Source: Thermoplasmata archaeon
Lineage (GTDB): Archaea; Thermoplasmatota; Thermoplasmata; UBA10834
Reading direction: 5' to 3'
NCBI GenBank assembly: GCA_014859835.1
Contig: JACZKW010000104.1
Location: forward strand, 51,608 to 115,607
DNA length: 64,000 nt
Part shown: piece by piece, positions 1-64,000 of the stretch
Layout: every line of letters begins with the position of its first letter
How positions within the stretch are numbered: position 1 is the stretch's first letter
Made by a program: the position numbers and the translations under genes
The notes under the pieces: generated by a model
What the model was told of the DNA's origin: nothing
Database searches by the model: none
Seen by the model: only the letters and a program-made list of their open reading frames with translations

Positions 1-357
1 GTACCTGAGGTACACGGAGTACGCCTCACGGAGGGCGGGTGCTGTTGGTTGCATGGGATCGTCTCTATCACCAAGCAGAAGGAAGGTGATTCGGTCAACG
101 CCATAATGGCAGCCCTGGGTGCCCATCCATCGATGAAGATGGTCACGATAGTCGATGACGACATCGACATCTACAACGACCAAGAGGTCGAATGGGCGGT
201 GTCGACCAGGTTCCAAGGGCATAAAGGCCTGGTCATGATAGAGAATGCGAGAGGTAGCAGCCTCGACCCGAGTGCCGATGAGACCACGACTAAGATGGGG
301 ATCGACGCGACAAAGCCGATGGGGGTCGAAGGATTCGACCGTGTGAAACCAGAGTGA
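1..357 (+). CDS. UbiD-family decarboxylase, C-terminal fragment (5' end lies outside the window)
   Basis: The frame is open back to position 1. The C-terminal sequence ...[15 protein letters not shown]... is typical of UbiD-like (3-polyprenyl-4-hydroxybenzoate decarboxylase family) proteins. Confidence 0.55.
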
Positions 358-379
358 CCATTTCGACGTCGAGTGAGCG

Positions 380-757
380 ATGATTCAGGCGCAAACCATT
401 AAATATAGTCCATACCTCACTTCTTACGAAGTGAACCAAATGGTCACCGTCACACCGAAAGCAATAGAGACGATAAAGGCAATCCTAGCCGAGGAGAAGA
501 AGAACGAGCCCATCAGGATTTTCTTTGGAGGGCAATCATGCTCTGGCCCGGCATACATGATGGGGTTCGACAAGCTCACTGAAAACGATGTCGAGATCAA
601 GGTAGATGGGTTCACGCTGATACACGAGAAGACGCTTGGAGAGAACCTCAAGGACGCTGTCGTTGATTCCGTCGAGACCCCACAGGGCCCTGGAGTCGTC
701 ATACGGGTGAAGTCCACCGGTGACTCCTGCAGCGGCGGATGCGCAGGATGTCACTAG
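380..757 (+). CDS. HesB/IscA-like Fe-S cluster insertion protein
   Basis: The motif GGQSCSGPAYMMGFD and the C-terminal CSGGCAGCH match the IscA/HesB pattern (GGGCSGFQY ... CGCGSSF). Confidence 0.55.
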   Translation: MIQAQTIKYSPYLTSYEVNQMVTVTPKAIETIKAILAEEKKNEPIRIFFGGQSCSGPAYMMGFDKLTENDVEIKVDGFTLIHEKTLGENLKDAVVDSVETPQGPGVVIRVKSTGDSCSGGCAGCH

Positions 758-812
758 TTTCGTGGTGCCTACGAGAAAACATTCATAGGCCCAGGCGCGT
801 TGTCAAGAGCTT

Positions 813-3143
813 GTGTTCCTAGAGCACAGGCTTATAAAACCATCCAGCGTGGAGCTTAGGGAGTACCAGGTCAATATCGCGAAGACGGCTCTCTCTGAGT
901 CCACCCTGGTCGTCCTTCCGACCGGACTTGGAAAGACTGTTGTTGCTCTAATCCTAGTGGCAGATAAACTGCTGGCAGGCGAGGGCAAGGTCCTGTTCAT
1001 GGCTCCGACGAAGCCTCTCGTCGAGCAGCATTCGAAGTTCTTGAGCAACTATCTCCTCGACATCGAACCCACTGTTTTCACCGGGGAGGTGCCCCCAGCT
1101 CGTAGGGGGGATCTTTGGCGAGATAGCAGACTGGTCGTCTCCACACCACAGGTGATCGAGAACGATCTTAACGAGGAAAGGATCTCGCTGCGTGATGTTT
1201 CGCTCATCGTCTTCGACGAGGCACACAGGGCTGTAGGAGATTATGCCTATGTGTCCATAGGAAAGAGGTTTGCGGAGACAGCTGGGCTCGCCTTGGGTTT
1301 GACCGCATCTCCCGGCTCAGACGTGTCCAAGATCGCCGAGGTCTGTGAGAACCTGGCAATGACCAATGTGGAGATACGTTCAGAACTCGATGAGGATGTG
1401 GCCAGCTATACACAGGTTGTCAAGACCGAGTTCATAGGCGTCGGGATGCCGGAGGATATGGGCAGGGTGATCTACCTACTCCAGAGGATAATGGACGAGC
1501 AGGTGGCGAAGCTATCGGCCCATGGTTATCTCGATCCGAAGAAGCCACCTACCACCAGGGATCTCCTGGAAGCTGGGAAGGTGATTCGCGCCAAGCTGAA
1601 CGTCGGGACCAAGAATTACCATCTGTTCCAGGATGCGAGCGCCCAGTCGCTGGCAATGAAGATGAACCATGGCATCGAACTGGCTCAGACGCAGGGAAAG
1701 GGGGCGTTGGAGAGCTATTTCTCGAAGCTAGTGAAGCAGGGGGAGGAGAAGGGAGGGCCCAAAGCATCCAGGGATCTGATAAAGGATGCGAGGTTCCAGC
1801 AGGCCAGAACCCACCTGCATAGCATGCAGAAGGACCACCCCAAGCTGGAGAAGATCGTCCCCATCCTGAGATCACAGTTCCGGAGCAGGCCGGATTCGAA
1901 AGCCATTGTTTTCACGCATTACAGGGATACATGTGAGCTCCTCACGCAGAAGCTCACCGATGTGGAGGGGGTTCGACCGGTCAGGTTCGTCGGTCAGGCT
2001 AGCAAGGGAGAGGATCATGGGCTCAACCAGAAAGAGCAGAAGGAGATAATCGAGGGGTTCCGTGCAGGGGTGCACAACGTCTTGGTAGCGACATCAATCG
2101 CGGAGGAAGGGTTGGACATACCAGCTACGGATCTGGTGGTATTCTATGAGCCCGTCCCATCGGAGATACGCACGATCCAACGAAGGGGCAGGACTGGGAG
2201 GAAGCAGGCTGGAAGAGTCATCATATTCGTCACCCGGGACACCAAGGATGAGGCATATCTCTGGTCCAGTCGTAGAAAGGAGATGCAGATGCGGAAGGAG
2301 CTCGATTCGCTCAGGAGAAAGCTCAGGCAAAGGAGGGGGCTTCCGGATACACCTTATGCCAGACCAGGACTCTCCAGAGAGACTCTGGAGAAGATGATGT
2401 CACCGGACCTTCCGTCTGGACGGGAGGAACTGGCGAGGAAGGTTGCTGACCAGAAGGGGCAGAAGTCACTTGCACAGTATGAGGGGACGCGGAGGCCACC
2501 ACTCGATATCGCAGTGTCGACCAGGATCAGGGAATCCGCGGTCGCCAAGGGGTTGGAAGATGCAGGATTCAATATATGCCACGATGCCACTGGTGGCGCC
2601 GATATTGTCATATCCGAAAGAGTCAGCCTGATCTTCAGAACGATTCGAGATTTCATAATCGGCCTGAATAGCGGCACGATCATCTCCGACCTAGACAGGT
2701 TGAGGGGGTCATCGCAGCATCCGATCCTGGTAGTCCAGGGGGAGCAGGAAGGAGAAGGCGACAGGAGACTCAACTCCGCAATCTATGATTTCCTAAATGG
2801 ACTCATTTCAAGGAACGGATTGACGGTGCTATCGACTGCGAGCCCACAGGAGACCGCATCCGCGATCAAAACCCTTTACGGTCAGGAGAAACCAGACCTT
2901 GCTCACACATCGAGATCCAAGCAGACCTCATTCGATTCGCCTGGAGGGCATATGTTCCTCGTCCAGGGTCTCCCGAACGTGTCGGCTACACTCTCGACGA
3001 GGCTGATGAAACGATTCGGTTCACCCGATGCGGTATCTAGGGCTAGCGTCGAGGAGCTCATGAAGGTCGATGGAATAGCAAAGATTATTGCAGAAGGCAT
3101 CCATAATAGTCTCCGGAAGATGGTTGGCGAGGAGTTGGACTGA
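813..3143 (+). CDS. hef: Hef helicase/nuclease (archaeal FANCM/XPF-type: SF2 helicase plus ERCC4 nuclease plus HhH)
   Basis: Walker A LPTGLGKT, DEAH box (FDEAHRAV) and helicase C motifs are followed by a C-terminal ERCC4-like nuclease and an HhH tail. The 776-aa length is typical of euryarchaeal Hef. Confidence 0.85.
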   Translation: MFLEHRLIKPSSVELREYQVNIAKTALSESTLVVLPTGLGKTVVALILVADKLLAGEGKVLFMAPTKPLVEQHSKFLSNYLLDIEPTVFTGEVPPARRGDLWRDSRLVVSTPQVIENDLNEERISLRDVSLIVFDEAHRAVGDYAYVSIGKRFAETAGLALGLTASPGSDVSKIAEVCENLAMTNVEIRSELDEDVASYTQVVKTEFIGVGMPEDMGRVIYLLQRIMDEQVAKLSAHGYLDPKKPPTTRDLLEAGKVIRAKLNVGTKNYHLFQDASAQSLAMKMNHGIELAQTQGKGALESYFSKLVKQGEEKGGPKASRDLIKDARFQQARTHLHSMQKDHPKLEKIVPILRSQFRSRPDSKAIVFTHYRDTCELLTQKLTDVEGVRPVRFVGQASKGEDHGLNQKEQKEIIEGFRAGVHNVLVATSIAEEGLDIPATDLVVFYEPVPSEIRTIQRRGRTGRKQAGRVIIFVTRDTKDEAYLWSSRRKEMQMRKELDSLRRKLRQRRGLPDTPYARPGLSRETLEKMMSPDLPSGREELARKVADQKGQKSLAQYEGTRRPPLDIAVSTRIRESAVAKGLEDAGFNICHDATGGADIVISERVSLIFRTIRDFIIGLNSGTIISDLDRLRGSSQHPILVVQGEQEGEGDRRLNSAIYDFLNGLISRNGLTVLSTASPQETASAIKTLYGQEKPDLAHTSRSKQTSFDSPGGHMFLVQGLPNVSATLSTRLMKRFGSPDAVSRASVEELMKVDGIAKIIAEGIHNSLRKMVGEELD

Positions 3144-3144
3144 T

Positions 3145-3402
3145 ATGGCAACCAACGAGTGCCCGAGGTGCAACAGCCCCTGCATCATCAAGATCGTTGC
3201 GGAATCCAGCGAAGAATGGTGCGAGGTAGATGTCTGCAAGATGTGCGGAAGCATGTATCCAAGAAAGAAGAATGCCAAATCCGCACAGACGAAGGGCGTG
3301 ACCGCCAAGAAGAAGGCGAAAAAGTCCTCCAGGGCTAGCTCCAAGAGTCCGAAAAAGGCGGCAGCCAGGAAGAAGACGGCAAAGGGCAGAAAACCCAGGT
3401 GA
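3145..3402 (+). CDS. small zinc-ribbon protein with a Lys/Ala-rich basic tail
   Basis: The protein has CPRC...C...CKMC spacing followed by a ~45-aa KKKAKKSSRASSKSPKKAAARKKTAKGRK tail. The tail is reminiscent of histone H1 or nucleic-acid-binding tails. The likely ATG lies about 57 nt inside the tabulated ORF. Confidence 0.45.
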   Translation: MATNECPRCNSPCIIKIVAESSEEWCEVDVCKMCGSMYPRKKNAKSAQTKGVTAKKKAKKSSRASSKSPKKAAARKKTAKGRKPR

Positions 3403-3478
3403 TTTCTGAGCCAGCATGCCCGTTGCGCAAGCAGCAACGTTTATGAACCCACTGTCCATACGAGGGAATTCGAGGATC

Positions 3479-3754
3479 ATGGAATTCAAGTTGATAGAGA
3501 AGAAGAAGGATAGCATCAGAGTGGAGATACTCGATGCCGACGAGACCCTCATAAACCCGCTGTTGCACGAACTGTTGCAGGACAAGAATGTCCAGAACGC
3601 AAGATACACAACAGGTCACCCACAGCTGGACAAGCCAGTGCTGACCGTCATTGTCAAGGATGGAAAGCCCCAGGCCGCGCTCAAGAAGGCCGCCAAGGCT
3701 CTGGCCAACCAGTACCTCGAGACAAGGCAACTTGTCGAGAAGCAGCTGGGTTGA
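3479..3754 (+). CDS. rpoL: DNA-directed RNA polymerase subunit L (Rpo11)
   Basis: The sequence MEFKLIEKKKDSIRVEILDADETLINPL... matches RpoL/Rpb11 family proteins and the size is about 90 aa. The internal Met at 3479 is the likely start. Confidence 0.75.
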   Translation: MEFKLIEKKKDSIRVEILDADETLINPLLHELLQDKNVQNARYTTGHPQLDKPVLTVIVKDGKPQAALKKAAKALANQYLETRQLVEKQLG

Positions 3755-3798
3755 GCCGTACCGAAGCTTTTACATCCGGATGTCATTCTGAAGATCAC

Positions 3799-5079
3799 AT
3801 GAGAGAAAGCGAGCTGGGGCTAGAGGCGTTCCTCACTGAGGACCTGCCAGGCATCGGAGGCAGACTCAGGAATACTCCAGACGATTTCAAAGTCGATGAG
3901 ATCTCCATAAAGCCTCCTGAAGACCCCGAGGGTCGTTTCGTGATTGCGCAGGTTTGGCACAGGAACTGGGAGGCGAACCGACTCGTCAGAAGATTGGCAT
4001 CGAACCTCCATCTTGGAAGGAATCGTGTGGGGTTCGCAGGGACGAAGGATGGCAGGTCCGTAGCAACCCAGTTGATGTCTTTCAATGCGCCCCTGGAGGA
4101 TGTGCAGGCCCTCACAATACCCGAGGTCGAGATAAGGGACGTGTACCGGGCCAAACGGATGATCTCGATAGGCGACCTCATAGGCAACAAGTTCGAGATC
4201 AGGGTATCGGAGCAGAACCCCGCGGTCGATGTGCGGCGTATCTGCAAAGCGGTCGCCGACAGAGTCGAAGCCATCGGGGGATTCCCGAACTTCTTCGGCA
4301 TCCAGAGGTTCGGATCGGTGAGACCTATAACGCACCTCGTCGGCAAGGACCTCACCAAAGGGGACATAGAAGGAGCGGTCATGCGCTATGTCGCGAACCC
4401 GTTGGACGAGGATTCTGAGATCAATGATGCCCGCAGAGCACTCCAAGAGACTCGGGATTTCGAACGGGCACTCGCCGAGTTTCCCATGAAACTCACATTC
4501 GAGAGGATGATGATCGGACACATCAAGGAGCATCCAGGTGATTTCCTAGGAGCTCTGAGGAGACTACCCAGCAACCTCCTGATGATGTTCGTTCACGCAT
4601 ACCAATCATTTCTGTTCAACGAGGTCCTGAGCGAGAGGATGAGGAGGGGCATCGCGATCGATGAACCCGTGGTCGGGGACCTGGTGCTGCCCCTCGACAA
4701 GAACGGGCTGCCGGACCATGACAACCCGATTCCCGTCACTGAGGACAACCTGGAGAAGGTGCGGAGGAACGCGAGGGAGAAGAAGGCGTTCGTGAGTGGG
4801 CTATTATACGGGACCGATTCCAGCTTCGCGGAGGGGGAGATTGGCGAGATCGAGAGGAAGGTCATAGAGGATGAAGGGGTCTCACGGATGGATTTCCAGA
4901 TTGTGGGCCTGCGTGAAGCTTCATCCAAGGGGATTAGGCGAGAGTTGTTGGCGCTATGTAAGGACCTAGAGATCGAACACTTCGATGACTCGACAGTGTT
5001 CAAGTTCGCGCTGAACAAAGGATGCTACGCAACATGCCTGATGCGCGAATTCATGAAGACTGATATCTCCAAATACTGA
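3799..5079 (+). CDS. truD: tRNA pseudouridine(13) synthase TruD
   Basis: The GTKDxxAxTxQ motif (GFAGTKDGRSVATQ) and the TruD/Pus7 fold signature are present, and the size of about 430 aa fits. Confidence 0.75.
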   Translation: MRESELGLEAFLTEDLPGIGGRLRNTPDDFKVDEISIKPPEDPEGRFVIAQVWHRNWEANRLVRRLASNLHLGRNRVGFAGTKDGRSVATQLMSFNAPLEDVQALTIPEVEIRDVYRAKRMISIGDLIGNKFEIRVSEQNPAVDVRRICKAVADRVEAIGGFPNFFGIQRFGSVRPITHLVGKDLTKGDIEGAVMRYVANPLDEDSEINDARRALQETRDFERALAEFPMKLTFERMMIGHIKEHPGDFLGALRRLPSNLLMMFVHAYQSFLFNEVLSERMRRGIAIDEPVVGDLVLPLDKNGLPDHDNPIPVTEDNLEKVRRNAREKKAFVSGLLYGTDSSFAEGEIGEIERKVIEDEGVSRMDFQIVGLREASSKGIRRELLALCKDLEIEHFDDSTVFKFALNKGCYATCLMREFMKTDISKY

Positions 5080-5132
5080 CAATGCTCACCCAACGGACCG
5101 AAGCCATTTTGTAGAGGGCATAGCGCTCATAG

Positions 5133-5330
5133 GTGTCGAGTGATTCTGTCGTGGCGAGGAACGATAAAAAGAAGAAGATGCGCAAGGTACTGACATGCCC
5201 ACAGTGCGGCTCAGCAGACCTATACTACGAAGCTGCCCTGATCACCGGGTACAAGTACCACTGCAAGAAGTGCAACTACATAGGCGCCTTCGTCGTCGAG
5301 AAAGAAATCGAAGAGAATGGGTTTGATTGA
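5133..5330 (+). CDS. small zinc-ribbon protein (hypothetical)
   Basis: There are two CxxC pairs (CPQCGS...CKKCNY). The ORF sits in its own intergenic slot between TruD and PAN. Confidence 0.35.
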   Translation: MSSDSVVARNDKKKKMRKVLTCPQCGSADLYYEAALITGYKYHCKKCNYIGAFVVEKEIEENGFD

Positions 5331-5369
5331 TGCCGCAAGCAGGGCCTCGGAGGATATCCGATCCGGCCC

Positions 5370-6593
5370 TCAGGCGAACATCGGGCCGGATTCCATCGCC
5401 TTCTGGTCATCCTCGTCGAGCACCTTGTTGATGGCCTTCTCGAAATCGACCATGGAGACAATGTCACGGCTCTCTCTTATGGCGAACATCCCGGCCTCTG
5501 TGCAGACGGCTTTGATGTCGGCACCTGTCGCACCATCAGACTTGGATGCCATCTCCTCGAGGTTGACCGACTCGTCGAGGTTCATACGTCGGCTGTGTAT
5601 CTTGAATATCGCGGCTCTCGCCTCGTAGTTCGGAATCGGTATCTCGATGATCCTGTCGAACCTTCCGGGTCTCAGCAAGGCCTCGTCAAGTATATCGGGG
5701 CGGTTGGTGGCACCTATGATCTTGACCTCACCCAATGGGTTGAAACCGTCGAGTTCGGCCAGAATCTGCATGAGTGTGCGTTGGACCTCGCGATCGCCGG
5801 AGGTTGCGAGCTCAAGCCTCTTAGCGCCCACGCTGTCCAGCTCATCTATGAACACGATGGACGGGGCCTTCTGCCTGGCGAGATCGAATAGTTCCCTCAC
5901 CAGTCTGGCACCCTCTCCGATGTATTTCTGCACCAACTCCGATCCGACGAACCGGATGAATGTGGCATTGGTCTGCTTCGCGACGGCCTTCGCCAGGAGC
6001 GTCTTACCAGTGCCCGGTGGACCGACTAGAAGCACGCCCTTCGGCGGGTCTATACCCACTTTCTTGTAAAGCTCCGGTCTGAGAAGTGGGTCTTCCACGG
6101 CTTCCCGTATCTCTATGATCTGGTCCTGCAAGCCTCCGATATCCTCGTAGACCGTATCCGGCTTCGCTATTATCTCGGCGCCGACTACGATGGGGTCCAA
6201 GGATGGGGGCAGAACGCCCATTACCGCAAGCGTCTGCTTGTTCAGAGCGACTCTGGCACCAGCTATCAACAAGTCGGATGATACGTAATCTGATGTGCTC
6301 ACAACGAAGTCTGGTCCGGTCGAACTCTTGACGACTACCCGGCCGTCAGCGAGTATGTCCTTGATCTGACCTATTATGAGTGGTGGGGTCTTCAATCGCT
6401 CAAGCTCGGCTTTGAGTCTCTTGAGTTCCTTCTGAAGGCGAATGAGCTCACCTTCAACGAACCTCTTCTCGCCTTCGCTTCTGCGAGCTTCCTCTACGAG
6501 TTCGAGGTTACGCTCCTCAAGGACCGCAATTCTCCTTTGTATTCCTTCAAACATCTCAGCGGATTGGTCCTGTTCCAATATGATGCACCCCAT
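5370..6593 (-). CDS. pan: proteasome-activating nucleotidase PAN (AAA+ ATPase)
   Basis: An N-terminal coiled coil and OB domain are followed by an AAA+ module ([19 protein letters not shown]-like box IVFIDELD, arginine finger). Confidence 0.9.
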
Positions 6594-6679
6594 TTTTCAT
6601 GTCAAATCCGAGCTGGCAACGATATAAGGTTAAATACGCTATTTAGCCTTTGCTGGTTCACGCAAGAGGCTTGGTTTTC

Positions 6680-7168
6680 ATGATTTGTGAGATGTGCGGG
6701 AAGAACGTCACCTTCTGCAAGAAGGTGACCATCGAAGGCGTGCATCTTGAAGTTTGTACCGAATGTGCAAAATTCGGCACGGAAGCACGAAAAGAGAAGG
6801 GCAAAGAGGTCGCGGGACCGAAACCGGTGATAACGCAGCGATTGGAGTCCCGGGAGAAGAGATCTCGACCGCGAGATATTTACGAAGGCGTGGAGAAGGA
6901 TCTCGTCGACGATTATACGGAACGCATCCGCGATGGTAGACAGGGCAAGGGACTGTCCCAGAAGGATCTGGCTGCACGCCTGAACGAACGAGTGACTATC
7001 ATCAGCAAGATCGAGACCGGTGACATGAGACCTGACGAGAAGCTCATCGTCAAGCTTCAGAAGGAGCTAGGCATAGTCCTCAAGGAGAAGGTCTCGACCG
7101 TGGTGGCGGCCAAGGAATCGGGTCCGAAGACCCTCACCCTGGCCGATCTGATAAAGATGCAGAAATGA
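6680..7168 (+). CDS. archaeal MBF1-like transcription factor (zinc ribbon plus HTH-XRE)
   Basis: An N-terminal C4 zinc ribbon (CEMCGK...CTEC) is followed by a C-terminal cro/C1-type HTH (GLSQKDLAARLNERVTIISKIETG). Confidence 0.75.
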   Translation: MICEMCGKNVTFCKKVTIEGVHLEVCTECAKFGTEARKEKGKEVAGPKPVITQRLESREKRSRPRDIYEGVEKDLVDDYTERIRDGRQGKGLSQKDLAARLNERVTIISKIETGDMRPDEKLIVKLQKELGIVLKEKVSTVVAAKESGPKTLTLADLIKMQK

Positions 7169-7175
7169 TACGCCC

Positions 7176-7664
7176 TCATTCTGCGGAGGCATCCCTGCTC
7201 ATGACCGCGGACATGGCTCTGTCCAGGTGAGACTTGTCGACCTGCAGTCCATACGATGATGCTACGAGCAATGCGGCGGGCTCGATATCGATACCAAGCA
7301 GCTCCTGCTTCTTGTTGACCTTGGACACGACCTCTCTCTTAGGCACGGATTTCGTTCTCACGATACTCTCCACTATCTCGGAGAATAGATCCTGGGAACG
7401 CTTCGCACCCATCGTTATGACGTCTGAGCTCGGTTTGAAATCAAGGGGCACCTCGGCAGATGTCCAATCAAAGGTCGGCATCAGGCTGCCGTTCTTCTTC
7501 TCCAAGAATCCATCCGAGAGCCCTGCATCCATCAGTTTCTGGGCATCCTTCGGAGAGAACCATCTCATATCCATCGATGCCGAGAACACAAACTCGCGCT
7601 CCGACAAAACATCCTTACCCTTGCGCTTGTAAAGGACCGCGATACTCTTCTGCAAATCATTCAT
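7176..7664 (-). CDS. conserved archaeal hypothetical protein
   Basis: It is a clean ORF in its own slot with no recognisable catalytic motif. Confidence 0.45.
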   Translation of the reverse strand: MNDLQKSIAVLYKRKGKDVLSEREFVFSASMDMRWFSPKDAQKLMDAGLSDGFLEKKNGSLMPTFDWTSAEVPLDFKPSSDVITMGAKRSQDLFSEIVESIVRTKSVPKREVVSKVNKKQELLGIDIEPAALLVASSYGLQVDKSHLDRAMSAVMSRDASAE

Positions 7665-8262
7665 TCGTTACCATGCTCCCGAAATCCTCTGTTACGATGT
7701 AGTCGACCTCAAGACGTTCCAGTGCCGGTTGGTCGGTCATCGTCGCGAAGACTCCAAGGGTGAATCCGAGCTCCCTCTTGGCCTTAGATGCATCTTCGGC
7801 CAGTTCCCACGGGACGAGTACGTTGGATATCCCTATCTCCAACACGTCCCGAGAAAGGTCGAAGATGGCCCTGCCAGCGATTGAGGGGTCAAAACTCACG
7901 ATCCCATCCCGGTAGTCTGCTTTGAAGGTAATGTTCTCGGACAACTTAAATGCTATCCCAAGCTCTTCGAGGCTGACGAGTGTTGCGGTGCCGACGACGG
8001 CGTTCTCCGCGCCCGTTATGAGCAGGTCTATGACGTTCTGACCGAACCTGAGCCCACCCTCATACATCGTGGGTATTCCTTCACATATCTCGCGCGCGAC
8101 GTCGAGCTGAGGCTTGTTCTTTGTGATTCCGTCAACATCAGACAGGTACAACATGTCGAATTTATCGGAAAGCTGCGCGACGATATCTTCTGTCGACCCT
8201 TTCGGGTACGCGCGTCTCAGAAGGCTCCGACCATCCAATGTCATGCTCGGAATGATTCTCAT
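7657..8262 (-). CDS. HisA/HisF-family (beta/alpha)8-barrel protein
   Basis: It carries MRIIPSMTLDGRS..., YLSDVDG and GGLRF...ITGAENAVVGTA motifs that parallel the HisA/HisF phosphate-binding signatures. The internal Met is the likely start. Confidence 0.5.
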   Translation of the reverse strand: MRIIPSMTLDGRSLLRRAYPKGSTEDIVAQLSDKFDMLYLSDVDGITKNKPQLDVAREICEGIPTMYEGGLRFGQNVIDLLITGAENAVVGTATLVSLEELGIAFKLSENITFKADYRDGIVSFDPSIAGRAIFDLSRDVLEIGISNVLVPWELAEDASKAKRELGFTLGVFATMTDQPALERLEVDYIVTEDFGSMVTNE

Positions 8263-8525
8263 GAACAAGGAGCCGCAGAAGGTCTCCACATAGATAAACG
8301 TGACCGCATCGAATGGATTTGACATGATTCATACCAGATAACCGGGATAGAGATATGATGCAAAACCGATGCCCTCGAGCCAAGTAATAGACCCTTTGAA
8401 ATCGGCTTCCTCGTAATCGATGACAATGATTAGACCATATCTTGAGACCACGATGAAAATAATGGGATCGCAGGAACTGGATGATTCGAACTCATTCTAA
8501 CCACCGAATACAGAAGTAGCAACGG

Positions 8526-8533
8526 TTATATAG
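8526..8533 (+). promoter_or_regulatory. putative archaeal TATA box upstream of the thermosome gene
   Basis: The sequence ttatatag sits about 80 nt upstream of the thermosome ATG, within a 285-bp intergenic region. Confidence 0.3.
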
Positions 8534-8610
8534 AAGCACTAACATATACGAACTCCTAACCCCGCGATAGGGGGGAGGAACTGGTCAATCCAGATTGATT
8601 AAGCGGAGGT

Positions 8611-10251
8611 ATGAAATTGATAGGCCAAACACCCATTTTCATATTGAAAGAAGGAACCAAGAGAGAGAAAGGAAAAGGCGCGCAGTTCAACAACATTTCT
8701 GCAGCCAGAGCAATCGCCGATACAGTCAGGAGCACATTGGGCCCGAGGGGCATGGACAAGATGCTCGTTGACAGCATGGGTGATGTGGTAATAACGAACG
8801 ATGGAGTGACTATCCTCAAGGAGATAGACATCGAGCACCCCGCGGCCAAGATGATCGTCGAGGTCGCCAAGACACAGGACGAGGAATGCGGGGACGGAAC
8901 CACGACCGCAGTCATCCTTGCCGGTGAACTCCTGAAGAAGGCTGAGGCACTCATTGAACAGAACATACACCCAACGGTCATATCCGGCGGGTACAGACTC
9001 GCGGCGCTGAAGGCGAGAGAGTTCCTTGATGAGATATCCATCAAGGTGGATTCCAAGGACAGGGACGTGCTCATCGACATCGCAAAGACAGCAATGATAT
9101 CCAAGAGCGTCGCCGGATCCAGGGAATTGCTGGCAAAGGTAGCATTCGATGCGGTCTCAGCTGTCGCTGAGAAGAACAGCGAGGGAGCATGGACGGTCGA
9201 TGAGGACGACATCCAAATCGTGAAGAAGCAGGGTGGCTCCACGGATGACACCACAATGATCGCAGGAATCATCGTCGACAAGGAAGCAGTTCACCCAGCG
9301 ATGCCGAAGAAGGTCGAGAAGGCGAAGATCGCGCTCGTCGATTCGGCGCTCGAAGTCAAGAAGACCGAGATAGACGCGAAGATCGAGATAACCGACCCGA
9401 GCCAGCTGCATGCGTTCCTCGATGAAGAGGAGAACATGCTAAAGAAGATGGTCGAGACCGTCAAGAAGTCCGGCGCGAACGTGCTGTTCTGCCAGAAGGG
9501 CATCGACGATCTCGCACAGCATTACCTGTCGAAGGCCGGAGTATACGCGGTCCGCAGGGTCAAGAAGAGCGATATGGAAAAGCTCGCCAAGGCCACAGGC
9601 GCGAACCTCGTGACCAAGCTCGACGACCTGAAGGCAGATGACCTCGGTGTCGCCAATATGGTCGAAGAGAAGAAGATCGCTGATGACAAGATGACCTTCG
9701 TCACCGGATGCAAGAACCCGAAGGCCGTATCGGTATTGATCAGGGGCGGCACGGAACACGTGATCGATGAGGTCGACAGGTCCCTGAACGATGCGATAAG
9801 CGTCGTATCGGTAGCATTCGAGGATGGAAAACTCGTTACTGGCGGAGGTTCCGCAGCAGCCGAGCTGGCGCTCAGGTTGAGAGACTTCGCGGCTACCGTT
9901 GGTGGCAGGGAACAGATCGCAATCGATGCTTTCGCTAGCGCTCTGGAAGTCATTCCGACAGCACTTGCGGAGAACGCTGGTCTCGACCCGATCGATGTAC
10001 TGATCGAGCTCAGACAGGCGCACAAGGCTGGGAAGAAGAATGCCGGCATCAACGTCTTCACGGGAAAGATCACAGACATGAAGAAGGAGAAGGTGCTTGA
10101 ACCGATTCGCGTCGGAAGACAGGCGATCAGCTCCGCGACAGACGCTGCCGTCATGATCCTGAGGATTGATGACGTCATAGCATCCAGGGGCGGTCCGAAG
10201 GGACCACCTGGCGCAGGCGGTCCTGGCGGAGACATGGGTGACTTCGAATAG
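8611..10251 (+). CDS. ths: thermosome subunit (group II chaperonin)
   Basis: It has [18 protein letters not shown] and GDGTTT motifs, is 546 aa long, and ends in a C-terminal [10 protein letters not shown] tail. Confidence 0.95.
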
Positions 10252-10309
10252 ACGAAGACCTAAACCCCTTAAACCCATTACTTTCGTGAAAGGGTCATGA
10301 GGCCCTGGA

Positions 10310-10930
10310 TTGCACTGGAGGCAATCAGTGATGGCTAACGATGAGACAAATGATACTGAGCACGCCGGCTCGAAGGAAGGGTGTGGTTCCGATGAGAAAG
10401 CCCCTCGGATACAGGACCCAGTATCAGAGTTGGACGGAAGGATAGAGGACTTGACCGATACTCTTTTGCGTCTCCAGGCAGATTTCGACAACTATAAGAA
10501 GCGCGTCGCGAAGGAATGGAATGAAAGGGCAAAGACCGCAACTGAGGGGCTGGTGCGCGACCTGCTCCCTGTACTGGACACCTTTGACAAGGCCTTCGAG
10601 GATACGCAAAAGACCGATGATGCAGATCATGACAGGAAAGGGCTCGAAGGAATCCATAGACAACTCCTGCAAATCATCCAGAGGCAAGGTTTGAGAGAGA
10701 TAAGAACCGATTGCGGGTTCGATCCGTTCGAGCATGAGGCACTGATGCGAGCAGAATCCGAGGATGCAGATGACGGAAAGATACTCGAGGTGTACCAGAA
10801 AGGCTACAGCCTTGGAGGGAAGGTCATCAGACCGGCCAAAGTGAAAGTAGCCAAGAGGACCGAACTGGTCGAAATCACCGAACCGGACGATGACAATCAC
10901 GATAATCCAGATGACGAGAAATCAGAATAG
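10310..10930 (+). CDS. grpE: nucleotide exchange factor GrpE
   Basis: It carries LQADFDNYKKR and a GrpE C-terminal beta domain. It lies immediately upstream of dnaK. Confidence 0.85.
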   Translation: MHWRQSVMANDETNDTEHAGSKEGCGSDEKAPRIQDPVSELDGRIEDLTDTLLRLQADFDNYKKRVAKEWNERAKTATEGLVRDLLPVLDTFDKAFEDTQKTDDADHDRKGLEGIHRQLLQIIQRQGLREIRTDCGFDPFEHEALMRAESEDADDGKILEVYQKGYSLGGKVIRPAKVKVAKRTELVEITEPDDDNHDNPDDEKSE

Positions 10931-10958
10931 AACAGAAGAAATGAGAGGTGAGTGAAGA

Positions 10959-12839
10959 ATGGCAGAATCTAAGACCAAGGTCATAGGAATAGACCTGGGC
11001 ACGAGCAATTCGGCAGCTGCTGTGGTAGAGGGTGGCAGGCCGACGATAATACCGAGTGCAGAGGGAACCAGCTTGGGAGGCAAGGCGTTTCCGTCGTATG
11101 TCGCTTTCACGAAGGATGGGCAGATGCTGGTAGGCGAACCAGCCAGGAGGCAGGCGGTCTCCAACCCGGAAGGAACGATAATGACGATCAAGCGGAAGAT
11201 GGGGACGGACTACAAAACCAAGGTGCACGGAAAGGAGTACACGCCCCAACAGATATCCGCGTTCATACTGCAGAAGATAAAGCGCGATGCTGAAGCGTAC
11301 CTCGGCACAAAGGTCGAGAAGGCAGTCATCACCGTCCCGGCATACTTCAACGATAACCAGAGACAGGCGACCAAGGATGCTGGAATGATAGCTGGCCTCG
11401 ATGTGGTGAGGATAATCAACGAACCAACCGCGGCTGCCCTGGCATACGGGCTGGACAAGTCCGAAAAGGAACAGAAGATACTCGTCTTCGATCTGGGCGG
11501 CGGCACACTCGATGTCACCATAATGGAGTTCGGCGATGGAGTCTTCGAAGTCATATCCACGAGCGGTGACACCCAGCTGGGCGGTACCGACATGGACAAC
11601 ACGATGGTGGATTACATCGCCAAGGAGTTCAAGGCAGACTCCAGCATGGATATCACAAAGGACAAGATGGCGATGCAGAGGGTCAGAGAGGCGGCAGAGA
11701 AGGCAAAAATAGAGCTGTCCTCCACACTCGAGACAGAAATAAACCTCCCATATCTCAGCGCTGACTCTTCGGGGCCAAGGCACCTTACTATGAAGCTCAC
11801 AAGGGCGAAGCTGGAAGAGCTGGTCAAGCCAGTTGTGGATAAGTGCCGTGGACCGACTATGCAGGCGCTTGAGGATGGAAAGCTAAGTGCAGACAAGATA
11901 GACAAGGTCATATTGGTAGGCGGTCCAACGAGGATGCCGATCGTACATAGGTTCGTCGAGGGAGTCGTCGGACCCAAGATCGTGAGAGGTGTGGACCCGA
12001 TGGAATGCGTCGCCATGGGTGCTTCCATACAGGCAGGCATAATCGAGGGAAGTGTCACTGATATACTACTGCTCGATGTGACGCCTCTGTCATTGGGCGT
12101 CGAGACCCTCGGAGGAGTGTCCCACAAACTCATCGAAAGGAACACGACCATACCGACTAGGAAGAGTGAAGTCTTCTCCACAGCCGCGGACGGACAGACA
12201 AGCGTCGAGATCCATGTCTTGCAGGGAGAGAGACCGATGGCCGCGGATAATGTCACGCTTGGCAATTTCCACCTTATAGGAATACCTCCGGCCCCGAGGG
12301 GCTTGCCCCAGATCGAGGTCACCTTCGACATCGATGCCAATGGCATAATCGATGTCAGCGCGAAGGATCGAGGAACCGGCAAGGAGCAGAAGATAACTAT
12401 CACGGCCACAACGAAGCTCGGCAGGGAAGACATCGACAAGATGGTCAAGGACGCAGAGAGATTCGCGGACGAGGATCTCAAGCGTAAGGAGAAGGCGGAA
12501 CTGAGGAACAAGGCTGAGCAGAGGACATACGAGGTAACGCACATCCTGGAAGAGATGGGAGATAAGGTGCCACAGGACCTCAAGGAGAGCTTGACCAGAC
12601 TATCCGAAGAGGTCAAGACCGCCCTAGCAGGCGAAGATCTGGAAATCATCAAGCAGAAGCTGGAGGAGCTAGACAAGGCTCTGCTGGAGATCGGCAAGAA
12701 GGTCTATGAGACCGCCCAGCAGGCGGCATCCCAAGAGCCCCAGACGCCTCCACCCAGTGGAGACGAGCAATCAGGTGGCGGTGATGACGGTTATGTGGAC
12801 GCTGAGTACAAGATCGTCGACGATGATGACAAGAAGTGA
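10959..12839 (+). CDS. dnaK: chaperone DnaK (Hsp70)
   Basis: It has [19 protein letters not shown] and other Hsp70 signatures, and is 626 aa long. Confidence 0.97.
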
Positions 12840-12915
12840 CCCAAACCTCTTTTTCCTATTTCCTCATTCTCTCGAACCGAATCGACTGAGAATGTAATGA
12901 GACGGTGATGATGCG

Positions 12916-14070
12916 ATGGTCCAGAAGAGAGACTACTACGAGGTACTAGGGGTATCTCGAAACGCCGCGAAGGATGAAATCAAAAAGGCGTACAGAAAAC
13001 TGGCCATGAAGTATCATCCTGACACCAACAAGGAGGATCCAAAGCAGGCAGAGGAGAAGTTCAAGGAACTCTCTGAAGCCTACGAGGTCCTCGCAGACGA
13101 TGAGAAGAAGACCAGATACGACCAGTACGGACATGAAGGCGTCCAGAGCACATTCAGAGGCGGTGGCTTCGACTGGTCGGATTTCACGCACTTCGGGGAT
13201 ATCAGCGACATATTCGGTAATTTCTCAGGCTTTGGCGGGAGCATTTTCGATCAGTTCTTCGGCGGAGGGATGAGACGAACAGGCCCCGTCGAAGGTAGGT
13301 CTCTCAGATACGACATTGACATACCTCTTGAGGAAGCGGCGACTGGAATCGAGAAGGAGATCAGGGTGCCGCACAGCATCGCTTGCAAGACCTGTGGGGG
13401 TATCGGGGCCAAGAAGGAGGACGTCAAGACATGTCCGACCTGCAAGGGGGCGGGACAGGTTCAGAGAGCGCAAAAGCGCGGAAACACATCTTTTGTGACT
13501 ATCGGCAATTGTCCGACCTGCAGAGGGAGAGGAAACCAGATCACGAAGAACTGTCCAGATTGCCAGGGACATGGAGTTGTCCAGACCACATCGACCTTGA
13601 AGGTATCGATCCCGAAGGGTGCCGAAGAGGGCATGCGTCTTAGGATAAGAGGGGCTGGCGAGGCCGGCCCCAACGGAGGTCCGCCAGGGGACCTGTATAT
13701 CATAATCCATATCGACGAGCATTCCGTGTTCGCACGGGATGGAAGAGACCTATGGCTGGAGACACCGATCACTTTCACACAGGCGGCTCTGGGAGCACAG
13801 ATCGACGTGCCCACGCTCAATGGGACCGCGAGAGTTACGGTACCACCAGGAACCCAGACGGGCACCGTTTTCAGACTCAAAGGAAAGGGCGTGCCGGACC
13901 TGAGAGGCCACGGCGAGGGGGACGAATTCGTGAAGGTCACGGTCCAGATACCGACCAAGTTGACATCTGAACAGAAGGATCTCATGAAGCGACTGGGGGA
14001 CTCACTCGGTGATTATGGCCGAGGGGACACGAAGAAAAACAGATTCAGCAAGTTCGGTCGGAAGATATGA
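12916..14070 (+). CDS. dnaJ: chaperone DnaJ (Hsp40)
   Basis: A J domain (YHPD), a G/F-rich region and a 4x CxxCxGxG zinc finger are present. Confidence 0.95.
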
Positions 14071-14270
14071 ACGAGAATCGCTCTCACACCGGGGCACAGA
14101 GCAGATAGACGTCAGAGAATCGAACCGTGTTCGGGAGAGATCCGCGACATCCAGAGATTGAGCAGAATGGAGAGAGATGGATCCATCACAGTCTCCAAAA
14201 ACCTCGCCGCCCGGGTCGATGTATCTCGCTCACGGAAGCAATCGAATTGCGGAAGAACGGCGATCACTAG

Positions 14271-15230
14271 CTAGAACAGATGGTCGTCCGTCAAGCGGGA
14301 CTCCCCGCCGACACCGCATCTGATGATCTCAAGACCCACATCCTTCAATCTTGTCTCAACCTCGGCGATGCGCTCTGGATGTGTGTTGACGTATACGGTG
14401 GCGCCAGTATCTATCGAGAAGTATGCGGGGACCCCTTCGGATCGCATCTTTCTGACCTCGAGTATCACCTTCACAGTCTCTGGTCTCCAAAGGATCATCT
14501 CATCTATGCCAGTCATCGTTATTCCGTGCAGGATAAGAGAGTCCCTCTCAGCCAGCATCCCTACGCGGTCGATATCCCTCTTCGTGATGGCGTTCTCCAT
14601 CTCTGAGAGGGCGCCATGGACGTATGCGAGTCGCGAATGGAAGAAGGGTGATCCCAGCACCGATCTATGCGCATTCTCCGTGTACTTGAAAGCAGGGATG
14701 AGAGCTACCAGGATCCCCATCTCGAAATCCTCGGACGCGATCTGGTATGAATACGATTCCTCATCCTCATGCCCAGCCTTCCATCTGGAGAATCCACCGG
14801 TGACCGAGCGCGATGCGGATCCTGCACCACGACGCGCAATGATGGAAATCTGTTCAAGGGACAGATCCAGCTTTGCAGCATCGCATGAAGCTACCGCGAG
14901 CGCAGCGAATCCTGAGGCCGACGATCCCAACCCCACGTTCGATGGAAAGTTATTCTTCGAGACCATCCTGAAATGGTCTTCGATACTGGCTCTCGCCCGT
15001 ACAACATCAACGACTGAAAGTACCCTCTCGAGCTCCCTCCCAGTCAGAGTGCGTGAGTCGACCTCCGCAACATCCTCTTCGAAATCGCCGAATTCAATAG
15101 TCGTGTGGCTCGCTGTTGGAGATGTGGAAACTGATATAGAATCGTGATACGGCAGTCGGAGCCGCTCGTCCTTAAGCCCGTGATATTTGATTAGCCCTTG
15201 AATCGGATACGCCATGGCTGATGATTTCAT
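14271..15230 (-). CDS. GHMP-kinase-fold mevalonate (di)phosphate decarboxylase family protein
   Basis: It has a LIKYHGLKD N-terminus, a GLGSSASGFAALA ATP-binding loop, and a diphosphomevalonate-decarboxylase-like C-terminus. Exact substrate specificity (MVD, PMD or M3K) cannot be assigned from sequence alone. Confidence 0.65.
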   Translation of the reverse strand: MKSSAMAYPIQGLIKYHGLKDERLRLPYHDSISVSTSPTASHTTIEFGDFEEDVAEVDSRTLTGRELERVLSVVDVVRARASIEDHFRMVSKNNFPSNVGLGSSASGFAALAVASCDAAKLDLSLEQISIIARRGAGSASRSVTGGFSRWKAGHEDEESYSYQIASEDFEMGILVALIPAFKYTENAHRSVLGSPFFHSRLAYVHGALSEMENAITKRDIDRVGMLAERDSLILHGITMTGIDEMILWRPETVKVILEVRKMRSEGVPAYFSIDTGATVYVNTHPERIAEVETRLKDVGLEIIRCGVGGESRLTDDHLF

Positions 15231-15239
15231 CGTCTCACC

Positions 15240-15644
15240 TCACACATCGAAGAGTACGACCAGTGTCTTATGAGCATCGTTGAATTCTAGCTTGTGATAG
15301 GTCACACCCTTTACGACAGAACGTTTCGTATGTCGCTCGTCATCGAATTCCTCCCCATGGATATGTGCATCCAGTTTGTTTCCATCCATGGTGATGTCGA
15401 ACCTGCTGAACACCAAGTTCTCGGCATCATGCAAGAAGAGCAGTTCCTGCAAGAAGTCAACGAGAAGCTGTTCCCTTGTCCCCGCTTCAATCTGTATCCT
15501 CATCTCGCCAGTCGGCTGTATCTTGCTCACATCGGTAATCTGATCGAATAAAGCGTATGCCGCGTTCGCGAATCTCTCCTCCAATGTCTCCCCATGGACT
15601 TCGACCATCGCATCGGCAGTGTGTTCCAACAGCCTGTATCTCAT
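15240..15644 (-). CDS. archease (RtcB ligase cofactor)
   Basis: The MRYRLLEHTADAMVEVHGETLEE signature is present, with an expected size of about 135 aa from the internal Met. Confidence 0.8.
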   Translation of the reverse strand: MRYRLLEHTADAMVEVHGETLEERFANAAYALFDQITDVSKIQPTGEMRIQIEAGTREQLLVDFLQELLFLHDAENLVFSRFDITMDGNKLDAHIHGEEFDDERHTKRSVVKGVTYHKLEFNDAHKTLVVLFDV

Positions 15645-15678
15645 GCAGATTGACAGTGGACTTGAGCATATATCAACT

Positions 15679-16362
15679 CTATGCTTCAAACCGTGATTGG
15701 TGATGATCACATAGGTGAGATATCTGGCATTGCTCACATCGAGGGTTCTGAGACCTGCAGATTGCTCGTCCGTGTTCGATCAGATTGATATGGAATGGAT
15801 AGAACCTCCGTAAAGGCACAATCTTCGCAAGCTCCTCCTGGGCAGGCTCTCTGGAGGTCTTCTCGCTGATCAATCCGATCCTGCGGGACACTCTATGTAC
15901 ATGAGTGTCGACGGGGAATGCAGGCATTCCCAATGAGAACAGCAGAACAATCGCGCGAGTCTTTGGTCCCACGCCTTTCATTCCAGCAAGCCATCTGTCC
16001 GCCCCTGAAGGCGTCATCTGCCTTAGAAAACCCAGCTCTAGCTCTCCCCGCTCGGACCGAATATACTCAAGGGCATCCAATATCCTATGCGCCTTGATCT
16101 CGGCTAACCCCCCTGAGCGAATTATCTTGGCGATTCTCGCTGAGTCCTCGCACTCCATGGACTCCCATGTCGGATATTCCTTCTTCAGGGCCAGGTAGCT
16201 CCTATGAGAATTGAGATCGGTCGTATTCTGAGAGAGTATGGTCTCGACCAGGGTATCGAGTGGATCGTCATTTGGGACAACCTTGTCGTCACCATAGCAT
16301 TTTACGAGCAGACTGTCGATCACAGCCGCCTTCTTCTTCGCATCTCGTCGTGATGCCTGCAT
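15679..16362 (-). CDS. nth: endonuclease III (HhH-GPD glycosylase with [4Fe-4S] cluster)
   Basis: An HhH motif (LPGVGPKTRA-like: MKGVGPKTRAIV), a catalytic Asp region and a C-x6-C-x2-C-x5-C cluster (CRSQNPRCEQCQISHLC) are present. Confidence 0.8.
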   Translation of the reverse strand: MQASRRDAKKKAAVIDSLLVKCYGDDKVVPNDDPLDTLVETILSQNTTDLNSHRSYLALKKEYPTWESMECEDSARIAKIIRSGGLAEIKAHRILDALEYIRSERGELELGFLRQMTPSGADRWLAGMKGVGPKTRAIVLLFSLGMPAFPVDTHVHRVSRRIGLISEKTSREPAQEELAKIVPLRRFYPFHINLIEHGRAICRSQNPRCEQCQISHLCDHHQSRFEA

Positions 16363-16370
16363 CGATATCC

Positions 16371-17758
16371 TCAGCCAGTCGTCACTTTGACATTGCTGAA
16401 TCTAATGCTAGGCATTAGATTATTGCCATAATCCGTGATATCGGCACCTATCCGTGAGATTCCTTTGATGAGTTCCAACAGATTTCCAGATATCATGACT
16501 CCCCTCACCCCACCGACTATCTGTCCCTTACGTATCTTCAGACCCGGGTTCGCAACGAAGGAGAAATCACCCGTCTCAAGATTGCTCGTATGGACGCCCT
16601 GACCAGACCATACGAGATATCCATCGTCGACCTCCGCAACAAGATCCTCGAGCATCCCACTACCAGGTCGGATCTGGAGGTTCAGGGGAGATGAGGATAC
16701 TGCCCCGGTTAGCAGGTTCCTGACAGCGTTCCCAGTCGATGACCTATGGGCCTTCGCGCCATAGTAGTTGTCCCAGACAAAACCGTTCACGACACCTTCT
16801 TTTATCAGCGTCTTCTTCTTCGTCGGCATGCCTTCATCATCGAACTGCTTGGATCCGCCTGCACCGCTTAGAACAGGATTATCATAGATCGTGAGTTCCT
16901 TGGGGGCAATCTGCTCCCCCAATAATTCCGATAGAAACGAATTCTTTCTAATGACGCTCTGGCCGGACAAGGATTTCTGCATCATTATGTTCAAAAGGCC
17001 GGAGTCACTGTCCCCGAGTGCGGCCGGACTGAAAACTACATCACATTCACCGGTATGGGACCCTGCTATGACCGAGGATTTGAGTGCGATCTCGGCACTG
17101 TTTCGACCGATTTTCTCGAAGTCCATATTCGTCGAACGAGACATCGATCCCTGAGCGGACTCCGCTGTGACCGATGACCCACTTCCCCAGAGCGACACAC
17201 AGAAGGCCTGCAGTGCGGTCTCCCGCCTATGAGCTTCTATTCCGGACGAATTGAGCACGCCTGTCGACTGGATTGAACATTCCACACCTCCAAGGGTGAC
17301 GGAAATGGGTTCAGCGACCGATCGGGCACCTTCTATCATCGTCTCGGCCATATCCTTTAGCCCGTCGAGTTCAAGAGAGATGAGTCCGGAATCGAACAGA
17401 CCCTTGACCTCAGGATACTTGCCCTTCGAGCAGGGGAATCCAGGCCAATCCAAATCCGGTTGGTTAGAAGCTGTGAGGGCTTTCGCGCTGCGCATGCACC
17501 TCTCGATGTCCTTCGATCTGAACGAACTGCAGAATGATGCGCCTGCCCTGGCATCGCGGACCACCCTAATTGACAGACCAGTGCTCTCGACGACAGTAGC
17601 CGAGTTGATACGGTTCGTATCAATCATCAGGTATCGGGAGGATTTCGAATACGCGAAGGCTTCGAACTCATTCAAGCCCAGCCTTCTCGCATGATCAGGG
17701 ATGGTTTCAAGGACTTCTCTCAACTGGGTCTCCTGCCCGAGCGGTTTGAGGGGCATCA
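16371..17758 (-). CDS. TldD/PmbA-family (peptidase U62) protein
   Basis: It has full-length U62 homology. Its start appears to overlap the stop of the upstream paralogue by 4 nt. Confidence 0.75.
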
Positions 17759-19156
17759 TCCAGACCCCCCGAAGACGATAGCTCCTTTCTTCAGACTCAT
17801 ATGAGGACCACCATCGCTGGTCGCCATATACTGGAATAATTTCCCGCAATAACTCGATTCGATTTCGAAATCATCTCCAAGGCCGTCGATCATCTGCAAC
17901 GAATCGACTGCAATCCCGCTGAGCGCGAGGTCGCGGACCGGCTTTGATATCTCGCCATCACGAATCTCATAGCATTCTTGGATACCGACCTGAAAACTCG
18001 AATTGGTCTCGGTCTGGCCGCCTTTGACGTCCACACAATAGTAACCGAACTTCTTGCCCTCAAGTAATTCATCGAGAGACATGTCGCCCCTTGCAAAGTA
18101 TGTGTTCCTCATCCTGATTATTGGGGGCGCCCGGTAGGATTCCGCTCGTGCGTTTCCTGTTGGAGGGGTCCCGAGGCGGGCAGCCCATTCTCGGTCCGTC
18201 ATCTGCTCGCCCAGAACCCCGTTCCGTATCAGGACCGCATCTCTCGCAACCACACCCTCGTCATCAATCTTGATGTTGCCAAAACCATCGTTGATTGACG
18301 GGGAATCTAGTATCGTGATGTTCTCCGGAGCAACCCGCTTTCCTTCAAGGTCACCGAAGGCACCGGTGGAGAAGGAATCCGCTTCGGCAAGATGTCCGAG
18401 CGCCTCATGGGCGAGCATGCCAACGACTCTTGGGGAAAGGATGCACGGAAATGTCCCGCGTTTCGCAGGAATTCCATTCATCTGACCCTGAATACGTTTC
18501 ACCAGTCTATCAGTTATCGTTTTCGCAGTCTCTTTCTTCTCGAAGAAGTCCCAACCACGAGTCACTGTTCCCACTTCGTCCCTGGACGAAACGGAACGAC
18601 CAGCGACCCGCCCTGATGCGGCGGTCATAAGATCCGCAAGTGAGACATCGGTCACAACACATGTCCCCTCACTGGTGACCAGCAGTTTCTGACCAGATGT
18701 ATCACGATAGTTCGTCACGGATGTCGTGATCCTCGAATCGGAATGGATTACACCCAGACATATCTCCTTCAGGAACGAGATCTTTTCATCCATATCGATT
18801 TCCTGGAGAGGTTTCCGCGTGCGCGAGCGCACATGCCGCTGAACCGGCTTGATCATACACAATTCGGCAGGAGCCTCACCTTCCCTAGGTGGGACTACTG
18901 ATGCGGCTTTCGCAGCATTCCGTATAGTTGATTGGATGTCTCGGAAACCATCGGATACAGAGAAACCCCAGCAACCATTATTCAATACACGCGCGGAGTG
19001 CCCTGACTCATATCTGCGGGAAATCACTTCAACGCCCGAATCGCGTTGATCTATAGCAGTGTGAACTGTGGATTCCGCCCTCAATTCGACATAATCGAGG
19101 GAGCTGCATAATCGTGACCCCAAAGCTTTTGCCAGGCGGTCAGGGAGGTCGCTCAT
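17756..19156 (-). CDS. TldD/PmbA-family (peptidase U62) protein
   Basis: It carries an HExxxH-containing U62 domain and is the tandem partner of the adjacent paralogue. Confidence 0.8.
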   Translation of the reverse strand: MSDLPDRLAKALGSRLCSSLDYVELRAESTVHTAIDQRDSGVEVISRRYESGHSARVLNNGCWGFSVSDGFRDIQSTIRNAAKAASVVPPREGEAPAELCMIKPVQRHVRSRTRKPLQEIDMDEKISFLKEICLGVIHSDSRITTSVTNYRDTSGQKLLVTSEGTCVVTDVSLADLMTAASGRVAGRSVSSRDEVGTVTRGWDFFEKKETAKTITDRLVKRIQGQMNGIPAKRGTFPCILSPRVVGMLAHEALGHLAEADSFSTGAFGDLEGKRVAPENITILDSPSINDGFGNIKIDDEGVVARDAVLIRNGVLGEQMTDREWAARLGTPPTGNARAESYRAPPIIRMRNTYFARGDMSLDELLEGKKFGYYCVDVKGGQTETNSSFQVGIQECYEIRDGEISKPVRDLALSGIAVDSLQMIDGLGDDFEIESSYCGKLFQYMATSDGGPHMSLKKGAIVFGGSG

Positions 19157-19446
19157 CGAGAATAGGTACTATAGTTCCTATTCAAAAAGGATGCTACATA
19201 GATGCATATACCAGTTCCATGCAGGAACGATGATTGTTGCCTCTGGTTCTGTCAATTATCGGGCGGTGGTCATCATGACCGCCCGACCGATCGACTCGTC
19301 CCATTCGGCTCCGACCGTGCGCCCTTAGCTGGGTCGTAGAGGGCGGTCATCATCACTTCATGCTGGAACGCGCCGGGGCTGAACCGTAAGCCCCCTGCCA
19401 CCCCGTCCGGGAAGGCGGTCTGCAGCAGGTTTATGTCGGCGTTGAC

Positions 19447-20316
19447 ATGCCTATATACAGAACCGTTGCCTCTGAAAGCTTTTATATCCCTCGGGATTTC
19501 CTCCAAAACGTGAAGATCTGCGTCATCGGATGTGGCGCGATTGGCACGACAATCGCGAAGGCAGTGGACGACTTTCCAGAGGTGGAAGTCACATACCTGA
19601 CTGATCGGTCCCAGGAATGTGCGACCAGGCTTCAGGAGCATACGAAGAAGGTCGTCTATGTTCCAGATATTGTGCCAATCCTTGGGGAGATCGGATTGGT
19701 GGCCGAGGCTGCCAGTCAAGACGCTGCCAGATATTATGTACCCCTCGCTCTTTCGGCCGGGGTGGATGTTCTAGTCATGAGCGTCGGAGTCTTCCAGGAC
19801 GAAGAGTTCCAGGCGGACACTTACCGATTATCGAAGAGAAAGGGTGCCAAGATATTCATCCCGAGCGGGGCCATAGGAGGGATCGACGCCCTTTCCTCGG
19901 CGAGCATGGAGGAGATAGATGAGGTGACGCTCACGACTACGAAACCTCCATCGGCCTTCGGTCCCAGCGCATATCTGGAATCCAAAGGGATCATCCCCTC
20001 AGAAATCCGCGTAAGAACGGAGCTGTTCCACGGTTCTGCCAGAGAGGCGGTCAAATACTTCCCCCAGAACATCAATATCGCCGCCACGATATCGCTTGCA
20101 GGGGTCGGTTTCGAGAGAACCACGATAAGAATAGTCTGCGACCCGCAGGTGAAGACCAACGAGCATAATCTGAGGGCGAAGGGGAAGTTCGGCGAGCTGG
20201 ATGTGGTAACGAGAAACCTACCATCGCCGCGCAATCCGAAGACGAGTTACCTGGCAGCATTGTCCGCAATATCGGCCATACGGAAGATCACGGGACATAT
20301 GTGGGTTGGAGTCTAG
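19447..20316 (+). CDS. nadX: L-aspartate dehydrogenase (NadX-like)
   Basis: A Rossmann motif (ICVIGCGAIGT) and NadX-family length and C-terminal conservation are present. Confidence 0.6.
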   Translation: MPIYRTVASESFYIPRDFLQNVKICVIGCGAIGTTIAKAVDDFPEVEVTYLTDRSQECATRLQEHTKKVVYVPDIVPILGEIGLVAEAASQDAARYYVPLALSAGVDVLVMSVGVFQDEEFQADTYRLSKRKGAKIFIPSGAIGGIDALSSASMEEIDEVTLTTTKPPSAFGPSAYLESKGIIPSEIRVRTELFHGSAREAVKYFPQNINIAATISLAGVGFERTTIRIVCDPQVKTNEHNLRAKGKFGELDVVTRNLPSPRNPKTSYLAALSAISAIRKITGHMWVGV

Positions 20317-21451
20317 GCTCACTAACCTCTTATATCGTGATGCATATTATTCTGCCAGTGATGACTTGTCTACGAAGGAAAAGTGCATCTTTGCATCTAT
20401 GAAGACAGAAGTGGATGCCGTTGTGCTCATGAATGGTACGGACCCGAACCTGGACACGAGCTTCTTCTATTCCACGGGCATTCCGAACGGCCTTTTCGAG
20501 GGATGCATAGCCATCGTCACCCCTAAGAAGACCGAAGTGATCAGCTCGGAGCTGGAAGAACTCAGCGCAGTGACCTCGGGAGTTAAAACGGCGGTGTTCG
20601 AAAGCACTGAACACCGCACCAAGTTACTAGAAAGGAAGCTCAAGGGGTACCGGGCGGTAGGCATCAACGCGCGTGAACTGACACACGCCAATTATCTCAA
20701 GATCAAGAAAGCGGCCAAGGGAATCAAGTTGCTCGATGTCTCACAGGACATCGAGAACGCTCGGATGCTGAAGCAGCCCGATGAAATCGTCAGGATCAAG
20801 AAAGCCTGCAAGATCGCGACATTGGTCGCTGAGAAGATACCGGAGATGGTCTCGGAAGGGGACACTGAGACCGAAGGGGCCGCGGAACTCAATCATATGA
20901 TGATGAGACTCGGAGCCACTGGACCAGCTTTCGTCACCGCGGTTGCTTTTGGTGCGAGTAGCGCTGAACCGCATTACTATCCCGGTCAGAAGAAGCTGAG
21001 GAAAGGACAATTCGCCTTGTTCGATTTTGGCGCTGAGTACAAGAGATATGTATCGGACGTAACCAGGACTTTCATACGTGGAGAGCCGAATCCAAGGCAG
21101 AAGGAGATGTACGAGACGGTCCTGGAAGCACAGATGGCGGCCATCGACGCAATACATGCGGGTGTCAGTGGAAAGGAAGTGGATCTGGTGGCCAGGAGCA
21201 TCATCGACAGGAGCAAGTTCAGAGGGCGATTCATCCATAGCACGGGACACGGTCTGGGAATGTCCGTCCATGATCCCGGGGCGATATCATACGCAAGGGA
21301 CATGGTCCTTAAGGAAGGAATGGTCCTGACGGTCGAACCCGGAGTATACATAAAGGGGTTCGGTGGGGTGCGTATCGAGGACGATGTGCTGATTACAAAG
21401 AAGGGCTGCCAGATACTCACTCCGTGCACAAAGGAGTTCAGGAGCATCTAG
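20306..21451 (+). CDS. M24-family Xaa-Pro aminopeptidase/dipeptidase
   Basis: It has the pita-bread fold metal ligands (DVTRTF ... HSTGHGLGMSVHD ... EPG ... IEDD). Confidence 0.8.
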   Translation: MESRLTNLLYRDAYYSASDDLSTKEKCIFASMKTEVDAVVLMNGTDPNLDTSFFYSTGIPNGLFEGCIAIVTPKKTEVISSELEELSAVTSGVKTAVFESTEHRTKLLERKLKGYRAVGINARELTHANYLKIKKAAKGIKLLDVSQDIENARMLKQPDEIVRIKKACKIATLVAEKIPEMVSEGDTETEGAAELNHMMMRLGATGPAFVTAVAFGASSAEPHYYPGQKKLRKGQFALFDFGAEYKRYVSDVTRTFIRGEPNPRQKEMYETVLEAQMAAIDAIHAGVSGKEVDLVARSIIDRSKFRGRFIHSTGHGLGMSVHDPGAISYARDMVLKEGMVLTVEPGVYIKGFGGVRIEDDVLITKKGCQILTPCTKEFRSI

Positions 21452-21831
21452 AAGATTGCCAGCATACGTATATCGAAGAATCGTTGCGCGATCTCCTCAA
21501 CCAAATAGATTAGGATGACCCCTAGAAAAGAAATGACCAGAGAAGCAGCCCAATCATCGGAGACCGGAAGTTCCTCCACCAGGACGAATCTGACGACCAC
21601 GACGAGCACTACGAAAGCGAGCAACAACCCGAGGTCTCCGAAATCCGCCTCCGAGGCGATGTTTCTGAGAAGCGGAATCACCAGGACGGCCATGAAGGAC
21701 ACGAGCACAAGGCGCAGAGCATAGGATCCGTCCATCGACCAATCTCCACCCACCAGAGACGCGCTGACGAAGAAGATCAGTGTCACGAGTATCAATGCTA
21801 TGATCAGTACGACAAGTTGCTCGATGCTCAT
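21448..21831 (-). CDS. small multi-pass membrane protein (hypothetical)
   Basis: It has three or four hydrophobic helices. The start was chosen at the internal Met so that it does not overlap the upstream gene. Confidence 0.4.
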   Translation of the reverse strand: MSIEQLVVLIIALILVTLIFFVSASLVGGDWSMDGSYALRLVLVSFMAVLVIPLLRNIASEADFGDLGLLLAFVVLVVVVRFVLVEELPVSDDWAASLVISFLGVILIYLVEEIAQRFFDIRMLAIF

Positions 21832-21869
21832 GGTCCTACCACTATTGGGACGACCGTCTCCAACATATG

Positions 21870-22469
21870 TTACTTTCGCTTCCCCTTCCTCTTTATCCTT
21901 GGGATCGCCAGTATCTCCCGTATTTCGAAGTCGAAGAAGGAGTTTGCATGCGCGGGCCTGACGACGCATGCGGTATCTGCCCCGGTGCCAGTGCCCCCGA
22001 TGGCCATGACCTCGAGGTCTCCGCATGGAATAGCACCAGTATCAGCGGCCATCACGGTGATCTCGACGCATACTTTTAGACCTTGGCCGAAGAGGGCTCG
22101 CAACGATTCCGAAATCACCTCCACTCGAGATGCGCCACCTAGCTTTCTCGTGATGGAACGTTCGATGCCAGATAACACGTGTGACGCTCTCACGATCCGA
22201 ACGCCTTTGGACCTGAGTGAATCCTCGACATCCTGTCCCATCTCGCATTCTCCCTCTGTCTTGAATCCGCAATGATGGGTGACGGCGACGACATTGATGG
22301 GTCTGTCTCCAACTCTGGAAAGCAACCTCTCGACAGTATACCCGGAATTGCTGGCAACGACAATGTGTGTGATGCCATCGAGCTCCAACCGTCTGGTCAC
22401 GGCGTCCATGACCTGATCGGTATTCCTCTTGCCAGGCGAATCGAAATATCGAATGATCGAATCAATCAT
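21870..22469 (-). CDS. pyruvate-kinase C-terminal (alpha/beta) domain-like protein
   Basis: The overall similarity is to the archaeal PK_C-like family and it is about 200 aa long. Confidence 0.45.
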   Translation of the reverse strand: MIDSIIRYFDSPGKRNTDQVMDAVTRRLELDGITHIVVASNSGYTVERLLSRVGDRPINVVAVTHHCGFKTEGECEMGQDVEDSLRSKGVRIVRASHVLSGIERSITRKLGGASRVEVISESLRALFGQGLKVCVEITVMAADTGAIPCGDLEVMAIGGTGTGADTACVVRPAHANSFFDFEIREILAIPRIKRKGKRK

Positions 22470-22565
22470 GTAAGTGAAAGGGGATCCGATCAGATATGAA
22501 CATTGCGCAAGCCAGTCGGTATTTGAGATAACGCTTATCTACGGAGGATCGATTAAGGGAGTTAC

Positions 22566-23573
22566 GTGGCCATATTCTTCAACGAGGAATTCTACGGGCA
22601 TGTACAGGACCCATTCCATCCTGAATCACCAGAGAGACTACGTGGGATCGTGCAGAAGTTAAAAGCCCACGATCTGTGGGGGGATGTAAGGGCGTCGAAG
22701 ATGGGACAGAGGGCCCACCTTGAACTCGTCCATGATGGAGACTATATCGACTTCATCGAGACCTGCGGCGAATGCAGTCTGACGATGGACACCAGGGTCC
22801 ACCACGAGACCTATGCAATAGCCGCCTTGTCCGCGGAGTGCGCGATCGATGCCGTGCGGTTCTCCAAGGAATCTGGAAAACCAGCCCTGGCGATGACGAG
22901 GCCACCTGGCCACCATTCAGGACCTAACTATGGGATGGGATTCTGCTATTTCAACAACATATCGATAGCTGCAAAGTATCTTCTTAAGAATGGAGATAGA
23001 AAGATCGCCATCGTCGATTTGGATGTCCATCACGGAAACGGGACTGAGCAGATATTCGCTAGCGACCCTCAGGTCCTTTACATATCCACGCATCAGACGG
23101 GCATCTTCCCAGGAACTGGGAATGTGGATTTCGTCGGCAAAGGGGAAGGAAAGGGGTTCAACTTCAACATGCCATTCCCGTCTGGATGTGGAGACTCCAC
23201 ATACGATGTGGCTTACAACGATTTCTTGAAGCCGGTACTGGAACAGTTCGACCCAGATGCGATACTAGTGAGCCTGGGAGTGGATAACCACTACAGAGAC
23301 CCTCTCGCATCCCTCAGCCTGTCTTCGGATGGGCATGTTCGACAGGTCAAGAGCCTTTTGAAGCTGGCCAAAAGCTGCAGAAACAGGGTCACGTTCATGC
23401 TCGAGGGGGGGTATGATGTGCCTTCACTGGCGGAAGTGGTTGCAGGAGCCTATGGCGCAATGCAAGGAGTCGAGGTGCCACTGGACTTCATGGACATGAT
23501 AGACAATAGTTGCCTCGGACGCAACGTGATTGAACGATGCAAACGCAACGCGTCCGAGTATTGGGACCTATGA
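22566..23573 (+). CDS. histone deacetylase / acetoin-utilisation AcuC family deacetylase
   Basis: It has HHGNGT, HHGDG-like and Asp/His zinc ligands typical of class I/II HDAC-like amidohydrolases. Confidence 0.8.
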   Translation: MAIFFNEEFYGHVQDPFHPESPERLRGIVQKLKAHDLWGDVRASKMGQRAHLELVHDGDYIDFIETCGECSLTMDTRVHHETYAIAALSAECAIDAVRFSKESGKPALAMTRPPGHHSGPNYGMGFCYFNNISIAAKYLLKNGDRKIAIVDLDVHHGNGTEQIFASDPQVLYISTHQTGIFPGTGNVDFVGKGEGKGFNFNMPFPSGCGDSTYDVAYNDFLKPVLEQFDPDAILVSLGVDNHYRDPLASLSLSSDGHVRQVKSLLKLAKSCRNRVTFMLEGGYDVPSLAEVVAGAYGAMQGVEVPLDFMDMIDNSCLGRNVIERCKRNASEYWDL

Positions 23574-24731
23574 CTTCGATTTCCGTTTCTTGACCAGGTC
23601 GAGCCGCTTCTCGTGATCCCTCTTGACATTCTTCTCGAGTGTGTTGAGCAGTTCGTCCGCGGCCTTGTATAAATCCCAATCAACAATCTTGCCGTAGTAC
23701 ATGTTCTTCGCAGTGGTGAGTCTTGCACCCAGGCCGTACTTGCTCTTCAAGCCTTCCGAATTGTGTACGCTCGCATGGAGGGTGAACACCCGAGGTGATT
23801 CGAACCTATCAATCCGCTTCATGGCTTTACCAATGAGTTCGTAAAGAACGTCGTACACCTCGGGATCATCGAAGTCGAGGCCAGTTATCTGGACATAGAC
23901 GCCCTCTCTCGGCTTGAGACTGATGACTTGCTCCATCAGGTCGAACTGGGACACGACCCCGATGAGCTTGTTCTCATCAGTAACGAACAGAGTGGACAGG
24001 TTCTTCTTGAGCATGATTGAGACCGCCTTCTCGACGGTATCTGTCGGGGAGATGTAGACAGGGGATCGATTCATGACGCTCCCCACTCGAATGTCAGCAG
24101 CCTCTCGGTCCGAGCCCTTGATCTCATTCGGAGGCTTCGAAGCCTTCGGCGACCACATCACGTCCATGATCTCGGTCATGCCTATGGCACCGATCAAAAG
24201 ACCGATATCATCGACGACTGGCAACCCCTTCTCATCCAAGCCCTTCATGATGACCTGGGCCTTTCGGATGGTCTCCTTCTCTGTGACTGACTGAGGAGTC
24301 TTGCTCATGAAATCCAGGACCTGACGGCCTTTCAATTCATCGACCTGCGGCAGGATCCTGATGATATCTGTCCTTGACAGGAAGCCGACCATTTTGTGGT
24401 TCCTGACCACAGGGGCCCCGCGGACACCGGCCAACATCAGTTCCTCGGCCGCATGTAGTACGCTCATGTCTTCTTCCAGATTCGGACAGGGGATCATGAT
24501 ATGCTCGACTTTTGCCGTCAGCGGAACGTTCCTCCGAGCCAATAGAGCCTTATAGCTAATCAGGCCCAGCGGCTTGCCGCCCTCTACAATAGGTATCTCC
24601 CTGACCTTGTTCTTCCTCATCTTCGATATCATCTGGGAAACGGTCTCTCCCTTGTCTGCGGTCAAGGGAGACTGGGTCATTATGTCCTTCACGAGCAGCT
24701 TGTCTATCGCAATAGCCTTCAAATCAAACAC
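23568..24731 (-). CDS. 4x CBS-domain protein with an HPF/YfiA-like C-terminal domain
   Basis: Two CBS pairs occupy the N-terminal ~280 aa. The C-terminal ~100 aa shows the beta-alpha-beta-beta-beta-alpha pattern of ribosome hibernation/sigma-54 modulation proteins. Confidence 0.65.
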   Translation of the reverse strand: MFDLKAIAIDKLLVKDIMTQSPLTADKGETVSQMISKMRKNKVREIPIVEGGKPLGLISYKALLARRNVPLTAKVEHIMIPCPNLEEDMSVLHAAEELMLAGVRGAPVVRNHKMVGFLSRTDIIRILPQVDELKGRQVLDFMSKTPQSVTEKETIRKAQVIMKGLDEKGLPVVDDIGLLIGAIGMTEIMDVMWSPKASKPPNEIKGSDREAADIRVGSVMNRSPVYISPTDTVEKAVSIMLKKNLSTLFVTDENKLIGVVSQFDLMEQVISLKPREGVYVQITGLDFDDPEVYDVLYELIGKAMKRIDRFESPRVFTLHASVHNSEGLKSKYGLGARLTTAKNMYYGKIVDWDLYKAADELLNTLEKNVKRDHEKRLDLVKKRKSKS

Positions 24732-25037
24732 TCCATTCTTGAATCATTGTGGCAAAAACAGCTGTTGAACGTATCCACATTTACCAATCGCCACTCCCCA
24801 TCTAAATACTTTCTATCTGCTTCCTCTCGCTGATAGTAACGCCAAGGATTTATATGGAACGTTCATTGTGGTACACCAGATGATTTCCGCAGTCTGTTCC
24901 GGGTCTGCCGGAGCATGGGGGCTTCGGTGTTGAAGAGCGGTTCAGGAGGTTCGGCGCACAAGCGTGGGCCGATTCACGCGAGCGACGGGCGTCACAAGGG
25001 AAAGGTCTCCGACAGGACATGTGAGGGGGCGAGTCGG

Positions 25038-26261
25038 ATGGGATTCCATACTCTGGACGACTTTGATCTGCATGGCAAGAAGGTGCTTCTCAGGGTCGAC
25101 ATCAATTCACCTGTGAACGAAAAGACCCTGATGCTTGAGGACGGGTCGAAGATATTGTCTTCCGTCCCCACCATCAGAGAGCTGCTCGATCGTGGAGCCA
25201 TGGTGGTTGTCCTGGCCCATCAGGGAAGGCCTGGCGATTATGATTTCATACCATTGAACGAGCACGCGAACTTCCTTACCAGGTATCTCGGAAGGAAGGT
25301 GAAATATGTCGATGATTTATTTGGCGGATACGCTCAGAAGGTCATAGACGGCATGACCGAAGGCGAGTGCGTCCTTATGAAGAATGTCAGATTCTTCTCG
25401 GAAGAGCAACTCAGTCGAACCCCTGACGAGCATGCCCAATCTGAGCTCGTGAAGGAGCTCTCACCAAGGTTCGACTTATTCGTCAATGATGCTTTCGCAT
25501 CATCCCATAGGACTCACGCATCGCTGGTCGGATTTGCGAGCGCGATGCCTTCTGCGGCTGGGAGACTCCTCGAAAAGGAAGTATTGACTCTGACAGAGGT
25601 ATTCCAGAATCCTAAGAGACCATCGACATACATATTCGGAGGCAAGAAGCTCTCCGATGCGCTGCAGGCGATCTCCAAGCTTGTCGAGGAGGACAGCGTG
25701 GACCACGTCTTGGTAGCAGGACTTGCAGGTTATGGATTCCTATGGTGTCTCGGGAAGAGAGTAGGCTCGAGAACAGAGAGATTGATAGAGAAGGATGTGG
25801 CAGGATCCGAGGTCGCTGAATCTGCGAGGAGACTCTACGAAAAGCATTCGGAGAAGATCACCCTACCCTCAGATGCCGCAATAGACGTCGAAGGGGCACG
25901 GGCGGAGTTCGAGATCGATGGACTCCCTGTCGATGCCGGGGTCCTTGACATAGGACCCAAGACCATCGCTGCATACTCTGCAATCATACTCAAATCGAAG
26001 ACTATATTCCTATCTGGACCGCCAGGAGTCTTCGAGAGGGAGGCCTTCGCGACTGGGACAAAGGCGATCTACGAAGCGATGGTGGAATCAGGAGCTTTCT
26101 CAGTCATAGGTGGAGGGCATTCCAGCGCGGCGGCCAACAAGCTAGGTCTCATTGGCAGATTCTCGTATTGCAGCACGGGAGGAGGTGCCCTGGAACGATT
26201 CATGCTGGGCAGACCGATGCCCGTCCTGGAGGCACTGAGGCTCTCCGCGAAGAAATTCTAG
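25038..26261 (+). CDS. pgk: phosphoglycerate kinase
   Basis: PGK N- and C-domain motifs are present, with length about 408 aa from the internal Met. Confidence 0.9.
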   Translation: MGFHTLDDFDLHGKKVLLRVDINSPVNEKTLMLEDGSKILSSVPTIRELLDRGAMVVVLAHQGRPGDYDFIPLNEHANFLTRYLGRKVKYVDDLFGGYAQKVIDGMTEGECVLMKNVRFFSEEQLSRTPDEHAQSELVKELSPRFDLFVNDAFASSHRTHASLVGFASAMPSAAGRLLEKEVLTLTEVFQNPKRPSTYIFGGKKLSDALQAISKLVEEDSVDHVLVAGLAGYGFLWCLGKRVGSRTERLIEKDVAGSEVAESARRLYEKHSEKITLPSDAAIDVEGARAEFEIDGLPVDAGVLDIGPKTIAAYSAIILKSKTIFLSGPPGVFEREAFATGTKAIYEAMVESGAFSVIGGGHSSAAANKLGLIGRFSYCSTGGGALERFMLGRPMPVLEALRLSAKKF

Positions 26262-26896
26262 TCGTACGGGAAGCCTTTCTTAGCAGCTCCTCCGAGAATC
26301 GTACCGCCTATAGACCTCGATCGGATGAGCCCTCTGAGCGGCACACCATCAATCTCGTTCAAGCTGCTCTTGTTCACGATGACAAGGACCAGGACTGGAT
26401 CTCCTCCAGCCTCGCGGATATCTGTTATTGCGCCTTTGATCGTTGCGCCAGTACTGAGGACATCGTCTATGACGATGATCTTCTTGCCATCACCTGGAGA
26501 TGCGAAGTTCGAACTGAAAGCTCCGCCGGACTCTGTCTCCGAATGCGGCCGATATACCCCGAAATCGAGACCCATTGTCTCAGAAAGCTTTGTAGCGAAT
26601 GGGATTCCGTTGATGGATATACCCAGGACCACATCGGCTAGTTTGTCCCTCTTCGAGAGTTCCTCAAGGGCGATGTCCGCAAGCAGTTCGGACAGGAGTC
26701 CTATCCTGTATCCTGACACTCCGATGGATCTCCATCCGATCTTCACATCGGATGGCGGCAATCCTTCCGCTCCGTATTCAATCAGATAGTTGACTGTATC
26801 AATCGAAAGGTGCAATTCATCTGCAATCTCCCTCACACTCAGGCCCTTCTTCCTGAGCACTTTGGCGTTGGCGGCTAGCTCCTTCACATCTACCAT
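26258..26896 (-). CDS. GfcR-family regulator (HTH plus PRTase-like domain)
   Basis: An N-terminal HTH (LSVREIADELHLSIDTVNYLI) is followed by a phosphoribosyltransferase type-I fold (IVIDDVLSTGAT). Confidence 0.7.
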   Translation of the reverse strand: MVDVKELAANAKVLRKKGLSVREIADELHLSIDTVNYLIEYGAEGLPPSDVKIGWRSIGVSGYRIGLLSELLADIALEELSKRDKLADVVLGISINGIPFATKLSETMGLDFGVYRPHSETESGGAFSSNFASPGDGKKIIVIDDVLSTGATIKGAITDIREAGGDPVLVLVIVNKSSLNEIDGVPLRGLIRSRSIGGTILGGAAKKGFPYD

Positions 26897-26923
26897 CTTA
26901 CCACGGTGCGCAAGAGTAGCTTG

Positions 26924-27838
26924 TTACGATATTAACCTTTCTCCACGGACGACAGCCAGCGATTCAACCATAGCCAATAATGTGCGATTAAGGGGTGCAG
27001 GCACGGCAAGGGATGAGGCGTACTTGCACATGATGCCAGTTATCTGAGATATCTCGGTTCTTCTGCCCATCTCGACATCCCTTAGCATACTCGACCTGTT
27101 TGAGGAGGTCCCCATTACCACTCGATGTACTCGCTCAGTCAGGGATCCATGTGGGAGGGGTATCCCGGCCGCATTGGAGATGGCGACGCATTCCGAGCAT
27201 ACTTCATCCATCAAGCGCGATATAACATCGCTATCCAACAGAGCGCCGTTCGAGATGCGCAATACCGCAGTCAGAGGGTTTATCGAAGCGCTCACGATCG
27301 CCTTGGACCATATCTCCTCGATCACATTCTCGTTGGTCGTCGTCGGGATCCCTGATTGGGATAATGCATCGGCGATCTTACGCGCGCCATCTGGGTCGAT
27401 ATCAGACCCAATCACCGTCCGGCCTAACCCAGAGAGTCGAACAGTGCCAGGTGATTCGAGCATCGCCCCCATGGTCGTCGATCCGCCAAAGGCCTTCGCG
27501 CCTTTCCAGGACCTCAATGCTTCGAGATTCCCCATGCCATTCTGGAGAGTGAGCACCATGGTGTCCTCTCCGATCACAGACCGACAGATAGCGATGGCAG
27601 ATTCTGTATCGTATGCCTTGACTGCCATTATCAGCAAGTCTGGCTGAGAAATATCGCCAAGTGCCGTCCTCGCATCTAGGTGGACGGATATATCTCGACC
27701 ACCCATGATTCTCAATCCGCTGTTAGTGATCGCAGCGATGTGAGGATCCCTACCTACCAGGGTAAGCTCATGCTTCGAGGATAACAAACCCCCAATCGCA
27801 CTGCCCAGGGAGCCCGCACCAAATACACAGATACGCAT
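26924..27838 (-). CDS. panE: 2-dehydropantoate 2-reductase (ketopantoate reductase, ApbA/PanE family)
   Basis: It has the N-terminal Rossmann motif MRICVFGAGSLGS and the ApbA C-terminal domain. Confidence 0.75.
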   Translation of the reverse strand: MRICVFGAGSLGSAIGGLLSSKHELTLVGRDPHIAAITNSGLRIMGGRDISVHLDARTALGDISQPDLLIMAVKAYDTESAIAICRSVIGEDTMVLTLQNGMGNLEALRSWKGAKAFGGSTTMGAMLESPGTVRLSGLGRTVIGSDIDPDGARKIADALSQSGIPTTTNENVIEEIWSKAIVSASINPLTAVLRISNGALLDSDVISRLMDEVCSECVAISNAAGIPLPHGSLTERVHRVVMGTSSNRSSMLRDVEMGRRTEISQITGIMCKYASSLAVPAPLNRTLLAMVESLAVVRGERLIS

Positions 27839-27862
27839 CGATTGACACCCACTGTGACCCGT

Positions 27863-28252
27863 CTATTTGTGAGTTTTTGCCCGACGCGCATTGCCCGCGG
27901 CTGTATGAGCTAGCCTCGTGGGCTCAGATACACGATGTACCGTCATTTTCTTGACAACGGCCAGTGCCTGTTTCTGAGATATGCCATCACCTGCAGATAC
28001 GTATATCGGTCTTCCCGACCCGCTCGTGGAATGTTCATAGTCGAAGACCTCGTCATTCGGCCTGACTCCTCGGGGGTTCTTGAATGCCCTCCCGCAGGAG
28101 GTTCCACCGAGCAGCTTCTTGGCAACACCTATTGTCGGGATCCCCCATTCCAAGCCTGCATGACAGGCAATGCCAAATCTCTCAGGGTGGAGTGCACCAT
28201 TCCCGTCATAGATGAGAACTGTCCGTTCATTCAATGATTCAGATAGCGGCAT
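27863..28252 (-). pseudogene. nfi: endonuclease V (nfi) homologue, N-terminally truncated fragment
   Basis: Residues ...LIYDGNGALHPERFGIACHAGLEWGIPTIGVAKKLLGG...VSEPTRLAH align to the middle and C-terminal part of EndoV, starting at about E. coli residue 100. The roughly 100 N-terminal residues, including the catalytic Asp and the PYIPG wedge, have no coding counterpart in any frame of the 86-bp upstream gap. Confidence 0.55.
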
Positions 28253-28338
28253 GATCAGATCATGATCGTCGAATCAGACAATCAGACTTGCGGACGCAAT
28301 CTCGAATGACTTAAGTATGGAAATAATAATGCTCTCGC

Positions 28339-29232
28339 GTGGACGATACAACATTCATAACTATCATCCAAATAATCGCCGCAGGTTCTGTCCTTGGGTA
28401 CGCATCATATCTCGATTTTAAGACAAGAAGAGTCAGCAACCGATTCTGGATAGTCCTGTCGGTAATCGCTATCGCCATACTCTCGTTGAGGATGGTCATC
28501 GAAGAAGTGCGGCTTGAATATCTCCTGATATTGGTACCCATTCTTGCCATTCTCGCCGATGTCTACGTCGATTTCCGAGATGACAGCCCATTGGCAGGAT
28601 TCGCCCCATTGCTCGAATATGGCTGCGCAATCGCATCCACGATCATCCTTGCATACATGTGGAGAGATGACGAATATTTCCTCCATCTGATGACAATCCC
28701 TGTGATGATGTTCGCGATAATAGTGATGTACGCCTTCGACATCATCCGCGGAGGAGCGGATGCGAAGGCCTTGATCGCGCTCTCGATCATGTTCCCATTC
28801 TACCCACAGATCGACGTCTTCCCGATAATTGCATTGGGAGATTGGTATACTGAGGTCTTCTTCCCGTTCTCGTTCATCGTCCTTGTAAATGCAGCGATTC
28901 TGGTCGCGTTCCTGCCAATCCTATTCGTTGTGAAGAATATCGCATCTAGAGAATTCGAAATACCATATGCGTTCCTCGGATACAAGATGGATGCAGATGA
29001 AATCCGCGGAAAACATGTCTGGCTCATGGAACATATCGTCGACGGAAACCATGTACGACATACAAAACCACGGAGAAAGGAAGAACTTGAATCAGAGGTT
29101 GAGCAACTGGTCGCCGCCGGTCATGAACGTCTCTGGATCACTCCAAAAGTGCCGTTCATCATCCCGATATTCGCAAGCTTGGTGTTCACGACAATCGTGG
29201 GCAACATACTTCTACCCATCATGAACCTCTGA
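28339..29232 (+). CDS. A24-family prepilin/preflagellin (archaellin/pilin) signal peptidase
   Basis: It has multiple TM helices and a catalytic Asp pair (YLDFKTRRV... and IRGGADAKAL, i.e. GxGDxK-like). The start codon is GTG. Confidence 0.7.
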   Translation: MDDTTFITIIQIIAAGSVLGYASYLDFKTRRVSNRFWIVLSVIAIAILSLRMVIEEVRLEYLLILVPILAILADVYVDFRDDSPLAGFAPLLEYGCAIASTIILAYMWRDDEYFLHLMTIPVMMFAIIVMYAFDIIRGGADAKALIALSIMFPFYPQIDVFPIIALGDWYTEVFFPFSFIVLVNAAILVAFLPILFVVKNIASREFEIPYAFLGYKMDADEIRGKHVWLMEHIVDGNHVRHTKPRRKEELESEVEQLVAAGHERLWITPKVPFIIPIFASLVFTTIVGNILLPIMNL

Positions 29233-29779
29233 AGGGCAAATTCCGGAGAATGGACAACCTAGACATAACGGGGTTGCAGGACAATGTGTTTTGCACTGAG
29301 TCACGATCAGTGCGTGTGCTAGGGAGAGTCTTCGAACATCCCTGCCAATCGCATCCTCGACCTCAGTCTTGACCTTGTCATAGGACCGACCAAGACCCAA
29401 CCCTAGCCGATCAAAGAGGCGGAATGCATGGGAATCCACCACGAAGCTGGGCGGTTCGTATACCCTTCATGATCTCGAGATCCCCGTCATATCGATAGAT
29501 CAGGTATGCGGAAAATGTCTTCAGATATCTGGATTTCTGCCTATAGAATCCTGACGGGCGAATCAGTCCCTGTAAGCGTGATTCATCGAGCCCCATTATT
29601 GCTCGTGGATCGAGAACCTGGGCGCGTTTTAGATTGGCAATGGCAATCTTGACGTTCTTCCAGGATACGCGCTGTGTCAGGATGGCGCCCACGATGACTT
29701 CGAAGACCGAGTCAGAAGGCCATCATTCATCCCGTCCACACTCCATCTCAAGGGCCTCGATCACGTCCCGCACGTCCAT
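29212..29779 (-). pseudogene. HhH-GPD (endonuclease III-like) DNA glycosylase gene disrupted by an in-frame TGA and a frameshift
   Basis: Three segments in two frames (MDVRDVIEALEMECGRDE-TGA-WPSDSVFEVIVGAILTQRVSWKNV...IRPSGFYRQKSRYL..., then ...FVVDSHAFRLFDRLGL...CKTHCPATPLCLGCPFSGIC) reconstruct an EndoIII/Mig-like protein. The shift lies near 29440-29470 in the HhH region. Confidence 0.55.
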
Positions 29780-29794
29780 CCCAGAATGATCCTC

Positions 29795-30823
29795 CTAGAG
29801 TGGGACTATCAGGTTCAGCGATCTGCCGCACTTGCTACAGACACCGTCCTTGGACATATTCATCGACACGAAGAAGCCATCACGCTCGATCATCAGAGAG
29901 CCGCAGTCCGGACAGTACGTGTTCTCCTTGTCGGCAGCATGGACATTCCCCAGGTATACATATTCAAGACCCGAGGCTTTCGCGACTCGGTACGCTCTCT
30001 CCAATGTGGATGTCGGCGTGCGTGGCACGTCCATGAGTCTGTAATCAGGATGGAATGCTGAGAAGTGAACAGGGACCTCTGGGCTCAGCTTGTCGTTCAC
30101 CCACCGGGAAAACTCCCTGAGTTCCTCTTCTGTGTCGTTGTGCTTTGGGATTACGAGATATGTCAACTCTATGTGAATATTCATCTCATGGGCTATCTCG
30201 CATGTTCTGAGAACCGGCTCGAGGCGAGCCCCGCAGACATTCCTGTAAAATGCATCTTTAAAAGCCTTCACATCGATGTTCATGGCATCTATAAGGCCAC
30301 GGAGTTCCCTGAGTGGGGTCTCCTGTATGAAACCGTTCGTCACATAGTTGGTCTTAAGGCCATGCGCGTGCGCGGCCTTGGAGGCAACCGTTGTGAATTC
30401 GTGCCAGATTATAGGTTCGTTGTAGGTCCAGGATACGGAAGACGCGCCGGTATTCTTAGCATAGCGGACCACATCATCCGGCGTGATGGTCACTAGCTCT
30501 GAATCAGATGGATCCGCTCGTGAGATGCTATGATTCTGACAATGACTACATGAGAGGTTGCAGCCAACACTCCCGAACGAGATCGCAGTCGACCCCGGAA
30601 GAAAATGGAATAGCGGTTTCTTCTCGATCGGGTCAGGATGGATCGAGGATGCTCTTCCGAATATCAGCGAATAGAGCTTAGATGAACGATGTTCCCGCAC
30701 TCCGCATATTCCGCGCTTTCCGTCGGAGATCAAGCATGCATGAGGGCACAGGTTGCATCTGACCTTGTCTCCCTCGATCGAATAATGAAGTGCCTCATGC
30801 CTTGCGAATTCGGAAGTGCTCAT
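29795..30823 (-). CDS. radical SAM enzyme (AmmeMemoRadiSam-system AmrS / PFL-activase-like)
   Basis: An N-terminal Cys-rich ribbon (CNLCPHAC...CGVRE) and a CxxxCxxC radical SAM motif (CNLSCSHC) are present. Confidence 0.65.
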   Translation of the reverse strand: MSTSEFARHEALHYSIEGDKVRCNLCPHACLISDGKRGICGVREHRSSKLYSLIFGRASSIHPDPIEKKPLFHFLPGSTAISFGSVGCNLSCSHCQNHSISRADPSDSELVTITPDDVVRYAKNTGASSVSWTYNEPIIWHEFTTVASKAAHAHGLKTNYVTNGFIQETPLRELRGLIDAMNIDVKAFKDAFYRNVCGARLEPVLRTCEIAHEMNIHIELTYLVIPKHNDTEEELREFSRWVNDKLSPEVPVHFSAFHPDYRLMDVPRTPTSTLERAYRVAKASGLEYVYLGNVHAADKENTYCPDCGSLMIERDGFFVSMNMSKDGVCSKCGRSLNLIVPL

Positions 30824-31790
30824 ATCCGAGATTCTCCAGTTTCTCCCTTCGTCCATTGTCAATAAGGATGTTCTCCTCACCACTCGTCACTTTGCCTATC
30901 ACCGTCAAGGGGCAACCGACCTGTTCTGACAGAGCTGCGAGGTCGGCCTCGCGCTCCCTCTTCATAGTGAACAGAAGCTCGAAATCGTCACCGAAATTGA
31001 GTACCAGGTCCTTCTGGCGCTCAGCGTCCTGGAATGCCAAGCAGACCTCCGAAGCCTTCGGAATCAGGGCATAGTCGATCTCGTGGGTCAATCCTGAATT
31101 CCTGGATAGCTCGAATATGGATGCAGAAAGACCATCTGAGATATCCATGCAGGAAGTGACACAACCCGAGGCCCCTAGCGCCATGCCTTCCTTTATCCTT
31201 GGCCATGGTCTTTTGAGTTGATTCTCAGCCTCCTTTAGGTTGAGACCACGCTTTAAAGAAAAGAATCCGGAGCCTGCCCTGCCCAGGCAACCAGTGACTA
31301 CAATCAAATCCCCCGGCCTCGCACCCTTTCTGAGCAGGATCTTATCCTTGTCGACCTCGCCAACCGCGGTTCCACAGAGAATCAGGTCTTCGTGCTCCTT
31401 GGTGTCCCCACCCACAATCGAAGTGCCGAACCTGAGGGCACAGTCATTCATTCCATCGACCATCTGCTCCAGGAAGTCGATCGGATGCCCCTTGGTTATG
31501 CCTATTGCAGTCACTACACCCAGAGGTCTGCCACCCATTGCGGCGATGTCGCTCAGGTTCACTGCCACCAGCGACCAGCCGATGTCATATGGACCCATGC
31601 CCTTCGGGATATGGGTCTTGGTGACCATCATGTCCGTGGTTACCAGCAGATACTTGTCGCCAATGTCCATAGCTGCGCAGTCATCCCCGATGCCTACGGG
31701 GACATCGCTCTTGACGATCCTGTCGATAACCCTTATGGCCTCGCGCTCACCCAGGGTTCCGAGAGTCTTCATGGATGATACAAGATTCAT
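30795..31790 (-). CDS. thiL: thiamine-monophosphate kinase-like (PurM/AIR-synthase-related fold) protein
   Basis: It has LGEREAI... GDDCAAM ... LLVTTDMMV ... VNLSDIAAMGG ... GGDT motifs typical of ThiL. Confidence 0.6.
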   Translation of the reverse strand: MNLVSSMKTLGTLGEREAIRVIDRIVKSDVPVGIGDDCAAMDIGDKYLLVTTDMMVTKTHIPKGMGPYDIGWSLVAVNLSDIAAMGGRPLGVVTAIGITKGHPIDFLEQMVDGMNDCALRFGTSIVGGDTKEHEDLILCGTAVGEVDKDKILLRKGARPGDLIVVTGCLGRAGSGFFSLKRGLNLKEAENQLKRPWPRIKEGMALGASGCVTSCMDISDGLSASIFELSRNSGLTHEIDYALIPKASEVCLAFQDAERQKDLVLNFGDDFELLFTMKREREADLAALSEQVGCPLTVIGKVTSGEENILIDNGRREKLENLGYEHFRIRKA

Positions 31791-31898
31791 ACGACGTAAT
31801 TAAGCCTTTTTAAGACCGGACTAAAAGAGACCCGACGCTTACCGTGACAAACCTTAACGTACTAATACAGGAAGCTCTATTGCTCGCCGGTATTCCGC

Positions 31899-33140
31899 AT
31901 GCGCATAGAGGTTAAGTATGGGGATGGAAGGGAAGTCGCTGACCTCCCAGACGCGAACATCGGCGAGATTGTGCACCCGAAGGAGTTGCCGCCAGTCGAT
32001 GAAGGCCGACTCCTCGAAGACGCAATAGTCAACCCAATCGGTTCGGACAACCTCGATAACTTCCTGAAGGGAGCCAAGAACGTTCTGGTCATCGTTAATG
32101 ATGCGACCAGACCTACTCCGACAGATAGAATACTGAAGGGGATCAACGCACACCTTGGGAACTCGGATGTCAGTTACCTCATCGCGACGGGTATGCACCG
32201 GGCACCCACAGAGGAAGAGTATCGGTTCATCTTCGGGGAAATGTACGATCAGATCAAGGAAAAGGTAGTAGCCCACGACTCGAAGCATAGCGAGATGATA
32301 TTCATCGGGACTTCGAAGAACGGCACGGAACTCAGATTGAACCGCAAGGTCATGGATGCTGACAGGATCCTTGTGATAAGCAGCGTAGAGCCACATTACT
32401 TCGCAGGATATACCGGGGGCAGGAAATCGTTCCTGCCAGGCGTGGCGGCGTATGAGACCATAGAGCAGAACCACAAGCTAGCCCTGAAGCTGGAAGCCCA
32501 GTCCCTCCGATTGAAGGGGAACCCAGTACACGAGGATATGGAAGAAGTCGTCCACGCTCTGAGAGATAAACGCATTTTCACGATAATGGTTGTCCTGGAC
32601 AAGGACCACCGGATATGCCATGCATCCGCCGGGGACCTGAAACGGGCTTTCCGAGGCGCCGTCAAGAAGGCGGATGAGGTATTCGTCGTCAAGCTCAAGG
32701 AAAAAGCAGATGTCGTGGTCGCGGTGACCGCGTTCCCATATGACATCGACCTTTATCAATCGCAGAAGGCGTTAGATAACGCAAAATACGCTGTGCGGGA
32801 CGGCGGGGTAATCATACTGGTCAGCGCCTGCAGAACCGGGGTGGGTCCAGAAACCTTCCTGAACCTCCTTGGGAGCGCAAATACACCAAAGGATGTGCTG
32901 GACAAGATATCTCACACATACAAGCTAGGCTATCACAAGGCCGGGAAGATGGCTGAGATAGGTCTCAAATGCAGAATGATGGCGGTTACCAAACTCGACC
33001 CTGCAATCGCTAGAAAAGCTCACATGGAGCCGATGCCCACCCTGCAGCAGGCCATCGATACGGCAATATCGGAACTGGGGCCATCATCCAAGGTGACCTT
33101 TATTATGGACGCGGTGATTACTGTGCCACAAGTTCAGTGA
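31899..33140 (+). CDS. LarA-family (nickel-pincer lactate racemase-like, DUF2088) protein
   Basis: The N-terminal DUF2088 and LarA C-domain architecture are present and the 413-aa length fits. Confidence 0.55.
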   Translation: MRIEVKYGDGREVADLPDANIGEIVHPKELPPVDEGRLLEDAIVNPIGSDNLDNFLKGAKNVLVIVNDATRPTPTDRILKGINAHLGNSDVSYLIATGMHRAPTEEEYRFIFGEMYDQIKEKVVAHDSKHSEMIFIGTSKNGTELRLNRKVMDADRILVISSVEPHYFAGYTGGRKSFLPGVAAYETIEQNHKLALKLEAQSLRLKGNPVHEDMEEVVHALRDKRIFTIMVVLDKDHRICHASAGDLKRAFRGAVKKADEVFVVKLKEKADVVVAVTAFPYDIDLYQSQKALDNAKYAVRDGGVIILVSACRTGVGPETFLNLLGSANTPKDVLDKISHTYKLGYHKAGKMAEIGLKCRMMAVTKLDPAIARKAHMEPMPTLQQAIDTAISELGPSSKVTFIMDAVITVPQVQ

Positions 33141-33174
33141 ACACCACTGGCTTCATCACCGATCGGCGAGTCAT

Positions 33175-34284
33175 ATGGCGGACAAGAAGATAAAGGCGGA
33201 CCGGGCAAGGAAACTCGAGAAGGAGATGCTGACTTGCACTTTATGCGGCTTCTGCAAGAGCGTCTGCCCCTACTTCGAAGACAACCAATGGGATCCATCA
33301 GTTGCGAGAGGCAAAGTGATTCTTGCATACGGTCTTGTGCGCGGCGAGATACCCGCTGACGAATCTGTCGTGAAGCGACTATACCAATGCACCACCTGCA
33401 AGGACTGCGAACGACGGTGCCCGTCTAACATCCAGGTAGTCGATATAGTCGAAGCCGTCAGAGCTGACATCGTCGAAGCTGGCTGTGGGCTCGATGCACA
33501 TACTAAGATCAAGGAGAACGTCAAGAAGACGGGGAATCCATATGGTGAATCCGCAAAGGTTGACTTTGGATGGCCCATCAAAGAAGCTGAGGTAGGATAT
33601 TTCGTGGGATGTACTGCGAGATACAGGCTTCCCGAGATTGCCAGACACACCATCTCGATCCTGAAGAAGCTTAAAGTCGATTTCACGATGGTCGAGGAGG
33701 TCTGCTGCGGAAGCACGCTCAGAAGGACTGGCCAGGATGAAAAGATCGCATTGGAACTGATGAGGACGAACGTCGAGGCTGTGAAGAGGTTAGGCGTGAA
33801 GACCCTGATATTCACATGTGCGGGATGCCTCAGGATGTTCAGGAAGGAGTATCCTAAGCACTTGGAACTAGGCTTTGAGGCACTCCATCTCACCGAGTTC
33901 CTTGCAAGAAGGAAGCTAGAATTCAAACCATTCAAGAAGAGGATCGCATACCACGACCCTTGTCACATGGGGAGGCATCTGAAAGTCTATGATGACCCCA
34001 GGAAGATATTGAAGATGATTCCAGAATCGACCTATGTGGAGTTGAAGGATAGCAAGGATTCGGCGAAATGCTGCGGCGGTGGAGGAGGCGTGCGTTCAGC
34101 TGATCCTGACGCTGCTCAGAGGATAGCCTCACGAAGGGTGAAGGCGGCCTCGGATGTTGCTGATATCCTGGTCACCGCATGTCCATTCTGCGTGACCAAC
34201 CTTAGGTTCGGAAATGACCTGATCAAGGTCGATGTGGAGATAAGAGACATAGCTGAAATAGTCGATGACCTTCTCATCGAATGA
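33175..34284 (+). CDS. Fe-S oxidoreductase subunit with 2x[4Fe-4S] ferredoxin motifs plus two CCG domains (HdrD/GlcF/GlpC-like)
   Basis: It has CTLCGFCKSVCP and CTTCKDCERRCP motifs followed by two cysteine-rich CCG repeats (VCCGST, CCGGGGG). Confidence 0.65.
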   Translation: MADKKIKADRARKLEKEMLTCTLCGFCKSVCPYFEDNQWDPSVARGKVILAYGLVRGEIPADESVVKRLYQCTTCKDCERRCPSNIQVVDIVEAVRADIVEAGCGLDAHTKIKENVKKTGNPYGESAKVDFGWPIKEAEVGYFVGCTARYRLPEIARHTISILKKLKVDFTMVEEVCCGSTLRRTGQDEKIALELMRTNVEAVKRLGVKTLIFTCAGCLRMFRKEYPKHLELGFEALHLTEFLARRKLEFKPFKKRIAYHDPCHMGRHLKVYDDPRKILKMIPESTYVELKDSKDSAKCCGGGGGVRSADPDAAQRIASRRVKAASDVADILVTACPFCVTNLRFGNDLIKVDVEIRDIAEIVDDLLIE

Positions 34285-35167
34285 TGACGGTGAGGATACC
34301 GTGGCTGAAAGGAAGAGGACGAAGAGCCTACCATATTCAGTAAAAATCGGCACCTGCACATTGAGATTGGACATCCCTAGGATCATCGGGATCCTGAATG
34401 TCACCCCTGATTCATTTTCAGGAGATGGGATCGCAGGAGACGCTCTCACCGCAATCGAGCGAGGAGAGATGATGTTCGATTCGGGAGCGGATATCGTCGA
34501 CATTGGTGGAGAATCGACCAGACCAGGAGCAGCGCCAATATCGGAAGAAGAAGAGATTCGCAGGACCATCGAAGTCGTAGAAGCACTTGCGAGACGGCAT
34601 CCCGGGAGAATCTCCATAGACACCCATAGACCGAGAGTCGCTGAGAGCGCGATCTATGCTGGAGCAACCATCATCAACGATGTGACAGGTCTCCGTGACG
34701 GTGAATTGAGGAAGGTCGTCGCGGATCATGATGCGACCGCGATCATCATGCATATGAAAGGGGCGCCGAGGACCATGCAGACAAGACCACGATACAGAGA
34801 CGTGGTCACTGAAATCAAGGCCTTCCTTAACGATCGCATAGAAGAAGCGGAGAATGACGGGATAGGATCGAGGAAGATAATGATCGATCCTGGCATCGGC
34901 TTCGGCAAGACCTTGGACCATAACCTACAGATCCTGTCTAGATTGAGGGAGTTCAGGAGCATGGGAAAGCCAATCGTGATAGGCGTCTCGAGGAAATCAT
35001 TCATTGGGAAGATAACGGGGCTGCCTCCAGAGCAGCGACTGGAAGGATCGATTGCAGCCGCAGTCATGGCTGTAAGGAATGGCGCAGACATTGTAAGGGT
35101 CCATGATGTCTCCGAGACGGTGAGAGCATTGAAAGTCGCCCATGCGATTATCCATGCTGAGGATTGA
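34265..35167 (+). CDS. folP: dihydropteroate synthase (pterin-binding TIM barrel)
   Basis: It has GILNVTPDSFSDGG, DIGGESTRPG and GxGFxK-type motifs. Confidence 0.85.
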   Translation: MTFSSNDDGEDTVAERKRTKSLPYSVKIGTCTLRLDIPRIIGILNVTPDSFSGDGIAGDALTAIERGEMMFDSGADIVDIGGESTRPGAAPISEEEEIRRTIEVVEALARRHPGRISIDTHRPRVAESAIYAGATIINDVTGLRDGELRKVVADHDATAIIMHMKGAPRTMQTRPRYRDVVTEIKAFLNDRIEEAENDGIGSRKIMIDPGIGFGKTLDHNLQILSRLREFRSMGKPIVIGVSRKSFIGKITGLPPEQRLEGSIAAAVMAVRNGADIVRVHDVSETVRALKVAHAIIHAED

Positions 35168-35306
35168 CGGACTTTTTGTCAACATATTGAATGTTCAATC
35201 AGAGAATTGTAAGAACCAATGTATATAGTCTGTCGGCCATTCCAATCACCATAAATAGACATCTTGGGCTCGGTGCCTGTGACACAAGCAGAGATGTAAG
35301 AACCGC

Positions 35307-37160
35307 TTGAACCAGGTGATTCCTATGAAGGAGCAAGAGAACGGCAACGGCCCCATTAAGGTCGATGATCGACAGGGAGAGCGGGGGCGAGCGACTCCCT
35401 GGAATCGGGATGGGAAGACCCCCATCGCAGCCTATGGGCTTTTTGCGCTCAAGCGAGCTTTGGGCATGGATATCGGCTACTTCGAGAAGGAGTTAACATA
35501 CCGTGCAGGCCTCGAATCGGCGGCACAATGCCTCAGCGATCTTCTCACATCGCGGGAAGGGGACGACCCCCAAGAACTCCTGGCAGCAATAGTTGATGTG
35601 TGCGCTAGGGGAGGTTTCGGCCAGGTAGCCGTTCACCGAATAGACCCGATCCACCAGCTGATCGAATTCACTTGTCATGATTCTGCGGAGACTATAGAGT
35701 ATCTGCAAAGTGGAGAGATCCAGAGGAGCCCCTCATGTTCATACACATCGGGATTCCTCGCTGGAATTGGCAAGTTGGTTTTTCCTGTAGAAGGCAAGGA
35801 GGAAGGAGACGACGAGATCATTGGAATGGAACTCGAATGCATCTCCAAAGGAGATAGTATCTGTAGATTCATCGTAGCACCGAAATCGGCCCTGGCACAA
35901 ATGGGGTTGAGGGTCCAACCAGTTAGGGAATCCATATCCGAGCACACGCTAAGACTGAATGAAGAGATCCTGGCCCGAAACCTCGATCTGCAGAATCTGA
36001 ACCTGGACTTGGAGAGGCAGGTCAGGAAGAGGACCGAGGATCTGACACGGTCCGAGGAGCAGTACCGGTCTCTGATCGACCTCTCGCCGGACCCGATTGT
36101 AATCTGCACCCTCGACGGCACGATGAAGACGGTCAACGAAGCAGCTTATGAGATGCTCGGCTACAAATCAGACGATGGATCCGCAAACGCAAGGATCAAC
36201 ACTTGTCTTCTGGACGGGAAGGATGCCTGGGACAGGTGCGTCTGGCAGATCGATAAGGAGGGAATCGCCAAGTGCCAGACCATTGTCTTCATTGGCAGAA
36301 ACGGCCAGAAGATCGTCGGAGACGTATCGGCTCGATTCACCACTATCCACTCGGAAAAATGCGTGCACCTAGTCATCAGAGATGTGTCTGAGAAAAGTCT
36401 TATGCGCACAAAGATGGAGCAGGCGATGAATGACTCAGCGTTCTTCAACGACCTATTGTCACATGACATCATCAACTACATGACCGCTTCAATGCACTTC
36501 CTCGATACCATGAGGAGGTCAGCAGATCTTTCGGATAAGGATAGAAAGGCGGTCGGCGTGGTCGCCAAGAATATCAAGGGAGCTTATGAATTGGCCGCCG
36601 TTGTCCGCGATCTATCCAAAGCGGATGCGCTCGACGGGGAAGAAAGCGAATCCAGGGATTTATCCCAAGTCATGTCCGAGGCGGTTGAGGAGACAAGAAC
36701 GATATTCTTCGACAGGAAGATCTCAATTTCCGTGGAGGTGCCCAGGAACGGATGCTATGCAAGAGCCAATTCACTTCTTGGTAGACTCTTCGTCAACTTG
36801 TTGACCAATGCAGCCAAATTCGATATGAGACCAGAGGCCAAAATCAGAGTCACGGCTCAGGTCGAGACCCACAATAACAAAGAGTTCTGGTGCATCAGAA
36901 TAATAGATAACGGCAAAGGAATACCGGACCAAGACAAGGAGAAGATCTTTGAGAGATATTTCAGAGGGGACGACACAGTATCTGGAACTGGTCTAGGCCT
37001 TCATGTGGTAAGAAAGATTGCAGACGCATGTGGAGGAATCATCTGGGCAGAAAACCATGTACCAGGGGATCACACCAAGGGCACCATCGTGGTCGTCCTG
37101 CTTGAGAAGGGCTCAGAGAGAAGAGAGCATCAACTGGCGAAATCAAATAATGCGGGATAG
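35307..37160 (+). CDS. sensor histidine kinase with an N-terminal V4R domain, a PAS domain, and HisKA plus HATPase_c
   Basis: There is a V4R-like Cys-containing N-domain (GFGQVAVHRID...CHDSAE...SCSYTSGFLAG), a coiled-coil linker, a PAS fold, an H-box region, and N/G1/G2 boxes (NAAKF..., DNGKGIP, GTGLGLHVV). Confidence 0.8.
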   Translation: MNQVIPMKEQENGNGPIKVDDRQGERGRATPWNRDGKTPIAAYGLFALKRALGMDIGYFEKELTYRAGLESAAQCLSDLLTSREGDDPQELLAAIVDVCARGGFGQVAVHRIDPIHQLIEFTCHDSAETIEYLQSGEIQRSPSCSYTSGFLAGIGKLVFPVEGKEEGDDEIIGMELECISKGDSICRFIVAPKSALAQMGLRVQPVRESISEHTLRLNEEILARNLDLQNLNLDLERQVRKRTEDLTRSEEQYRSLIDLSPDPIVICTLDGTMKTVNEAAYEMLGYKSDDGSANARINTCLLDGKDAWDRCVWQIDKEGIAKCQTIVFIGRNGQKIVGDVSARFTTIHSEKCVHLVIRDVSEKSLMRTKMEQAMNDSAFFNDLLSHDIINYMTASMHFLDTMRRSADLSDKDRKAVGVVAKNIKGAYELAAVVRDLSKADALDGEESESRDLSQVMSEAVEETRTIFFDRKISISVEVPRNGCYARANSLLGRLFVNLLTNAAKFDMRPEAKIRVTAQVETHNNKEFWCIRIIDNGKGIPDQDKEKIFERYFRGDDTVSGTGLGLHVVRKIADACGGIIWAENHVPGDHTKGTIVVVLLEKGSERREHQLAKSNNAG

Positions 37161-37352
37161 TCGAATATGTCCATCGCGATTTGAACGCGAATTCAGGTCT
37201 ATTGGTCATCTGATACGGAACCACTTCACCGCTGCAGGGCGGTTCCAATTCCGGAACGGTTGGAAAGGGGTTTCCTGAGCATCCCAGCTACAACATCCCA
37301 CCATGAAGATTAATAATGGAGAGGATTATTCCGCCTTCAGTGGGTTGATTAG

Positions 37353-38852
37353 ATGGCTGGTGGTAGTGTGCGACTATTCTCTGTTCTTGTGCTATGCGGA
37401 TTTCTCGTGGCAACATCGATGCCGGTCTTGCCGATGGAAACGGTATCGGCGTATTCTCCGCACGATCCGATTTACATCTCAAGCGACTATGATTTTACCG
37501 AAGAGAACGGGGTTGTGGGAGGAAGCGGGACTTCTGATGACCCTTATATCATATCTGGATGGGAGATCTCAGCCGCATCTGAAACAGCAATCAAAGTGAG
37601 TGACACCACTGCATCATTCATCATAAGAGATATTCATATTACAGTCAACTCGGGGTATTATCCCATTTGGATTACGGATGCAAGCGGATTCACCATCGAG
37701 GGCTGTATGATAGATGGCCAAGGAAGTTCAATAATTATCTGGTTCTGTTCGGATTTTTCGATATCAGGAAATACGCTGGGGGGAAGCGTGATTGAAGGTG
37801 AGAGTCTAGCGCTGGTCGCAATGATGTGCACCAACTTCAGCATTGAATCGAATACAATAACGATGACTGACTCCTATGTCACCATCTCGTACGCAGATGA
37901 TTTCGATATATCTGGGAATGAAGCACCATATTCTTGTTTGAAGATAGACTATTGCACGAACGGGACCATAGCTGATAATTCTGTGGGTAGGGGCATAGAT
38001 CTCTCCGGCAATCCGTGGCTTACCGACTCCATTGATATCTCGGGTAATACAGTGAATGGAAGATCGATCATATTCGTGAAGAATCAAGACCATGCAGCAT
38101 TCAAAGACCAAACACTCGGTGAATTGATAGTCTTCAATTGTTCGTCTGTCGACATCGAAATGCTTGAACTGAATGGCGATTGTGGGATTGATATCCAATT
38201 CTGCGATGAAGTGACAGTTGCGAATTGCACAATCATCGGAGCCGAAACTGGAATAATGATTGAAGATTGCCAGAACGCGACTGTTGCTAGATGCACTGTT
38301 AGGGATAGTTATCGTGGCATCTACGCCCAGACCGCGGAGAGTATTACCCTGAGTCGCAACCTGATTCAAGGATGTAACTTCAGCATCCAATTCGATTCGT
38401 ACGATGCACTAATCCTTGAGAATATGATCCTTGATGCATTTTGTGGTATTGCATTCGAATCTGGAGTCGCTTTGATATGCTCGAATAGTTTCGTCAATGT
38501 GACTCATGGTGGATTGGCTGTTCGACCAACAATATCCTATTCCCTCATCGAATGGAATGCAGAATATCCAATCGGGGGGAACTATTGGTCGAACTACTCT
38601 GGCATAGATGAACAGAGCGGGCCTGGCCAGGACCAGGAAGGAAGTGACGGATTCTGTGATACCCCGTATTCATCTGGCATGGTGACCGACTATTATCCTT
38701 TGTTCGAGATTCCAGATTTGGAATATGGAGCAGCTGAAAGTCCATCATCAGATGGAGACATCCTTTTGTGGACAATGATCATAGGCGTTCTGGTAGGTGC
38801 AGGGGCGATCATTGCAGTGATGCTCAACAGGAGAGGTAGGAATCCTTCATGA
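37353..38852 (+). CDS. secreted, C-terminally membrane-anchored right-handed parallel beta-helix repeat protein
   Basis: A signal peptide is followed by many ~22-aa beta-helix (pectate-lyase/NosD-like) repeats, a C-terminal TM helix and an RRGR tail. Confidence 0.55.
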   Translation: MAGGSVRLFSVLVLCGFLVATSMPVLPMETVSAYSPHDPIYISSDYDFTEENGVVGGSGTSDDPYIISGWEISAASETAIKVSDTTASFIIRDIHITVNSGYYPIWITDASGFTIEGCMIDGQGSSIIIWFCSDFSISGNTLGGSVIEGESLALVAMMCTNFSIESNTITMTDSYVTISYADDFDISGNEAPYSCLKIDYCTNGTIADNSVGRGIDLSGNPWLTDSIDISGNTVNGRSIIFVKNQDHAAFKDQTLGELIVFNCSSVDIEMLELNGDCGIDIQFCDEVTVANCTIIGAETGIMIEDCQNATVARCTVRDSYRGIYAQTAESITLSRNLIQGCNFSIQFDSYDALILENMILDAFCGIAFESGVALICSNSFVNVTHGGLAVRPTISYSLIEWNAEYPIGGNYWSNYSGIDEQSGPGQDQEGSDGFCDTPYSSGMVTDYYPLFEIPDLEYGAAESPSSDGDILLWTMIIGVLVGAGAIIAVMLNRRGRNPS

Positions 38853-38928
38853 GAGTCAAAGCCTTTCATGACCTTCTATTGATTTGGCCAATTCAGATCA
38901 GAAAGATGGAAGATATCTGAACTCCGGT

Positions 38929-38947
38929 CAATTCCCCGCTGATTGAA
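38929..38947. repeat. direct repeat copy 1 (caattccccgctgattgaa)
   Basis: It matches copy 2 at 18 of 19 positions. Both lie in the non-coding stretch just 3' of tRNA-Pro. Confidence 0.4.
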
Positions 38948-39055
38948 TCCGAGTCGTGACACACTGGCTCCTCAGGGGTTCAAATCCCCTTGAGTCCTAA
39001 CCTATCAGACAAAGTGCTGAAAAGTAAATGGTTTGGGGGACAACGGGGCAGAATT

Positions 39056-39073
39056 CAATTCCTGCTGATTGAA
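39056..39073. repeat. direct repeat copy 2 (caattcctgctgattgaa)
   Basis: See copy 1. This copy ends 13 nt from the tRNA-Pro 3' end. Confidence 0.4.
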
Positions 39074-39085
39074 GAAAGAGCCAGA

Positions 39086-39158
39086 TGGGCCCGTCGCGAT
39101 TTGAACACGAGTCACCAGCACCCCAAGCTGGAAGGATACCAAGCTACCCCACGGGCCC
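39086..39158 (-). tRNA. tRNA-Pro (anticodon GGG)
   Basis: The minus-strand sequence gggcccg-tg-gggt-agcttggt-atcc-t-t-ccagc-ttggggt-gctgg-tgac-tcgtg-ttcaaat-cgcga-cgggccc-a folds as a cloverleaf. It has a 7-bp acceptor stem, a 5-bp anticodon stem with U33-GGG-G37, and a T-loop TTCAAAT. No CCA is encoded. Confidence 0.8.
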
Positions 39159-39193
39159 GAGAAGGAAAAAATTTGAAAGAGGGCTCCCTATCC

Positions 39194-39382
39194 TCAATAG
39201 GGAGCCACTTCGTCTATCAGGTCCGCATGCGTGAGGATCATCCTTCGGCAGCAGTATCGATCGAGGTGTAGAGCGTCGAGGACGTCCTTCGGGGGCTCCC
39301 CCATATCGACTCTCTTCACGAATTCCTCGTATGCACTGCCGATGACCTTTCCGCAAGTGAAACATCTGACGGGTATTATCAA
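39194..39382 (-). CDS. rpoN: DNA-directed RNA polymerase subunit N (Rpo10)
   Basis: It has [15 protein letters not shown] ... RYCCRRM and is 62 aa long. Confidence 0.85.
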
Positions 39383-39388
39383 GGTAGA

Positions 39389-39787
39389 TCACCTGTACGA
39401 TTTCTGGCGATTCTTCCTTGCACCTCTGCCCAGAGGCGTTTTTGGAAGCTTTCTCCTCGGATCCGACACAAGGAGCGAACGATCGTATTTCATGAACATC
39501 GATTCGAGGTCCTTGTCCTCAAGGAACTGCACCATGCCCTTGGCAATAGCGGTCCTTGAAGCGGAGGCCTGTCCCATTATGCCCCCGCCCTGAACATTCA
39601 CATCGATGTTGACCTTCGATGACAGTTCGCCCGCAAGTGTCAATGGCTCCATGATCTTGGTTCTCGCAAGTGCCGGTTCGAATATCTCGATCGGAACGTT
39701 GTTCACCCGAACCAGACCCTTGCCCTTCCTGACGCTTGCGCGTGCGACAGCGCTCTTCCTCTTGCCGCTAGCAACAACAACCTTCAT
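39389..39787 (-). CDS. rps9: 30S ribosomal protein S9 (uS9)
   Basis: uS9 family conservation is present, with a C-terminal ...RKNRQKSYR tail. Confidence 0.9.
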   Translation of the reverse strand: MKVVVASGKRKSAVARASVRKGKGLVRVNNVPIEIFEPALARTKIMEPLTLAGELSSKVNIDVNVQGGGIMGQASASRTAIAKGMVQFLEDKDLESMFMKYDRSLLVSDPRRKLPKTPLGRGARKNRQKSYR

Positions 39788-40209
39788 TTGTTCAACTCCC
39801 TGCTAGAGCCCAGTTCAAGTGTTATGTCCTTGAGATGTACATACTTGACGAGGTGTGGCTTCTTCGCACTCTCAAGGGTCTCTGGTTTCTGATCCTTGAG
39901 TGATTCAGGGACGCCGACATACACCCTGAGCCGCTTATAGGCGGCTCGTCCAGAGGGTTTCTTGTATTCGAGCATACCCCTGACTGAGCGCTTGAGAATC
40001 GTATCCGCATTGCGTGGATAGTAAGGACCGTGCGTGCCCTGGCCTCGGGACCTCCTTTGCTTGTAAAATGCGAGCAGTTGGACCCTGTTTCCAGAGATAA
40101 TGGCATTCTCGGCGTTCACTATGGCGATCTCCTCACCGCTGAGAAGACGCTTCGCGACATGTGTGCACAATCTTCCCAGAACGAGTCCATCAGCATCTAT
40201 AACCGCCAT
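39784..40209 (-). CDS. rpl13: 50S ribosomal protein L13 (uL13)
   Basis: It has the uL13 signature (IDADGLVLGRL...). The start was taken at the internal Met. Confidence 0.9.
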   Translation of the reverse strand: MAVIDADGLVLGRLCTHVAKRLLSGEEIAIVNAENAIISGNRVQLLAFYKQRRSRGQGTHGPYYPRNADTILKRSVRGMLEYKKPSGRAAYKRLRVYVGVPESLKDQKPETLESAKKPHLVKYVHLKDITLELGSSRELNK

Positions 40210-40213
40210 CAGA

Positions 40214-40579
40214 TCACCCCATAATCCTGACCTTGGAGCCCTTCGGGTTCTTTGCGATGAGCTCCTCAATGGACAGGTTCTGTCCACCAGCATTCTTCAC
40301 TTTATCCTTGGCCTGTCCCGAAAACCTGTACGCGGCGACGGTTAGCTGCTTCGCAAGATCGCCGGACCCGAGCAACTTTCCAGGGATGACGACAACATCG
40401 TTCTCTTCCGCGTAGCGGTTGAGTCTGCTGATATTGACCTCAGCCCAGTTACTTGCTGGTCCCTCCAGACGAATTGCGATGTCTCGCCAGACAGGTGCCT
40501 CGTTAGTCCTGCTCGCGTCCTTCAGACGCTGTATCAGGCTCACGAGGTTGGGATTCGTTTTGTTATTCTTCTTTCCCAT
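40214..40579 (-). CDS. rpl18e: 50S ribosomal protein L18e (eL18)
   Basis: It has an eL18 family pattern and lies in the conserved archaeal order L18e-L13-S9-RpoN. Confidence 0.8.
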   Translation of the reverse strand: MGKKNNKTNPNLVSLIQRLKDASRTNEAPVWRDIAIRLEGPASNWAEVNISRLNRYAEENDVVVIPGKLLGSGDLAKQLTVAAYRFSGQAKDKVKNAGGQNLSIEELIAKNPKGSKVRIMG

Positions 40580-40628
40580 ATCTGACTCCTCCGACAACCA
40601 GAGAGCAGGCGTCTTAATGTGGGAACTG

Positions 40629-40636
40629 TTTATAAA
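40629..40636 (-). promoter_or_regulatory. putative TATA box of the L18e-L13-S9-RpoN operon
   Basis: The sequence TTTATAAA sits about 50 nt upstream of the L18e ATG in an AT-rich intergenic stretch. Confidence 0.3.
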
Positions 40637-40823
40637 GCTTTGTATAGCGACAATAGGCCGGTCCGTCTTATCTGGACAGGGTCAGATGACGTTCTGGAAT
40701 CGGTCGCGGATGGGCCTTCGACACAGACCGTATCCCAAGAGCAACAATTATATGTCGGTCCAACAGAGAATATATACGGAGTAAGTAATACACGGGAAAC
40801 CCAGCTGGGTTCAGGGATTTCAG

Positions 40824-41867
40824 ATGATACGTTTTGGTCCTGCAGGAATACCACTATCCTGCAAAGGACGTACTTTAAAGGATGGCATCGAGGATGTTCA
40901 CCGTCTCGGGCTTACCGCGCTGGAGGCGCAGCTAGTCAGAGCGCATGTGCAAGAGAGGACGGCAGAACCCGAAGAGATCGGATTGAAACCGATCGAACTC
41001 CCCAATGACATGGTCATTGAGATCGTGAGGAAGAAGGGGTCGAAGGAGGAGGTCATCTATGACCTCGGAGAACCAATAAAGGCAGAAGACAGGCTCGTGA
41101 CATTGTCGAGCGGCCTGGCCAACAACTACAGCGACCTGAGGAAACTGAAGGTCATGGCCGAGGAATTGGATGTAGCGCTATCGATTCACACACCATACTA
41201 CATGGACCTCGTGAGCGATGGCGAGCTGTCGTTCAAGAGCATGGACTCCATCCGATGGGGAGGTGTGATCGCCAAGGAGCTGGGAGGCACCATGGTCGTC
41301 ACGCACCTTGGACTGTATGGCGAGACTAACCCCAAGGTGGCACAAAAACGGATAAAGGAGAAGGTCACGGAACTTGCAGGTTGGTACAAGAAACAGAAGA
41401 TACCTGCACCGATAGGCCTGGAATTGAGCGGTAGACAGGAGATCTATGGCTCGCTTTCGGAGATCACCAAGCTGTGCAAGGGCATCGATGGCGTAGTCCC
41501 GGTGATCAATTTCGCGCACTATCACGCAAGAGAAGGCGGCCAGCTCAAGGACCAGAAGACTTTCGAGGCGCTATTGGAGTCCACCAATGATCTGATCAAG
41601 GGAGAGTACTACACCCATTTCTCAGGCGTTGAGCACGATAGCGGCAACGAGAAGAGATATACTTCAATCAAGAAAGGCGATCTCAGGTTCGAACCACTGG
41701 CCGAAGCAATCGTTGACAGGAACGATTCGATCACAATCATATCAGGATCACCTCTGCTTGAGCATGATGCCATGTACATGAAAGTCATCCTTGAGAGAGT
41801 TCTTGCGAAGAAGGTCTCCAAAGAAGTGAAGACTGGCTCGAAGAAGGAAAAGGCCGGATCCAAATGA
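40824..41867 (+). CDS. xylose-isomerase-like TIM-barrel protein (AP endonuclease 2 / sugar-phosphate isomerase superfamily)
   Basis: It has the ~280-aa TIM-barrel pattern with a conserved His/Glu/Asp metal-site layout, plus a Lys-rich C-terminal tail. The specific function is not assignable. Confidence 0.45.
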   Translation: MIRFGPAGIPLSCKGRTLKDGIEDVHRLGLTALEAQLVRAHVQERTAEPEEIGLKPIELPNDMVIEIVRKKGSKEEVIYDLGEPIKAEDRLVTLSSGLANNYSDLRKLKVMAEELDVALSIHTPYYMDLVSDGELSFKSMDSIRWGGVIAKELGGTMVVTHLGLYGETNPKVAQKRIKEKVTELAGWYKKQKIPAPIGLELSGRQEIYGSLSEITKLCKGIDGVVPVINFAHYHAREGGQLKDQKTFEALLESTNDLIKGEYYTHFSGVEHDSGNEKRYTSIKKGDLRFEPLAEAIVDRNDSITIISGSPLLEHDAMYMKVILERVLAKKVSKEVKTGSKKEKAGSK

Positions 41868-42400
41868 AGGAGAGCGTCGACTATATCCTGAAGAGCATTC
41901 AGCAAACGCTCGAGAACGAGGTCGAGGAGACAGACAAGTTTGTAGATGCCATTATGGAATCACGCAGGATATTCATCTATGGTGTCGGCCGTTCCGGCCT
42001 GATAGCCAAGGCATTCGCGATAAGACTGGTTCAGATGGGGTTAGAAGTCTATTTTGTAGGGGAGACCATCACACCCATTGTCGAGGAAGGGAACCTGGTG
42101 ATAATCGTGTCGCACACAGGTGAGACGATGTCCGCCATCCAGACCGCGAATATCGTACGAAGGGTCGGGGCGAGGGTGATCACGATCACTGCCAATGCCC
42201 ACTCGAAGCTCGCGAGCGCATCCAATCTAGTCATGTTAATACATCCTCCGAAGGATGATGACAGGAAGACTCTCGCACCGCTTGGAACCCTTTTCGAGAA
42301 TGCCACCCTGATCTATCTCGATAGCATGGTCGCCAGGCTGATGGAGAAGCTCGGGCAGAGTGAGGGGTCTCTCAGGAAGCGGCATGCGATCTGGGTCTAG
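41864..42400 (+). CDS. 6-phospho-3-hexuloisomerase (SIS domain)
   Basis: It carries a SIS phosphosugar-binding motif (IFIYGVGRSGLIAKAFAIRL), is 178 aa long, and is typical of PHI/HxlB. Confidence 0.7.
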   Translation: MKESVDYILKSIQQTLENEVEETDKFVDAIMESRRIFIYGVGRSGLIAKAFAIRLVQMGLEVYFVGETITPIVEEGNLVIIVSHTGETMSAIQTANIVRRVGARVITITANAHSKLASASNLVMLIHPPKDDDRKTLAPLGTLFENATLIYLDSMVARLMEKLGQSEGSLRKRHAIWV

Positions 42401-43527
42401 ACACGGTCCATAATCTCGTCCGTTTCGAGATTATCCGCAGATTCAGTTTTTGATTTGATCCTCTGCTTCTTTCGGATGAGATAGAACGCCAGCACAGATA
42501 CCGTTGCGACCGCAATGAGCCCGACGAACGCTGGCAGATATTCCATTATCCAATCGCTGACCCCACCAACAAATCCCGATTCATCGATTCCGATGATAGT
42601 CTCGTCTTCAATGGAACATGTGTCATTGGAGATAAGGAGGGCGGAATGCAGCATCAGACCAGCGCCTGTCGTGTAACACGATGAGCCAAGGATATGATCA
42701 TATGACGATGAACCGTTGCTCATCAGTGCGGCTGTGCCCCACAGAAAATGTGCCTGGGAGGCGTTATCCTCCTTGGTGTACATAATGCGCTGGACCACGT
42801 CATCTGTCTGCCTGAGAGGTCTCGTATAGTTTGCACCGAGAAGAGTCTCATCGTCCCAGCCAGACAAGAGCGTCAGAACCTCATCGGATTGGAAATCATC
42901 CTCGGTCACCACAAACGAATTCGTAGTTCCTCCACCTTGCAGGAATCGCTCAAGTGCGATGTAATCCGCAGATGTGGAATTGGTGATCCGAATCGTCATG
43001 TTTACGCGCATTTCAGTCTTGCCAGACACTATATAGCTGCCCGTCGGGGCGGTATAGGTTACAGAGTTCTCAGTCAAGCAGAACCAGAAAGTGACATTCG
43101 CCCAGTTCTCAATGATGGCTGGACCCTCTCCAGATATGTTGTACACCGATGTCTCCGCAGACATGCTGAACATGGCGTATTCGCCCATATCGGGTGTGTG
43201 ATCCTCGATTATCGAGGAGAGGTGCCATGTAGCATGATTGGAGTCGAAGAACACTGTGCCAACGGCTTCGGATCTGCAAAAAACTCCATTGTCATCAGAG
43301 TCATTGAACATATGGATTCGAGGGAAACTAGCCTCGAACGTCGGCGAGAATGGATCATCCGTATGCCAGAATATGATTCGTGGCCAGTCATTGGTCACGG
43401 CAACAGAAAAAATGCCGGATATCATGCTCACCTTGGTCTCGTCGGCTGAGACATATAGAGTGTAGTCGCCAGCTCCTGATACGTTCATGGGGAGGGACGA
43501 TGATACTATGGCGATCACCGCGATCAT
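42397..43527 (-). CDS. secreted, C-terminally anchored surface (glyco)protein, hypothetical
   Basis: A signal/TM helix is followed by a ~300-aa domain with more than 10 N-x-S/T sequons, a C-terminal TM helix and an RKKQR tail. Confidence 0.4.
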   Translation of the reverse strand: MIAVIAIVSSSLPMNVSGAGDYTLYVSADETKVSMISGIFSVAVTNDWPRIIFWHTDDPFSPTFEASFPRIHMFNDSDDNGVFCRSEAVGTVFFDSNHATWHLSSIIEDHTPDMGEYAMFSMSAETSVYNISGEGPAIIENWANVTFWFCLTENSVTYTAPTGSYIVSGKTEMRVNMTIRITNSTSADYIALERFLQGGGTTNSFVVTEDDFQSDEVLTLLSGWDDETLLGANYTRPLRQTDDVVQRIMYTKEDNASQAHFLWGTAALMSNGSSSYDHILGSSCYTTGAGLMLHSALLISNDTCSIEDETIIGIDESGFVGGVSDWIMEYLPAFVGLIAVATVSVLAFYLIRKKQRIKSKTESADNLETDEIMDRV

Positions 43528-43635
43528 GCAGGCAAGTCGACACACATTCGTCACTCTACATCCCCGACTCCTCAGTCCATAACACAAATGAACCCGAAAA
43601 ACCTTTCCAGAGATATCCGCACAGGCTATATGCAT

Positions 43636-44280
43636 TCATCTTGTTCTGAGCCGGCGAGTGCGTTGACGATTCTCGACAGTCCCACTTTCACGAGCCGCGC
43701 AAGTCAGGGCAAACGGAACCTCGCGATACCCCTGGTTAGAGAGCTTGAATACCTTGATATCGGCATTTATCGGATCAACTACAAGCGCAGAATGGAAAGG
43801 CTGGTCGAACATGGTCTTTTGCGTGTAGAGGTCCGTCTTTGAAAGGAAACACGTGTGTCCAGGATGGGAATGGTACCAGCCGACTATGACATAATCGAAT
43901 CCTGATCGATCGAGTTCGCCGAAGAGTCGCGGAAGCGCCCTGTGGTCAAACCTGACCTTCGCGGTTGTGTTCTTCAGAGAGGTTGTGCCGATATCCCAGA
44001 CGATCGTGTACGTCTCACCTCTCCAAGAACACACCTCGCCCAACATGAACCCCATCACCTCGAGTCTCTTTGGAGCCGATTCCTCCGCTTGGGACACGAT
44101 CTTGCAGTTCGCAGCTTCGGACAAGTACACCTCAAAAGTTGGCCCAGATTCAAGGACTCGATGGAATACAGAAAGGGATTCCTCAGATAACCAATCATGA
44201 GGACCAATGCTGTCAACTGACGGCGGCGCCGTCTTTGAGATCTTGAGCTGGATCTCGCTAACGATCCTGGGTCTAGGCAT
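43636..44280 (-). CDS. JAMM/MPN+ metalloprotease (Rpn11-like deubiquitylase/isopeptidase)
   Basis: It has the complete JAMM motif E...H-S-H-P-x7-S-x2-D (GWYHSHPGHTCFLSKTD). Its start overlaps the E2 stop by 8 nt. Confidence 0.8.
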   Translation of the reverse strand: MPRPRIVSEIQLKISKTAPPSVDSIGPHDWLSEESLSVFHRVLESGPTFEVYLSEAANCKIVSQAEESAPKRLEVMGFMLGEVCSWRGETYTIVWDIGTTSLKNTTAKVRFDHRALPRLFGELDRSGFDYVIVGWYHSHPGHTCFLSKTDLYTQKTMFDQPFHSALVVDPINADIKVFKLSNQGYREVPFALTCAARESGTVENRQRTRRLRTR

Positions 44281-44794
44281 CGGAACCCCCTACGATCCTG
44301 ATTCTGCGGTCCGTCTGATCCATCACCGTAGGAGGCTGATATCTCATACGATTGAAGTATGCAGCGGCCCGAGTACATGTGTCGCACCCGAACGGGTTTC
44401 TAGGATTCGGATTAACCAGAAGCGACTCGATGCCCCTTATGAATGTGGCCAAGGTCGAGCTGAAATCCCATTTCTCCAGCAATCTCGTACATACATAACC
44501 GCCGTCCTCGGGAGGCATTATGTTCGGATGGAATATGGGAGTCTGCCACTTGACGATCGGTTTCTCGACTGGATACTCCTCACTTATCAGAATCGCGATT
44601 TTGTGGACGAACCTGTGCACGATCTTGTTCTCCTCCCATGTAGGGCCTGGCACGCGGAGCATGTGCACGTTGATCAGGATGGGGAAGGAGGTAAGGGTCG
44701 GGTCAGAGACGGTGATATGGTGTCTGAGCTCACGCTGACATATCTCTATCTCGTTTTTCAAACGCTTTCTGAGCACATCCACCGGAAGAGACAT
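44273..44794 (-). CDS. ubiquitin-conjugating enzyme E2-like protein (UBC fold)
   Basis: It has an N-terminal helix (RLKNEI), the HPN motif (IFHPNI), the catalytic Cys context (GGYVCTRLL...W) and LLVNPNPRNP, which together form the canonical UBC signature. Confidence 0.8.
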   Translation of the reverse strand: MSLPVDVLRKRLKNEIEICQRELRHHITVSDPTLTSFPILINVHMLRVPGPTWEENKIVHRFVHKIAILISEEYPVEKPIVKWQTPIFHPNIMPPEDGGYVCTRLLEKWDFSSTLATFIRGIESLLVNPNPRNPFGCDTCTRAAAYFNRMRYQPPTVMDQTDRRIRIVGGSDA

Positions 44795-44799
44795 CCCGA

Positions 44800-44988
44800 C
44801 TATCCGCCTTCAGGATCTGGAATGAGTTCCAGCACATCTTCGGCAATTATCCCGGAATCCTTTATCGAGGAACCACCGCGAAGAACCTTCTTGCCTTTCC
44901 TTAGGACATATGCGCCCATGTCCTTGTTCCAAAAGGTGGCGGCACTCTCGATGATCTCATCGACGGTATTGTCACCCTCCAGCTCCAT
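44800..44988 (-). CDS. ubiquitin-like beta-grasp protein with a C-terminal Gly-Gly
   Basis: ...FWNKDMGAYVLRKGKKVLRGGSSIKDSGIIAEDVLELIPDPEGG-stop aligns with ubiquitin residues ~25-76, including the terminal GG. The in-frame upstream stretch to 45048 (AIFLTFRLKVKNAETGAAVE) supplies the missing beta1-beta2 hairpin but contains no ATG, GTG or TTG. Confidence 0.6.
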   Translation of the reverse strand: MELEGDNTVDEIIESAATFWNKDMGAYVLRKGKKVLRGGSSIKDSGIIAEDVLELIPDPEGG

Positions 44989-45111
44989 CTCGACTGCAGC
45001 ACCGGTCTCTGCATTCTTAACTTTGAGTCTGAAAGTCAGAAAGATCGCCTATACGACTGACGGCTGTTGACATTATATCGTTTTCGGATACCTGTAGCAA
45101 CACCGGAGGCC

Positions 45112-45894
45112 TCAGTGATTCGGACAAAGCGGATCGATATCGAATTCCAGCTCTTCTGAGACATTCCTCTGACCGTCGTAGAAGAAGGCATTTGACAGCA
45201 TCATATCAGCCCTACCGGATACGAACTTCAGGCACTCCCTGACCATGATAGCCGATATGACACTCGTAGTCGTGATCTCGGCTGGAAGTCGAGGTTCATG
45301 GAATACCACATCCTTCCCAGTACAGCTGAATCGAAGGTTCGCAACCTTCGCATGTGATCGGTTCATGCCGCATTGGATGCATGCGCCATTCGGGGGATTG
45401 GCAACGAAGACTCGGCCAACGAACCCCTCCATTCCGCCATCGATCAGTGTCTTCCCGAATCGATATGATCGTGAATTCACATGGAGCCGAGTAGGGATAT
45501 TGTCAAGACAACCAAGTATGATGTCGTGGACCCTATACAGCCCTTCATCCAATTCCTCGATCATGGATGAGACCGATTCGACATTGGCATGCTCAGAGAG
45601 GGCATTCATTCCACGGGCGACCACTTCGGCTTTGGGACTCCTTCTGGAAACGTCCTCTCGTGAGAAGAAGAGACATCTGTTCAGGTTCGAGCCCATGACG
45701 TGGTCCATATCGACAACTGTCACATAACGAAAGCCTGAGAGGACCAGGTTCTTCCCGACCTCGTTTCCCAAAGCACCTGCGCCAACCATCAGAACCTTGG
45801 TTCTGAACACCGCGTCGAGGTCAAGCCATCCTATCCGACGAGCTCTGTCGAAGGGCTCGTCATCTACCGCGCCTATCCTAAGCTGTTCCTCCAT
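45112..45894 (-). CDS. E1-like ubiquitin-activating enzyme (ThiF/MoeB/HesA family)
   Basis: It has a nucleotide-binding GxGxxG (VLMVGAGALGNEV), DxDxVxxSNLNR (VVDMDHVMGSNLNRC) and CxxC zinc/catalytic Cys motifs. It heads the operon. Confidence 0.8.
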   Translation of the reverse strand: MEEQLRIGAVDDEPFDRARRIGWLDLDAVFRTKVLMVGAGALGNEVGKNLVLSGFRYVTVVDMDHVMGSNLNRCLFFSREDVSRRSPKAEVVARGMNALSEHANVESVSSMIEELDEGLYRVHDIILGCLDNIPTRLHVNSRSYRFGKTLIDGGMEGFVGRVFVANPPNGACIQCGMNRSHAKVANLRFSCTGKDVVFHEPRLPAEITTTSVISAIMVRECLKFVSGRADMMLSNAFFYDGQRNVSEELEFDIDPLCPNH

Positions 45895-45933
45895 CGGTCA
45901 GTGGTAAGGTCCGAAATGGAATTAAAGGTTGCC

Positions 45934-47052
45934 TCAATCCCAGGTCAGCTTCCCCTTGCGCATCAGTTCGGTCTCTCGTCCCGAAGCGGACACTGCAGTT
46001 ATCGTTGGGGCTTTGACCAGGCCGTCCAAATGGATCAGGGAATCCGCGTCGCCATCATAGTTGCTCCCAACTGCGAAGTGGCATGTGCCATAGACCTTCT
46101 CGTCCTCGAGCATGTTTGCGACAATCCTAGCTTTCCTGTTGAGACCGATGCCCAGTTCACCGATGCTCTCTGTGTTCTTGATGTAACTCTCGACCTCTGA
46201 AGATTTCAACAGACCGTCATTGCCCATCGAGCGGGCCTTTCTCTTGGCGATCCTAATCGAGTTCCTCAGAGCATTGGCCTCCTTCGTGCCAGTTATCTTC
46301 GTTATGTATCCATCCTTGATGTGAGCAACGATGGGATCGCGTATCACGATCTCTCCATCGTTGAGGACGATGGACCCGTCGAATGCGATTACGCCATTGG
46401 TGGTGCCCAATGCGGGAGAGACATAGACTTCGCCCGAGGGGATATTCCCACCGCGACCCTTCTTCCTGAAATCCCCGTCATCCATCTTGGCGATGCGGCC
46501 CTTCAACCCGATCACAAGATCGGTTCCCCCTGGAGCGGTAACCCTGACTGTTTCGGAACCTTTGAGAATCGCGCATATCCTTTTGCAATCCTTCCTCAGA
46601 CGAGTGTAATCGATCGGGACTGTTCGTCTGAACATGTCGCGGGTGATACCAGGTGACCAGAAGGCCCTAGCCTTCTCCTCCTCGTAGAGCATTTCGAAAA
46701 TGTCATTGTACTTCCTCTTCCCAGTATATCCTTCGAGAAGGCCGTGCTTATCCTTCCCGAACCGGTCCTTGCTTATCGACAGGATCACATCAGGCTCCGA
46801 AGACATCGCTGTGATGACATCCTTCTCCGCGAAGTCGAACTGACCCTTCTCCCTCTGGAACATCAGGACAGGCTTGGCCTTGACATTCATCGCTGCATCG
46901 AAGATCGCCATCGATATCTCGCGAACATCCTTGTTCGGGTTCGATATTATCAGAATCCGCTCGTCCTTCTTCAGAGCTAGGACATCCTTGACCGCAGCTT
47001 TCGCGCCCACTGCCAGAGAACGATCGTACCCTCTGCCTTCTGAGAATTGCAT
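45934..47052 (-). CDS. putative aminopeptidase (M29/AmpS-like family)
   Basis: It shows overall pattern similarity to thermophilic M29 aminopeptidases and is 372 aa long. This call is tentative. Confidence 0.45.
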   Translation of the reverse strand: MQFSEGRGYDRSLAVGAKAAVKDVLALKKDERILIISNPNKDVREISMAIFDAAMNVKAKPVLMFQREKGQFDFAEKDVITAMSSEPDVILSISKDRFGKDKHGLLEGYTGKRKYNDIFEMLYEEEKARAFWSPGITRDMFRRTVPIDYTRLRKDCKRICAILKGSETVRVTAPGGTDLVIGLKGRIAKMDDGDFRKKGRGGNIPSGEVYVSPALGTTNGVIAFDGSIVLNDGEIVIRDPIVAHIKDGYITKITGTKEANALRNSIRIAKRKARSMGNDGLLKSSEVESYIKNTESIGELGIGLNRKARIVANMLEDEKVYGTCHFAVGSNYDGDADSLIHLDGLVKAPTITAVSASGRETELMRKGKLTWD

Positions 47053-47098
47053 GCCCTCACACCTTCGGGGGTGATTCTGCTACATCCCACTTAAGTCT

Positions 47099-48619
47099 TC
47101 AGTCGAGATAGTTCACCTTAACGGGACGAACGCCTGCCATTTCATCGTATTTCGATAGGAGTGCGATTATCTGCTCCTTGACTGATCGCTCGACCCCCAT
47201 CGGCTCGTGCTCTTTTAGGATTCTCCGCGCTTCGTTCCTCGCAGCGACTCTGAGAGGTTCCGTGTCCGAACCTATTATCGACGGAAGCATGGCGATCTTA
47301 GGTAGGAGCATCTCCTTCCGGAAATTGCGCAGGGTGTGCGGATCCTTCATGAAATAGCCGCCTGGACCGACTCTCGATATGACATCGAAACCCAATGTGC
47401 TGTCGGATACCTCTACCCCTCTCCAAGCGCGCAGGACGTTCCTCCACAACTCGCAATCCATCACGATCTGCTCGACCGACTCGACTCCAGAGCGCTCGAA
47501 ACCGCCGATCCCGACGATCTGATCGGCCCCGGCCATCGCGGGAAGGAGACTGCTGATCGCCTTCTGGTATCCGATCTCGTAGCCAGGCACACAGCCTGAC
47601 GCCGCAGTCCCGCCCACTTGTGAAGGCAGACCGTATCTGCGGGCCATCTGACAGCCAGCAGCGTTGATCAAAGCACCTTCGGTCGAGCCGGACAGGAAGA
47701 CGCCAGTCTTCATGTCCATCGGTCCAGACTCTGAGCTGTAGAGGATTGGCGCACCAGACTTTGCCAGCTCCGATATGACTGCGCCCGCGAGGTTCTCAGC
47801 GTTGACGAGCGAGATCGTACCTGCAAGCGTCACTGGTGCCACGGAGCCTGATATGGCCATGGACAGGTGGACGACTGGAAGGCCCGCCTTTGCGAACTCG
47901 ACGACAGCATCGATATCGCCCTCCTCGTATCTGAGCGGGGTTATGGGCGTGTGCGTGATCGAGATTATCGGCCTCTTGGCGAGTCCCTCCTCGGAACCGA
48001 CTATCGCAGCGGCCGCCTCTATCTGGAACCTGGCGTCCTCGATGGAACCCGCACCGTGCTGAATGTGTTTTCCAGTGTTGAATATCGATGCGACGAATTC
48101 GTGATTGTTGGAAACATCTGGTGGCAAATCTGTGGCGACGACTTCTGGCCAATATAGATCCACTTCGGGCATGGCATCGCATACACGCGTGAGGTCGATC
48201 AGATCCCTCATAGTAGCTTTGCGCCTCTTCTGGGTATCCATGTCCCAGACATCGGTCGGCTGTCCGTCATTAACGCCATATATCCTATCCGTTGCCGGAA
48301 GTCTCAGGTCCCGTCTCTTGTCTCTACCACACATCGTGAATTCCTTAGGGGCCTTGGACAACGCCTCCTTGACCATCGCCTCCGATATCTTCACGATCTG
48401 TGCATTCTCATCCACGATCCCCCCGGCGTCCTTCAACATCTTGAGAACCTTGGGGCTCGTCACCTTAATCCCCACATTCTCCAGTATCTTGATCGATTCC
48501 AGGTGCACTGCATCTTCCTGTTCAGAATTCAATGGATCGTAGACAGCCTTGGCCAACCTATCATCCTGAGGGTGAAACCTATTACTGCCATAAAAAACCC
48601 GAAGTCGCTGACGAGACAA
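47099..48619 (-). CDS. MttB-superfamily (trimethylamine methyltransferase-like) protein without pyrrolysine
   Basis: It has full-length (506 aa) MttB/COG5598 similarity. The ORF is continuous with no in-frame TAG. Confidence 0.7.
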   Translation of the reverse strand: MSRQRLRVFYGSNRFHPQDDRLAKAVYDPLNSEQEDAVHLESIKILENVGIKVTSPKVLKMLKDAGGIVDENAQIVKISEAMVKEALSKAPKEFTMCGRDKRRDLRLPATDRIYGVNDGQPTDVWDMDTQKRRKATMRDLIDLTRVCDAMPEVDLYWPEVVATDLPPDVSNNHEFVASIFNTGKHIQHGAGSIEDARFQIEAAAAIVGSEEGLAKRPIISITHTPITPLRYEEGDIDAVVEFAKAGLPVVHLSMAISGSVAPVTLAGTISLVNAENLAGAVISELAKSGAPILYSSESGPMDMKTGVFLSGSTEGALINAAGCQMARRYGLPSQVGGTAASGCVPGYEIGYQKAISSLLPAMAGADQIVGIGGFERSGVESVEQIVMDCELWRNVLRAWRGVEVSDSTLGFDVISRVGPGGYFMKDPHTLRNFRKEMLLPKIAMLPSIIGSDTEPLRVAARNEARRILKEHEPMGVERSVKEQIIALLSKYDEMAGVRPVKVNYLD

Positions 48620-48651
48620 GATAGATCATATCAGTCAGACCGGCAGACAGA

Positions 48652-49179
48652 TCATTCCTTCGAACGGAACCTCTCGATTGCTTTCTCCTCGAGCCGCCTG
48701 GACCGTCTAGCGAACGATTCCTTATTCCTGCGGACATCCTCGTCGGTCTCCAGCACCAGTTGAGGTACGGAGACAGGCCTGCCATCGGAATCGAGGGCAA
48801 CCACGGTCAGATAGGAAGAACCCGTGTGCCTTGTCTCCCCTGTCCTCGGATCCATGGCTTCCACACGGACTCCGACCTCCATTGACGAGTGCCAGACAGC
48901 GTTCACGTTCGCCTTCAGTGTGAGAAGGTCACCGACATGAACTGGAGACAGGAAGGACATTCGGTCCACGGATGCCGTGACGACGTTGGTGCGAGTATGC
49001 CTCGTGGCTGCTACATAGGCTATCTCATCGACCATCTTCAGGATGGTGCCGCCGAACACATTCCCGGCGACGTTGGCATCCTGTGGCATCATCACCCTGG
49101 CGACCATCGTCTTTGATTCAGAGACCGTCCGTTCATCCATTAGCGACACCTGGTTCCCAATTTCTTCCGATCCAATCAC
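48652..49179 (-). CDS. acyl-CoA thioesterase (hotdog fold, YciA/4HBT-like)
   Basis: A hotdog-fold motif (NVAGNVFGGTILKMVDE) is present. Confidence 0.6.
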   Translation of the reverse strand: MIGSEEIGNQVSLMDERTVSESKTMVARVMMPQDANVAGNVFGGTILKMVDEIAYVAATRHTRTNVVTASVDRMSFLSPVHVGDLLTLKANVNAVWHSSMEVGVRVEAMDPRTGETRHTGSSYLTVVALDSDGRPVSVPQLVLETDEDVRRNKESFARRSRRLEEKAIERFRSKE

Positions 49180-50126
49180 TGAACTGGGGGAGCAGGTGGC
49201 GGTGGGGGCATCGGCTGTTGCGGCTGCTGCGGAATCCGCTTCTTCCGCATCGTGAGGAGCACGACCGCGACGATAGCTACCAAGGCCACTGCAACACCTA
49301 CAACGACCAGGATCATCAACACTTGCGAAGCGGAGGCGTACTTATATTCCTTCAATTCGAGAACAACTGATGGTGTGCTGTCTCCCATTTCATAGTTCGC
49401 GATCTTGACGTAGTAGCCCACCTCATCGCAGTACCATCTGACTTCGTAGCTGTCATCTGATTCATCCATGATGGTTATCTTCAGACAGTCGAATGTGCCC
49501 GCGTCGGTTGTCAGTGACTCCTCGGCGACTGCGATCGTGAACGAATAGGTTTTCTCATCCGAATCAGAAGATGTGGATGTCATCGTCCCATCCTCCCACT
49601 CGGTATAAGTCGTGGTCTCGACGACCGTCTCGCTCCATGAATCGCCGACGCCCATCTCATCTGGCACCAATCCGGTCCCGATCGGAGGTGATGCTGTGGA
49701 GACATCCTGCGTTTCCATCCTGATCGTGAGCTCAACCTGGTTCATGACCGCTGTTGAGTTGATCCAGATGTACATGTCGTCCTTTACGGTCGCCAGTCCA
49801 TCCTTTAGCTCGTATGTGAATCCTGAATAGACCATAGATACGGTGGTGTTCACTCCCCAGACCTCACCGCTTCCAGAGATGCTCCCTGAATATTGGAGCA
49901 CATCAACGACGTAGGAATCGCTTCCGACCGTCAGTGTGTCCTCGTCCACGACCGTGAGAGTCATGTCACCAACGACATCAAAGTCGTCGATGTCCACGGA
50001 CATTTCATATGTCCAGTAATCCCCGTTCGACCGATCGAGCGCGGCGGCCGGAACGGAGGCAGCACAGAATGCGAGAGACAATACGATTGCGAATATACAC
50101 CCAGCATACCCTCTAGAAATCCTCAT
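49176..50126 (-). CDS. secreted protein with a C-terminal TM anchor and Pro-rich tail, hypothetical
   Basis: It has a signal peptide, an Asp/Thr/Ser-rich ectodomain, a TM helix and a PQQPQQPMPPPPPAPP tail. Confidence 0.4.
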   Translation of the reverse strand: MRISRGYAGCIFAIVLSLAFCAASVPAAALDRSNGDYWTYEMSVDIDDFDVVGDMTLTVVDEDTLTVGSDSYVVDVLQYSGSISGSGEVWGVNTTVSMVYSGFTYELKDGLATVKDDMYIWINSTAVMNQVELTIRMETQDVSTASPPIGTGLVPDEMGVGDSWSETVVETTTYTEWEDGTMTSTSSDSDEKTYSFTIAVAEESLTTDAGTFDCLKITIMDESDDSYEVRWYCDEVGYYVKIANYEMGDSTPSVVLELKEYKYASASQVLMILVVVGVAVALVAIVAVVLLTMRKKRIPQQPQQPMPPPPPAPPVQ

Positions 50127-50234
50127 CCAAATCCCATCCAACAAGCTTCTTACCGGTAACATGGAGCAGCATCAGGTGGTAAAAACCTTTTGTTTTGATT
50201 CATATGAGCGGACAAAGCCACGGGAAAGCATATA

Positions 50235-51386
50235 TTGCCGGATACTGTAACCATCGCCAGTGGCCGCATGAACGGGGAATTCGTCGTCACGCCCTATGGA
50301 GTGACCGGAGATGTCGATTACGACCAGCTGATCGAGAAATTCGGCACCAGAAGGATTGACAGGACACTCCTTGACAGGATAGGCACATACGGGCCAGTGC
50401 ACCACATGCTCAGGAGAGATGTGTTCTATTCTCACAGGGATCTTGAATGGGTCCTCAACGAGTACGACAAAGGGAACAGATTCACGCTCTATACTGGCCG
50501 CGGTCCATCGGGCCCGATCCATCTGGGGCACCTCATGCCATGGTCGTTCGCCAAGTATCTTCAGGATATCTTCAAGGTGAAACTGTGGTTCCAGCTAACG
50601 GATGATGAGAAGTTCCTGTACTACGACAATCTCACGCTCGAAGAGACGAAGAGGTGGGGGATGGAGAATGCACTGGATATCATCGCCCTGGGGTTCGATC
50701 CGAAACTGACGAACATGTTCCTGGACACGGAATACATCAAGACCATGTATCCGACGGCCGTCAGGGCGGCCAAGAAGATCAATTTCTCCACGATCAAAGC
50801 GGTCTTCGGCTTCGACAATTCCAATAATATCGGGAGCATATTCTTCACGAGCATACAGACGGTCCCCTGCTTCCTCGAATCGATCGAGCAGGGCAGGAAG
50901 GTGCCGTGCCTGATCCCGTGCGGGATAGACCAGGACCCTCATTTCAGGATAACCAGGGACATCGCAGAGGGATTGGGATACTACAAACCAGCACTGATAC
51001 ATGCCAAGCTGATGCCTTCGCTCGCGGGTTCGGAGAAGATGTCGACCTCATCGAAGACGGATACGACGATCTTCACCGTCGATGACAAGAAGACCGTGAA
51101 GAGGAAGATAATGAGCGCGTTCACCGGAGGCAGAGTATCGGTGGACGAGCAGAGGAAACTCGGTGGGTCTCCAGAGATTTGCTCAGTCTACCAATACCAA
51201 TCATACTTTTTCGAGCCGGATGATGATAAGCTTAAGCAGTTGTTCGAACATTGCAAGTCGGGGAAGATACTCTGCGGAGAGTGCAAGGGAATCCTGTTCG
51301 AGAAGGTTTGGAAATTCCTCGAGAATCATCAGGCCAAGAGGGAAGCGGCTAAGGAGATAGTCGATCAGTTCTTTGTGCGCGACTGA
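50235..51386 (+). CDS. trpS: tryptophanyl-tRNA synthetase (archaeal/eukaryal type)
   Basis: It has a HIGH-type motif (GPIHLGH), a KMSTS motif and strong collinearity with eukaryotic-type TrpRS. Confidence 0.88.
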   Translation: MPDTVTIASGRMNGEFVVTPYGVTGDVDYDQLIEKFGTRRIDRTLLDRIGTYGPVHHMLRRDVFYSHRDLEWVLNEYDKGNRFTLYTGRGPSGPIHLGHLMPWSFAKYLQDIFKVKLWFQLTDDEKFLYYDNLTLEETKRWGMENALDIIALGFDPKLTNMFLDTEYIKTMYPTAVRAAKKINFSTIKAVFGFDNSNNIGSIFFTSIQTVPCFLESIEQGRKVPCLIPCGIDQDPHFRITRDIAEGLGYYKPALIHAKLMPSLAGSEKMSTSSKTDTTIFTVDDKKTVKRKIMSAFTGGRVSVDEQRKLGGSPEICSVYQYQSYFFEPDDDKLKQLFEHCKSGKILCGECKGILFEKVWKFLENHQAKREAAKEIVDQFFVRD

Positions 51387-51437
51387 TGGGACAATGATGA
51401 TTACCGATGGAGTCGATTCGCTATCAGGGTATTCGCT

Positions 51438-51848
51438 TTGAGGCTGAAACCTATCGCCACCGTAGTCAACACGGTGTCTGAAGACATTCGGGACTGGGAT
51501 GAGGTGGAGTCAAGGCTCGTTTTCGAGAAGGAATATGTGCCTGGATTGTACAAGTTGGAGAGATTCAAGCACATATGGGTGATCTTCGGATTCCATAAGA
51601 AACGTGGATGGTCTGCCCGGGTGCATCCGATGCACGATCCAAATAGGCCATTAGTAGGTGTGTTCGCGACCAGATCGCCGAAGAGGCCGAACAGACTTGG
51701 CTTGACCCTCGTCGAACTGGTCAGTATCCGTGGCAACATAGTCAGGGTCAGAGGACTGGATGCATACAATGGAAGCCCGGTCTGGGACATAAAGCCATAC
51801 GAGAAGGAGATAGTCTATGACAGCCAGGACCGCCGGAAAAGTAGATAA
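51438..51848 (+). CDS. TsaA/TrmO-family tRNA methyltransferase (YaeB-like)
   Basis: It has the RPNRLGLTLVELV signature and is about 135 aa long. Confidence 0.7.
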   Translation: MRLKPIATVVNTVSEDIRDWDEVESRLVFEKEYVPGLYKLERFKHIWVIFGFHKKRGWSARVHPMHDPNRPLVGVFATRSPKRPNRLGLTLVELVSIRGNIVRVRGLDAYNGSPVWDIKPYEKEIVYDSQDRRKSR

Positions 51849-51873
51849 GCCGTATGCTCGATGAACCTCTGAC

Positions 51874-53403
51874 ATGGCAGACGAAGACGTCTTGGAACAA
51901 CTCAGTTACTCCGAGAAGAAGGTCTTGAAGGCCTTGAATACGCTCAAGACGTCCACTCCCGAGAACATACAGAAAGAGGGCGGGTTCGACCAGGTGGTTG
52001 AGGTCATGAACGCAGCGTCATGGCTTCAGGCGAAGGGACTGGTCGAAATAAGAGAGGTAATACGCAAGAACTACTCGTTGAAGCGAAAGGATGTCGCTGC
52101 CAAGAAGCTGCCCGAAAGAGTCGTGCTCGAAGTCGTAATGCAAGATTTCGGAGGCAGGGTGTCCCTCGCCGATCTAAAGGCGTCGGGCAAATTGAAGATC
52201 GAAGATATCCAGATAGCGCTTGGATGGATCAAGAGGAAAGGTTGGGGAGATCTCACCAAAGAGGGCCCCGACACCATCGTCATAATGACTGACAAGGGCA
52301 TGGCTGCCCTATCAGAGAAGGGCGATGATGAACTCACAATCGAGAGGCTTGCGACGAGCGAGCTATCGGAAGAGGATGCTCCAGAAGGAGTGCTCGAAGC
52401 GCTCAAACAACGCAAGGACTTCTTGAATGAGAAGCATATCGTCATCAGGACGATAACGCTAACAGAAAAGGGAAGCGAACTTGCCGCTCGTCCTTTTGAG
52501 ATGCGGGAAGAGGTCGCGCAGATCACGCCCGAGCTCATCCAATCAGGGAGATGGAGAGAGGTCAATCTTCGCAAGTACGATGTCAAGGCGTTCGCGCCAA
52601 CCGCAGTCGGTGGGAGAAAGCATCCGATGACCATTCTCATCGACCGCGTAAGAGAAGCATTCCTCACAATGGGATTCACCGAGATACGAGGACAGTATGT
52701 GGAAAGCGCCTTCTGGAACATGGACGTCCTCTTCACGGCTCAGGATCATCCCGCGAGAGAGATGCAGGATACATTCTATCTGAAGAACCCTGACAAGATA
52801 AATCTCACCAAGGACCGGGAACTCGTGGACATTGTCAAGCAGGTCCACGAGAACGGTTGGAAGACAGGCTCCCTCGGATGGAGATACGACTGGAAGATAG
52901 AGGAAGCGGAGAGGGCTCTGCTGAGGACACATTCGACGGTCAATACAGCGAGATACATCGCAGAGAATCCGGAGCTCCCGTTCAAGGTATTCTCCATTGG
53001 CAGGATATTCAGGAGCGAGGCGATGGACTCGACCCACCTTCCGGAATTCACACAGATAGAGGGCATCGTCTGCGAGGAAGGGGCCAACTTCAACATGCTG
53101 TGTGGTCTGCTCAAGGAATTCTATAGACGCATGGGTATACCTGAAATGAGGATCAGACCGGCTTACTTCCCGTATACTGAACCATCCCTTGAAGTCGAGA
53201 TACTGTGGAAGGGACAATGGATGGAGCTTGGAGGAGCGGGCATCTTCAGGCCTGAGGTAACCGAACCTCTGGGTGTGAAAGAGCCAGTACTGGCATGGGG
53301 ACTTGGATTGGAGCGGCTCGGAATGCTCCTATGGGGATTGGATGACATCAGGGACATCTATGTGTCGGACATAGACTGGTTGAGGAAGGCACCTCAAGTG
53401 TGA
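51874..53403 (+). CDS. pheS: phenylalanyl-tRNA synthetase alpha subunit (archaeal type)
   Basis: N-terminal wHTH repeats are followed by class II motifs 1-3 (FRPEVTEP..., GAGIFRPEV...). Confidence 0.9.
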   Translation: MADEDVLEQLSYSEKKVLKALNTLKTSTPENIQKEGGFDQVVEVMNAASWLQAKGLVEIREVIRKNYSLKRKDVAAKKLPERVVLEVVMQDFGGRVSLADLKASGKLKIEDIQIALGWIKRKGWGDLTKEGPDTIVIMTDKGMAALSEKGDDELTIERLATSELSEEDAPEGVLEALKQRKDFLNEKHIVIRTITLTEKGSELAARPFEMREEVAQITPELIQSGRWREVNLRKYDVKAFAPTAVGGRKHPMTILIDRVREAFLTMGFTEIRGQYVESAFWNMDVLFTAQDHPAREMQDTFYLKNPDKINLTKDRELVDIVKQVHENGWKTGSLGWRYDWKIEEAERALLRTHSTVNTARYIAENPELPFKVFSIGRIFRSEAMDSTHLPEFTQIEGIVCEEGANFNMLCGLLKEFYRRMGIPEMRIRPAYFPYTEPSLEVEILWKGQWMELGGAGIFRPEVTEPLGVKEPVLAWGLGLERLGMLLWGLDDIRDIYVSDIDWLRKAPQV

Positions 53404-53418
53404 ATTTTCTTATTCCGA

Positions 53419-53628
53419 TCAGAACTCTTTGATCTCGGCATTCCATAACGATGCATCTTCAATGTGAAGTAACGAGGGCACGAAGAATCCATATGCCATC
53501 ACCACAGTCAACGTGATTCCAGCAGCAAGATACCAAATCGAGACCCCGACAGCGTCAGCATCCGGGCTGGTCACTACAAGGCCAATCAGCGCCATGGCAG
53601 TTGTTGAGCTCATGAGGAGGGAGAACAC
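53419..53628 (-). CDS. small membrane protein, hypothetical
   Basis: It has two hydrophobic helices and no homology signal. Confidence 0.25.
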   Translation of the reverse strand: MFSLLMSSTTAMALIGLVVTSPDADAVGVSIWYLAAGITLTVVMAYGFFVPSLLHIEDASLWNAEIKEF

Positions 53629-53742
53629 ACGCCCTGCATCTCAAATGAAGGCTTCTGCCCGTCAGGTGACAACATTCCAATTAATTAGCACTGAGATTGT
53701 GTGGACACCCATTGAGAAGTTTATATAGTTCTAGTTCAAGTC

Positions 53743-55467
53743 ATGAGTAAGGAAATGGTTGCCATGTCAGATGATATTCCTATTCCCACCAAACCGTTGA
53801 AGAGACAAGTATCCATCATGAATTTGATACTTGCAACTGTATCAGTTGGAGTTGCCGCGATTCTTCTCACTGCAGTCGTGATGAGTCCGTCATTGTCACC
53901 ACTAGCTTCAGTGCATGATTCAGATGGAGATGGCCATGCAGACAGTACGGACGATTTTCCAGATGACCCATCAGAATGGTCCGATTCGGACGGGGACGGC
54001 GTAGGAGATTTTTCTGACTATTTCCCGAATGACGTTTCTGAATGGAATGATGCTGATGATGACGGATACGGAGATAACTCAGACGAATTTCCAGAGGACG
54101 AGAATGAATGGGCAGATTCAGATGGCGATGGCGTGGGAGACAATTCTGATGACTTCCCCGACGACCCAGATGAATCCATAGATTCGGACGGAGATGGCGT
54201 CGGAGATGGCGAGGACGAATTCCCTGAAGACTCGTCGGAGACATCCGACTCAGATGGTGACGGTGTTGGGGATAATGGGGACCTCTTCCCGGATGATCCG
54301 TACCAATCTGCTCCGACTGGAGAGTTCGAAGGATATAACTCGGTCTATTACTTCAACGAGATATACCTGTGGGTGATCAATATGAGCATTGACGCATCAT
54401 GGAACGATATCACGATCTCGATCTCAGATGGATATCACGACTGCGCATGGGGGCCATCATCGGATGATCTGAGCCACGAACCGAATGATGTGTGGAACTA
54501 TGGCAGCACGACCTTGGGCGACCTGGTCATCGATTTGGCGATCATGGATTACACCGCGGATGGCAACATGTCCCAAGGGGACGCACTATGGTTCACCGCC
54601 TATAATGTGGCCTTCCGATACGGCACGGATTATGTTGTCTCAGCGATATACGAGCCGGCTGGAGTAACTATCGCCGATTATACATGCAGGGAAGATCTGC
54701 TCTATTGCCCGTATCTCTCAGTCGATGGTGAGATGCTAGCAGACGGCGTGATGTTCACCGTCTTGGGAATCAGTACAGAGATAATCTGGTCTGACCTAGA
54801 AGTGGCACTTTCCGACGAGGAGGATACCGTCACCTGGAACATGTTGTCAGAAGATGATCTGAATGACGAACCTGAGGACTCGCAAGATTACGGACCGAGG
54901 GTGCTCGGAGATATCGTGGTAAGACTCACCGTTGTAGATGTCGATGGGAACGGGTATGCGAGTGTTTTCGATCACTTCATCCTCAACACCGATTCCTTCG
55001 AAGACGATACTCTGTACACAATCGCTTTCATCTATGAACCGCTCGACGAGATCATGTCAGAGGACCTCTTCACAACCGGTGGAACGACGGTCACGCCGAC
55101 AACACAGTTGACGAAGTCGACCATCACAAATGGCATAAAATTGACTTTCGCAGCGATTAGCGAGACCACACAATGGACCGATGTCACGATACTCATCTCG
55201 GATGGCTCCAATACCGCTGCCTGGATCAATATCACATCGGAAGACCTGACTGGTGGGGCAGGCACCAGGCACAACTACGCATCCGTAACGCTCGGGTCAC
55301 TCATCGTATGGCTGAACATCACAGATCTCTCAGGGAATGGGTATCTAAACCAGGGGGATTACATGTCGTTGACGGCGAACTCGTTCGCATCGACGACAAC
55401 ATACACGGTGACGGTGATCTTCGAACCGACAGCATGCGAGATGACCCATATCAATTTCAACGGTTGA
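53743..55467 (+). CDS. membrane-anchored surface protein with thrombospondin-type-3-like Ca-binding repeats plus three tandem ~100-aa domains
   Basis: An N-terminal TM helix is followed by four or more DxDxDGxGDxxD repeats (DSDGDGVGDNSDDFPDDP...EW) and then three homologous domains beginning W(N/S/T)D(I/L/V)T(I/V). Confidence 0.6.
   Translation: MSKEMVAMSDDIPIPTKPLKRQVSIMNLILATVSVGVAAILLTAVVMSPSLSPLASVHDSDGDGHADSTDDFPDDPSEWSDSDGDGVGDFSDYFPNDVSEWNDADDDGYGDNSDEFPEDENEWADSDGDGVGDNSDDFPDDPDESIDSDGDGVGDGEDEFPEDSSETSDSDGDGVGDNGDLFPDDPYQSAPTGEFEGYNSVYYFNEIYLWVINMSIDASWNDITISISDGYHDCAWGPSSDDLSHEPNDVWNYGSTTLGDLVIDLAIMDYTADGNMSQGDALWFTAYNVAFRYGTDYVVSAIYEPAGVTIADYTCREDLLYCPYLSVDGEMLADGVMFTVLGISTEIIWSDLEVALSDEEDTVTWNMLSEDDLNDEPEDSQDYGPRVLGDIVVRLTVVDVDGNGYASVFDHFILNTDSFEDDTLYTIAFIYEPLDEIMSEDLFTTGGTTVTPTTQLTKSTITNGIKLTFAAISETTQWTDVTILISDGSNTAAWINITSEDLTGGAGTRHNYASVTLGSLIVWLNITDLSGNGYLNQGDYMSLTANSFASTTTYTVTVIFEPTACEMTHINFNG
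53925..54300 (+). repeat. imperfect tandem DNA repeats (~90-bp period) encoding the TSP3-like Ca-binding units
   Basis: The units gattcggacggggacggcgtaggagat, gattcagatggcgatggcgtgggagac, gattcggacggagatggcgtcggagat and gactcagatggtgacggtgttggggat recur with similar spacing. Confidence 0.5.
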
Positions 55468-55491
55468 TCCAGACCGAGGCGAATGAACACG

Positions 55492-57915
55492 TCAGAGCTT
55501 GCCCAAGGCCGTCTCTATCATAGCCGTCAGGTCGGCTGATCCGGAGCGTTCTGACAGCTCTTTCGCATCTTCGAGACAGCGTCTTGCCCGATCACATTCA
55601 CCCTTGTCCATCAACATGATACCGAGTTCCATCTTCCTCTTGCCAAGAAGCCTCGGTGCTTCGACATCCTTGAGGGCTGCGAGACTCTCCAGGTAGTACT
55701 CCTCGCTGGTCACAAAATCACCCATCAGTTGAGACGACTTGCCCAGGTTCGCATATGCTAACGACATTCCCAATCTGTCGTTCAATTCGGTGAAGACTTC
55801 TAGCGCGTTGAAACAATGTTCCTTGGCTGATGCCGGGTCGCCGATCTTGGCCAAGAGCTCCGACAGAGATGATTGTGCATATGCTCTCGTGCGAGGCTGC
55901 CCGGTCTCCGTCGCCAACTTCACTGCGTTCTCCAGATGTAGCCTCGCCTCTGCATGCTTGCCCAGATGAGCGCATGCGGCACCCATGTTCACATACACAT
56001 TGGCAAGGTCTACTGGGCCGAACCCGGCCGCACACTTCGAGAAATGCGAGATCGCCTCCTCGTATAGACCACGACCGATGAAGACATTCCCGAGCTCGAG
56101 ATGGGCCATGAGCATACCTTTTGAATCCATGACCGACATCGAGTCGCGAGCGCTCGATTCGAGCAGCTCCTGTGCCCGTTCATAGTTGCCCAACTTACTC
56201 TCAACCACGCCCTCACCACGGAGGGCTTTTGCCCTTTGGGCTGGCAGGTCCTGAGAGCAGTCGAGTGCTTCGGAGAACAACCGCGATGCTTGTTCAAGAT
56301 CCCCTTGTTTGCTCCGGATCTTCCCTAGCTCGATCAGTGACTCGGCTCGCACGGAACCATTATCGCATCTAGAAAGCTCTTCGAGGAGATGCGTCGATGC
56401 GGAATACTCGCCGACCTTGTTCGCGGCCTTAGCCTTAAGCAGCGTGACCGACTGGACATACTTCGGTTTCTGCGGAATGAAATCCCTTAGAACCAACCAC
56501 AATTGCTGGACGTTTCCATTTTCCATGAGAGACTCACCGAGCCTCGACATCATGATCTCCGATTCCAGGTGCCTGTTCGCACGGATCAGATGATGTAACC
56601 TCTCGGGGTCGTCTCCCACCTTGATGTAATAATCGGCGGCCACGCTGTGCCAGGATGTGCGGATATCAGACGGCATCGAATCATAAACGAAGCTCTGCAA
56701 CGAGGAATGTATCTCGAAACGGCCGGGGGCCACCTCGCGGAGCATGGAACCCTTCCGAACCTGTCGGAGGTCCTTCGGTATCGCCTCGGCAGGAAAAGGT
56801 CTGTTGAATACCGAGGCAAATTGCAGTAGGGATTTCTCCTGGTCAGAGAGATCAGCGTAAAACTCCTCCTCGAGGAATTTGGATATCTGTGATTTGGCTT
56901 CGCTGAGACCCGAGACAGTTATCATCTCAAGGGAGAGAGGATGACCCTTGGTCAGAGAGGCGAGCTGTTTCGCCACGTCGCCTTTGATGCCGCGGTCTTC
57001 TAGTAGCCTGAGTGACGCCCTCTGATCGAGCCCGTCGAGATCAACCTCACACACCTCGTTCCTGGCCACGACATCGGACTTGTCGTAGAATCGTGTGACA
57101 CCCTCAGAGGTCATGATGATCTTCGCAGATCCACTGCTGTGCCTGAACATCATGAAGAAATCAAAGAGATTATTGGAAGCGTCGGCATCATCGAATATGA
57201 ATGTGAATCCGTTCTCAGAAAGTTCCTCGTTGAGGAGAACGCTGAGTTCGCCGAGCTCAGCCTTCCCCGAGGTCAGATAAGCGGACAATTTCCGACATCC
57301 ATTGTCTGAGAAGAATCTGGCCAACGAATCAATCAGAGTCTTCGCTACATCCCAGGGTTTCACAGAGTGCCAAAATACTCTCTGTCCTGTGAGCTCCGAT
57401 GCGACCTTCGCAACGAGCGTCGTCTTGCCGATCCCGGCGATACCTTTCACGCAGACGATCTTGCTGGTAGAATCAGACATCGCAGCGTGCATGGATGCGA
57501 TTTCCCTCTCCCGCCCATAGAATGACTTGATCGATGGTAGCGGAGAGGATTTCCTGGTAGCTCTGGTCTTCGCACCATTCGTCATCGGGACTACCTTCGA
57601 CGGGTCGACCATCGGGTCGATTCCGTTATCCTTCACGTACTGAAGGATCGTCGCGCCATTTGATTTGCCCCCATGAGTGAGGAAATACGCCTTCCGCCTC
57701 GTCTTGCCTCTCTTGACATGCGAAAGACGCTCGTCGATCAATCCCGTGGACTTGAGCTTCTTGAGTTCGATCGCCGCGTGCGCACGGGATATGGAGCATG
57801 CCTGAGATATTCCGTCCTGAGTCACGTCGAACGGAACCTCGAACTTGTCCTCGTGCTTGACATATTGGTTCAGATGGAATATGATCCTCTCAGAAACTGT
57901 TAGTGTTCCACCCAT
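55492..57915 (-). CDS. STAND-class P-loop NTPase with an N-terminal wHTH and a C-terminal TPR array
   Basis: It has an N-terminal winged-helix domain, a Walker A motif (GIAGIGKTTL) with NB-ARC-like GxP/Walker B motifs, and a C-terminal ~350 aa of TPR-like repeats. Confidence 0.7.
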   Translation of the reverse strand: MGGTLTVSERIIFHLNQYVKHEDKFEVPFDVTQDGISQACSISRAHAAIELKKLKSTGLIDERLSHVKRGKTRRKAYFLTHGGKSNGATILQYVKDNGIDPMVDPSKVVPMTNGAKTRATRKSSPLPSIKSFYGREREIASMHAAMSDSTSKIVCVKGIAGIGKTTLVAKVASELTGQRVFWHSVKPWDVAKTLIDSLARFFSDNGCRKLSAYLTSGKAELGELSVLLNEELSENGFTFIFDDADASNNLFDFFMMFRHSSGSAKIIMTSEGVTRFYDKSDVVARNEVCEVDLDGLDQRASLRLLEDRGIKGDVAKQLASLTKGHPLSLEMITVSGLSEAKSQISKFLEEEFYADLSDQEKSLLQFASVFNRPFPAEAIPKDLRQVRKGSMLREVAPGRFEIHSSLQSFVYDSMPSDIRTSWHSVAADYYIKVGDDPERLHHLIRANRHLESEIMMSRLGESLMENGNVQQLWLVLRDFIPQKPKYVQSVTLLKAKAANKVGEYSASTHLLEELSRCDNGSVRAESLIELGKIRSKQGDLEQASRLFSEALDCSQDLPAQRAKALRGEGVVESKLGNYERAQELLESSARDSMSVMDSKGMLMAHLELGNVFIGRGLYEEAISHFSKCAAGFGPVDLANVYVNMGAACAHLGKHAEARLHLENAVKLATETGQPRTRAYAQSSLSELLAKIGDPASAKEHCFNALEVFTELNDRLGMSLAYANLGKSSQLMGDFVTSEEYYLESLAALKDVEAPRLLGKRKMELGIMLMDKGECDRARRCLEDAKELSERSGSADLTAMIETALGKL

Positions 57916-58029
57916 GCAACTGAATAATCTAAAAACCCGTTATATAAAGGCGATTATCACATGCAATCCGTGTTTCTCAATTCTGCCATGATACGGAGGA
58001 GTCTTCATTGCCTTCTTGAAGTGAATAAA

Positions 58030-59310
58030 TCAATCGTTCGATGACGGGGGCGTTTCCTCATGGACGAGGAAGTGCACCATCGATATCGTGAATATGCCCA
58101 CGAGCCCCGAGAGCAGGAATGGGATCATCGTACCGTCGAAAGGCGATGGGAGCCCGAAATCCCTTCCCTGGAAAGTATCCCAAAGGAATCCGCCGAGCGG
58201 TGCACCTATCACCGATCCCATGTTGGTCATCGATTCGAGCAATCCGATCAATCTCCCGCGGACGTTCTCGGGGACAATGTCTGCCTGCAGCGCCCTCAAG
58301 GCAGGCGATGATACCTGGAAGGCCATGCTCCTGCAGGCCAGCATTACAACGACAACCGCGAGGACTGGACTGAGCGGCAGGAGCATCGTGGCGATGAATG
58401 CGACGTATCCCCCCATGACAAACATCCGTTTCTTCCCGACGCGATCCGCCAACCGGCCAGATGGAAGCGCGACCAACGCCCCCAACCCCATGGCCACCCC
58501 CATCAGTATCGATATGACACCTGCGCCCATAGAAAAGCGGAACGCGAGGAACAGGACCACCAGAGGCCCGATGCTCGCAAACGAGAAGCCTTCCATCATC
58601 GCGTTCGCATACAGTATCTTCAGATGACGGAGCCTTTTGGGTTCTAGCCCTTCGGGACGAATCAACTCCCGCAATCTGAGTTTCTTCTTGGTCCGATCGG
58701 CTGCCTTCGCATCGGTCACCTTGCGCCACACGAGTATGGCAGCTATGACGGAGAGTGCCGCCGTGAAGTAGAATGGGAGTCTGAAAGCTTCCTGGTCTGT
58801 GTAACCCATATATTCACTGGCGAGTATGAATAGAGAACCGCCGACGAACGGTCCCACGACGAACCCCAGGTTGGATGCCATCACGATTTTGCCCATGGAA
58901 GCGCCCCGCTTGTTGGCAGGTGTGGAGTCGATGACCAATGCTTCCGTGACCGGCCAGACCATGGCGCTGGCCACGCCCTGGAACCCTCTCACGAAAATCA
59001 GGCCGACCCAGGAGTTCGGGATGACGAACAGGATCGCCAGCACCGCATACAGGATGGTTCCGAAGAGGATCATCGGTTTCCTGCCCAAGCGGTCTGATAG
59101 GTTGCCGAACGTGGTCGCGAAGAGCGCTCTGGTGAGGACGAACGATGAGAAGAGGATGCCGACCTCCAGTCCGCCTCCACCAAGGAGTTCCACATAAGTG
59201 GGGAAGAGTGGCAGGATCAAGCCAAAGCCCAGGCTGATGATGAAATCGAGGCCGGCGAGGTAATTGACATTTCGCCTCGCTGCATCCGCATCGAGCAATG
59301 GCGAGCTCAA
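58030..59310 (-). CDS. MFS transporter
   Basis: It has 12 predicted TM helices and MFS signature loops (GxLSDRxGRK). Confidence 0.75.
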   Translation of the reverse strand: MSSPLLDADAARRNVNYLAGLDFIISLGFGLILPLFPTYVELLGGGGLEVGILFSSFVLTRALFATTFGNLSDRLGRKPMILFGTILYAVLAILFVIPNSWVGLIFVRGFQGVASAMVWPVTEALVIDSTPANKRGASMGKIVMASNLGFVVGPFVGGSLFILASEYMGYTDQEAFRLPFYFTAALSVIAAILVWRKVTDAKAADRTKKKLRLRELIRPEGLEPKRLRHLKILYANAMMEGFSFASIGPLVVLFLAFRFSMGAGVISILMGVAMGLGALVALPSGRLADRVGKKRMFVMGGYVAFIATMLLPLSPVLAVVVVMLACRSMAFQVSSPALRALQADIVPENVRGRLIGLLESMTNMGSVIGAPLGGFLWDTFQGRDFGLPSPFDGTMIPFLLSGLVGIFTISMVHFLVHEETPPSSND

Positions 59311-59335
59311 GTCAATCAGACCATGTTCCAGAGGG

Positions 59336-60265
59336 TCAGTGGGAAAGCTCCGCTCCGGCCCTCATGTTCTTAAGGATGATTGGGACAAGGTCCTTTTTTG
59401 TTGCCCTCAAACCACAGTCCGGGTGGATGTACTCGATGTTCTCCCACCCGATGCAATCGGCTATCTGGCCGAGCTTCGTCTTGACCGTGTCCGTTGAATC
59501 GATTTCCTTCTCGGACAAAGGGGTGACCGAGATGCATCCTGCACCCAGAGTCATCGTGTGGTCTTCGAACGACTTCTGGTCTATGTGCTCGATATTCCTC
59601 TTCTCGGTTTGGCCCGAGAACGCGAAGCTCAGTGTGGACACATTCTCCAGTCCTAGGAGATGGTTCACGATATCGAATCGTCCGATATAGCCGCAGACAT
59701 GCAAGCTGACATGGTTCCGTGGCAACCCTTCTGCGATCCTATCGATCAGAGCCACTCTGGCAGGCAAGTCCTTGAACCCCTGAGAGAGGAAGGGCTCGTC
59801 TATCTGCACATGGGCCCCTCTGTCGATCAATGACTCCGCTATGGGTATGAGGGCTGAGGCGATGTCCTCATAGAGCGTGAAATCAAGGAGCCCGCGGTAA
59901 TGCGACTCGATCTTCCTCGAGGCGCACGTCATACCCAAAGTAGTCGGACCGGTCAGGGCGATCTTGACGGTGGTGTCGGGGAACCTTCTGAGGATGGTGT
60001 CCAGGTCCTTGACCTTCGAGAACTCCTCGGGTCTTCCCCGAAGGCGGATCTTGCCCGATACGACAGGGAGACCGTTCTTCACATCGAGGCCTTGGAACGA
60101 CTCGGCGAAATACGATACCATGTCTGACCGCTGCTCGCCGTCGGTGAGCAGATCCAGGCCCATGCTCTGCTGGAATTCTATCGCATTCACGAGAGCGTCT
60201 TCGATGTCTTCCGCGAATCTTGGAAGACTTCCGATCGTAGTGGTCCTAAGTGGCGCTGGCATCAA
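59336..60265 (-). CDS. metE: cobalamin-independent methionine synthase-like protein (short archaeal MetE-type)
   Basis: It has a UroD/MetE-like TIM barrel with Zn-binding H..C..E..C pattern, and is 309 aa long. Confidence 0.65.
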   Translation of the reverse strand: MMPAPLRTTTIGSLPRFAEDIEDALVNAIEFQQSMGLDLLTDGEQRSDMVSYFAESFQGLDVKNGLPVVSGKIRLRGRPEEFSKVKDLDTILRRFPDTTVKIALTGPTTLGMTCASRKIESHYRGLLDFTLYEDIASALIPIAESLIDRGAHVQIDEPFLSQGFKDLPARVALIDRIAEGLPRNHVSLHVCGYIGRFDIVNHLLGLENVSTLSFAFSGQTEKRNIEHIDQKSFEDHTMTLGAGCISVTPLSEKEIDSTDTVKTKLGQIADCIGWENIEYIHPDCGLRATKKDLVPIILKNMRAGAELSH

Positions 60266-60374
60266 ACGGGTCTAGCAGAATAAGGATATAAGGCATTTTC
60301 CTGACTAGATAAGTCCGGGGTGGACGGATATCGCGGATCGTATCCTTCGCCTGAAGAGTGGCTTCTCCTTTTCG

Positions 60375-61250
60375 ATGGTTATGGCAAGTGAAAGTGTTAT
60401 TGCGGATATCGTCGGTGAGGTATGCGTGAAGATCATAGTCACTTCCTCCGAGGACAATGCTTCGATGAACATCAGATCCAGACTCCTTGAAAGGTCTGGA
60501 TGGTTAGAGGGCGGCATGTTCGAGGAGCACCCGATCCTCCGCAGAGACGATTTCGCGATGGTCCAGGTAGATCGCATACACCTGGACGAGGATAACATCG
60601 ATGATCGGGTTTCGAAAGTTCTAGGATGTGAGACAGAGGTCGTCATATTCGCTTCCAGGCACAAGGCCGCGTCCAAGATACCAACACTGACGGTCCATCC
60701 GATCGGCAATTATTCTTCTGCGGATTTCGGAGGGAAGAGCGGCACTCTGTGCAGGACGCATCCGGGCTTCATGACATCCGCTTTAAGATGCCTCTCGAGG
60801 GAGGCGCAGGGCATGGGATTCGATGTTTCGTTCGAGACCACACACCACGGTCCGCTGCTCCTCACCGCACCTGCGTTTTACATCGAGATAGGAAGCTACG
60901 AGGAACTCTGGGGAAGAGAGGATGCAGCGGAAGCCATAGCGACATCGATACTTTCTGTGTCAGATGATGGATACCCATCCGTCATTGGAGTCGGCGGGGG
61001 GCATTACGCACCGAGATACACGGACATCGCCTTGTCCAGAAAGGTCTCGATAGGCCATATGGCAGCCAACTACGCACTCGATTCGTTGAGCGATGAGATG
61101 ATATTGCAGATGGATCAGAAGAGCGACGATGCGAAGATCGTCTACTTCCACAAGAAGAGCATGTCGAAACCGATCTACAGGGGTCTGAGCGAGAGGTTCG
61201 CTGCGCTCGGGATCAGGGAAGTGAGGAGTGAGGAATTCGAGCCGCTCTGA
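60375..61250 (+). CDS. dtdA: archaeal D-aminoacyl-tRNA deacylase (DtdA)
   Basis: It is collinear with Pyrococcus DTD (…IFASRHK…HPIGN…HHGP…FYIEIGSYEELW…GGGHYAP). Confidence 0.75.
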   Translation: MVMASESVIADIVGEVCVKIIVTSSEDNASMNIRSRLLERSGWLEGGMFEEHPILRRDDFAMVQVDRIHLDEDNIDDRVSKVLGCETEVVIFASRHKAASKIPTLTVHPIGNYSSADFGGKSGTLCRTHPGFMTSALRCLSREAQGMGFDVSFETTHHGPLLLTAPAFYIEIGSYEELWGREDAAEAIATSILSVSDDGYPSVIGVGGGHYAPRYTDIALSRKVSIGHMAANYALDSLSDEMILQMDQKSDDAKIVYFHKKSMSKPIYRGLSERFAALGIREVRSEEFEPL

Positions 61251-61251
61251 A

Positions 61252-61941
61252 TCACTCGACCAACGTACCAGAGAAGCTCGAGCCACATAGCGCGTTCTTC
61301 AGGTTGCCGATATCAGTGCCGTCCACTATGGCCAACTGGATCTTGTTCTTGGCGATTACCTGCGATCCTGCAGGATCGAACACCACATTCGGCCCCGCCC
61401 CAAGGGGATCAGTGCCGACCAACTTGATGAGCGCTTCGTGGGTCATCCTTGGTATCTTCTTTGCGTTGCTGTCCTTCTTCGGGTCCGCAGTGTAAGCGCC
61501 GTCCACCGATGTGGCGTTGACGAGGCGTTTCGCCCCGATACGTTCCGCGAGATATGCCGACACGGCGTCAGTTGTTATCCCGGGGCTCACACCGCCCATG
61601 ACGACTATGCTGTGTTCCATGCTAGCAACTGCAGCCTCGTCGTATGTTCGAGGTGGTTCGGGAGATGCGTGTGCACCGAGCGCGGTTATCAAAAGCCGCG
61701 CGTTCAGCCTGGTCGTCTCGATGCCCATGATGTCGAGAGCCTTCTCGTCAGCACCGAGAGCACGGCCGTTATTGATGTAGAACCGTGCGATCCTTCCTCC
61801 ACCGGTCACGACATACACCTTGTGTTTAGACGAGATTTCGATGAGCATCTTGGACAATTTCTTTATGAAATCCGAGGAGTCTGGATCCCTCACCAGTATC
61901 GATCCGCCAAGGGACAAAACGACTGCATCCATCATGGTCAA
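61252..61941 (-). CDS. pyrH: UMP kinase (archaeal PyrH)
   Basis: It is in the amino-acid-kinase family (LSLGGS…, VTGGG…), and 229 aa long. Confidence 0.85.
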   Translation of the reverse strand: MTMMDAVVLSLGGSILVRDPDSSDFIKKLSKMLIEISSKHKVYVVTGGGRIARFYINNGRALGADEKALDIMGIETTRLNARLLITALGAHASPEPPRTYDEAAVASMEHSIVVMGGVSPGITTDAVSAYLAERIGAKRLVNATSVDGAYTADPKKDSNAKKIPRMTHEALIKLVGTDPLGAGPNVVFDPAGSQVIAKNKIQLAIVDGTDIGNLKNALCGSSFSGTLVE

Positions 61942-61997
61942 CCTTTATAATGACGAACGCTCTAACCTGTACAAAAAGCTTCGGACTGGATTCTCGT

Positions 61998-63224
61998 ATG
62001 ACTGAGCTAACGGAACTGCAGAAATACGAGTTCAGGAGAAGCCTCGAGGAGGTCGAGAAGATCTCCGGCAGAGGCACGGAACTCATATCGCTGTACATAC
62101 CGCCTACGAGGCAGATCTCGGATGTTGCTGCCTACCTGAGGAATGAGTACTCTCAATCCTCGAACATAAAGAGCGCGAGCACGAGAAAGAACGTCCAAGC
62201 GGCCATATCATCAATCCTCTCGAGGTTGAAAGGGCAGCGACAGCCGCCAGGGAACGGCCTCGTCTTCTTCGTGGGGCACAAGTCGACCTCGGCAGACCAG
62301 ACATCGATGGTTCAATACTCTATTGAGCCTCCAGACGTAGTCCAGACTTTCATATACAGATGCGATTCCGGCTTCTTCACCGAACCACTCATTCAGATGC
62401 TGGAGCAGAAGGACTCCTATGGGCTGATAGTCATCGACAGGGGCGAAGCGACGATAGGGCTCCTGCATGGAAAACGGATCATACCGATCAAGAACATACC
62501 GTCACTGGTCCCCAGCAAGCATGGCAGGGGCGGTCAATCCGCCCGAAGGTTCGAACGGTTGATCGAGATAGCGGCTCACGAATTCTACACGAAGGTGGCG
62601 GATGTCGTAAACGAATCGTTTCTGACGAACAAGAATCTGAAGGGAGTGCTCATAGGAGGACCCGGACCAACGAAGGAATATTTCGTCAAGAGCGAGTACC
62701 TTCATTATGAGCTCCAGAACAAGATCATAGACACATTCGACGTCGGGTACACGGACGAGTACGGCCTCAGGGAACTGGTCGAGAAGGCAAGGGATGCTCT
62801 CAAGGGCATTGACCTCATGAGGGAGAAGAACCTGATGCAGCGACTGTTCGAAGAGATCAGGAAGGCGGATGGTGGTCTCTCGATATACGGCGAGGAACAG
62901 GTCAGGAACGCCCTTATGATCGGTGCCGTGGACGCTCTCCTGCTATCAGAGGACATGAGGAGGGTGAGGCTCAAACTCACATGCCCCAGCTGCGGGTTCC
63001 AGAAGGAAGCGATGACCCAGAACTCGTCAGACAATATCAAGTGCGATAAATGCCAGACCGTCATGAGGGCAGATGACGTCGAGGACCTCGTCGAAGAGCT
63101 TCACAAAACGGCGGATGCCAACAATACTAAGGTTGAATTCATATCTGGAGAGTCGGAGGAAGGCGAGCTGTTGAAGAAGGCGTTCGGCGGCATTGCAGGC
63201 ATACTTAGATTCCGGGTGAACTGA
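61998..63224 (+). CDS. prf1: peptide chain release factor aRF1
   Basis: It has the GGQ motif (HGRGGQSARRFER) and an NIKS-like region, and is collinear with aRF1/eRF1. Confidence 0.9.
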   Translation: MTELTELQKYEFRRSLEEVEKISGRGTELISLYIPPTRQISDVAAYLRNEYSQSSNIKSASTRKNVQAAISSILSRLKGQRQPPGNGLVFFVGHKSTSADQTSMVQYSIEPPDVVQTFIYRCDSGFFTEPLIQMLEQKDSYGLIVIDRGEATIGLLHGKRIIPIKNIPSLVPSKHGRGGQSARRFERLIEIAAHEFYTKVADVVNESFLTNKNLKGVLIGGPGPTKEYFVKSEYLHYELQNKIIDTFDVGYTDEYGLRELVEKARDALKGIDLMREKNLMQRLFEEIRKADGGLSIYGEEQVRNALMIGAVDALLLSEDMRRVRLKLTCPSCGFQKEAMTQNSSDNIKCDKCQTVMRADDVEDLVEELHKTADANNTKVEFISGESEEGELLKKAFGGIAGILRFRVN

Positions 63225-63226
63225 GT

Positions 63227-64000
63227 ATGGTTTCAGACACTTTCAGCCGATTCAAATCTGAGGTTTCGACGGTTCTGACAGATGCACTGGCAAAGCTCGG
63301 CGTCGATTCACCGGTAGTGCTCGACATGGCGCCTGAGGGCATGGGAGACCTCGCGTTCCCGTGCTTCCCATTGGCGAAGCAGATGAGGAAAGCGCCCAAC
63401 CTGATCGCCCAGGAGCTGGCATCATCGATCATGGCGGACGACCTTATAGAGAAGGTCGAGGCCAATGGCGGATATGTCAATTTCCATGTCGGATACGACG
63501 GGCTAGCCCAATCAGTCCTCGAGGACGCACTGGCCAGGAAGGACAGGTATGGCGCAGGTGAGCCGAAGAAAGAGAAGATATTGTTGGAACACACGAGCGC
63601 AAATCCTACGGGCCCGCTGCATGTGGGCCGGGCCAGGAACCCGATCATAGGCGATACTCTGGCGCGAGTGATGCGCATGGCGGGGTACGATGTCTCGACC
63701 GAATTCTACGTGAACGATGTCGGTCGACAGGTCGTCGTGATGACCTGGGGCGTGAAGCATCTCAAGCTGGATGATGAGCCCGACAGAGATGCGGACCACT
63801 ACCGTTATGTCCTATACTATCAGAAGGCGAACAAGTGCGCAGAGGAGGATCCAGCCATCCTGAAACAGATGGACGAGATGCTCTACAAGCTCGAGCACGG
63901 GGACGAGGAGACCGTCGCCATAGCGAGAGAGAACTGCGAGCGCGTGCTCCAAGAGATAAAGAAGAGCATGAAGAGATTGAACATCGAATACGATGGGATC
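63227..64000 (+). CDS. argS: arginyl-tRNA synthetase, N-terminal part (3' end outside the window)
   Basis: The HIGH-region variant SANPTGPLHVGRARN typical of ArgRS is present. The ORF runs off the window end, and its start lies 3 nt after the aRF1 stop. Confidence 0.85.
   Translation, partial: MVSDTFSRFKSEVSTVLTDALAKLGVDSPVVLDMAPEGMGDLAFPCFPLAKQMRKAPNLIAQELASSIMADDLIEKVEANGGYVNFHVGYDGLAQSVLEDALARKDRYGAGEPKKEKILLEHTSANPTGPLHVGRARNPIIGDTLARVMRMAGYDVSTEFYVNDVGRQVVVMTWGVKHLKLDDEPDRDADHYRYVLYYQKANKCAEEDPAILKQMDEMLYKLEHGDEETVAIARENCERVLQEIKKSMKRLNIEYDGI

Follow-up and report, generated by a model that had tools for sequence, protein, structure and literature searches.

A ubiquitin-style tagging kit made up of four genes is genuinely present in this archaeal chromosome. 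Its four open reading frames lie consecutively on the minus strand of the 64-kb window (the whole stretch of DNA analysed here), in the places where a first-pass annotation had located an E1-Ubl-E2-JAMM cassette. The first gene (45112..45894) encodes an E1-like enzyme of 260 aa (Pfam ThiF) that would activate the ubiquitin-like protein. It is followed by the gene for the ubiquitin-like modifier itself (Ubl; 44800..45039), a 79-aa protein running from a probable CTG start at 45039-45037 to a terminal ...IPDPEGG and stop codon, by that of a UBC-fold E2 of 173 aa (44273..44794; Pfam UQ_con) and by that of a 214-aa Rpn11-like JAMM/MPN+ metalloprotease (43636..44280; Pfam JAB). The 72-nt gap between the E1 and Ubl genes contains, on the same strand, a promoter-like element (45072..45098) that is conserved across orthologous spacers and, upstream of the Ubl start, a Shine-Dalgarno-like motif (AGGCGATC, 45043..45050). 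The remaining junctions are tight. The E2 gene starts 5 nt after the Ubl stop, exactly as claimed. The E2 and JAMM genes share 8 nt (ATGCCTAG), the start of the JAMM gene lying across the E2 stop and not, as the first-pass annotation had it, the reverse. These junctions are consistent with the single transcription unit initially proposed as far as Ubl, E2 and JAMM are concerned, but one transcript for all four genes is not assured, because the E1-Ubl spacer holds a conserved BRE/TATA-like element. The base composition of the cassette is that of its surroundings.

The E1 belongs to the ThiF family (Pfam ThiF, 149.8 bits over residues 20-251), with no other Pfam domain, and its GAGALG and DMDHVMGSNLNR segments bear out the GxGxxG and DxDxxxSNLNR motifs attributed to it beforehand. 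By Pfam, a ubiquitin-fold domain, an inactive adenylation domain and an inserted Cys domain are all absent, and the chain ends three residues past the last putative zinc ligand. Its best solved relatives in a PDB sequence search are the catalytic subunits of eukaryotic E1s, led by UBA3 (6e-23), Uba1 (2e-21) and SAE2 (1e-20), with ThiF (1e-13) and MoeB (1e-12) ranking below them; in terms of score, the eukaryotic subunits reach 84 bits versus 54 bits for ThiF/MoeB. NCBIfam scores fall far under their cut-offs for UbaA (61.6 vs 450), ThiF (98 vs 275) and MoeB alike, and CBASS Cap2 E1-E2 models in PADLOC are matched weakly, at up to 46 bits. Across 60 orthologues, the invariant residues include G38xG40AxG43, D62, D64, S69-N70-L71 and R73, together with C172xxC175, C257xxH260 and the C191 of RFSCTG. 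Of these, C172xxC175 and C257xxH260 probably constitute a zinc site, and C191, which lies in the crossover loop, is the probable thioester Cys.

The Ubl sequence ends in ...PDPEGG followed by a stop at 44800, and the protein would thus be made in mature form, since Gly-Gly directly precedes the stop codon. Both G78 and G79 are invariant in orthologues, and the Ubls of Methanomassiliicoccales carry 1-10 further residues after Gly-Gly. The AF2 model (pLDDT 90.8) displays a beta-beta-alpha-beta-beta-3(10)-beta topology, and its top Foldseek matches are SUMO1, ubiquitin, Hub1, ISG15 and the C. subterraneum ubiquitin (TM 0.8-0.87), with neither ThiS nor MoaD among the best 50. At 79 aa, and with a SUMO/ubiquitin-type model, the protein conforms to the beta-grasp modifier of some 60-80 aa ending in Gly-Gly that had been anticipated, and the ThiS/MoaD assignment against which it was to be checked does not emerge. 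At the sequence level, BLASTP returns no match to human ubiquitin, no Pfam domain reaches threshold, and the profile of the Ubl family aligns to ubiquitin residues 7-76 with 25% identity (E 1e-4), so that the description of its C-terminal half as residue for residue like ubiquitin was overstated. Similarity to ubiquitin is therefore remote in sequence, and the match in predicted fold is strong. Of the four proteins, it is Ubl on which purifying selection acts most strongly; its median identity among orthologues is 82.5%, followed by E2 (75%), E1 (65%) and JAMM (54%). Its gene is unannotated in public records, where it appears as a 'hypothetical protein' with no Pfam domain.

The spacer upstream of Ubl presents, in this order, GCTACAGGTA, a BRE-like CGAAAAC motif and a TATA-like GATATAAT motif, and the alignment of 35 orthologous spacers yields the consensus GCTACAGGTAt.CGAAAaCgaTaTAA ... 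GTCCAGT ... GGTGGT ... start. The TATAAT ending at 45072 is also flagged by a sigma-70 pattern scan, and the layout as a whole suggests an archaeal promoter. Orthologues carry GGTGGT or GGTGAT at the position of AGGCGATC; in the window the Ubl start lies 3 nt beyond the complete 8-nt motif, and in the orthologues 5-6 nt beyond the GGTG core. The reading frame called mechanically for Ubl begins at an ATG at 44988 and encodes a truncated product of 62 aa, which was rejected because the conserved protein spans 79 aa from the CTG located behind the Shine-Dalgarno-like motif. At the homologous position of 75 orthologous loci, the start codon is ATG (38), CTG (22), TTG (13) or GTG (2). Ahead of the conserved beta1 strand, the window and six related loci offer no ATG, GTG or TTG in frame, and in these same loci codons 2-20 show 163 synonymous versus 49 non-synonymous differences, as opposed to 14 versus 272 in the upstream control region. 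Translation of Ubl hence probably begins at the CTG codon.

Profile, PDB sequence search and structural model agree on a UBC fold for the 173-aa product of the third gene, for which a non-UBC fold had been named as a refuting outcome, and they endorse its HPN...C and LLxNPNPxxP signatures. Pfam UQ_con is matched with 51.9 bits (cut-off 27), at E<=0.01 the PDB search retrieves 237 E2 sequences of eukaryotic type (best 2e2c, 1.4e-12), and the best 50 Foldseek matches of the AF2 model (pLDDT 86.5; one of five models exceeded a pLDDT of 72) are all eukaryotic E2s with probability 1.0. The protein features H89-P90-N91, C102 and LLVNPNPRNP, and residues 159-173 form a disordered tail at its C terminus. 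Among 42 orthologues, H89, P90, N91, C102 and the P129-N130 of NPNP are invariant, and C102, which aligns to the catalytic Cys of clam E2-C (2e2c), would be the catalytic residue beside HPN. No PADLOC or NCBIfam model matches the E2, which is already named as such in public annotation. The protease, in turn, matches Pfam JAB with 43.1 bits (cut-off 22.5) and possesses the full E-HxH-S-D zinc site with which it had been credited, its five residues (E74, H137, H139, S147 and D150) being invariant in 69 orthologues. Among solved structures it comes closest to the Rpn11 homologue of C. subterraneum (6fjv/6fnn, 2e-15), with Rpn11 from yeast and human and CSN5 next; with the haloarchaeal desampylase model it reaches 29.8 bits, where 130 would be required.

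Relatives of the E2 are found in at least 162 species genomes, of which 80 listed loci were compared with flanks of +/-8 kb. All 80 carriers are Thermoplasmata or Methanomassiliicoccales metagenome-assembled genomes, or bear a generic archaeal label only. The E1-Ubl-E2-JAMM order is kept in 61 of the 80 loci, a recurrence that puts the association of the four genes far beyond chance, and Ubl-E2-JAMM in at least 74. In seven loci the latter trio is present with no E1 within 8 kb, so linkage of the E1 is not universal. Genes for an AP-endonuclease-like and a SIS protein and the L18e-L13-S9 ribosomal protein operon adjoin the cassette in approximately 50-60 of the 80 species, and the cassette lies beside them in the distant Sysuiplasma-like lineage too; the window also harbors the gene for the PAN proteasome ATPase. 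Among the neighbors scanned there is no integrase, transposase or other defence gene, and neither the window nor the conserved neighbors in related loci include thiG, moaE or similar genes, the presence of which had been named as evidence for sulfur chemistry. The first-pass reading of a euryarchaeal housekeeping context is thereby sustained, the host being a member of the Thermoplasmatota and the neighbors housekeeping genes; of its description as a rare archaeal E2 system in such a host, the system and the host stand, but rarity does not hold within a lineage with at least 162 carrier genomes. The cassette is thus conserved and vertically inherited across Thermoplasmata, including Methanomassiliicoccales.

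Several alternative explanations can be weighed against these data. The cassette might belong to a complete eukaryote-type E1-E2-E3 system, with its RING or other ligase encoded elsewhere in the genome. The E2 does retain the HPN and NPNP loop motifs of E3-dependent eukaryotic E2s, and a small RING protein occurs alongside the Rpn11-like JAMM in C. subterraneum and Asgard archaea (PMC6043591; PMC5654768). Nonetheless, a six-frame search with a RING consensus regular expression has no match in the 64-kb window or in the +/-8 kb around the cassettes of 80 species, which agrees with the absence of a recognisable RING E3 noted at the outset and answers the survey of related loci then recommended. 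Neighborhood clustering of the 80 loci likewise reveals no additional conserved small gene and, in the available text of Fuchs 2018 (PMC6043591), a RING E3-like protein is reported only for C. subterraneum/Asgard within the group of operons with Ub, E1, E2 and Rpn11-like JAMM. On balance, we deem a distant ligase unlikely.

A role in antiviral defence of the Bil type, whereby the cassette would tag the proteins of invading viruses and not those of the host, much as a phage tail fibre is the target of BilABCD, seems less plausible still. Bil operons are sparse and reside in defence islands, their E2 is of the CEHH type and their Ubls are structurally diverse (PMC10557695), whereas the cassette extends over at least 162 species, fixed beside ribosomal protein genes in a position shared even by deep-branching relatives and devoid of mobility or defence genes among the neighbors scanned, its E2 is a canonical HPN...Cys protein recognized by UQ_con, and its Ubl is nearly invariant. 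Neither E2 nor Ubl has a PADLOC match, and the weak one of the E1 to Cap2 models (up to 46 bits) points the other way, as do three parallels with BilABCD: its gene content (Ubl, E2, JAB protease and E1, with no E3), an E1 likewise lacking a ubiquitin-fold domain, and Ubl precursors that extend past the conserved Gly (PMC10557695). Most improbable by far is a sulfur-carrier function, in which Ubl would be of ThiS/MoaD/SAMP type and the E1 would serve solely in thiamine, molybdopterin or tRNA thiolation pathways. Such a function would accommodate a single-domain ThiF-family E1 of MoeB-like size, with its crossover-loop Cys placed as in ThiF/MoeB, and the faint ThiS match (13 bits) of one orthologous Ubl. 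It is opposed by E1 scores far under every ThiF, MoeB and UbaA cut-off and nearer to eukaryotic catalytic subunits, by a Ubl model matching ubiquitin and SUMO, by the lack of thiG, moaE or similar genes among conserved neighbors, and by the conservation in the operon of a catalytic E2 and an Rpn11-like protease that have no part in sulfur transfer.

We therefore favor, as the probable interpretation, a functional system for conjugating a ubiquitin-like protein, fixed in the chromosome of Thermoplasmata. Its folds, catalytic motifs, conservation, linkage and vertical inheritance are shown by computation, and from them we infer the chemical steps, the E1 homodimer, the independence from an E3 and the biological role outlined below. 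The 79-aa Ubl would be made mature, with a free Gly-Gly, probably from its own promoter and CTG start. The E1, presumably a homodimer like ThiF, MoeB and Uba5, given its single adenylation domain, would use ATP to adenylate Gly79 and then receive Ubl as a thioester on Cys191 of the crossover loop, from which Ubl would be handed to Cys102 of the E2, next to the HPN motif. The E2 could then attach it to lysines on target proteins, unaided (E3-independently, as in bacterial Bil) or with a ligase encoded elsewhere, and the Rpn11-like JAMM would take it off. In sister lineages with 1-10 residues past Gly-Gly, the JAMM may also mature the Ubl precursor, much as C. subterraneum pro-ubiquitin, with its own extension after GG, is cleaved by the Rpn11 homologue of that organism (PMC5654768; PMC6043591). 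The residues expected for each catalytic step are invariant across 42-69 orthologues in E1, E2 and JAMM, and so are G78-G79 in Ubl. A housekeeping or regulatory role, possibly linked to the proteasome, is favored over an antiviral one because of the fixed site by L18e-L13-S9, the matching base composition and the lack of defence-family matches for E2 and Ubl. The literature searched contains no experiments on any member of this cassette family.

Signalling by ubiquitin is characteristic of eukaryotes, and its prokaryotic origins have been reconstructed from very few studied systems, namely haloarchaeal SAMPs, the Caldiarchaeum operon and bacterial Bil/CBASS. The present results make an E2 of canonical UBC type, a tag with a ubiquitin/SUMO fold and a protease resembling Rpn11 a stable part of the core genome throughout a euryarchaeal class that includes human-gut and wetland methanogens. 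If the mechanism holds as proposed, this would be the smallest E1-E2 cascade in nature to be built from eukaryote-type parts and, having the simplest E1 and no ligase, a good model for E2 recruitment without a ubiquitin-fold domain and for target choice without an E3. Automated surveys will under-count such systems, since Ubl is unannotated and was mis-called here through its CTG start. More speculatively, and with the odds against it, the cassette might represent a vertically inherited, E3-independent 'proto-ubiquitin' intermediate between E1-only sampylation and the E1-E2-RING systems known from Aigarchaeota, Asgard archaea and eukaryotes. Were this true, the canonical UBC E2 with HPN-Cys and the protease of Rpn11 type would be older than the split of Thermoplasmatota from TACK/Asgard, instead of being innovations of the latter, and that stage of ubiquitin evolution would be open to study in a living organism, since Methanomassiliicoccus, which is in culture, seems to have the cassette.

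The SAMP/UbaA/HvJAMM1 system of Haloferax volcanii combines a Gly-Gly beta-grasp modifier, a single-domain ThiF-type E1 and a reversing JAMM, and the cassette has a modifier, E1 and JAMM protease of the same general kinds. Sampylation, however, proceeds without an E2, and SAMPs are of ThiS/MoaD type and double as sulfur carriers; the cassette does possess an E2, its Ubl fold is that of ubiquitin/SUMO, and its E1 and JAMM fall far under the UbaA and desampylase cut-offs. With bacterial BilABCD, in which the JAB protease both matures and removes the Ubl, it shares all four functions, the lack of an E3, an E1 without ubiquitin-fold domain and a Ubl fold closer to ubiquitin/SUMO than to ThiS/MoaD (PMC10557695). 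The two differ in gene order (Ubl-E2-DUB-E1 in Bil, E1 first in the cassette), in the E1 (multidomain IAD+AAD+CYS versus single-domain), in the E2 (diverged CEHH versus canonical HPN) and in genomic setting, Bil being sparse in defence islands (PMC10557695) and the cassette vertically inherited at a housekeeping locus.

Closer relatives might be sought among the archaeal 'Cluster III' (Hennell James 2017 supplement, PMC5654768) and 'JAMM-3' (Fuchs 2018, PMC6043591) operons which, going by the descriptions available from these sources, resemble the cassette in linking Ub, E2, JAB and an E1 without ubiquitin-fold domain, with no E3. As described for JAMM-3, the cassette JAMM is nearer to Rpn11/CSN5 than to desampylases (PMC6043591); the E2s of Cluster III, on the other hand, are said in the available text to fall together with E2-like proteins of bacteria, and the cassette E2 matches eukaryotic UBC proteins best. 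A Thermoplasmatota E2 has been placed deep in the archaeal E2/UEV clade (bioRxiv 10.1101/2023.07.25.550441), and an Rpn11-like protease of M. luminyensis (WP_019177758) has been recorded (Fort 2015, PMC4453063), both mentioned only in passing. As far as their available text goes, none of these papers describes the anatomy, distribution or chemistry of the Thermoplasmata operon.

The operon of Caldiarchaeum subterraneum (Aigarchaeota) and Asgard archaea encodes Ub, E1, E2, a small RING E3 and an Rpn11 homologue (Nunoura 2011, PMC3082918; PMC5654768; PMC6043591). It has in common with the cassette a ubiquitin-fold Gly-Gly modifier, a UBC-fold HPN-Cys E2, an E1 adenylation domain nearer to eukaryotic E1s than to ThiF/MoeB and an Rpn11-like JAMM with intact E-HxH-S-D, and the GG-plus-extension Ubl precursors of the sister lineages recall pro-CsUb (PMC5654768). 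In contrast, pattern searches find no RING gene in or beside the cassette, and its 260-aa E1 lacks the C-terminal, E2-recruiting ubiquitin-fold domain as well as a second Rossmann domain. Its protease is co-directional with, and translationally coupled to, the E2, whereas that of Caldiarchaeum is divergently transcribed (PMC5654768), and its host is euryarchaeal (Thermoplasmatota) instead of TACK or Asgard. Given the absence of both the E1 ubiquitin-fold domain and a RING protein, the cassette is better called a minimal, E3-less relative of these operons than a full eukaryote-like system.

The cassette described in the first-pass annotation is confirmed as an observation, and the molecular interpretation attached to it is supported. 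All four open reading frames lie on the minus strand exactly where they had been placed and contain every motif that had been quoted for them. They encode an E1 of 260 aa (45112-45894; Pfam ThiF, 149.8 bits), a small ubiquitin-like protein (Ubl) that ends in PDPEGG with its stop at 44800 and has no Pfam match, an E2 of 173 aa (44273-44794; UQ_con, 51.9 bits against a cut-off of 27) and a JAMM protease of 214 aa (43636-44280; JAB, 43.1 bits against a cut-off of 22.5). The Ubl stop and the E2 start are 5 nt apart, and the reported overlap between E2 and JAMM also exists, over 8 nt, although it is the JAMM start that overlaps the E2 stop and not the reverse. A 287-aa open reading frame on the opposite strand (44207-45070, plus) was rejected as a gene, since it mirrors E2 and Ubl in antisense and in related loci turns up only as such a shadow.

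Assignment of the 173-aa protein to the UBC fold is upheld by the agreement of Pfam, PDB sequence searches and structural modelling. Among solved structures it is closest to eukaryotic E2s (clam E2-C, 1.4e-12; 237 distinct PDB sequences at E<=0.01), with C102 aligned to their catalytic cysteine, and all 42 orthologues compared keep H89, P90, N91 and C102 unchanged. The AlphaFold model attains a pLDDT of 86.5, with one of five models above 72 and a disordered tail at residues 159-173, and its top 50 Foldseek matches are all UBC E2s (probability 1.0, TM 0.53-0.74). The E1 consists, according to Pfam, of a single ThiF domain without a ubiquitin-fold domain (UFD), and among solved structures it scores higher against UBA3, Uba1 and SAE2 (84-77 bits) than against ThiF and MoeB (54-51 bits). 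Its invariant residues include GxGxxG, an Asp/Arg set, C191 in the crossover loop, and C172xxC175 with C257xxH260, which probably form a zinc site. The best solved relative of the JAMM protein is the Rpn11 homologue of C. subterraneum (6fjv/6fnn, 2e-15), followed by Rpn11 and CSN5, and the complete E-HxH-S-D site attributed to it is present as E74, H137, H139, S147 and D150, all invariant among orthologues. None of the cassette proteins comes near the cut-offs of the NCBIfam equivalogs UbaA, MoeB, ThiF and desampylase; in PADLOC and NCBIfam scans the E1 and JAB matches are generic and sub-threshold, and the E2 and Ubl have no match, which places the cassette outside every curated defence or equivalog family.

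In the disordered E2 tail (44273-44330), a P/R-[RK]-I-[IV]-(G) motif is conserved (RRIRIVGG in the window, PRIVG in the consensus), and the JAMM N-terminus (44262-44280) opens with the similar MPRPRIV; P0295, an out-group E2, and the 65-aa protein next to it share a related PRII/PKII motif. The motif shared by the E2 tail and JAMM may act as a docking peptide.

The extent of the Ubl merits closer attention. Read mechanically, its open reading frame starts at an ATG at 44988 and gives 62 aa, from which the first beta-hairpin is absent. The in-frame sequence upstream of this ATG (...LTFRLKVKNAETGAAVE-MELEG...) is conserved in every relative, and across 75 loci the seventh codon before K/R-N-A-E-T-G is ATG in 38, CTG in 22, TTG in 13 and GTG in 2. 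GGTGGT or GGTGAT precedes this start codon in related loci, the window having AGGCGATC. No in-frame ATG, GTG or TTG lies upstream of the first strand in the window or in L001, L005, L016, L021, L022 and L025, six of the related loci found in other genomes through relatives of the E2 (L001-L080). Pairwise differences among these seven sequences are 163 synonymous to 49 non-synonymous over Ubl codons 2-20 and 456 to 172 over the remainder of the gene, as against 14 to 272 over the 19 codons upstream of the start. This synonymous excess, together with the conservation, argues that the N-terminal strand is translated. The near-cognate CTG at 45039-45037 (minus strand) is most likely the start codon, and the Ubl would then be 79 aa long, the length assigned by gene callers in most relatives. 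A CTG start likewise seems to be used in L005, L016, L021, L022 and L025. With a CTG start and no canonical codon upstream, standard gene callers can be expected to truncate or miss the Ubl in these seven genomes.

The alternative to a ubiquitin-type modifier is a sulfur carrier of the ThiS or MoaD kind. The AlphaFold model of the Ubl, confident (pLDDT 90.8) in spite of a shallow alignment (>=78% identity), has a beta-beta-alpha-beta-beta-3(10)-beta topology, and its best Foldseek matches are SUMO1, ubiquitin, Hub1, ISG15 and C. subterraneum Ub (TM 0.8-0.87), neither ThiS nor MoaD appearing in the top 50. Hence, the predicted fold favours the ubiquitin-type reading that had been proposed. The residue-for-residue correspondence claimed between the C-terminal half and ubiquitin is overstated: a family alignment with hhalign (E 1e-4, 68 columns) extends to the terminal Gly-Gly, but identity is weak (25%) and BLASTP gives no match to human ubiquitin. 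Matches of the Ubl profile to ubiquitin among PDB sequences are all non-significant (E 0.013-1), and the Pfam ubiquitin model scores 17-19.5 bits on Ubl orthologues, under its cut-off of 25.4. With neither BLASTP nor the PDB profile search giving anything significant, the ubiquitin-like assignment rests on the predicted fold and hhalign.

In the clade of the window, the Ubl stops directly after Gly-Gly, whereas in the Methanomassiliicoccales and other distant relatives (L039-L080) it runs on for 1-10 residues (GGNR, GGA, GGH, GGQ, GGI, GGRN, GGRRLRREAGRR and others; e.g. L062:7759-8001, L053:5171-5437). By analogy with C. subterraneum pro-ubiquitin, which is processed by its Rpn11 homologue (PMC5654768), such extended forms would need processing, and as judged from sequence the difference would amount to a lineage split between a precursor and a ready-made modifier. 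The E2 family shows further variation. In a profile search over 1.84 billion representatives, the number of matching proteins rises from 29 (E<=1e-30) through 105 (E<=1e-10) to 3974 (E<=1e-3), several of them with rearranged domains. P0252 (L081:259-1008) is a Ubl-E2 fusion of 249 aa (...PDPTGG-AN-LPEDLL...) that would require cleavage after Gly-Gly, as eukaryotic ubiquitin fusion proteins do; it comes from one contig of a single read-set assembly, and an assembly or sequencing error is possible. P0279 (L082:6001-6696), P0267, P0272, P0283 and P0294 (about 225-232 aa) begin with some 75 aa that end without Gly-Gly, joined to a UEV-like E2 domain that keeps HPN and has lost the catalytic cysteine. 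P0279 is flanked by a Ras/Arf-like small GTPase, a DUF835 protein and a large beta-propeller protein, and no E1 or JAB lies near it at L082. Two proteins are E2-JAMM fusions: P0245 (682 aa) retains the E2 cysteine, with a degenerate JAMM HxH (HSAP) and a C-terminal zinc ribbon, and P0259 (534 aa) has the E2 cysteine replaced, an intact JAMM site and a beta-propeller-like tail. P0276 is a tandem E2, and P0295, among the closest E2s outside the family, lies in an unrelated gene context without Ubl, E1 or JAB.

The tight gene junctions had been taken to indicate a single transcription unit. Ubl, E2 and JAMM are indeed closely packed, but E1 and Ubl are separated by a 72-nt spacer with a promoter-like motif, so that the single-unit reading is only partly supported. 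The motif (45072-45098, minus strand, upstream of Ubl) is made up of GCTACAGGTA, CGAAAAC and a TATA-like (T/A)TATAA, and is kept in 35 orthologous spacers (L002-L036); GTCCAGT lies about 25 nt downstream of the TATA-like motif and is followed by a Shine-Dalgarno-like GGTGGT. We infer that Ubl-E2-JAMM have an archaeal promoter of their own, of the BRE/TATA type, an arrangement that fits the loci in which E1 is unlinked. The 5' half, GCTACAGGTA, is conserved beyond what a BRE requires and could be the binding site of a regulator. A sigma-70 and terminator scan of the window was indistinguishable from shuffled sequence, and an Rfam scan of it at gathering thresholds returned nothing, not even a tRNA family match, yet ARAGORN places a tRNA-Pro(GGG) at 39086-39158 (minus strand).

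A scan for E2 relatives, with one genome per species, yielded at least 162 stretches, and the 80 listed loci analysed are all from metagenome-assembled genomes labelled Thermoplasmata, Thermoplasmatota, Thermoplasmatales, Methanomassiliicoccales, Methanomassiliicoccus, or generically archaeal or euryarchaeal. The E2 of L001 is 99% identical to that of the window. The adjacent order E1-Ubl-E2-JAMM recurs in 61 of the 80 loci; E1 is displaced by 2-4 kb in four, and seven have Ubl-E2-JAMM without E1 within 8 kb. In the nearer clade, Ubl is the protein most like its counterpart in the window (median identity 82.5%), ahead of E2 (75%), E1 (65%) and JAMM (54%). The most widely kept neighbours, in about 50-60 of the 80 loci, are an AP-endonuclease-like TIM-barrel protein, a SIS-domain protein and the L18e-L13-S9 ribosomal genes, and even on the contig of P0260, a distant E2 whose cluster members are named Candidatus Sysuiplasma and Thermoplasmatota, Ubl-E2-JAB, AP_endonuc_2 and L18e are arranged as in nearer loci. 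The euryarchaeal housekeeping context noted at the outset is thus borne out by Thermoplasmatota relatives and by the other genes of the window (Hef, TruD, PAN, thermosome, DnaK/DnaJ, PGK, aminoacyl-tRNA synthetases). Lineage distribution, fixed context and the uniform base composition of the window point to a core function that is inherited vertically, and not to a mobile island.

Two neighbouring genes were rejected as parts of the cassette, since their linkage is limited to L001-L037 and lost in the Methanomassiliicoccales: the M29 peptidase upstream of E1 and a 412-aa protein (42397-43635, minus). The latter has no Pfam match, its ATG directly abuts the JAMM stop (TGA-ATG), and it has a membrane anchor at the C-terminus and, from Met37, a probable signal peptide.

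The absence of a recognisable RING E3, as originally remarked, agrees with a regular expression of limited sensitivity, directed at the RING consensus alone, which found no match in six frames of the 64-kb window and the 80 loci; neighbourhood clustering of these loci revealed no further conserved small gene. In the mechanism that we propose, E1, probably as a homodimer, would adenylate Gly79 of the Ubl and then hold it as a thioester at C191, the Ubl would pass to C102 of the E2 and from there to a lysine of the target, and JAMM would undo the modification. The transfer to lysine would either need no E3, as in the bacterial antiviral Bil (BilABCD) systems, which conjugate without one (PMC10557695), or go via an unlinked E3. 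The window also encodes a thermosome subunit (8611-10251, plus), DnaK-DnaJ (10959-14070, plus) and a PAN-type proteasome-activating AAA ATPase with AAA and proteasomal OB domains (5370-6593, minus); the organism hence possesses an ATPase that might deliver tagged proteins to a proteasome.

Literature searches found no paper describing or testing the operon itself, and Thermoplasmata are not named in the extractable supplement text of PMC5654768. Single components have been noticed: in Fort et al. 2015 a protein of Methanomassiliicoccus luminyensis was identified as a candidate Rpn11 orthologue (PMC4453063), a 2023 preprint placed a Thermoplasmatota E2 deep in the archaeal E2/UEV clade (bioRxiv 10.1101/2023.07.25.550441), and in public annotation many E2s of the relatives are already called ubiquitin-conjugating enzyme E2, the Ubl always being a hypothetical protein. 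What our analysis adds is a 79-aa Ubl with a putative CTG start, an internal promoter-like element, a genomic position fixed across the lineage, the apparent split between mature and precursor Ubl, and the fusion variants. The closest characterised system, the Ub/E1/E2/RING/Rpn11 set of C. subterraneum, shares with the cassette the Ub fold, an HPN E2 and an Rpn11-like protease, but two of its defining features, the ubiquitin-like domain of E1 and the RING gene, are missing here. Bil operons have the same four functions, but their E1 and E2 are of other types, their genes stand in another order and their behaviour in genomes is different. The groups that match the cassette most closely in gene content, and likewise have an E1 without a UFD, are the archaeal 'Cluster III' of Hennell James et al. 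(PMC5654768) and the 'JAMM-3' group of Fuchs et al. (PMC6043591), which occurs in Ub/E1/E2 operons. The cassette is real and under-studied biology. It belongs to a kind that has been catalogued before, the E3-less archaeal Ub/E1/E2/JAB operon, and it is common throughout its lineage and in part annotated.

Follow-up and report, generated by a model that had tools for sequence, protein, structure and literature searches.

A ubiquitin-like modifier gene in a Thermoplasmata E1-Ubl-E2-JAB operon probably starts at a conserved CUG codon

Introduction

Archaeal modifiers of the SAMP/MoaD/ThiS type are beta-grasp proteins with a C-terminal GG that go together with a UbaA-type E1, and the SAMP systems lack a canonical E2. 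An operon coding for ubiquitin, E1, E2, a small RING E3 and Rpn11 has been described in Candidatus Caldiarchaeum subterraneum (PMC3082918, PMC5654768, PMC6043591). Bacteria possess defence operons of the Bil/Bub type, in which the four protein classes Ubl, E1, E2 and JAB that we report on here are also encoded together (bioRxiv 10.1101/2023.09.26.559546). The presence of E2 genes in Thermoplasmatota has been noted before (bioRxiv 10.1101/2023.07.25.550441). For an operon in Thermoplasmata, the literature that we searched, which was incomplete, gave only a mention of Thermoplasmatota E2 sequences.

Translation table 11 allows CTG, ATT and ATC as start codons, and bacterial infC starts at AUU. 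Near-cognate starts, CTG among them, were found in archaeal ribosome profiling of Haloferax volcanii and Methanosarcina mazei; these studies list near-cognate sites, and conserved examples were not characterised in them (PMC7261190, PMC11456600). A description of a conserved CUG-initiated archaeal gene was not found in the literature searched, itself incomplete.

In this study we analysed a stretch of 64,000 nt of contig JACZKW010000104.1 from a Thermoplasmata archaeon, called the window from here on, in which a small ubiquitin-like (Ubl) gene lies between genes for an E1-like and an E2-like protein. A first-pass annotation, made from the letters of the window, had pointed out that this gene lacks a canonical start for its N-terminal beta-hairpin.

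Results

The E1-Ubl-E2-JAB operon

The four genes lie on the minus strand in the order E1-Ubl-E2-JAB. The E1-like activating enzyme of the ThiF family (45112..45894, 260 aa) matched Pfam PF00899 with E = 9e-44, the E2-like conjugating enzyme of the UQ_con family (44273..44794, 173 aa) matched PF00179 with E = 8e-14, and the JAB/MPN metalloprotease (43636..44280, 214 aa) matched PF01398 with E = 4e-11. The HPN...C pattern of the E2, with the HPN motif and the Cys in ...FHPNIMPPEDGGYVCTRLL..., and the JAMM pattern HxHx7SxxD of the protease, present as HSHPGHTCFLSKTD, were read from the translations. The ATG of the JAB gene overlaps the end of the E2 gene by 8 nt. Intact E1, E2 and JAB genes stand in syntenic positions in all loci. 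No small RING E3 was found in the operon; the genes abut over 42397-47052 and leave no space for another ORF.

The ORFs flanking the operon code for an M29 peptidase and for a 412-aa protein without a Pfam match. The locus is chromosomal, with flanking genes conserved in about 80 species, and this points to vertical inheritance more than to a mobile defence island. PADLOC, in a 2023 version that may not include these families, gave generic E1-E2 and JAB domain matches only and none for the Ubl or the E2. From the genomic adjacency to E1, E2 and JAB, covalent conjugation of the Ubl via E1 and E2 is putative.

Reading of the start region

On the minus strand the region ahead of the Ubl gene reads TAA (45075-45073) TGT CAA CAG CCG TCA GTC GTA TAG (45051-45049), followed by GCG ATC TTT CTG (45039-45037) and then by ACT TTC AGA CTC AAA GTT AAG AAT GCA GAG ACC GGT GCT GCA GTC GAG ATG (44988-44986). 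This reading confirmed both that an in-frame TAG (45049..45051), which closes the frame 4 codons ahead of the CTG, precedes the region and that not a single in-frame ATG, GTG or TTG occurs between it and ATG 44988. Twenty sense codons separate the TAG from this ATG; the first-pass annotation had given 15, and was right in that beta1-beta2 is encoded upstream. A pyrrolysine/amber reading was tried and rejected, since TAG commonly serves as a stop here and none occurs in frame in the neighbouring gene of the MttB family.

The first in-frame ATG (44986..44988), corresponding to Met18 of a 79-aa protein, is the start chosen by the gene callers, and the resulting 62-aa fragment, ending with GG and a stop, is the product in every gene call seen for the window sequence and in the assemblies of the species. 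It does begin in mid-fold, as had been claimed, with Met18 inside beta2. Truncated Ubl forms were also present among the cluster representatives of a large protein library. Identical DNA at the Ubl start region was found in six further assemblies (L001-L004, L006 and L008, comprising separate sequencing runs and MAGs), and a sequencing error is therefore not the explanation.

The overlapping small ORF in a frame offset by one base, MSTAVSRIGDLSDFQTQS (45017..45073, minus strand; ATG 45073, stop 45019-45017), does exist. L007, L010, L011 and others do not have its ATG, and the ORF overlaps the TATA-like box described below. Judged by these alignments, it is not part of the Ubl system.

Homologues of the Ubl protein

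A search of 1.84 billion representative proteins showed the Ubl family to be narrow, with 70 representatives. Most homologues have a length of 79 aa, and the window's CTG marks the position where they start, with the N-terminus M[ST][VF]R[IL]KVKNAETG; most matches align profile positions 4-82 to protein residues 1-79, profile position 4 being the CTG site. Orthologue comparison, which had been proposed earlier as a check, thus places the start of most homologues at the CTG and not at MELEGDN, where the 62-aa product begins. The conserved family protein takes in 17 of the 20 upstream codons, those from the CTG onward. The residues AIF (GCG ATC TTT), previously read as protein, fall outside the protein of the family at large, and their codons are located inside what appears to be a non-coding ribosome-binding element.

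The proposed full Ubl CDS spans 44800..45039 on the minus strand, with 79 codons and a TAG stop, and its product is (M/L)TFRLKVKNAETGAAVEMELEGDN...LELIPDPEGG. The gene ends with GGC GGA TAG (44802-44800), so that ...IPDPEGG is directly followed by the stop; the GG is invariant in the alignments, and in about 20 related species sense codons come after it.

The codon at the start site

The proposed CUG initiation codon (CTG, 45037..45039, minus strand) is NTG, that is CTG, ATG, TTG or GTG, in all species aligning there (approx. 75). Counted in distinct sequences, CTG was found 26 times, ATG 23, TTG 12 and GTG 7 times. The four codons interchange at the site, with at least 8 changes between CTG and non-CTG on a rough tree. 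A canonical start between the upstream stop and beta1 is missing in L023, L029, L031, L037, L038, L039, L040 and L063, and in L025 and L026 the sole canonical candidate is a GTG inside beta1; about ten species have no canonical Ubl start at all. In L025, L029 and L031 a stop is found 5 codons upstream, and no near-cognate codon other than the CTG lies within this interval.

Wherever the start site would read Leu its codon was NTG (38/38), whereas at six conserved Leu codons further inside these genes, where CTC dominates, the share of NTG was 36%. The naive probability of this is 2e-17, with the sequences taken as independent though they are related. Met, Val or Leu at one position would also fit a conservative internal hydrophobic residue.

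CTG was used by none of about 250 starts of E1, E2, JAB and SIS homologues in approx. 80 genomes, and the E2 homologues start with ATG in 74 of 79 relatives. A scan of the window for CTG codons that follow an SD and precede the first canonical start of a gene gave one candidate, at 33121. The 18-aa extension that it would provide, LLCHKFSEHHWLHHRSASH, is not coding-like and the downstream MADKKIK resembles a natural N-terminus; this candidate was treated as chance.

Shine-Dalgarno-like element and promoter

A Shine-Dalgarno (SD)-like element, AGGCGATC (45043..45050, minus strand), lies 3 nt upstream of the CTG. Across species it has the form GGTGGT/GGTGAT and stands 3-4 nt before the start codon, with the relatives' versions being AGGTGATC or AGGTGGTC. 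The duplex between AGGCGATC and the archaeal anti-SD GAUCACCUCC was calculated to -8.8 kcal/mol, which places it at the 2nd percentile of the background of the window, where the anti-SD is the general archaeal sequence and not one read from this organism. The window was searched for rRNA genes to read the true anti-SD, and none were found. In 74 distinct sequences the SD/anti-SD pairing energy showed a sharp minimum directly before the codon at the CTG site, the median being -8.7 kcal/mol there and -2.6 kcal/mol in the background.

The nucleotides of the element are kept across a 1-nt indel that shifts the frame between subclades (GTG GTC CTC CTG vs GGT GGT CTT CTG), and therefore the element is taken to be non-coding. 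Its strength rises as the start codon weakens, from -6.4 for ATG over -8.8 for GTG and -9.5 for TTG to -11.0 for CTG. The SD of the window itself is mismatched at its centre (C for T), and no other in its subclade is weaker (-8.8 vs -12.1 and -12.7 in the sisters). Other genes in the window carry GGTGA at similar spacing. Ahead of Met18 no conserved SD was detected (median -5.5 kcal/mol).

According to alignment and codon table, L007 and L009, the closest relatives, have GTG in place of the GCG codon at 45046..45048 (minus strand), and in these two the gene callers start an 82-aa version at that GTG. No SD precedes this position (median -1.8 kcal/mol). The comparison points to the GTG of the sister species most likely belonging to the SD rather than serving as a start.

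In the spacer between E1 and Ubl we found a BRE/TATA-like element, CCGAAAACGATATAAT (45072..45087, minus strand), with the 5' edge of the TATA approx. 38 nt ahead of the CTG. About 50 species share this sequence as well as its spacing, with 36-41 nt between the 5' edge of the TATA and the start codon. By analogy with archaeal promoters in general, CCGAAAACGATATAAT would function as a promoter, and a short leader of approx. 7-12 nt is predicted. The transcription start would then fall at or within the SD-like element, and a classical SD-guided initiation on the promoter-proximal transcript is not certain.

Purifying selection upstream of the ATG

For the 16 codons between CTG and ATG pN/pS was about 0-0.15. 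Within them the window differs from L007 by 3 synonymous and 0 non-synonymous changes and from L009 by 4 and 0; 3 unambiguous synonymous changes and no non-synonymous change were placed on the window branch. In clades in which every member is without a canonical start, pS was 0.15-0.48 and pN 0.00-0.03 over the same codons. Going by these substitution counts, the 16 codons are under strong purifying selection, the same as the rest of the gene. The upstream conservation is not random, being visible also at the protein level in 377 database homologues.

Fold of the 79-aa protein

The AlphaFold2 model of the 79-aa protein (pLDDT 90.6) contains strands at residues 2-9, 15-21, 44-48, 51-53 and 69-74 and helices at 26-36 and 59-62, and this beta-beta-alpha-beta-beta-3(10)-beta topology is that of the complete ubiquitin fold. 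With this model Foldseek gave TM scores of 0.80-0.86 over 74-79 residues to ubiquitin, SUMO, NEDD8, Hub1 and Caldiarchaeum ubiquitin, the solved structure 6fnn_C of the latter being matched with TMq 0.85. The description of the gene as ubiquitin-like was thereby borne out. Pfam assigned the Ubl to no family, with matches to ubiquitin (cut-off E <= 0.1), ThiS and MoaD all missing, and a search of PDB sequences with the Ubl profile returned full-length but weak ubiquitin matches (E 0.03-1).

Met18 is invariant and situated in strand beta2 (residues 15-21) of the model. The 62-aa version reached a pLDDT of 55 and was run without an alignment, so that it makes no fair comparison with the 79-aa model. 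From the 79-aa model, the fold of the family would need the beta1 and beta2 residues encoded upstream of ATG 44988.

Discussion

Taken together, we consider it probable that the gene encodes a complete 79-residue ubiquitin-like modifier with translation starting at CTG 45039-45037 and not at ATG 44988. By sequence comparison the CTG is most likely a conserved, gene-specific CUG start. We infer CUG as the codon used, Met as the inserted residue and the position of the transcription start. If translation starts at the CTG, gene callers record the Ubl 17 residues short.

In the proposed mechanism the conserved BRE/TATA-like promoter approx. 38 nt upstream would provide the Ubl with a transcript of its own whose leader is very short. 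The small ribosomal subunit would be positioned by AGGCGATC (45050-45043) pairing with the 3' end of the 16S rRNA, which would leave the CTG 3 nt downstream of the SD-like element, and the initiator tRNA would read CUG as a near-cognate start and provide an N-terminal Met. Because the GG stands directly before the stop, the Ubl would be ready for activation by the adjacent E1; the adjacent E2 would then receive it and the adjacent JAB would remove it.

A different history, in which the start was recently lost, appears doubtful to us. The true start would be the GTG three codons upstream, as in L007 and L009, possibly on a leaderless transcript; after the change of GTG to GCG in the window the gene would be silent, decaying or weakly expressed from a near-cognate codon. 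L007 and L009 carry TAG GTG at exactly the place of the window's GCG, the distance of the TATA-like box would put the predicted transcription start near that GTG, and the window has a weaker SD match than its sisters. However, in neighbouring subclades that share GGTGGT this GTG is absent, the same nucleotides being out of frame, and about ten species without a canonical start keep the gene under strong purifying selection. The GCG allele is moreover common to several strains and assemblies, e.g. L008, which differs from the window upstream, the window branch shows synonymous changes only, and E1, E2 and JAB are intact. The first-pass annotation had named ATC or CTG as non-canonical start, and of the two it is the CTG that the data favour. 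An 81-aa protein (M)FLTFRLKV... initiated at ATC 45045-45043 is highly improbable: the codon is near-cognate, translation table 11 lists it among the possible starts, and both the window and L009 have it, but all other relatives have GTC, GGT or another codon there, and it lies inside the SD-like element with zero spacing, while the family proteins begin two codons downstream.

Equally hard to credit is the 62-aa product from ATG 44988, which would be a truncated beta-grasp protein without beta1 and half of beta2. No other canonical ORF is available, gene callers select this one in every assembly of the species, and Met18 is invariant; against it stand the 16 upstream codons, on which purifying selection acts as it does on the remainder of the gene, the lack of a conserved SD at Met18 and the predicted need of the fold for beta1 and beta2. 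The first-pass annotation had further listed a frameshift, amber read-through and a sequencing indel, and these we reject as the least likely origins of the N-terminus. The small ORF does overlap the region in a frame offset by one base, from which a +1 frameshift could be imagined, but its ATG 45073 lies on the TATA-like box and is not conserved (L007 has ATATCG and L010 ATAACA there), and in the overlap only the Ubl frame is conserved. Related archaea of this class include pyrrolysine users, which would speak for read-through; yet the upstream frame has no start before the TAA, and of 55 long ORFs in the window 13 terminate with TAG, that of this gene included. An indel does not agree with the identical DNA in the six other assemblies.

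Returning to initiation at the CTG, the weak start could in principle be a selected, gene-specific control point instead of a tolerated accident, which we think unlikely. One Thermoplasmata clade would then have swapped ATG for CUG/UUG in the Ubl alone among its operon neighbours and strengthened the SD. As a parallel, the AUU start codon of infC in bacteria ties the synthesis of IF3 to its activity. If such a control point existed, synthesis of the modifier would depend on the start-codon stringency of aIF1/aIF2, and protein tagging would be coupled to translational or stress status.

The immediate consequence is that the correct coordinates of the Ubl would be 44800-45039, and modelling, expression or trees that start from the 62-aa records would use a broken fold. 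On comparative grounds the gene may rank among the clearer examples of a long-maintained archaeal CUG start, with internal controls in the NUG-only site, the SD that is stronger with weaker start codons and the neighbours that never use CTG. It would offer a testable example for start-codon stringency in the archaeal initiation system, which resembles the eukaryotic one. The compact E1-Ubl-E2-JAB system, without a RING E3 and apparently vertical in Thermoplasmata and Methanomassiliicoccales, bears on ubiquitin-type conjugation outside Asgard/TACK.

Compared with known prokaryotic non-AUG initiation, the Ubl gene is similar in that it is functional by all signs without ATG, GTG or TTG, that a near-cognate NUG stands behind an SD-like element, and that gene callers miss or truncate such genes. 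Unlike the known cases, the CUG in the family of the window has persisted across large evolutionary distances in a single orthologous gene of archaea, alternating there with TTG, GTG and ATG; it comes with a stronger SD and does not occur in the neighbouring genes. Among the conjugation systems the operon is most easily compared with that of Caldiarchaeum, with which it shares a beta-grasp modifier with a C-terminal GG beside a ThiF-type E1, a UBC-type E2 (HPN and Cys) and a JAMM/MPN protease. In contrast to Caldiarchaeum, the operon in the window has no RING E3 and has the order E1-Ubl-E2-JAB, its modifier ends at the GG without a pro-peptide or C-terminal extension, the hosts are Thermoplasmata/Methanomassiliicoccales, and the family is narrow with no significant Pfam ubiquitin match. 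The beta-grasp protein with C-terminal GG and the ThiF-family E1 of about 260 aa are also found in the SAMP/MoaD/ThiS-type systems; unlike in SAMP, a canonical UBC-fold E2 is present here, and the modifier has no Pfam ThiS/MoaD match. From the bacterial Bil/Bub operons the locus differs by its chromosomal neighbours, conserved in about 80 species, and by PADLOC matches that are limited to generic E1/JAB.

Reading frame and fold of the modifier

On the minus strand, the frame of the ubiquitin-like (Ubl) gene (44800-45039) ran from a TAA through seven codons to a TAG (45051-45049), followed by GCG ATC TTT and a CTG (45039-45037). After the CTG came ACT TTC AGA CTC AAA GTT AAG AAT GCA GAG ACC GGT GCT GCA GTC GAG ATG (44988-44986), and the frame ended in GGC GGA TAG (44802-44800). 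As the first-pass annotation had stated, no in-frame ATG, GTG or TTG preceded the ATG at 44988, the product started there was 62 aa long and ended in GG before the stop, and a small ORF from an ATG at 45073 overlapped the region in another frame. The TAG at 45049-45051 was also found where described, but the upstream in-frame stretch, given as 15 codons, spanned 20 codons from TAG to ATG.

The window's exact E2 protein was looked up and occurred on six contigs, which belonged to Logan assemblies (four sequencing runs) and to two NCBI MAGs. The Ubl start was spanned by five contigs, all with DNA identical to the window and with the gene called as 62 aa. The MAG L008 (JAHIRF010000011.1) had the same start region, with a few differing bases further upstream. 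The earlier suggestion of a sequencing indel was thus not borne out, as other assemblies carried identical DNA there. The absence of a canonical start is real.

The 79-aa protein read from the CTG was modelled with a pLDDT of 90.6 using an 86-sequence alignment, and comprised beta1 (residues 2-9), beta2 (15-21), a helix (26-36), beta3 (44-48), beta4 (51-53), a short helix (59-62) and beta5 (69-74). Foldseek against the PDB matched it to ubiquitin, SUMO, NEDD8, Hub1 and Caldiarchaeum ubiquitin (6fnn_C) with TM 0.80-0.86 over 74-79 residues; by sequence only the match to PDB ubiquitins was weak (E 0.03-1), and a Pfam search of the modifier gave no ubiquitin match. Met18 (ATG 44988) lay inside the modelled beta2, in agreement with the claim that the 62-aa version begins mid-fold, so that beta1 and half of beta2 would be missing from this product. 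For the 62-aa form the model (pLDDT 55) was run without an alignment and hence allows no fair comparison with the 79-aa model.

Start codons of the homologues

When the 82-residue conceptual translation was used as query, the search gave 377 homologues from Thermoplasmata MAGs (76-98% identity). Most were 79 aa long with the N-terminus M[ST][VF]R[IL]KVKNAETG, starting at the CTG site and not at the MELEGDN position of the 62-aa product; some were called at 82-103 aa, beginning MVFL... Among 1.84 billion representative proteins, a profile search matched only 70, most with residue 1 aligned to profile position 4, the window's CTG; two of the representatives were truncated calls of 62-69 aa, like the window's.

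We tabulated the codon homologous to the window CTG in 80 species-level loci, anchored on the invariant KNAETG motif. It was CTG in 26 distinct sequences, ATG in 23, TTG in 12 and GTG in 7, and a few distant species had a shifted N-terminus. Loci L023, L029, L031, L037, L038, L039, L040 and L063 had, like the window, no canonical start from the upstream stop to beta1; in L025 and L026 the sole one was a GTG within beta1. A stop lay five codons upstream in L025, L029 and L031, and none of the codons in between (GTC/GCT GGT GGT YTT) is near-cognate, so that CTG is the only plausible start there. In the locus L058 (CAZOLG010000002.1), from a Methanomassiliicoccales MAG, the homologous start position was occupied by ATT, preceded by GGTGAG, and a TTG followed two codons later; this ATT may be another non-canonical start within the gene family.

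In a neighbour-joining tree from modifier and E2 proteins the deep Methanomassiliicoccales-like branches started with ATG, and a large derived clade including the window with CTG or TTG, now and then GTG or ATG. The tree required at least 15 start-codon changes, at least eight of them between CTG and non-CTG.

Start codon or leucine

All 38 sequences with a would-be leucine at the site used CTG or TTG, while at six conserved internal leucine positions of the same genes NTG made up only 36% and CTC 51%. The naive probability of this restriction, 2e-17, is inflated by shared ancestry, though synonymous sites are near saturation.

Pairing energy was calculated for the 14 nt upstream against the anti-Shine-Dalgarno (SD) sequence GAUCACCUCC, a general archaeal one that may not be the host's. 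A sharp minimum fell exactly at the homologous CTG codon, with a site median of -8.7 kcal/mol against a window background with a median of -2.6 and a first percentile of -9.6 kcal/mol. The window's own CTG reached -8.8 kcal/mol; ahead of the upstream GTG/GCG codon the median was -1.8, and ahead of Met18 it was -5.5 kcal/mol. The SD-like element read GGTGGT or GGTGAT, and a 1-nt indel separated it from the NTG across subclades (GTG GTC CTC CTG vs GGT GGT CTT CTG). The element keeps its nucleotides but not its reading frame, and is thus a non-coding signal. GGTGA also stood 4-7 nt ahead of ATG in other window genes. Among the related loci L010-L087 a weaker start codon went with a stronger SD (medians: ATG -6.4, GTG -8.8, TTG -9.5, CTG -11.0 kcal/mol; CTG vs canonical, Mann-Whitney p = 1e-4, ignoring phylogeny). 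This suggests, with statistics that ignore phylogeny, that SD strength compensates for a weak start codon.

Genome-wide use of CTG starts was rejected, because none occurred at homologous starts of the neighbour genes in the same genomes: E2 (ATG 74, GTG 3, TTG 2), E1 (ATG 49, GTG 3, TTG 0), JAB (ATG 46, GTG 7, TTG 6) and SIS (ATG 35, GTG 1, TTG 7). The modifier gene had 23 CTG starts among non-window species. Elsewhere in the window, a CTG at 33121-33123 (plus strand) stood behind GCGGTGATTA (-8.6 kcal/mol), and the first ATG of a 369-aa ORF (33175-34284) followed 18 codons later; the extension is unlike coding sequence and this CTG is therefore probably there by chance.

Selection on the 16 codons that separate the CTG from the ATG was assessed by Nei-Gojobori counts. 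The window differed from the sister species L007 and L009 by three and four synonymous changes, respectively, and by no non-synonymous one; the window branch carried three unambiguous synonymous changes and zero non-synonymous. Against more distant species pN/pS was about 0.03-0.15, equal to the rest of the gene, so the upstream conservation is not random. In L038/L039/L040/L063, all without a canonical start, the gene had pS 0.06-0.34 and pN 0.01-0.02; in L025/L029/L031, a clade taken as lacking one, pS 0.15-0.48 and pN 0.01-0.03. N-terminal pN was 0.00 in both clades. By these counts the gene is clearly maintained in clades whose members all have no canonical start.

Explanations for the missing start

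Of the non-canonical initiation codons proposed earlier, CTG was favoured by the NTG-only site and the SD minimum; ATC was not conserved and lay inside the SD. A frameshift from the ATG at 45073 was discarded, since this ATG is absent in L007, L010 and L011 and overlaps a TATA-like box. Amber read-through fared no better: no start precedes the upstream TAA, and TAG ends 13 of 55 long window ORFs, including the Ubl gene.

The 72-nt spacer past the E1 stop held a conserved CCGAAAAC-N-ATATAA element resembling an archaeal BRE and TATA box; in about 50 species the TATA 5' edge and the start codon are 36-41 nt apart. With the TATA centre near -26, as is usual in archaea, the predicted transcription start falls about 7-12 nt ahead of the CTG, on or inside the SD-like element. 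By this spacing the gene is probably transcribed from a promoter of its own, with a very short leader. Where the window has TAG GCG ATC TTT CTG, its closest relative, L007, has TAG GTG GTC TTT CTG. The promoter spacing leaves room for a rival reading, with the in-frame GTG of the sister species as a leaderless start that was lost in the window lineage. In our view the most likely explanation, with good though incomplete confidence, is a CUG start at 45039-45037 that is conserved, gene-specific and preceded by the SD-like element. It would yield a complete 79-aa ubiquitin-like modifier. Current annotations truncate this modifier. The case bears on archaeal translation initiation and on the correct annotation of archaeal ubiquitin-like proteins.

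Directly 5' of the BRE/TATA-like element, the 10-nt motif GCTACAGGTA (45089-45098, minus strand) was conserved in about 40 species (E1-Ubl spacers of L009-L042), and many relatives kept GTCCAGTA some 15-22 nt ahead of the start codon. Both could serve a transcription regulator of the modifier gene as binding sites.

The operon and known systems

The minus-strand row comprised, in order, an M29 peptidase (45934-47052), a ThiF-type E1 (45112-45894; PF00899, E = 9e-44), the Ubl gene, a UBC-type E2 (44273-44794; PF00179, E = 8e-14) with HPN and Cys present, a JAB/MPN protease (43636-44280; PF01398, motif HSHPGHTCFLSKTD) and a 412-aa protein without Pfam family (42397-43635). The latter has a hydrophobic C-terminal anchor and a poorly conserved N-terminus, and about half the related loci keep it in this position. 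Five nt separate the Ubl stop from the E2 ATG, and the JAB ATG (44280) overlaps the E2 end (stop 44273-44275) by 8 nt, which suggests translational coupling of the three genes. An antisense 287-aa ORF (44207-45070, plus strand) over the E2 and Ubl genes is a mechanical ORF whose gene status nothing supports. An MttB-family methyltransferase homologue (47099-48619, minus strand; PF06253 assigned in the identical contig L001) lacks an in-frame TAG and is therefore probably a non-pyrrolysine member. In the window and most relatives a stop, usually TAG, directly follows GG; about 20 related species (L009-L087) have sense codons there (P0015 ends ...PEGGSL), predicting a precursor that would need cleavage.

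Initiation at CUG is known but rare. Ribosome profiling in Haloferax showed near-cognate sites, which were set aside (PMC7261190), and in Methanosarcina mazei CTG starts 5% of new small ORFs (PMC11456600). No account of an archaeal gene with a conserved CUG start came up in the literature, the coverage of which was incomplete. The E2 genes of Thermoplasmatota have been noted earlier (bioRxiv 10.1101/2023.07.25.550441). Synteny and chromosomal setting were kept in all 80 species and PADLOC gave only generic domain matches on the locus, which is for these reasons unlike a bacterial Bil/Bub-type defence island. It is of the same type as the archaeal eukaryote-like ubiquitylation operon first seen in Caldiarchaeum (PMC3082918, PMC5654768, PMC6043591), from which two absences set it apart: the row contains no RING E3 gene, and the modifier of the window species has no C-terminal pro-peptide.
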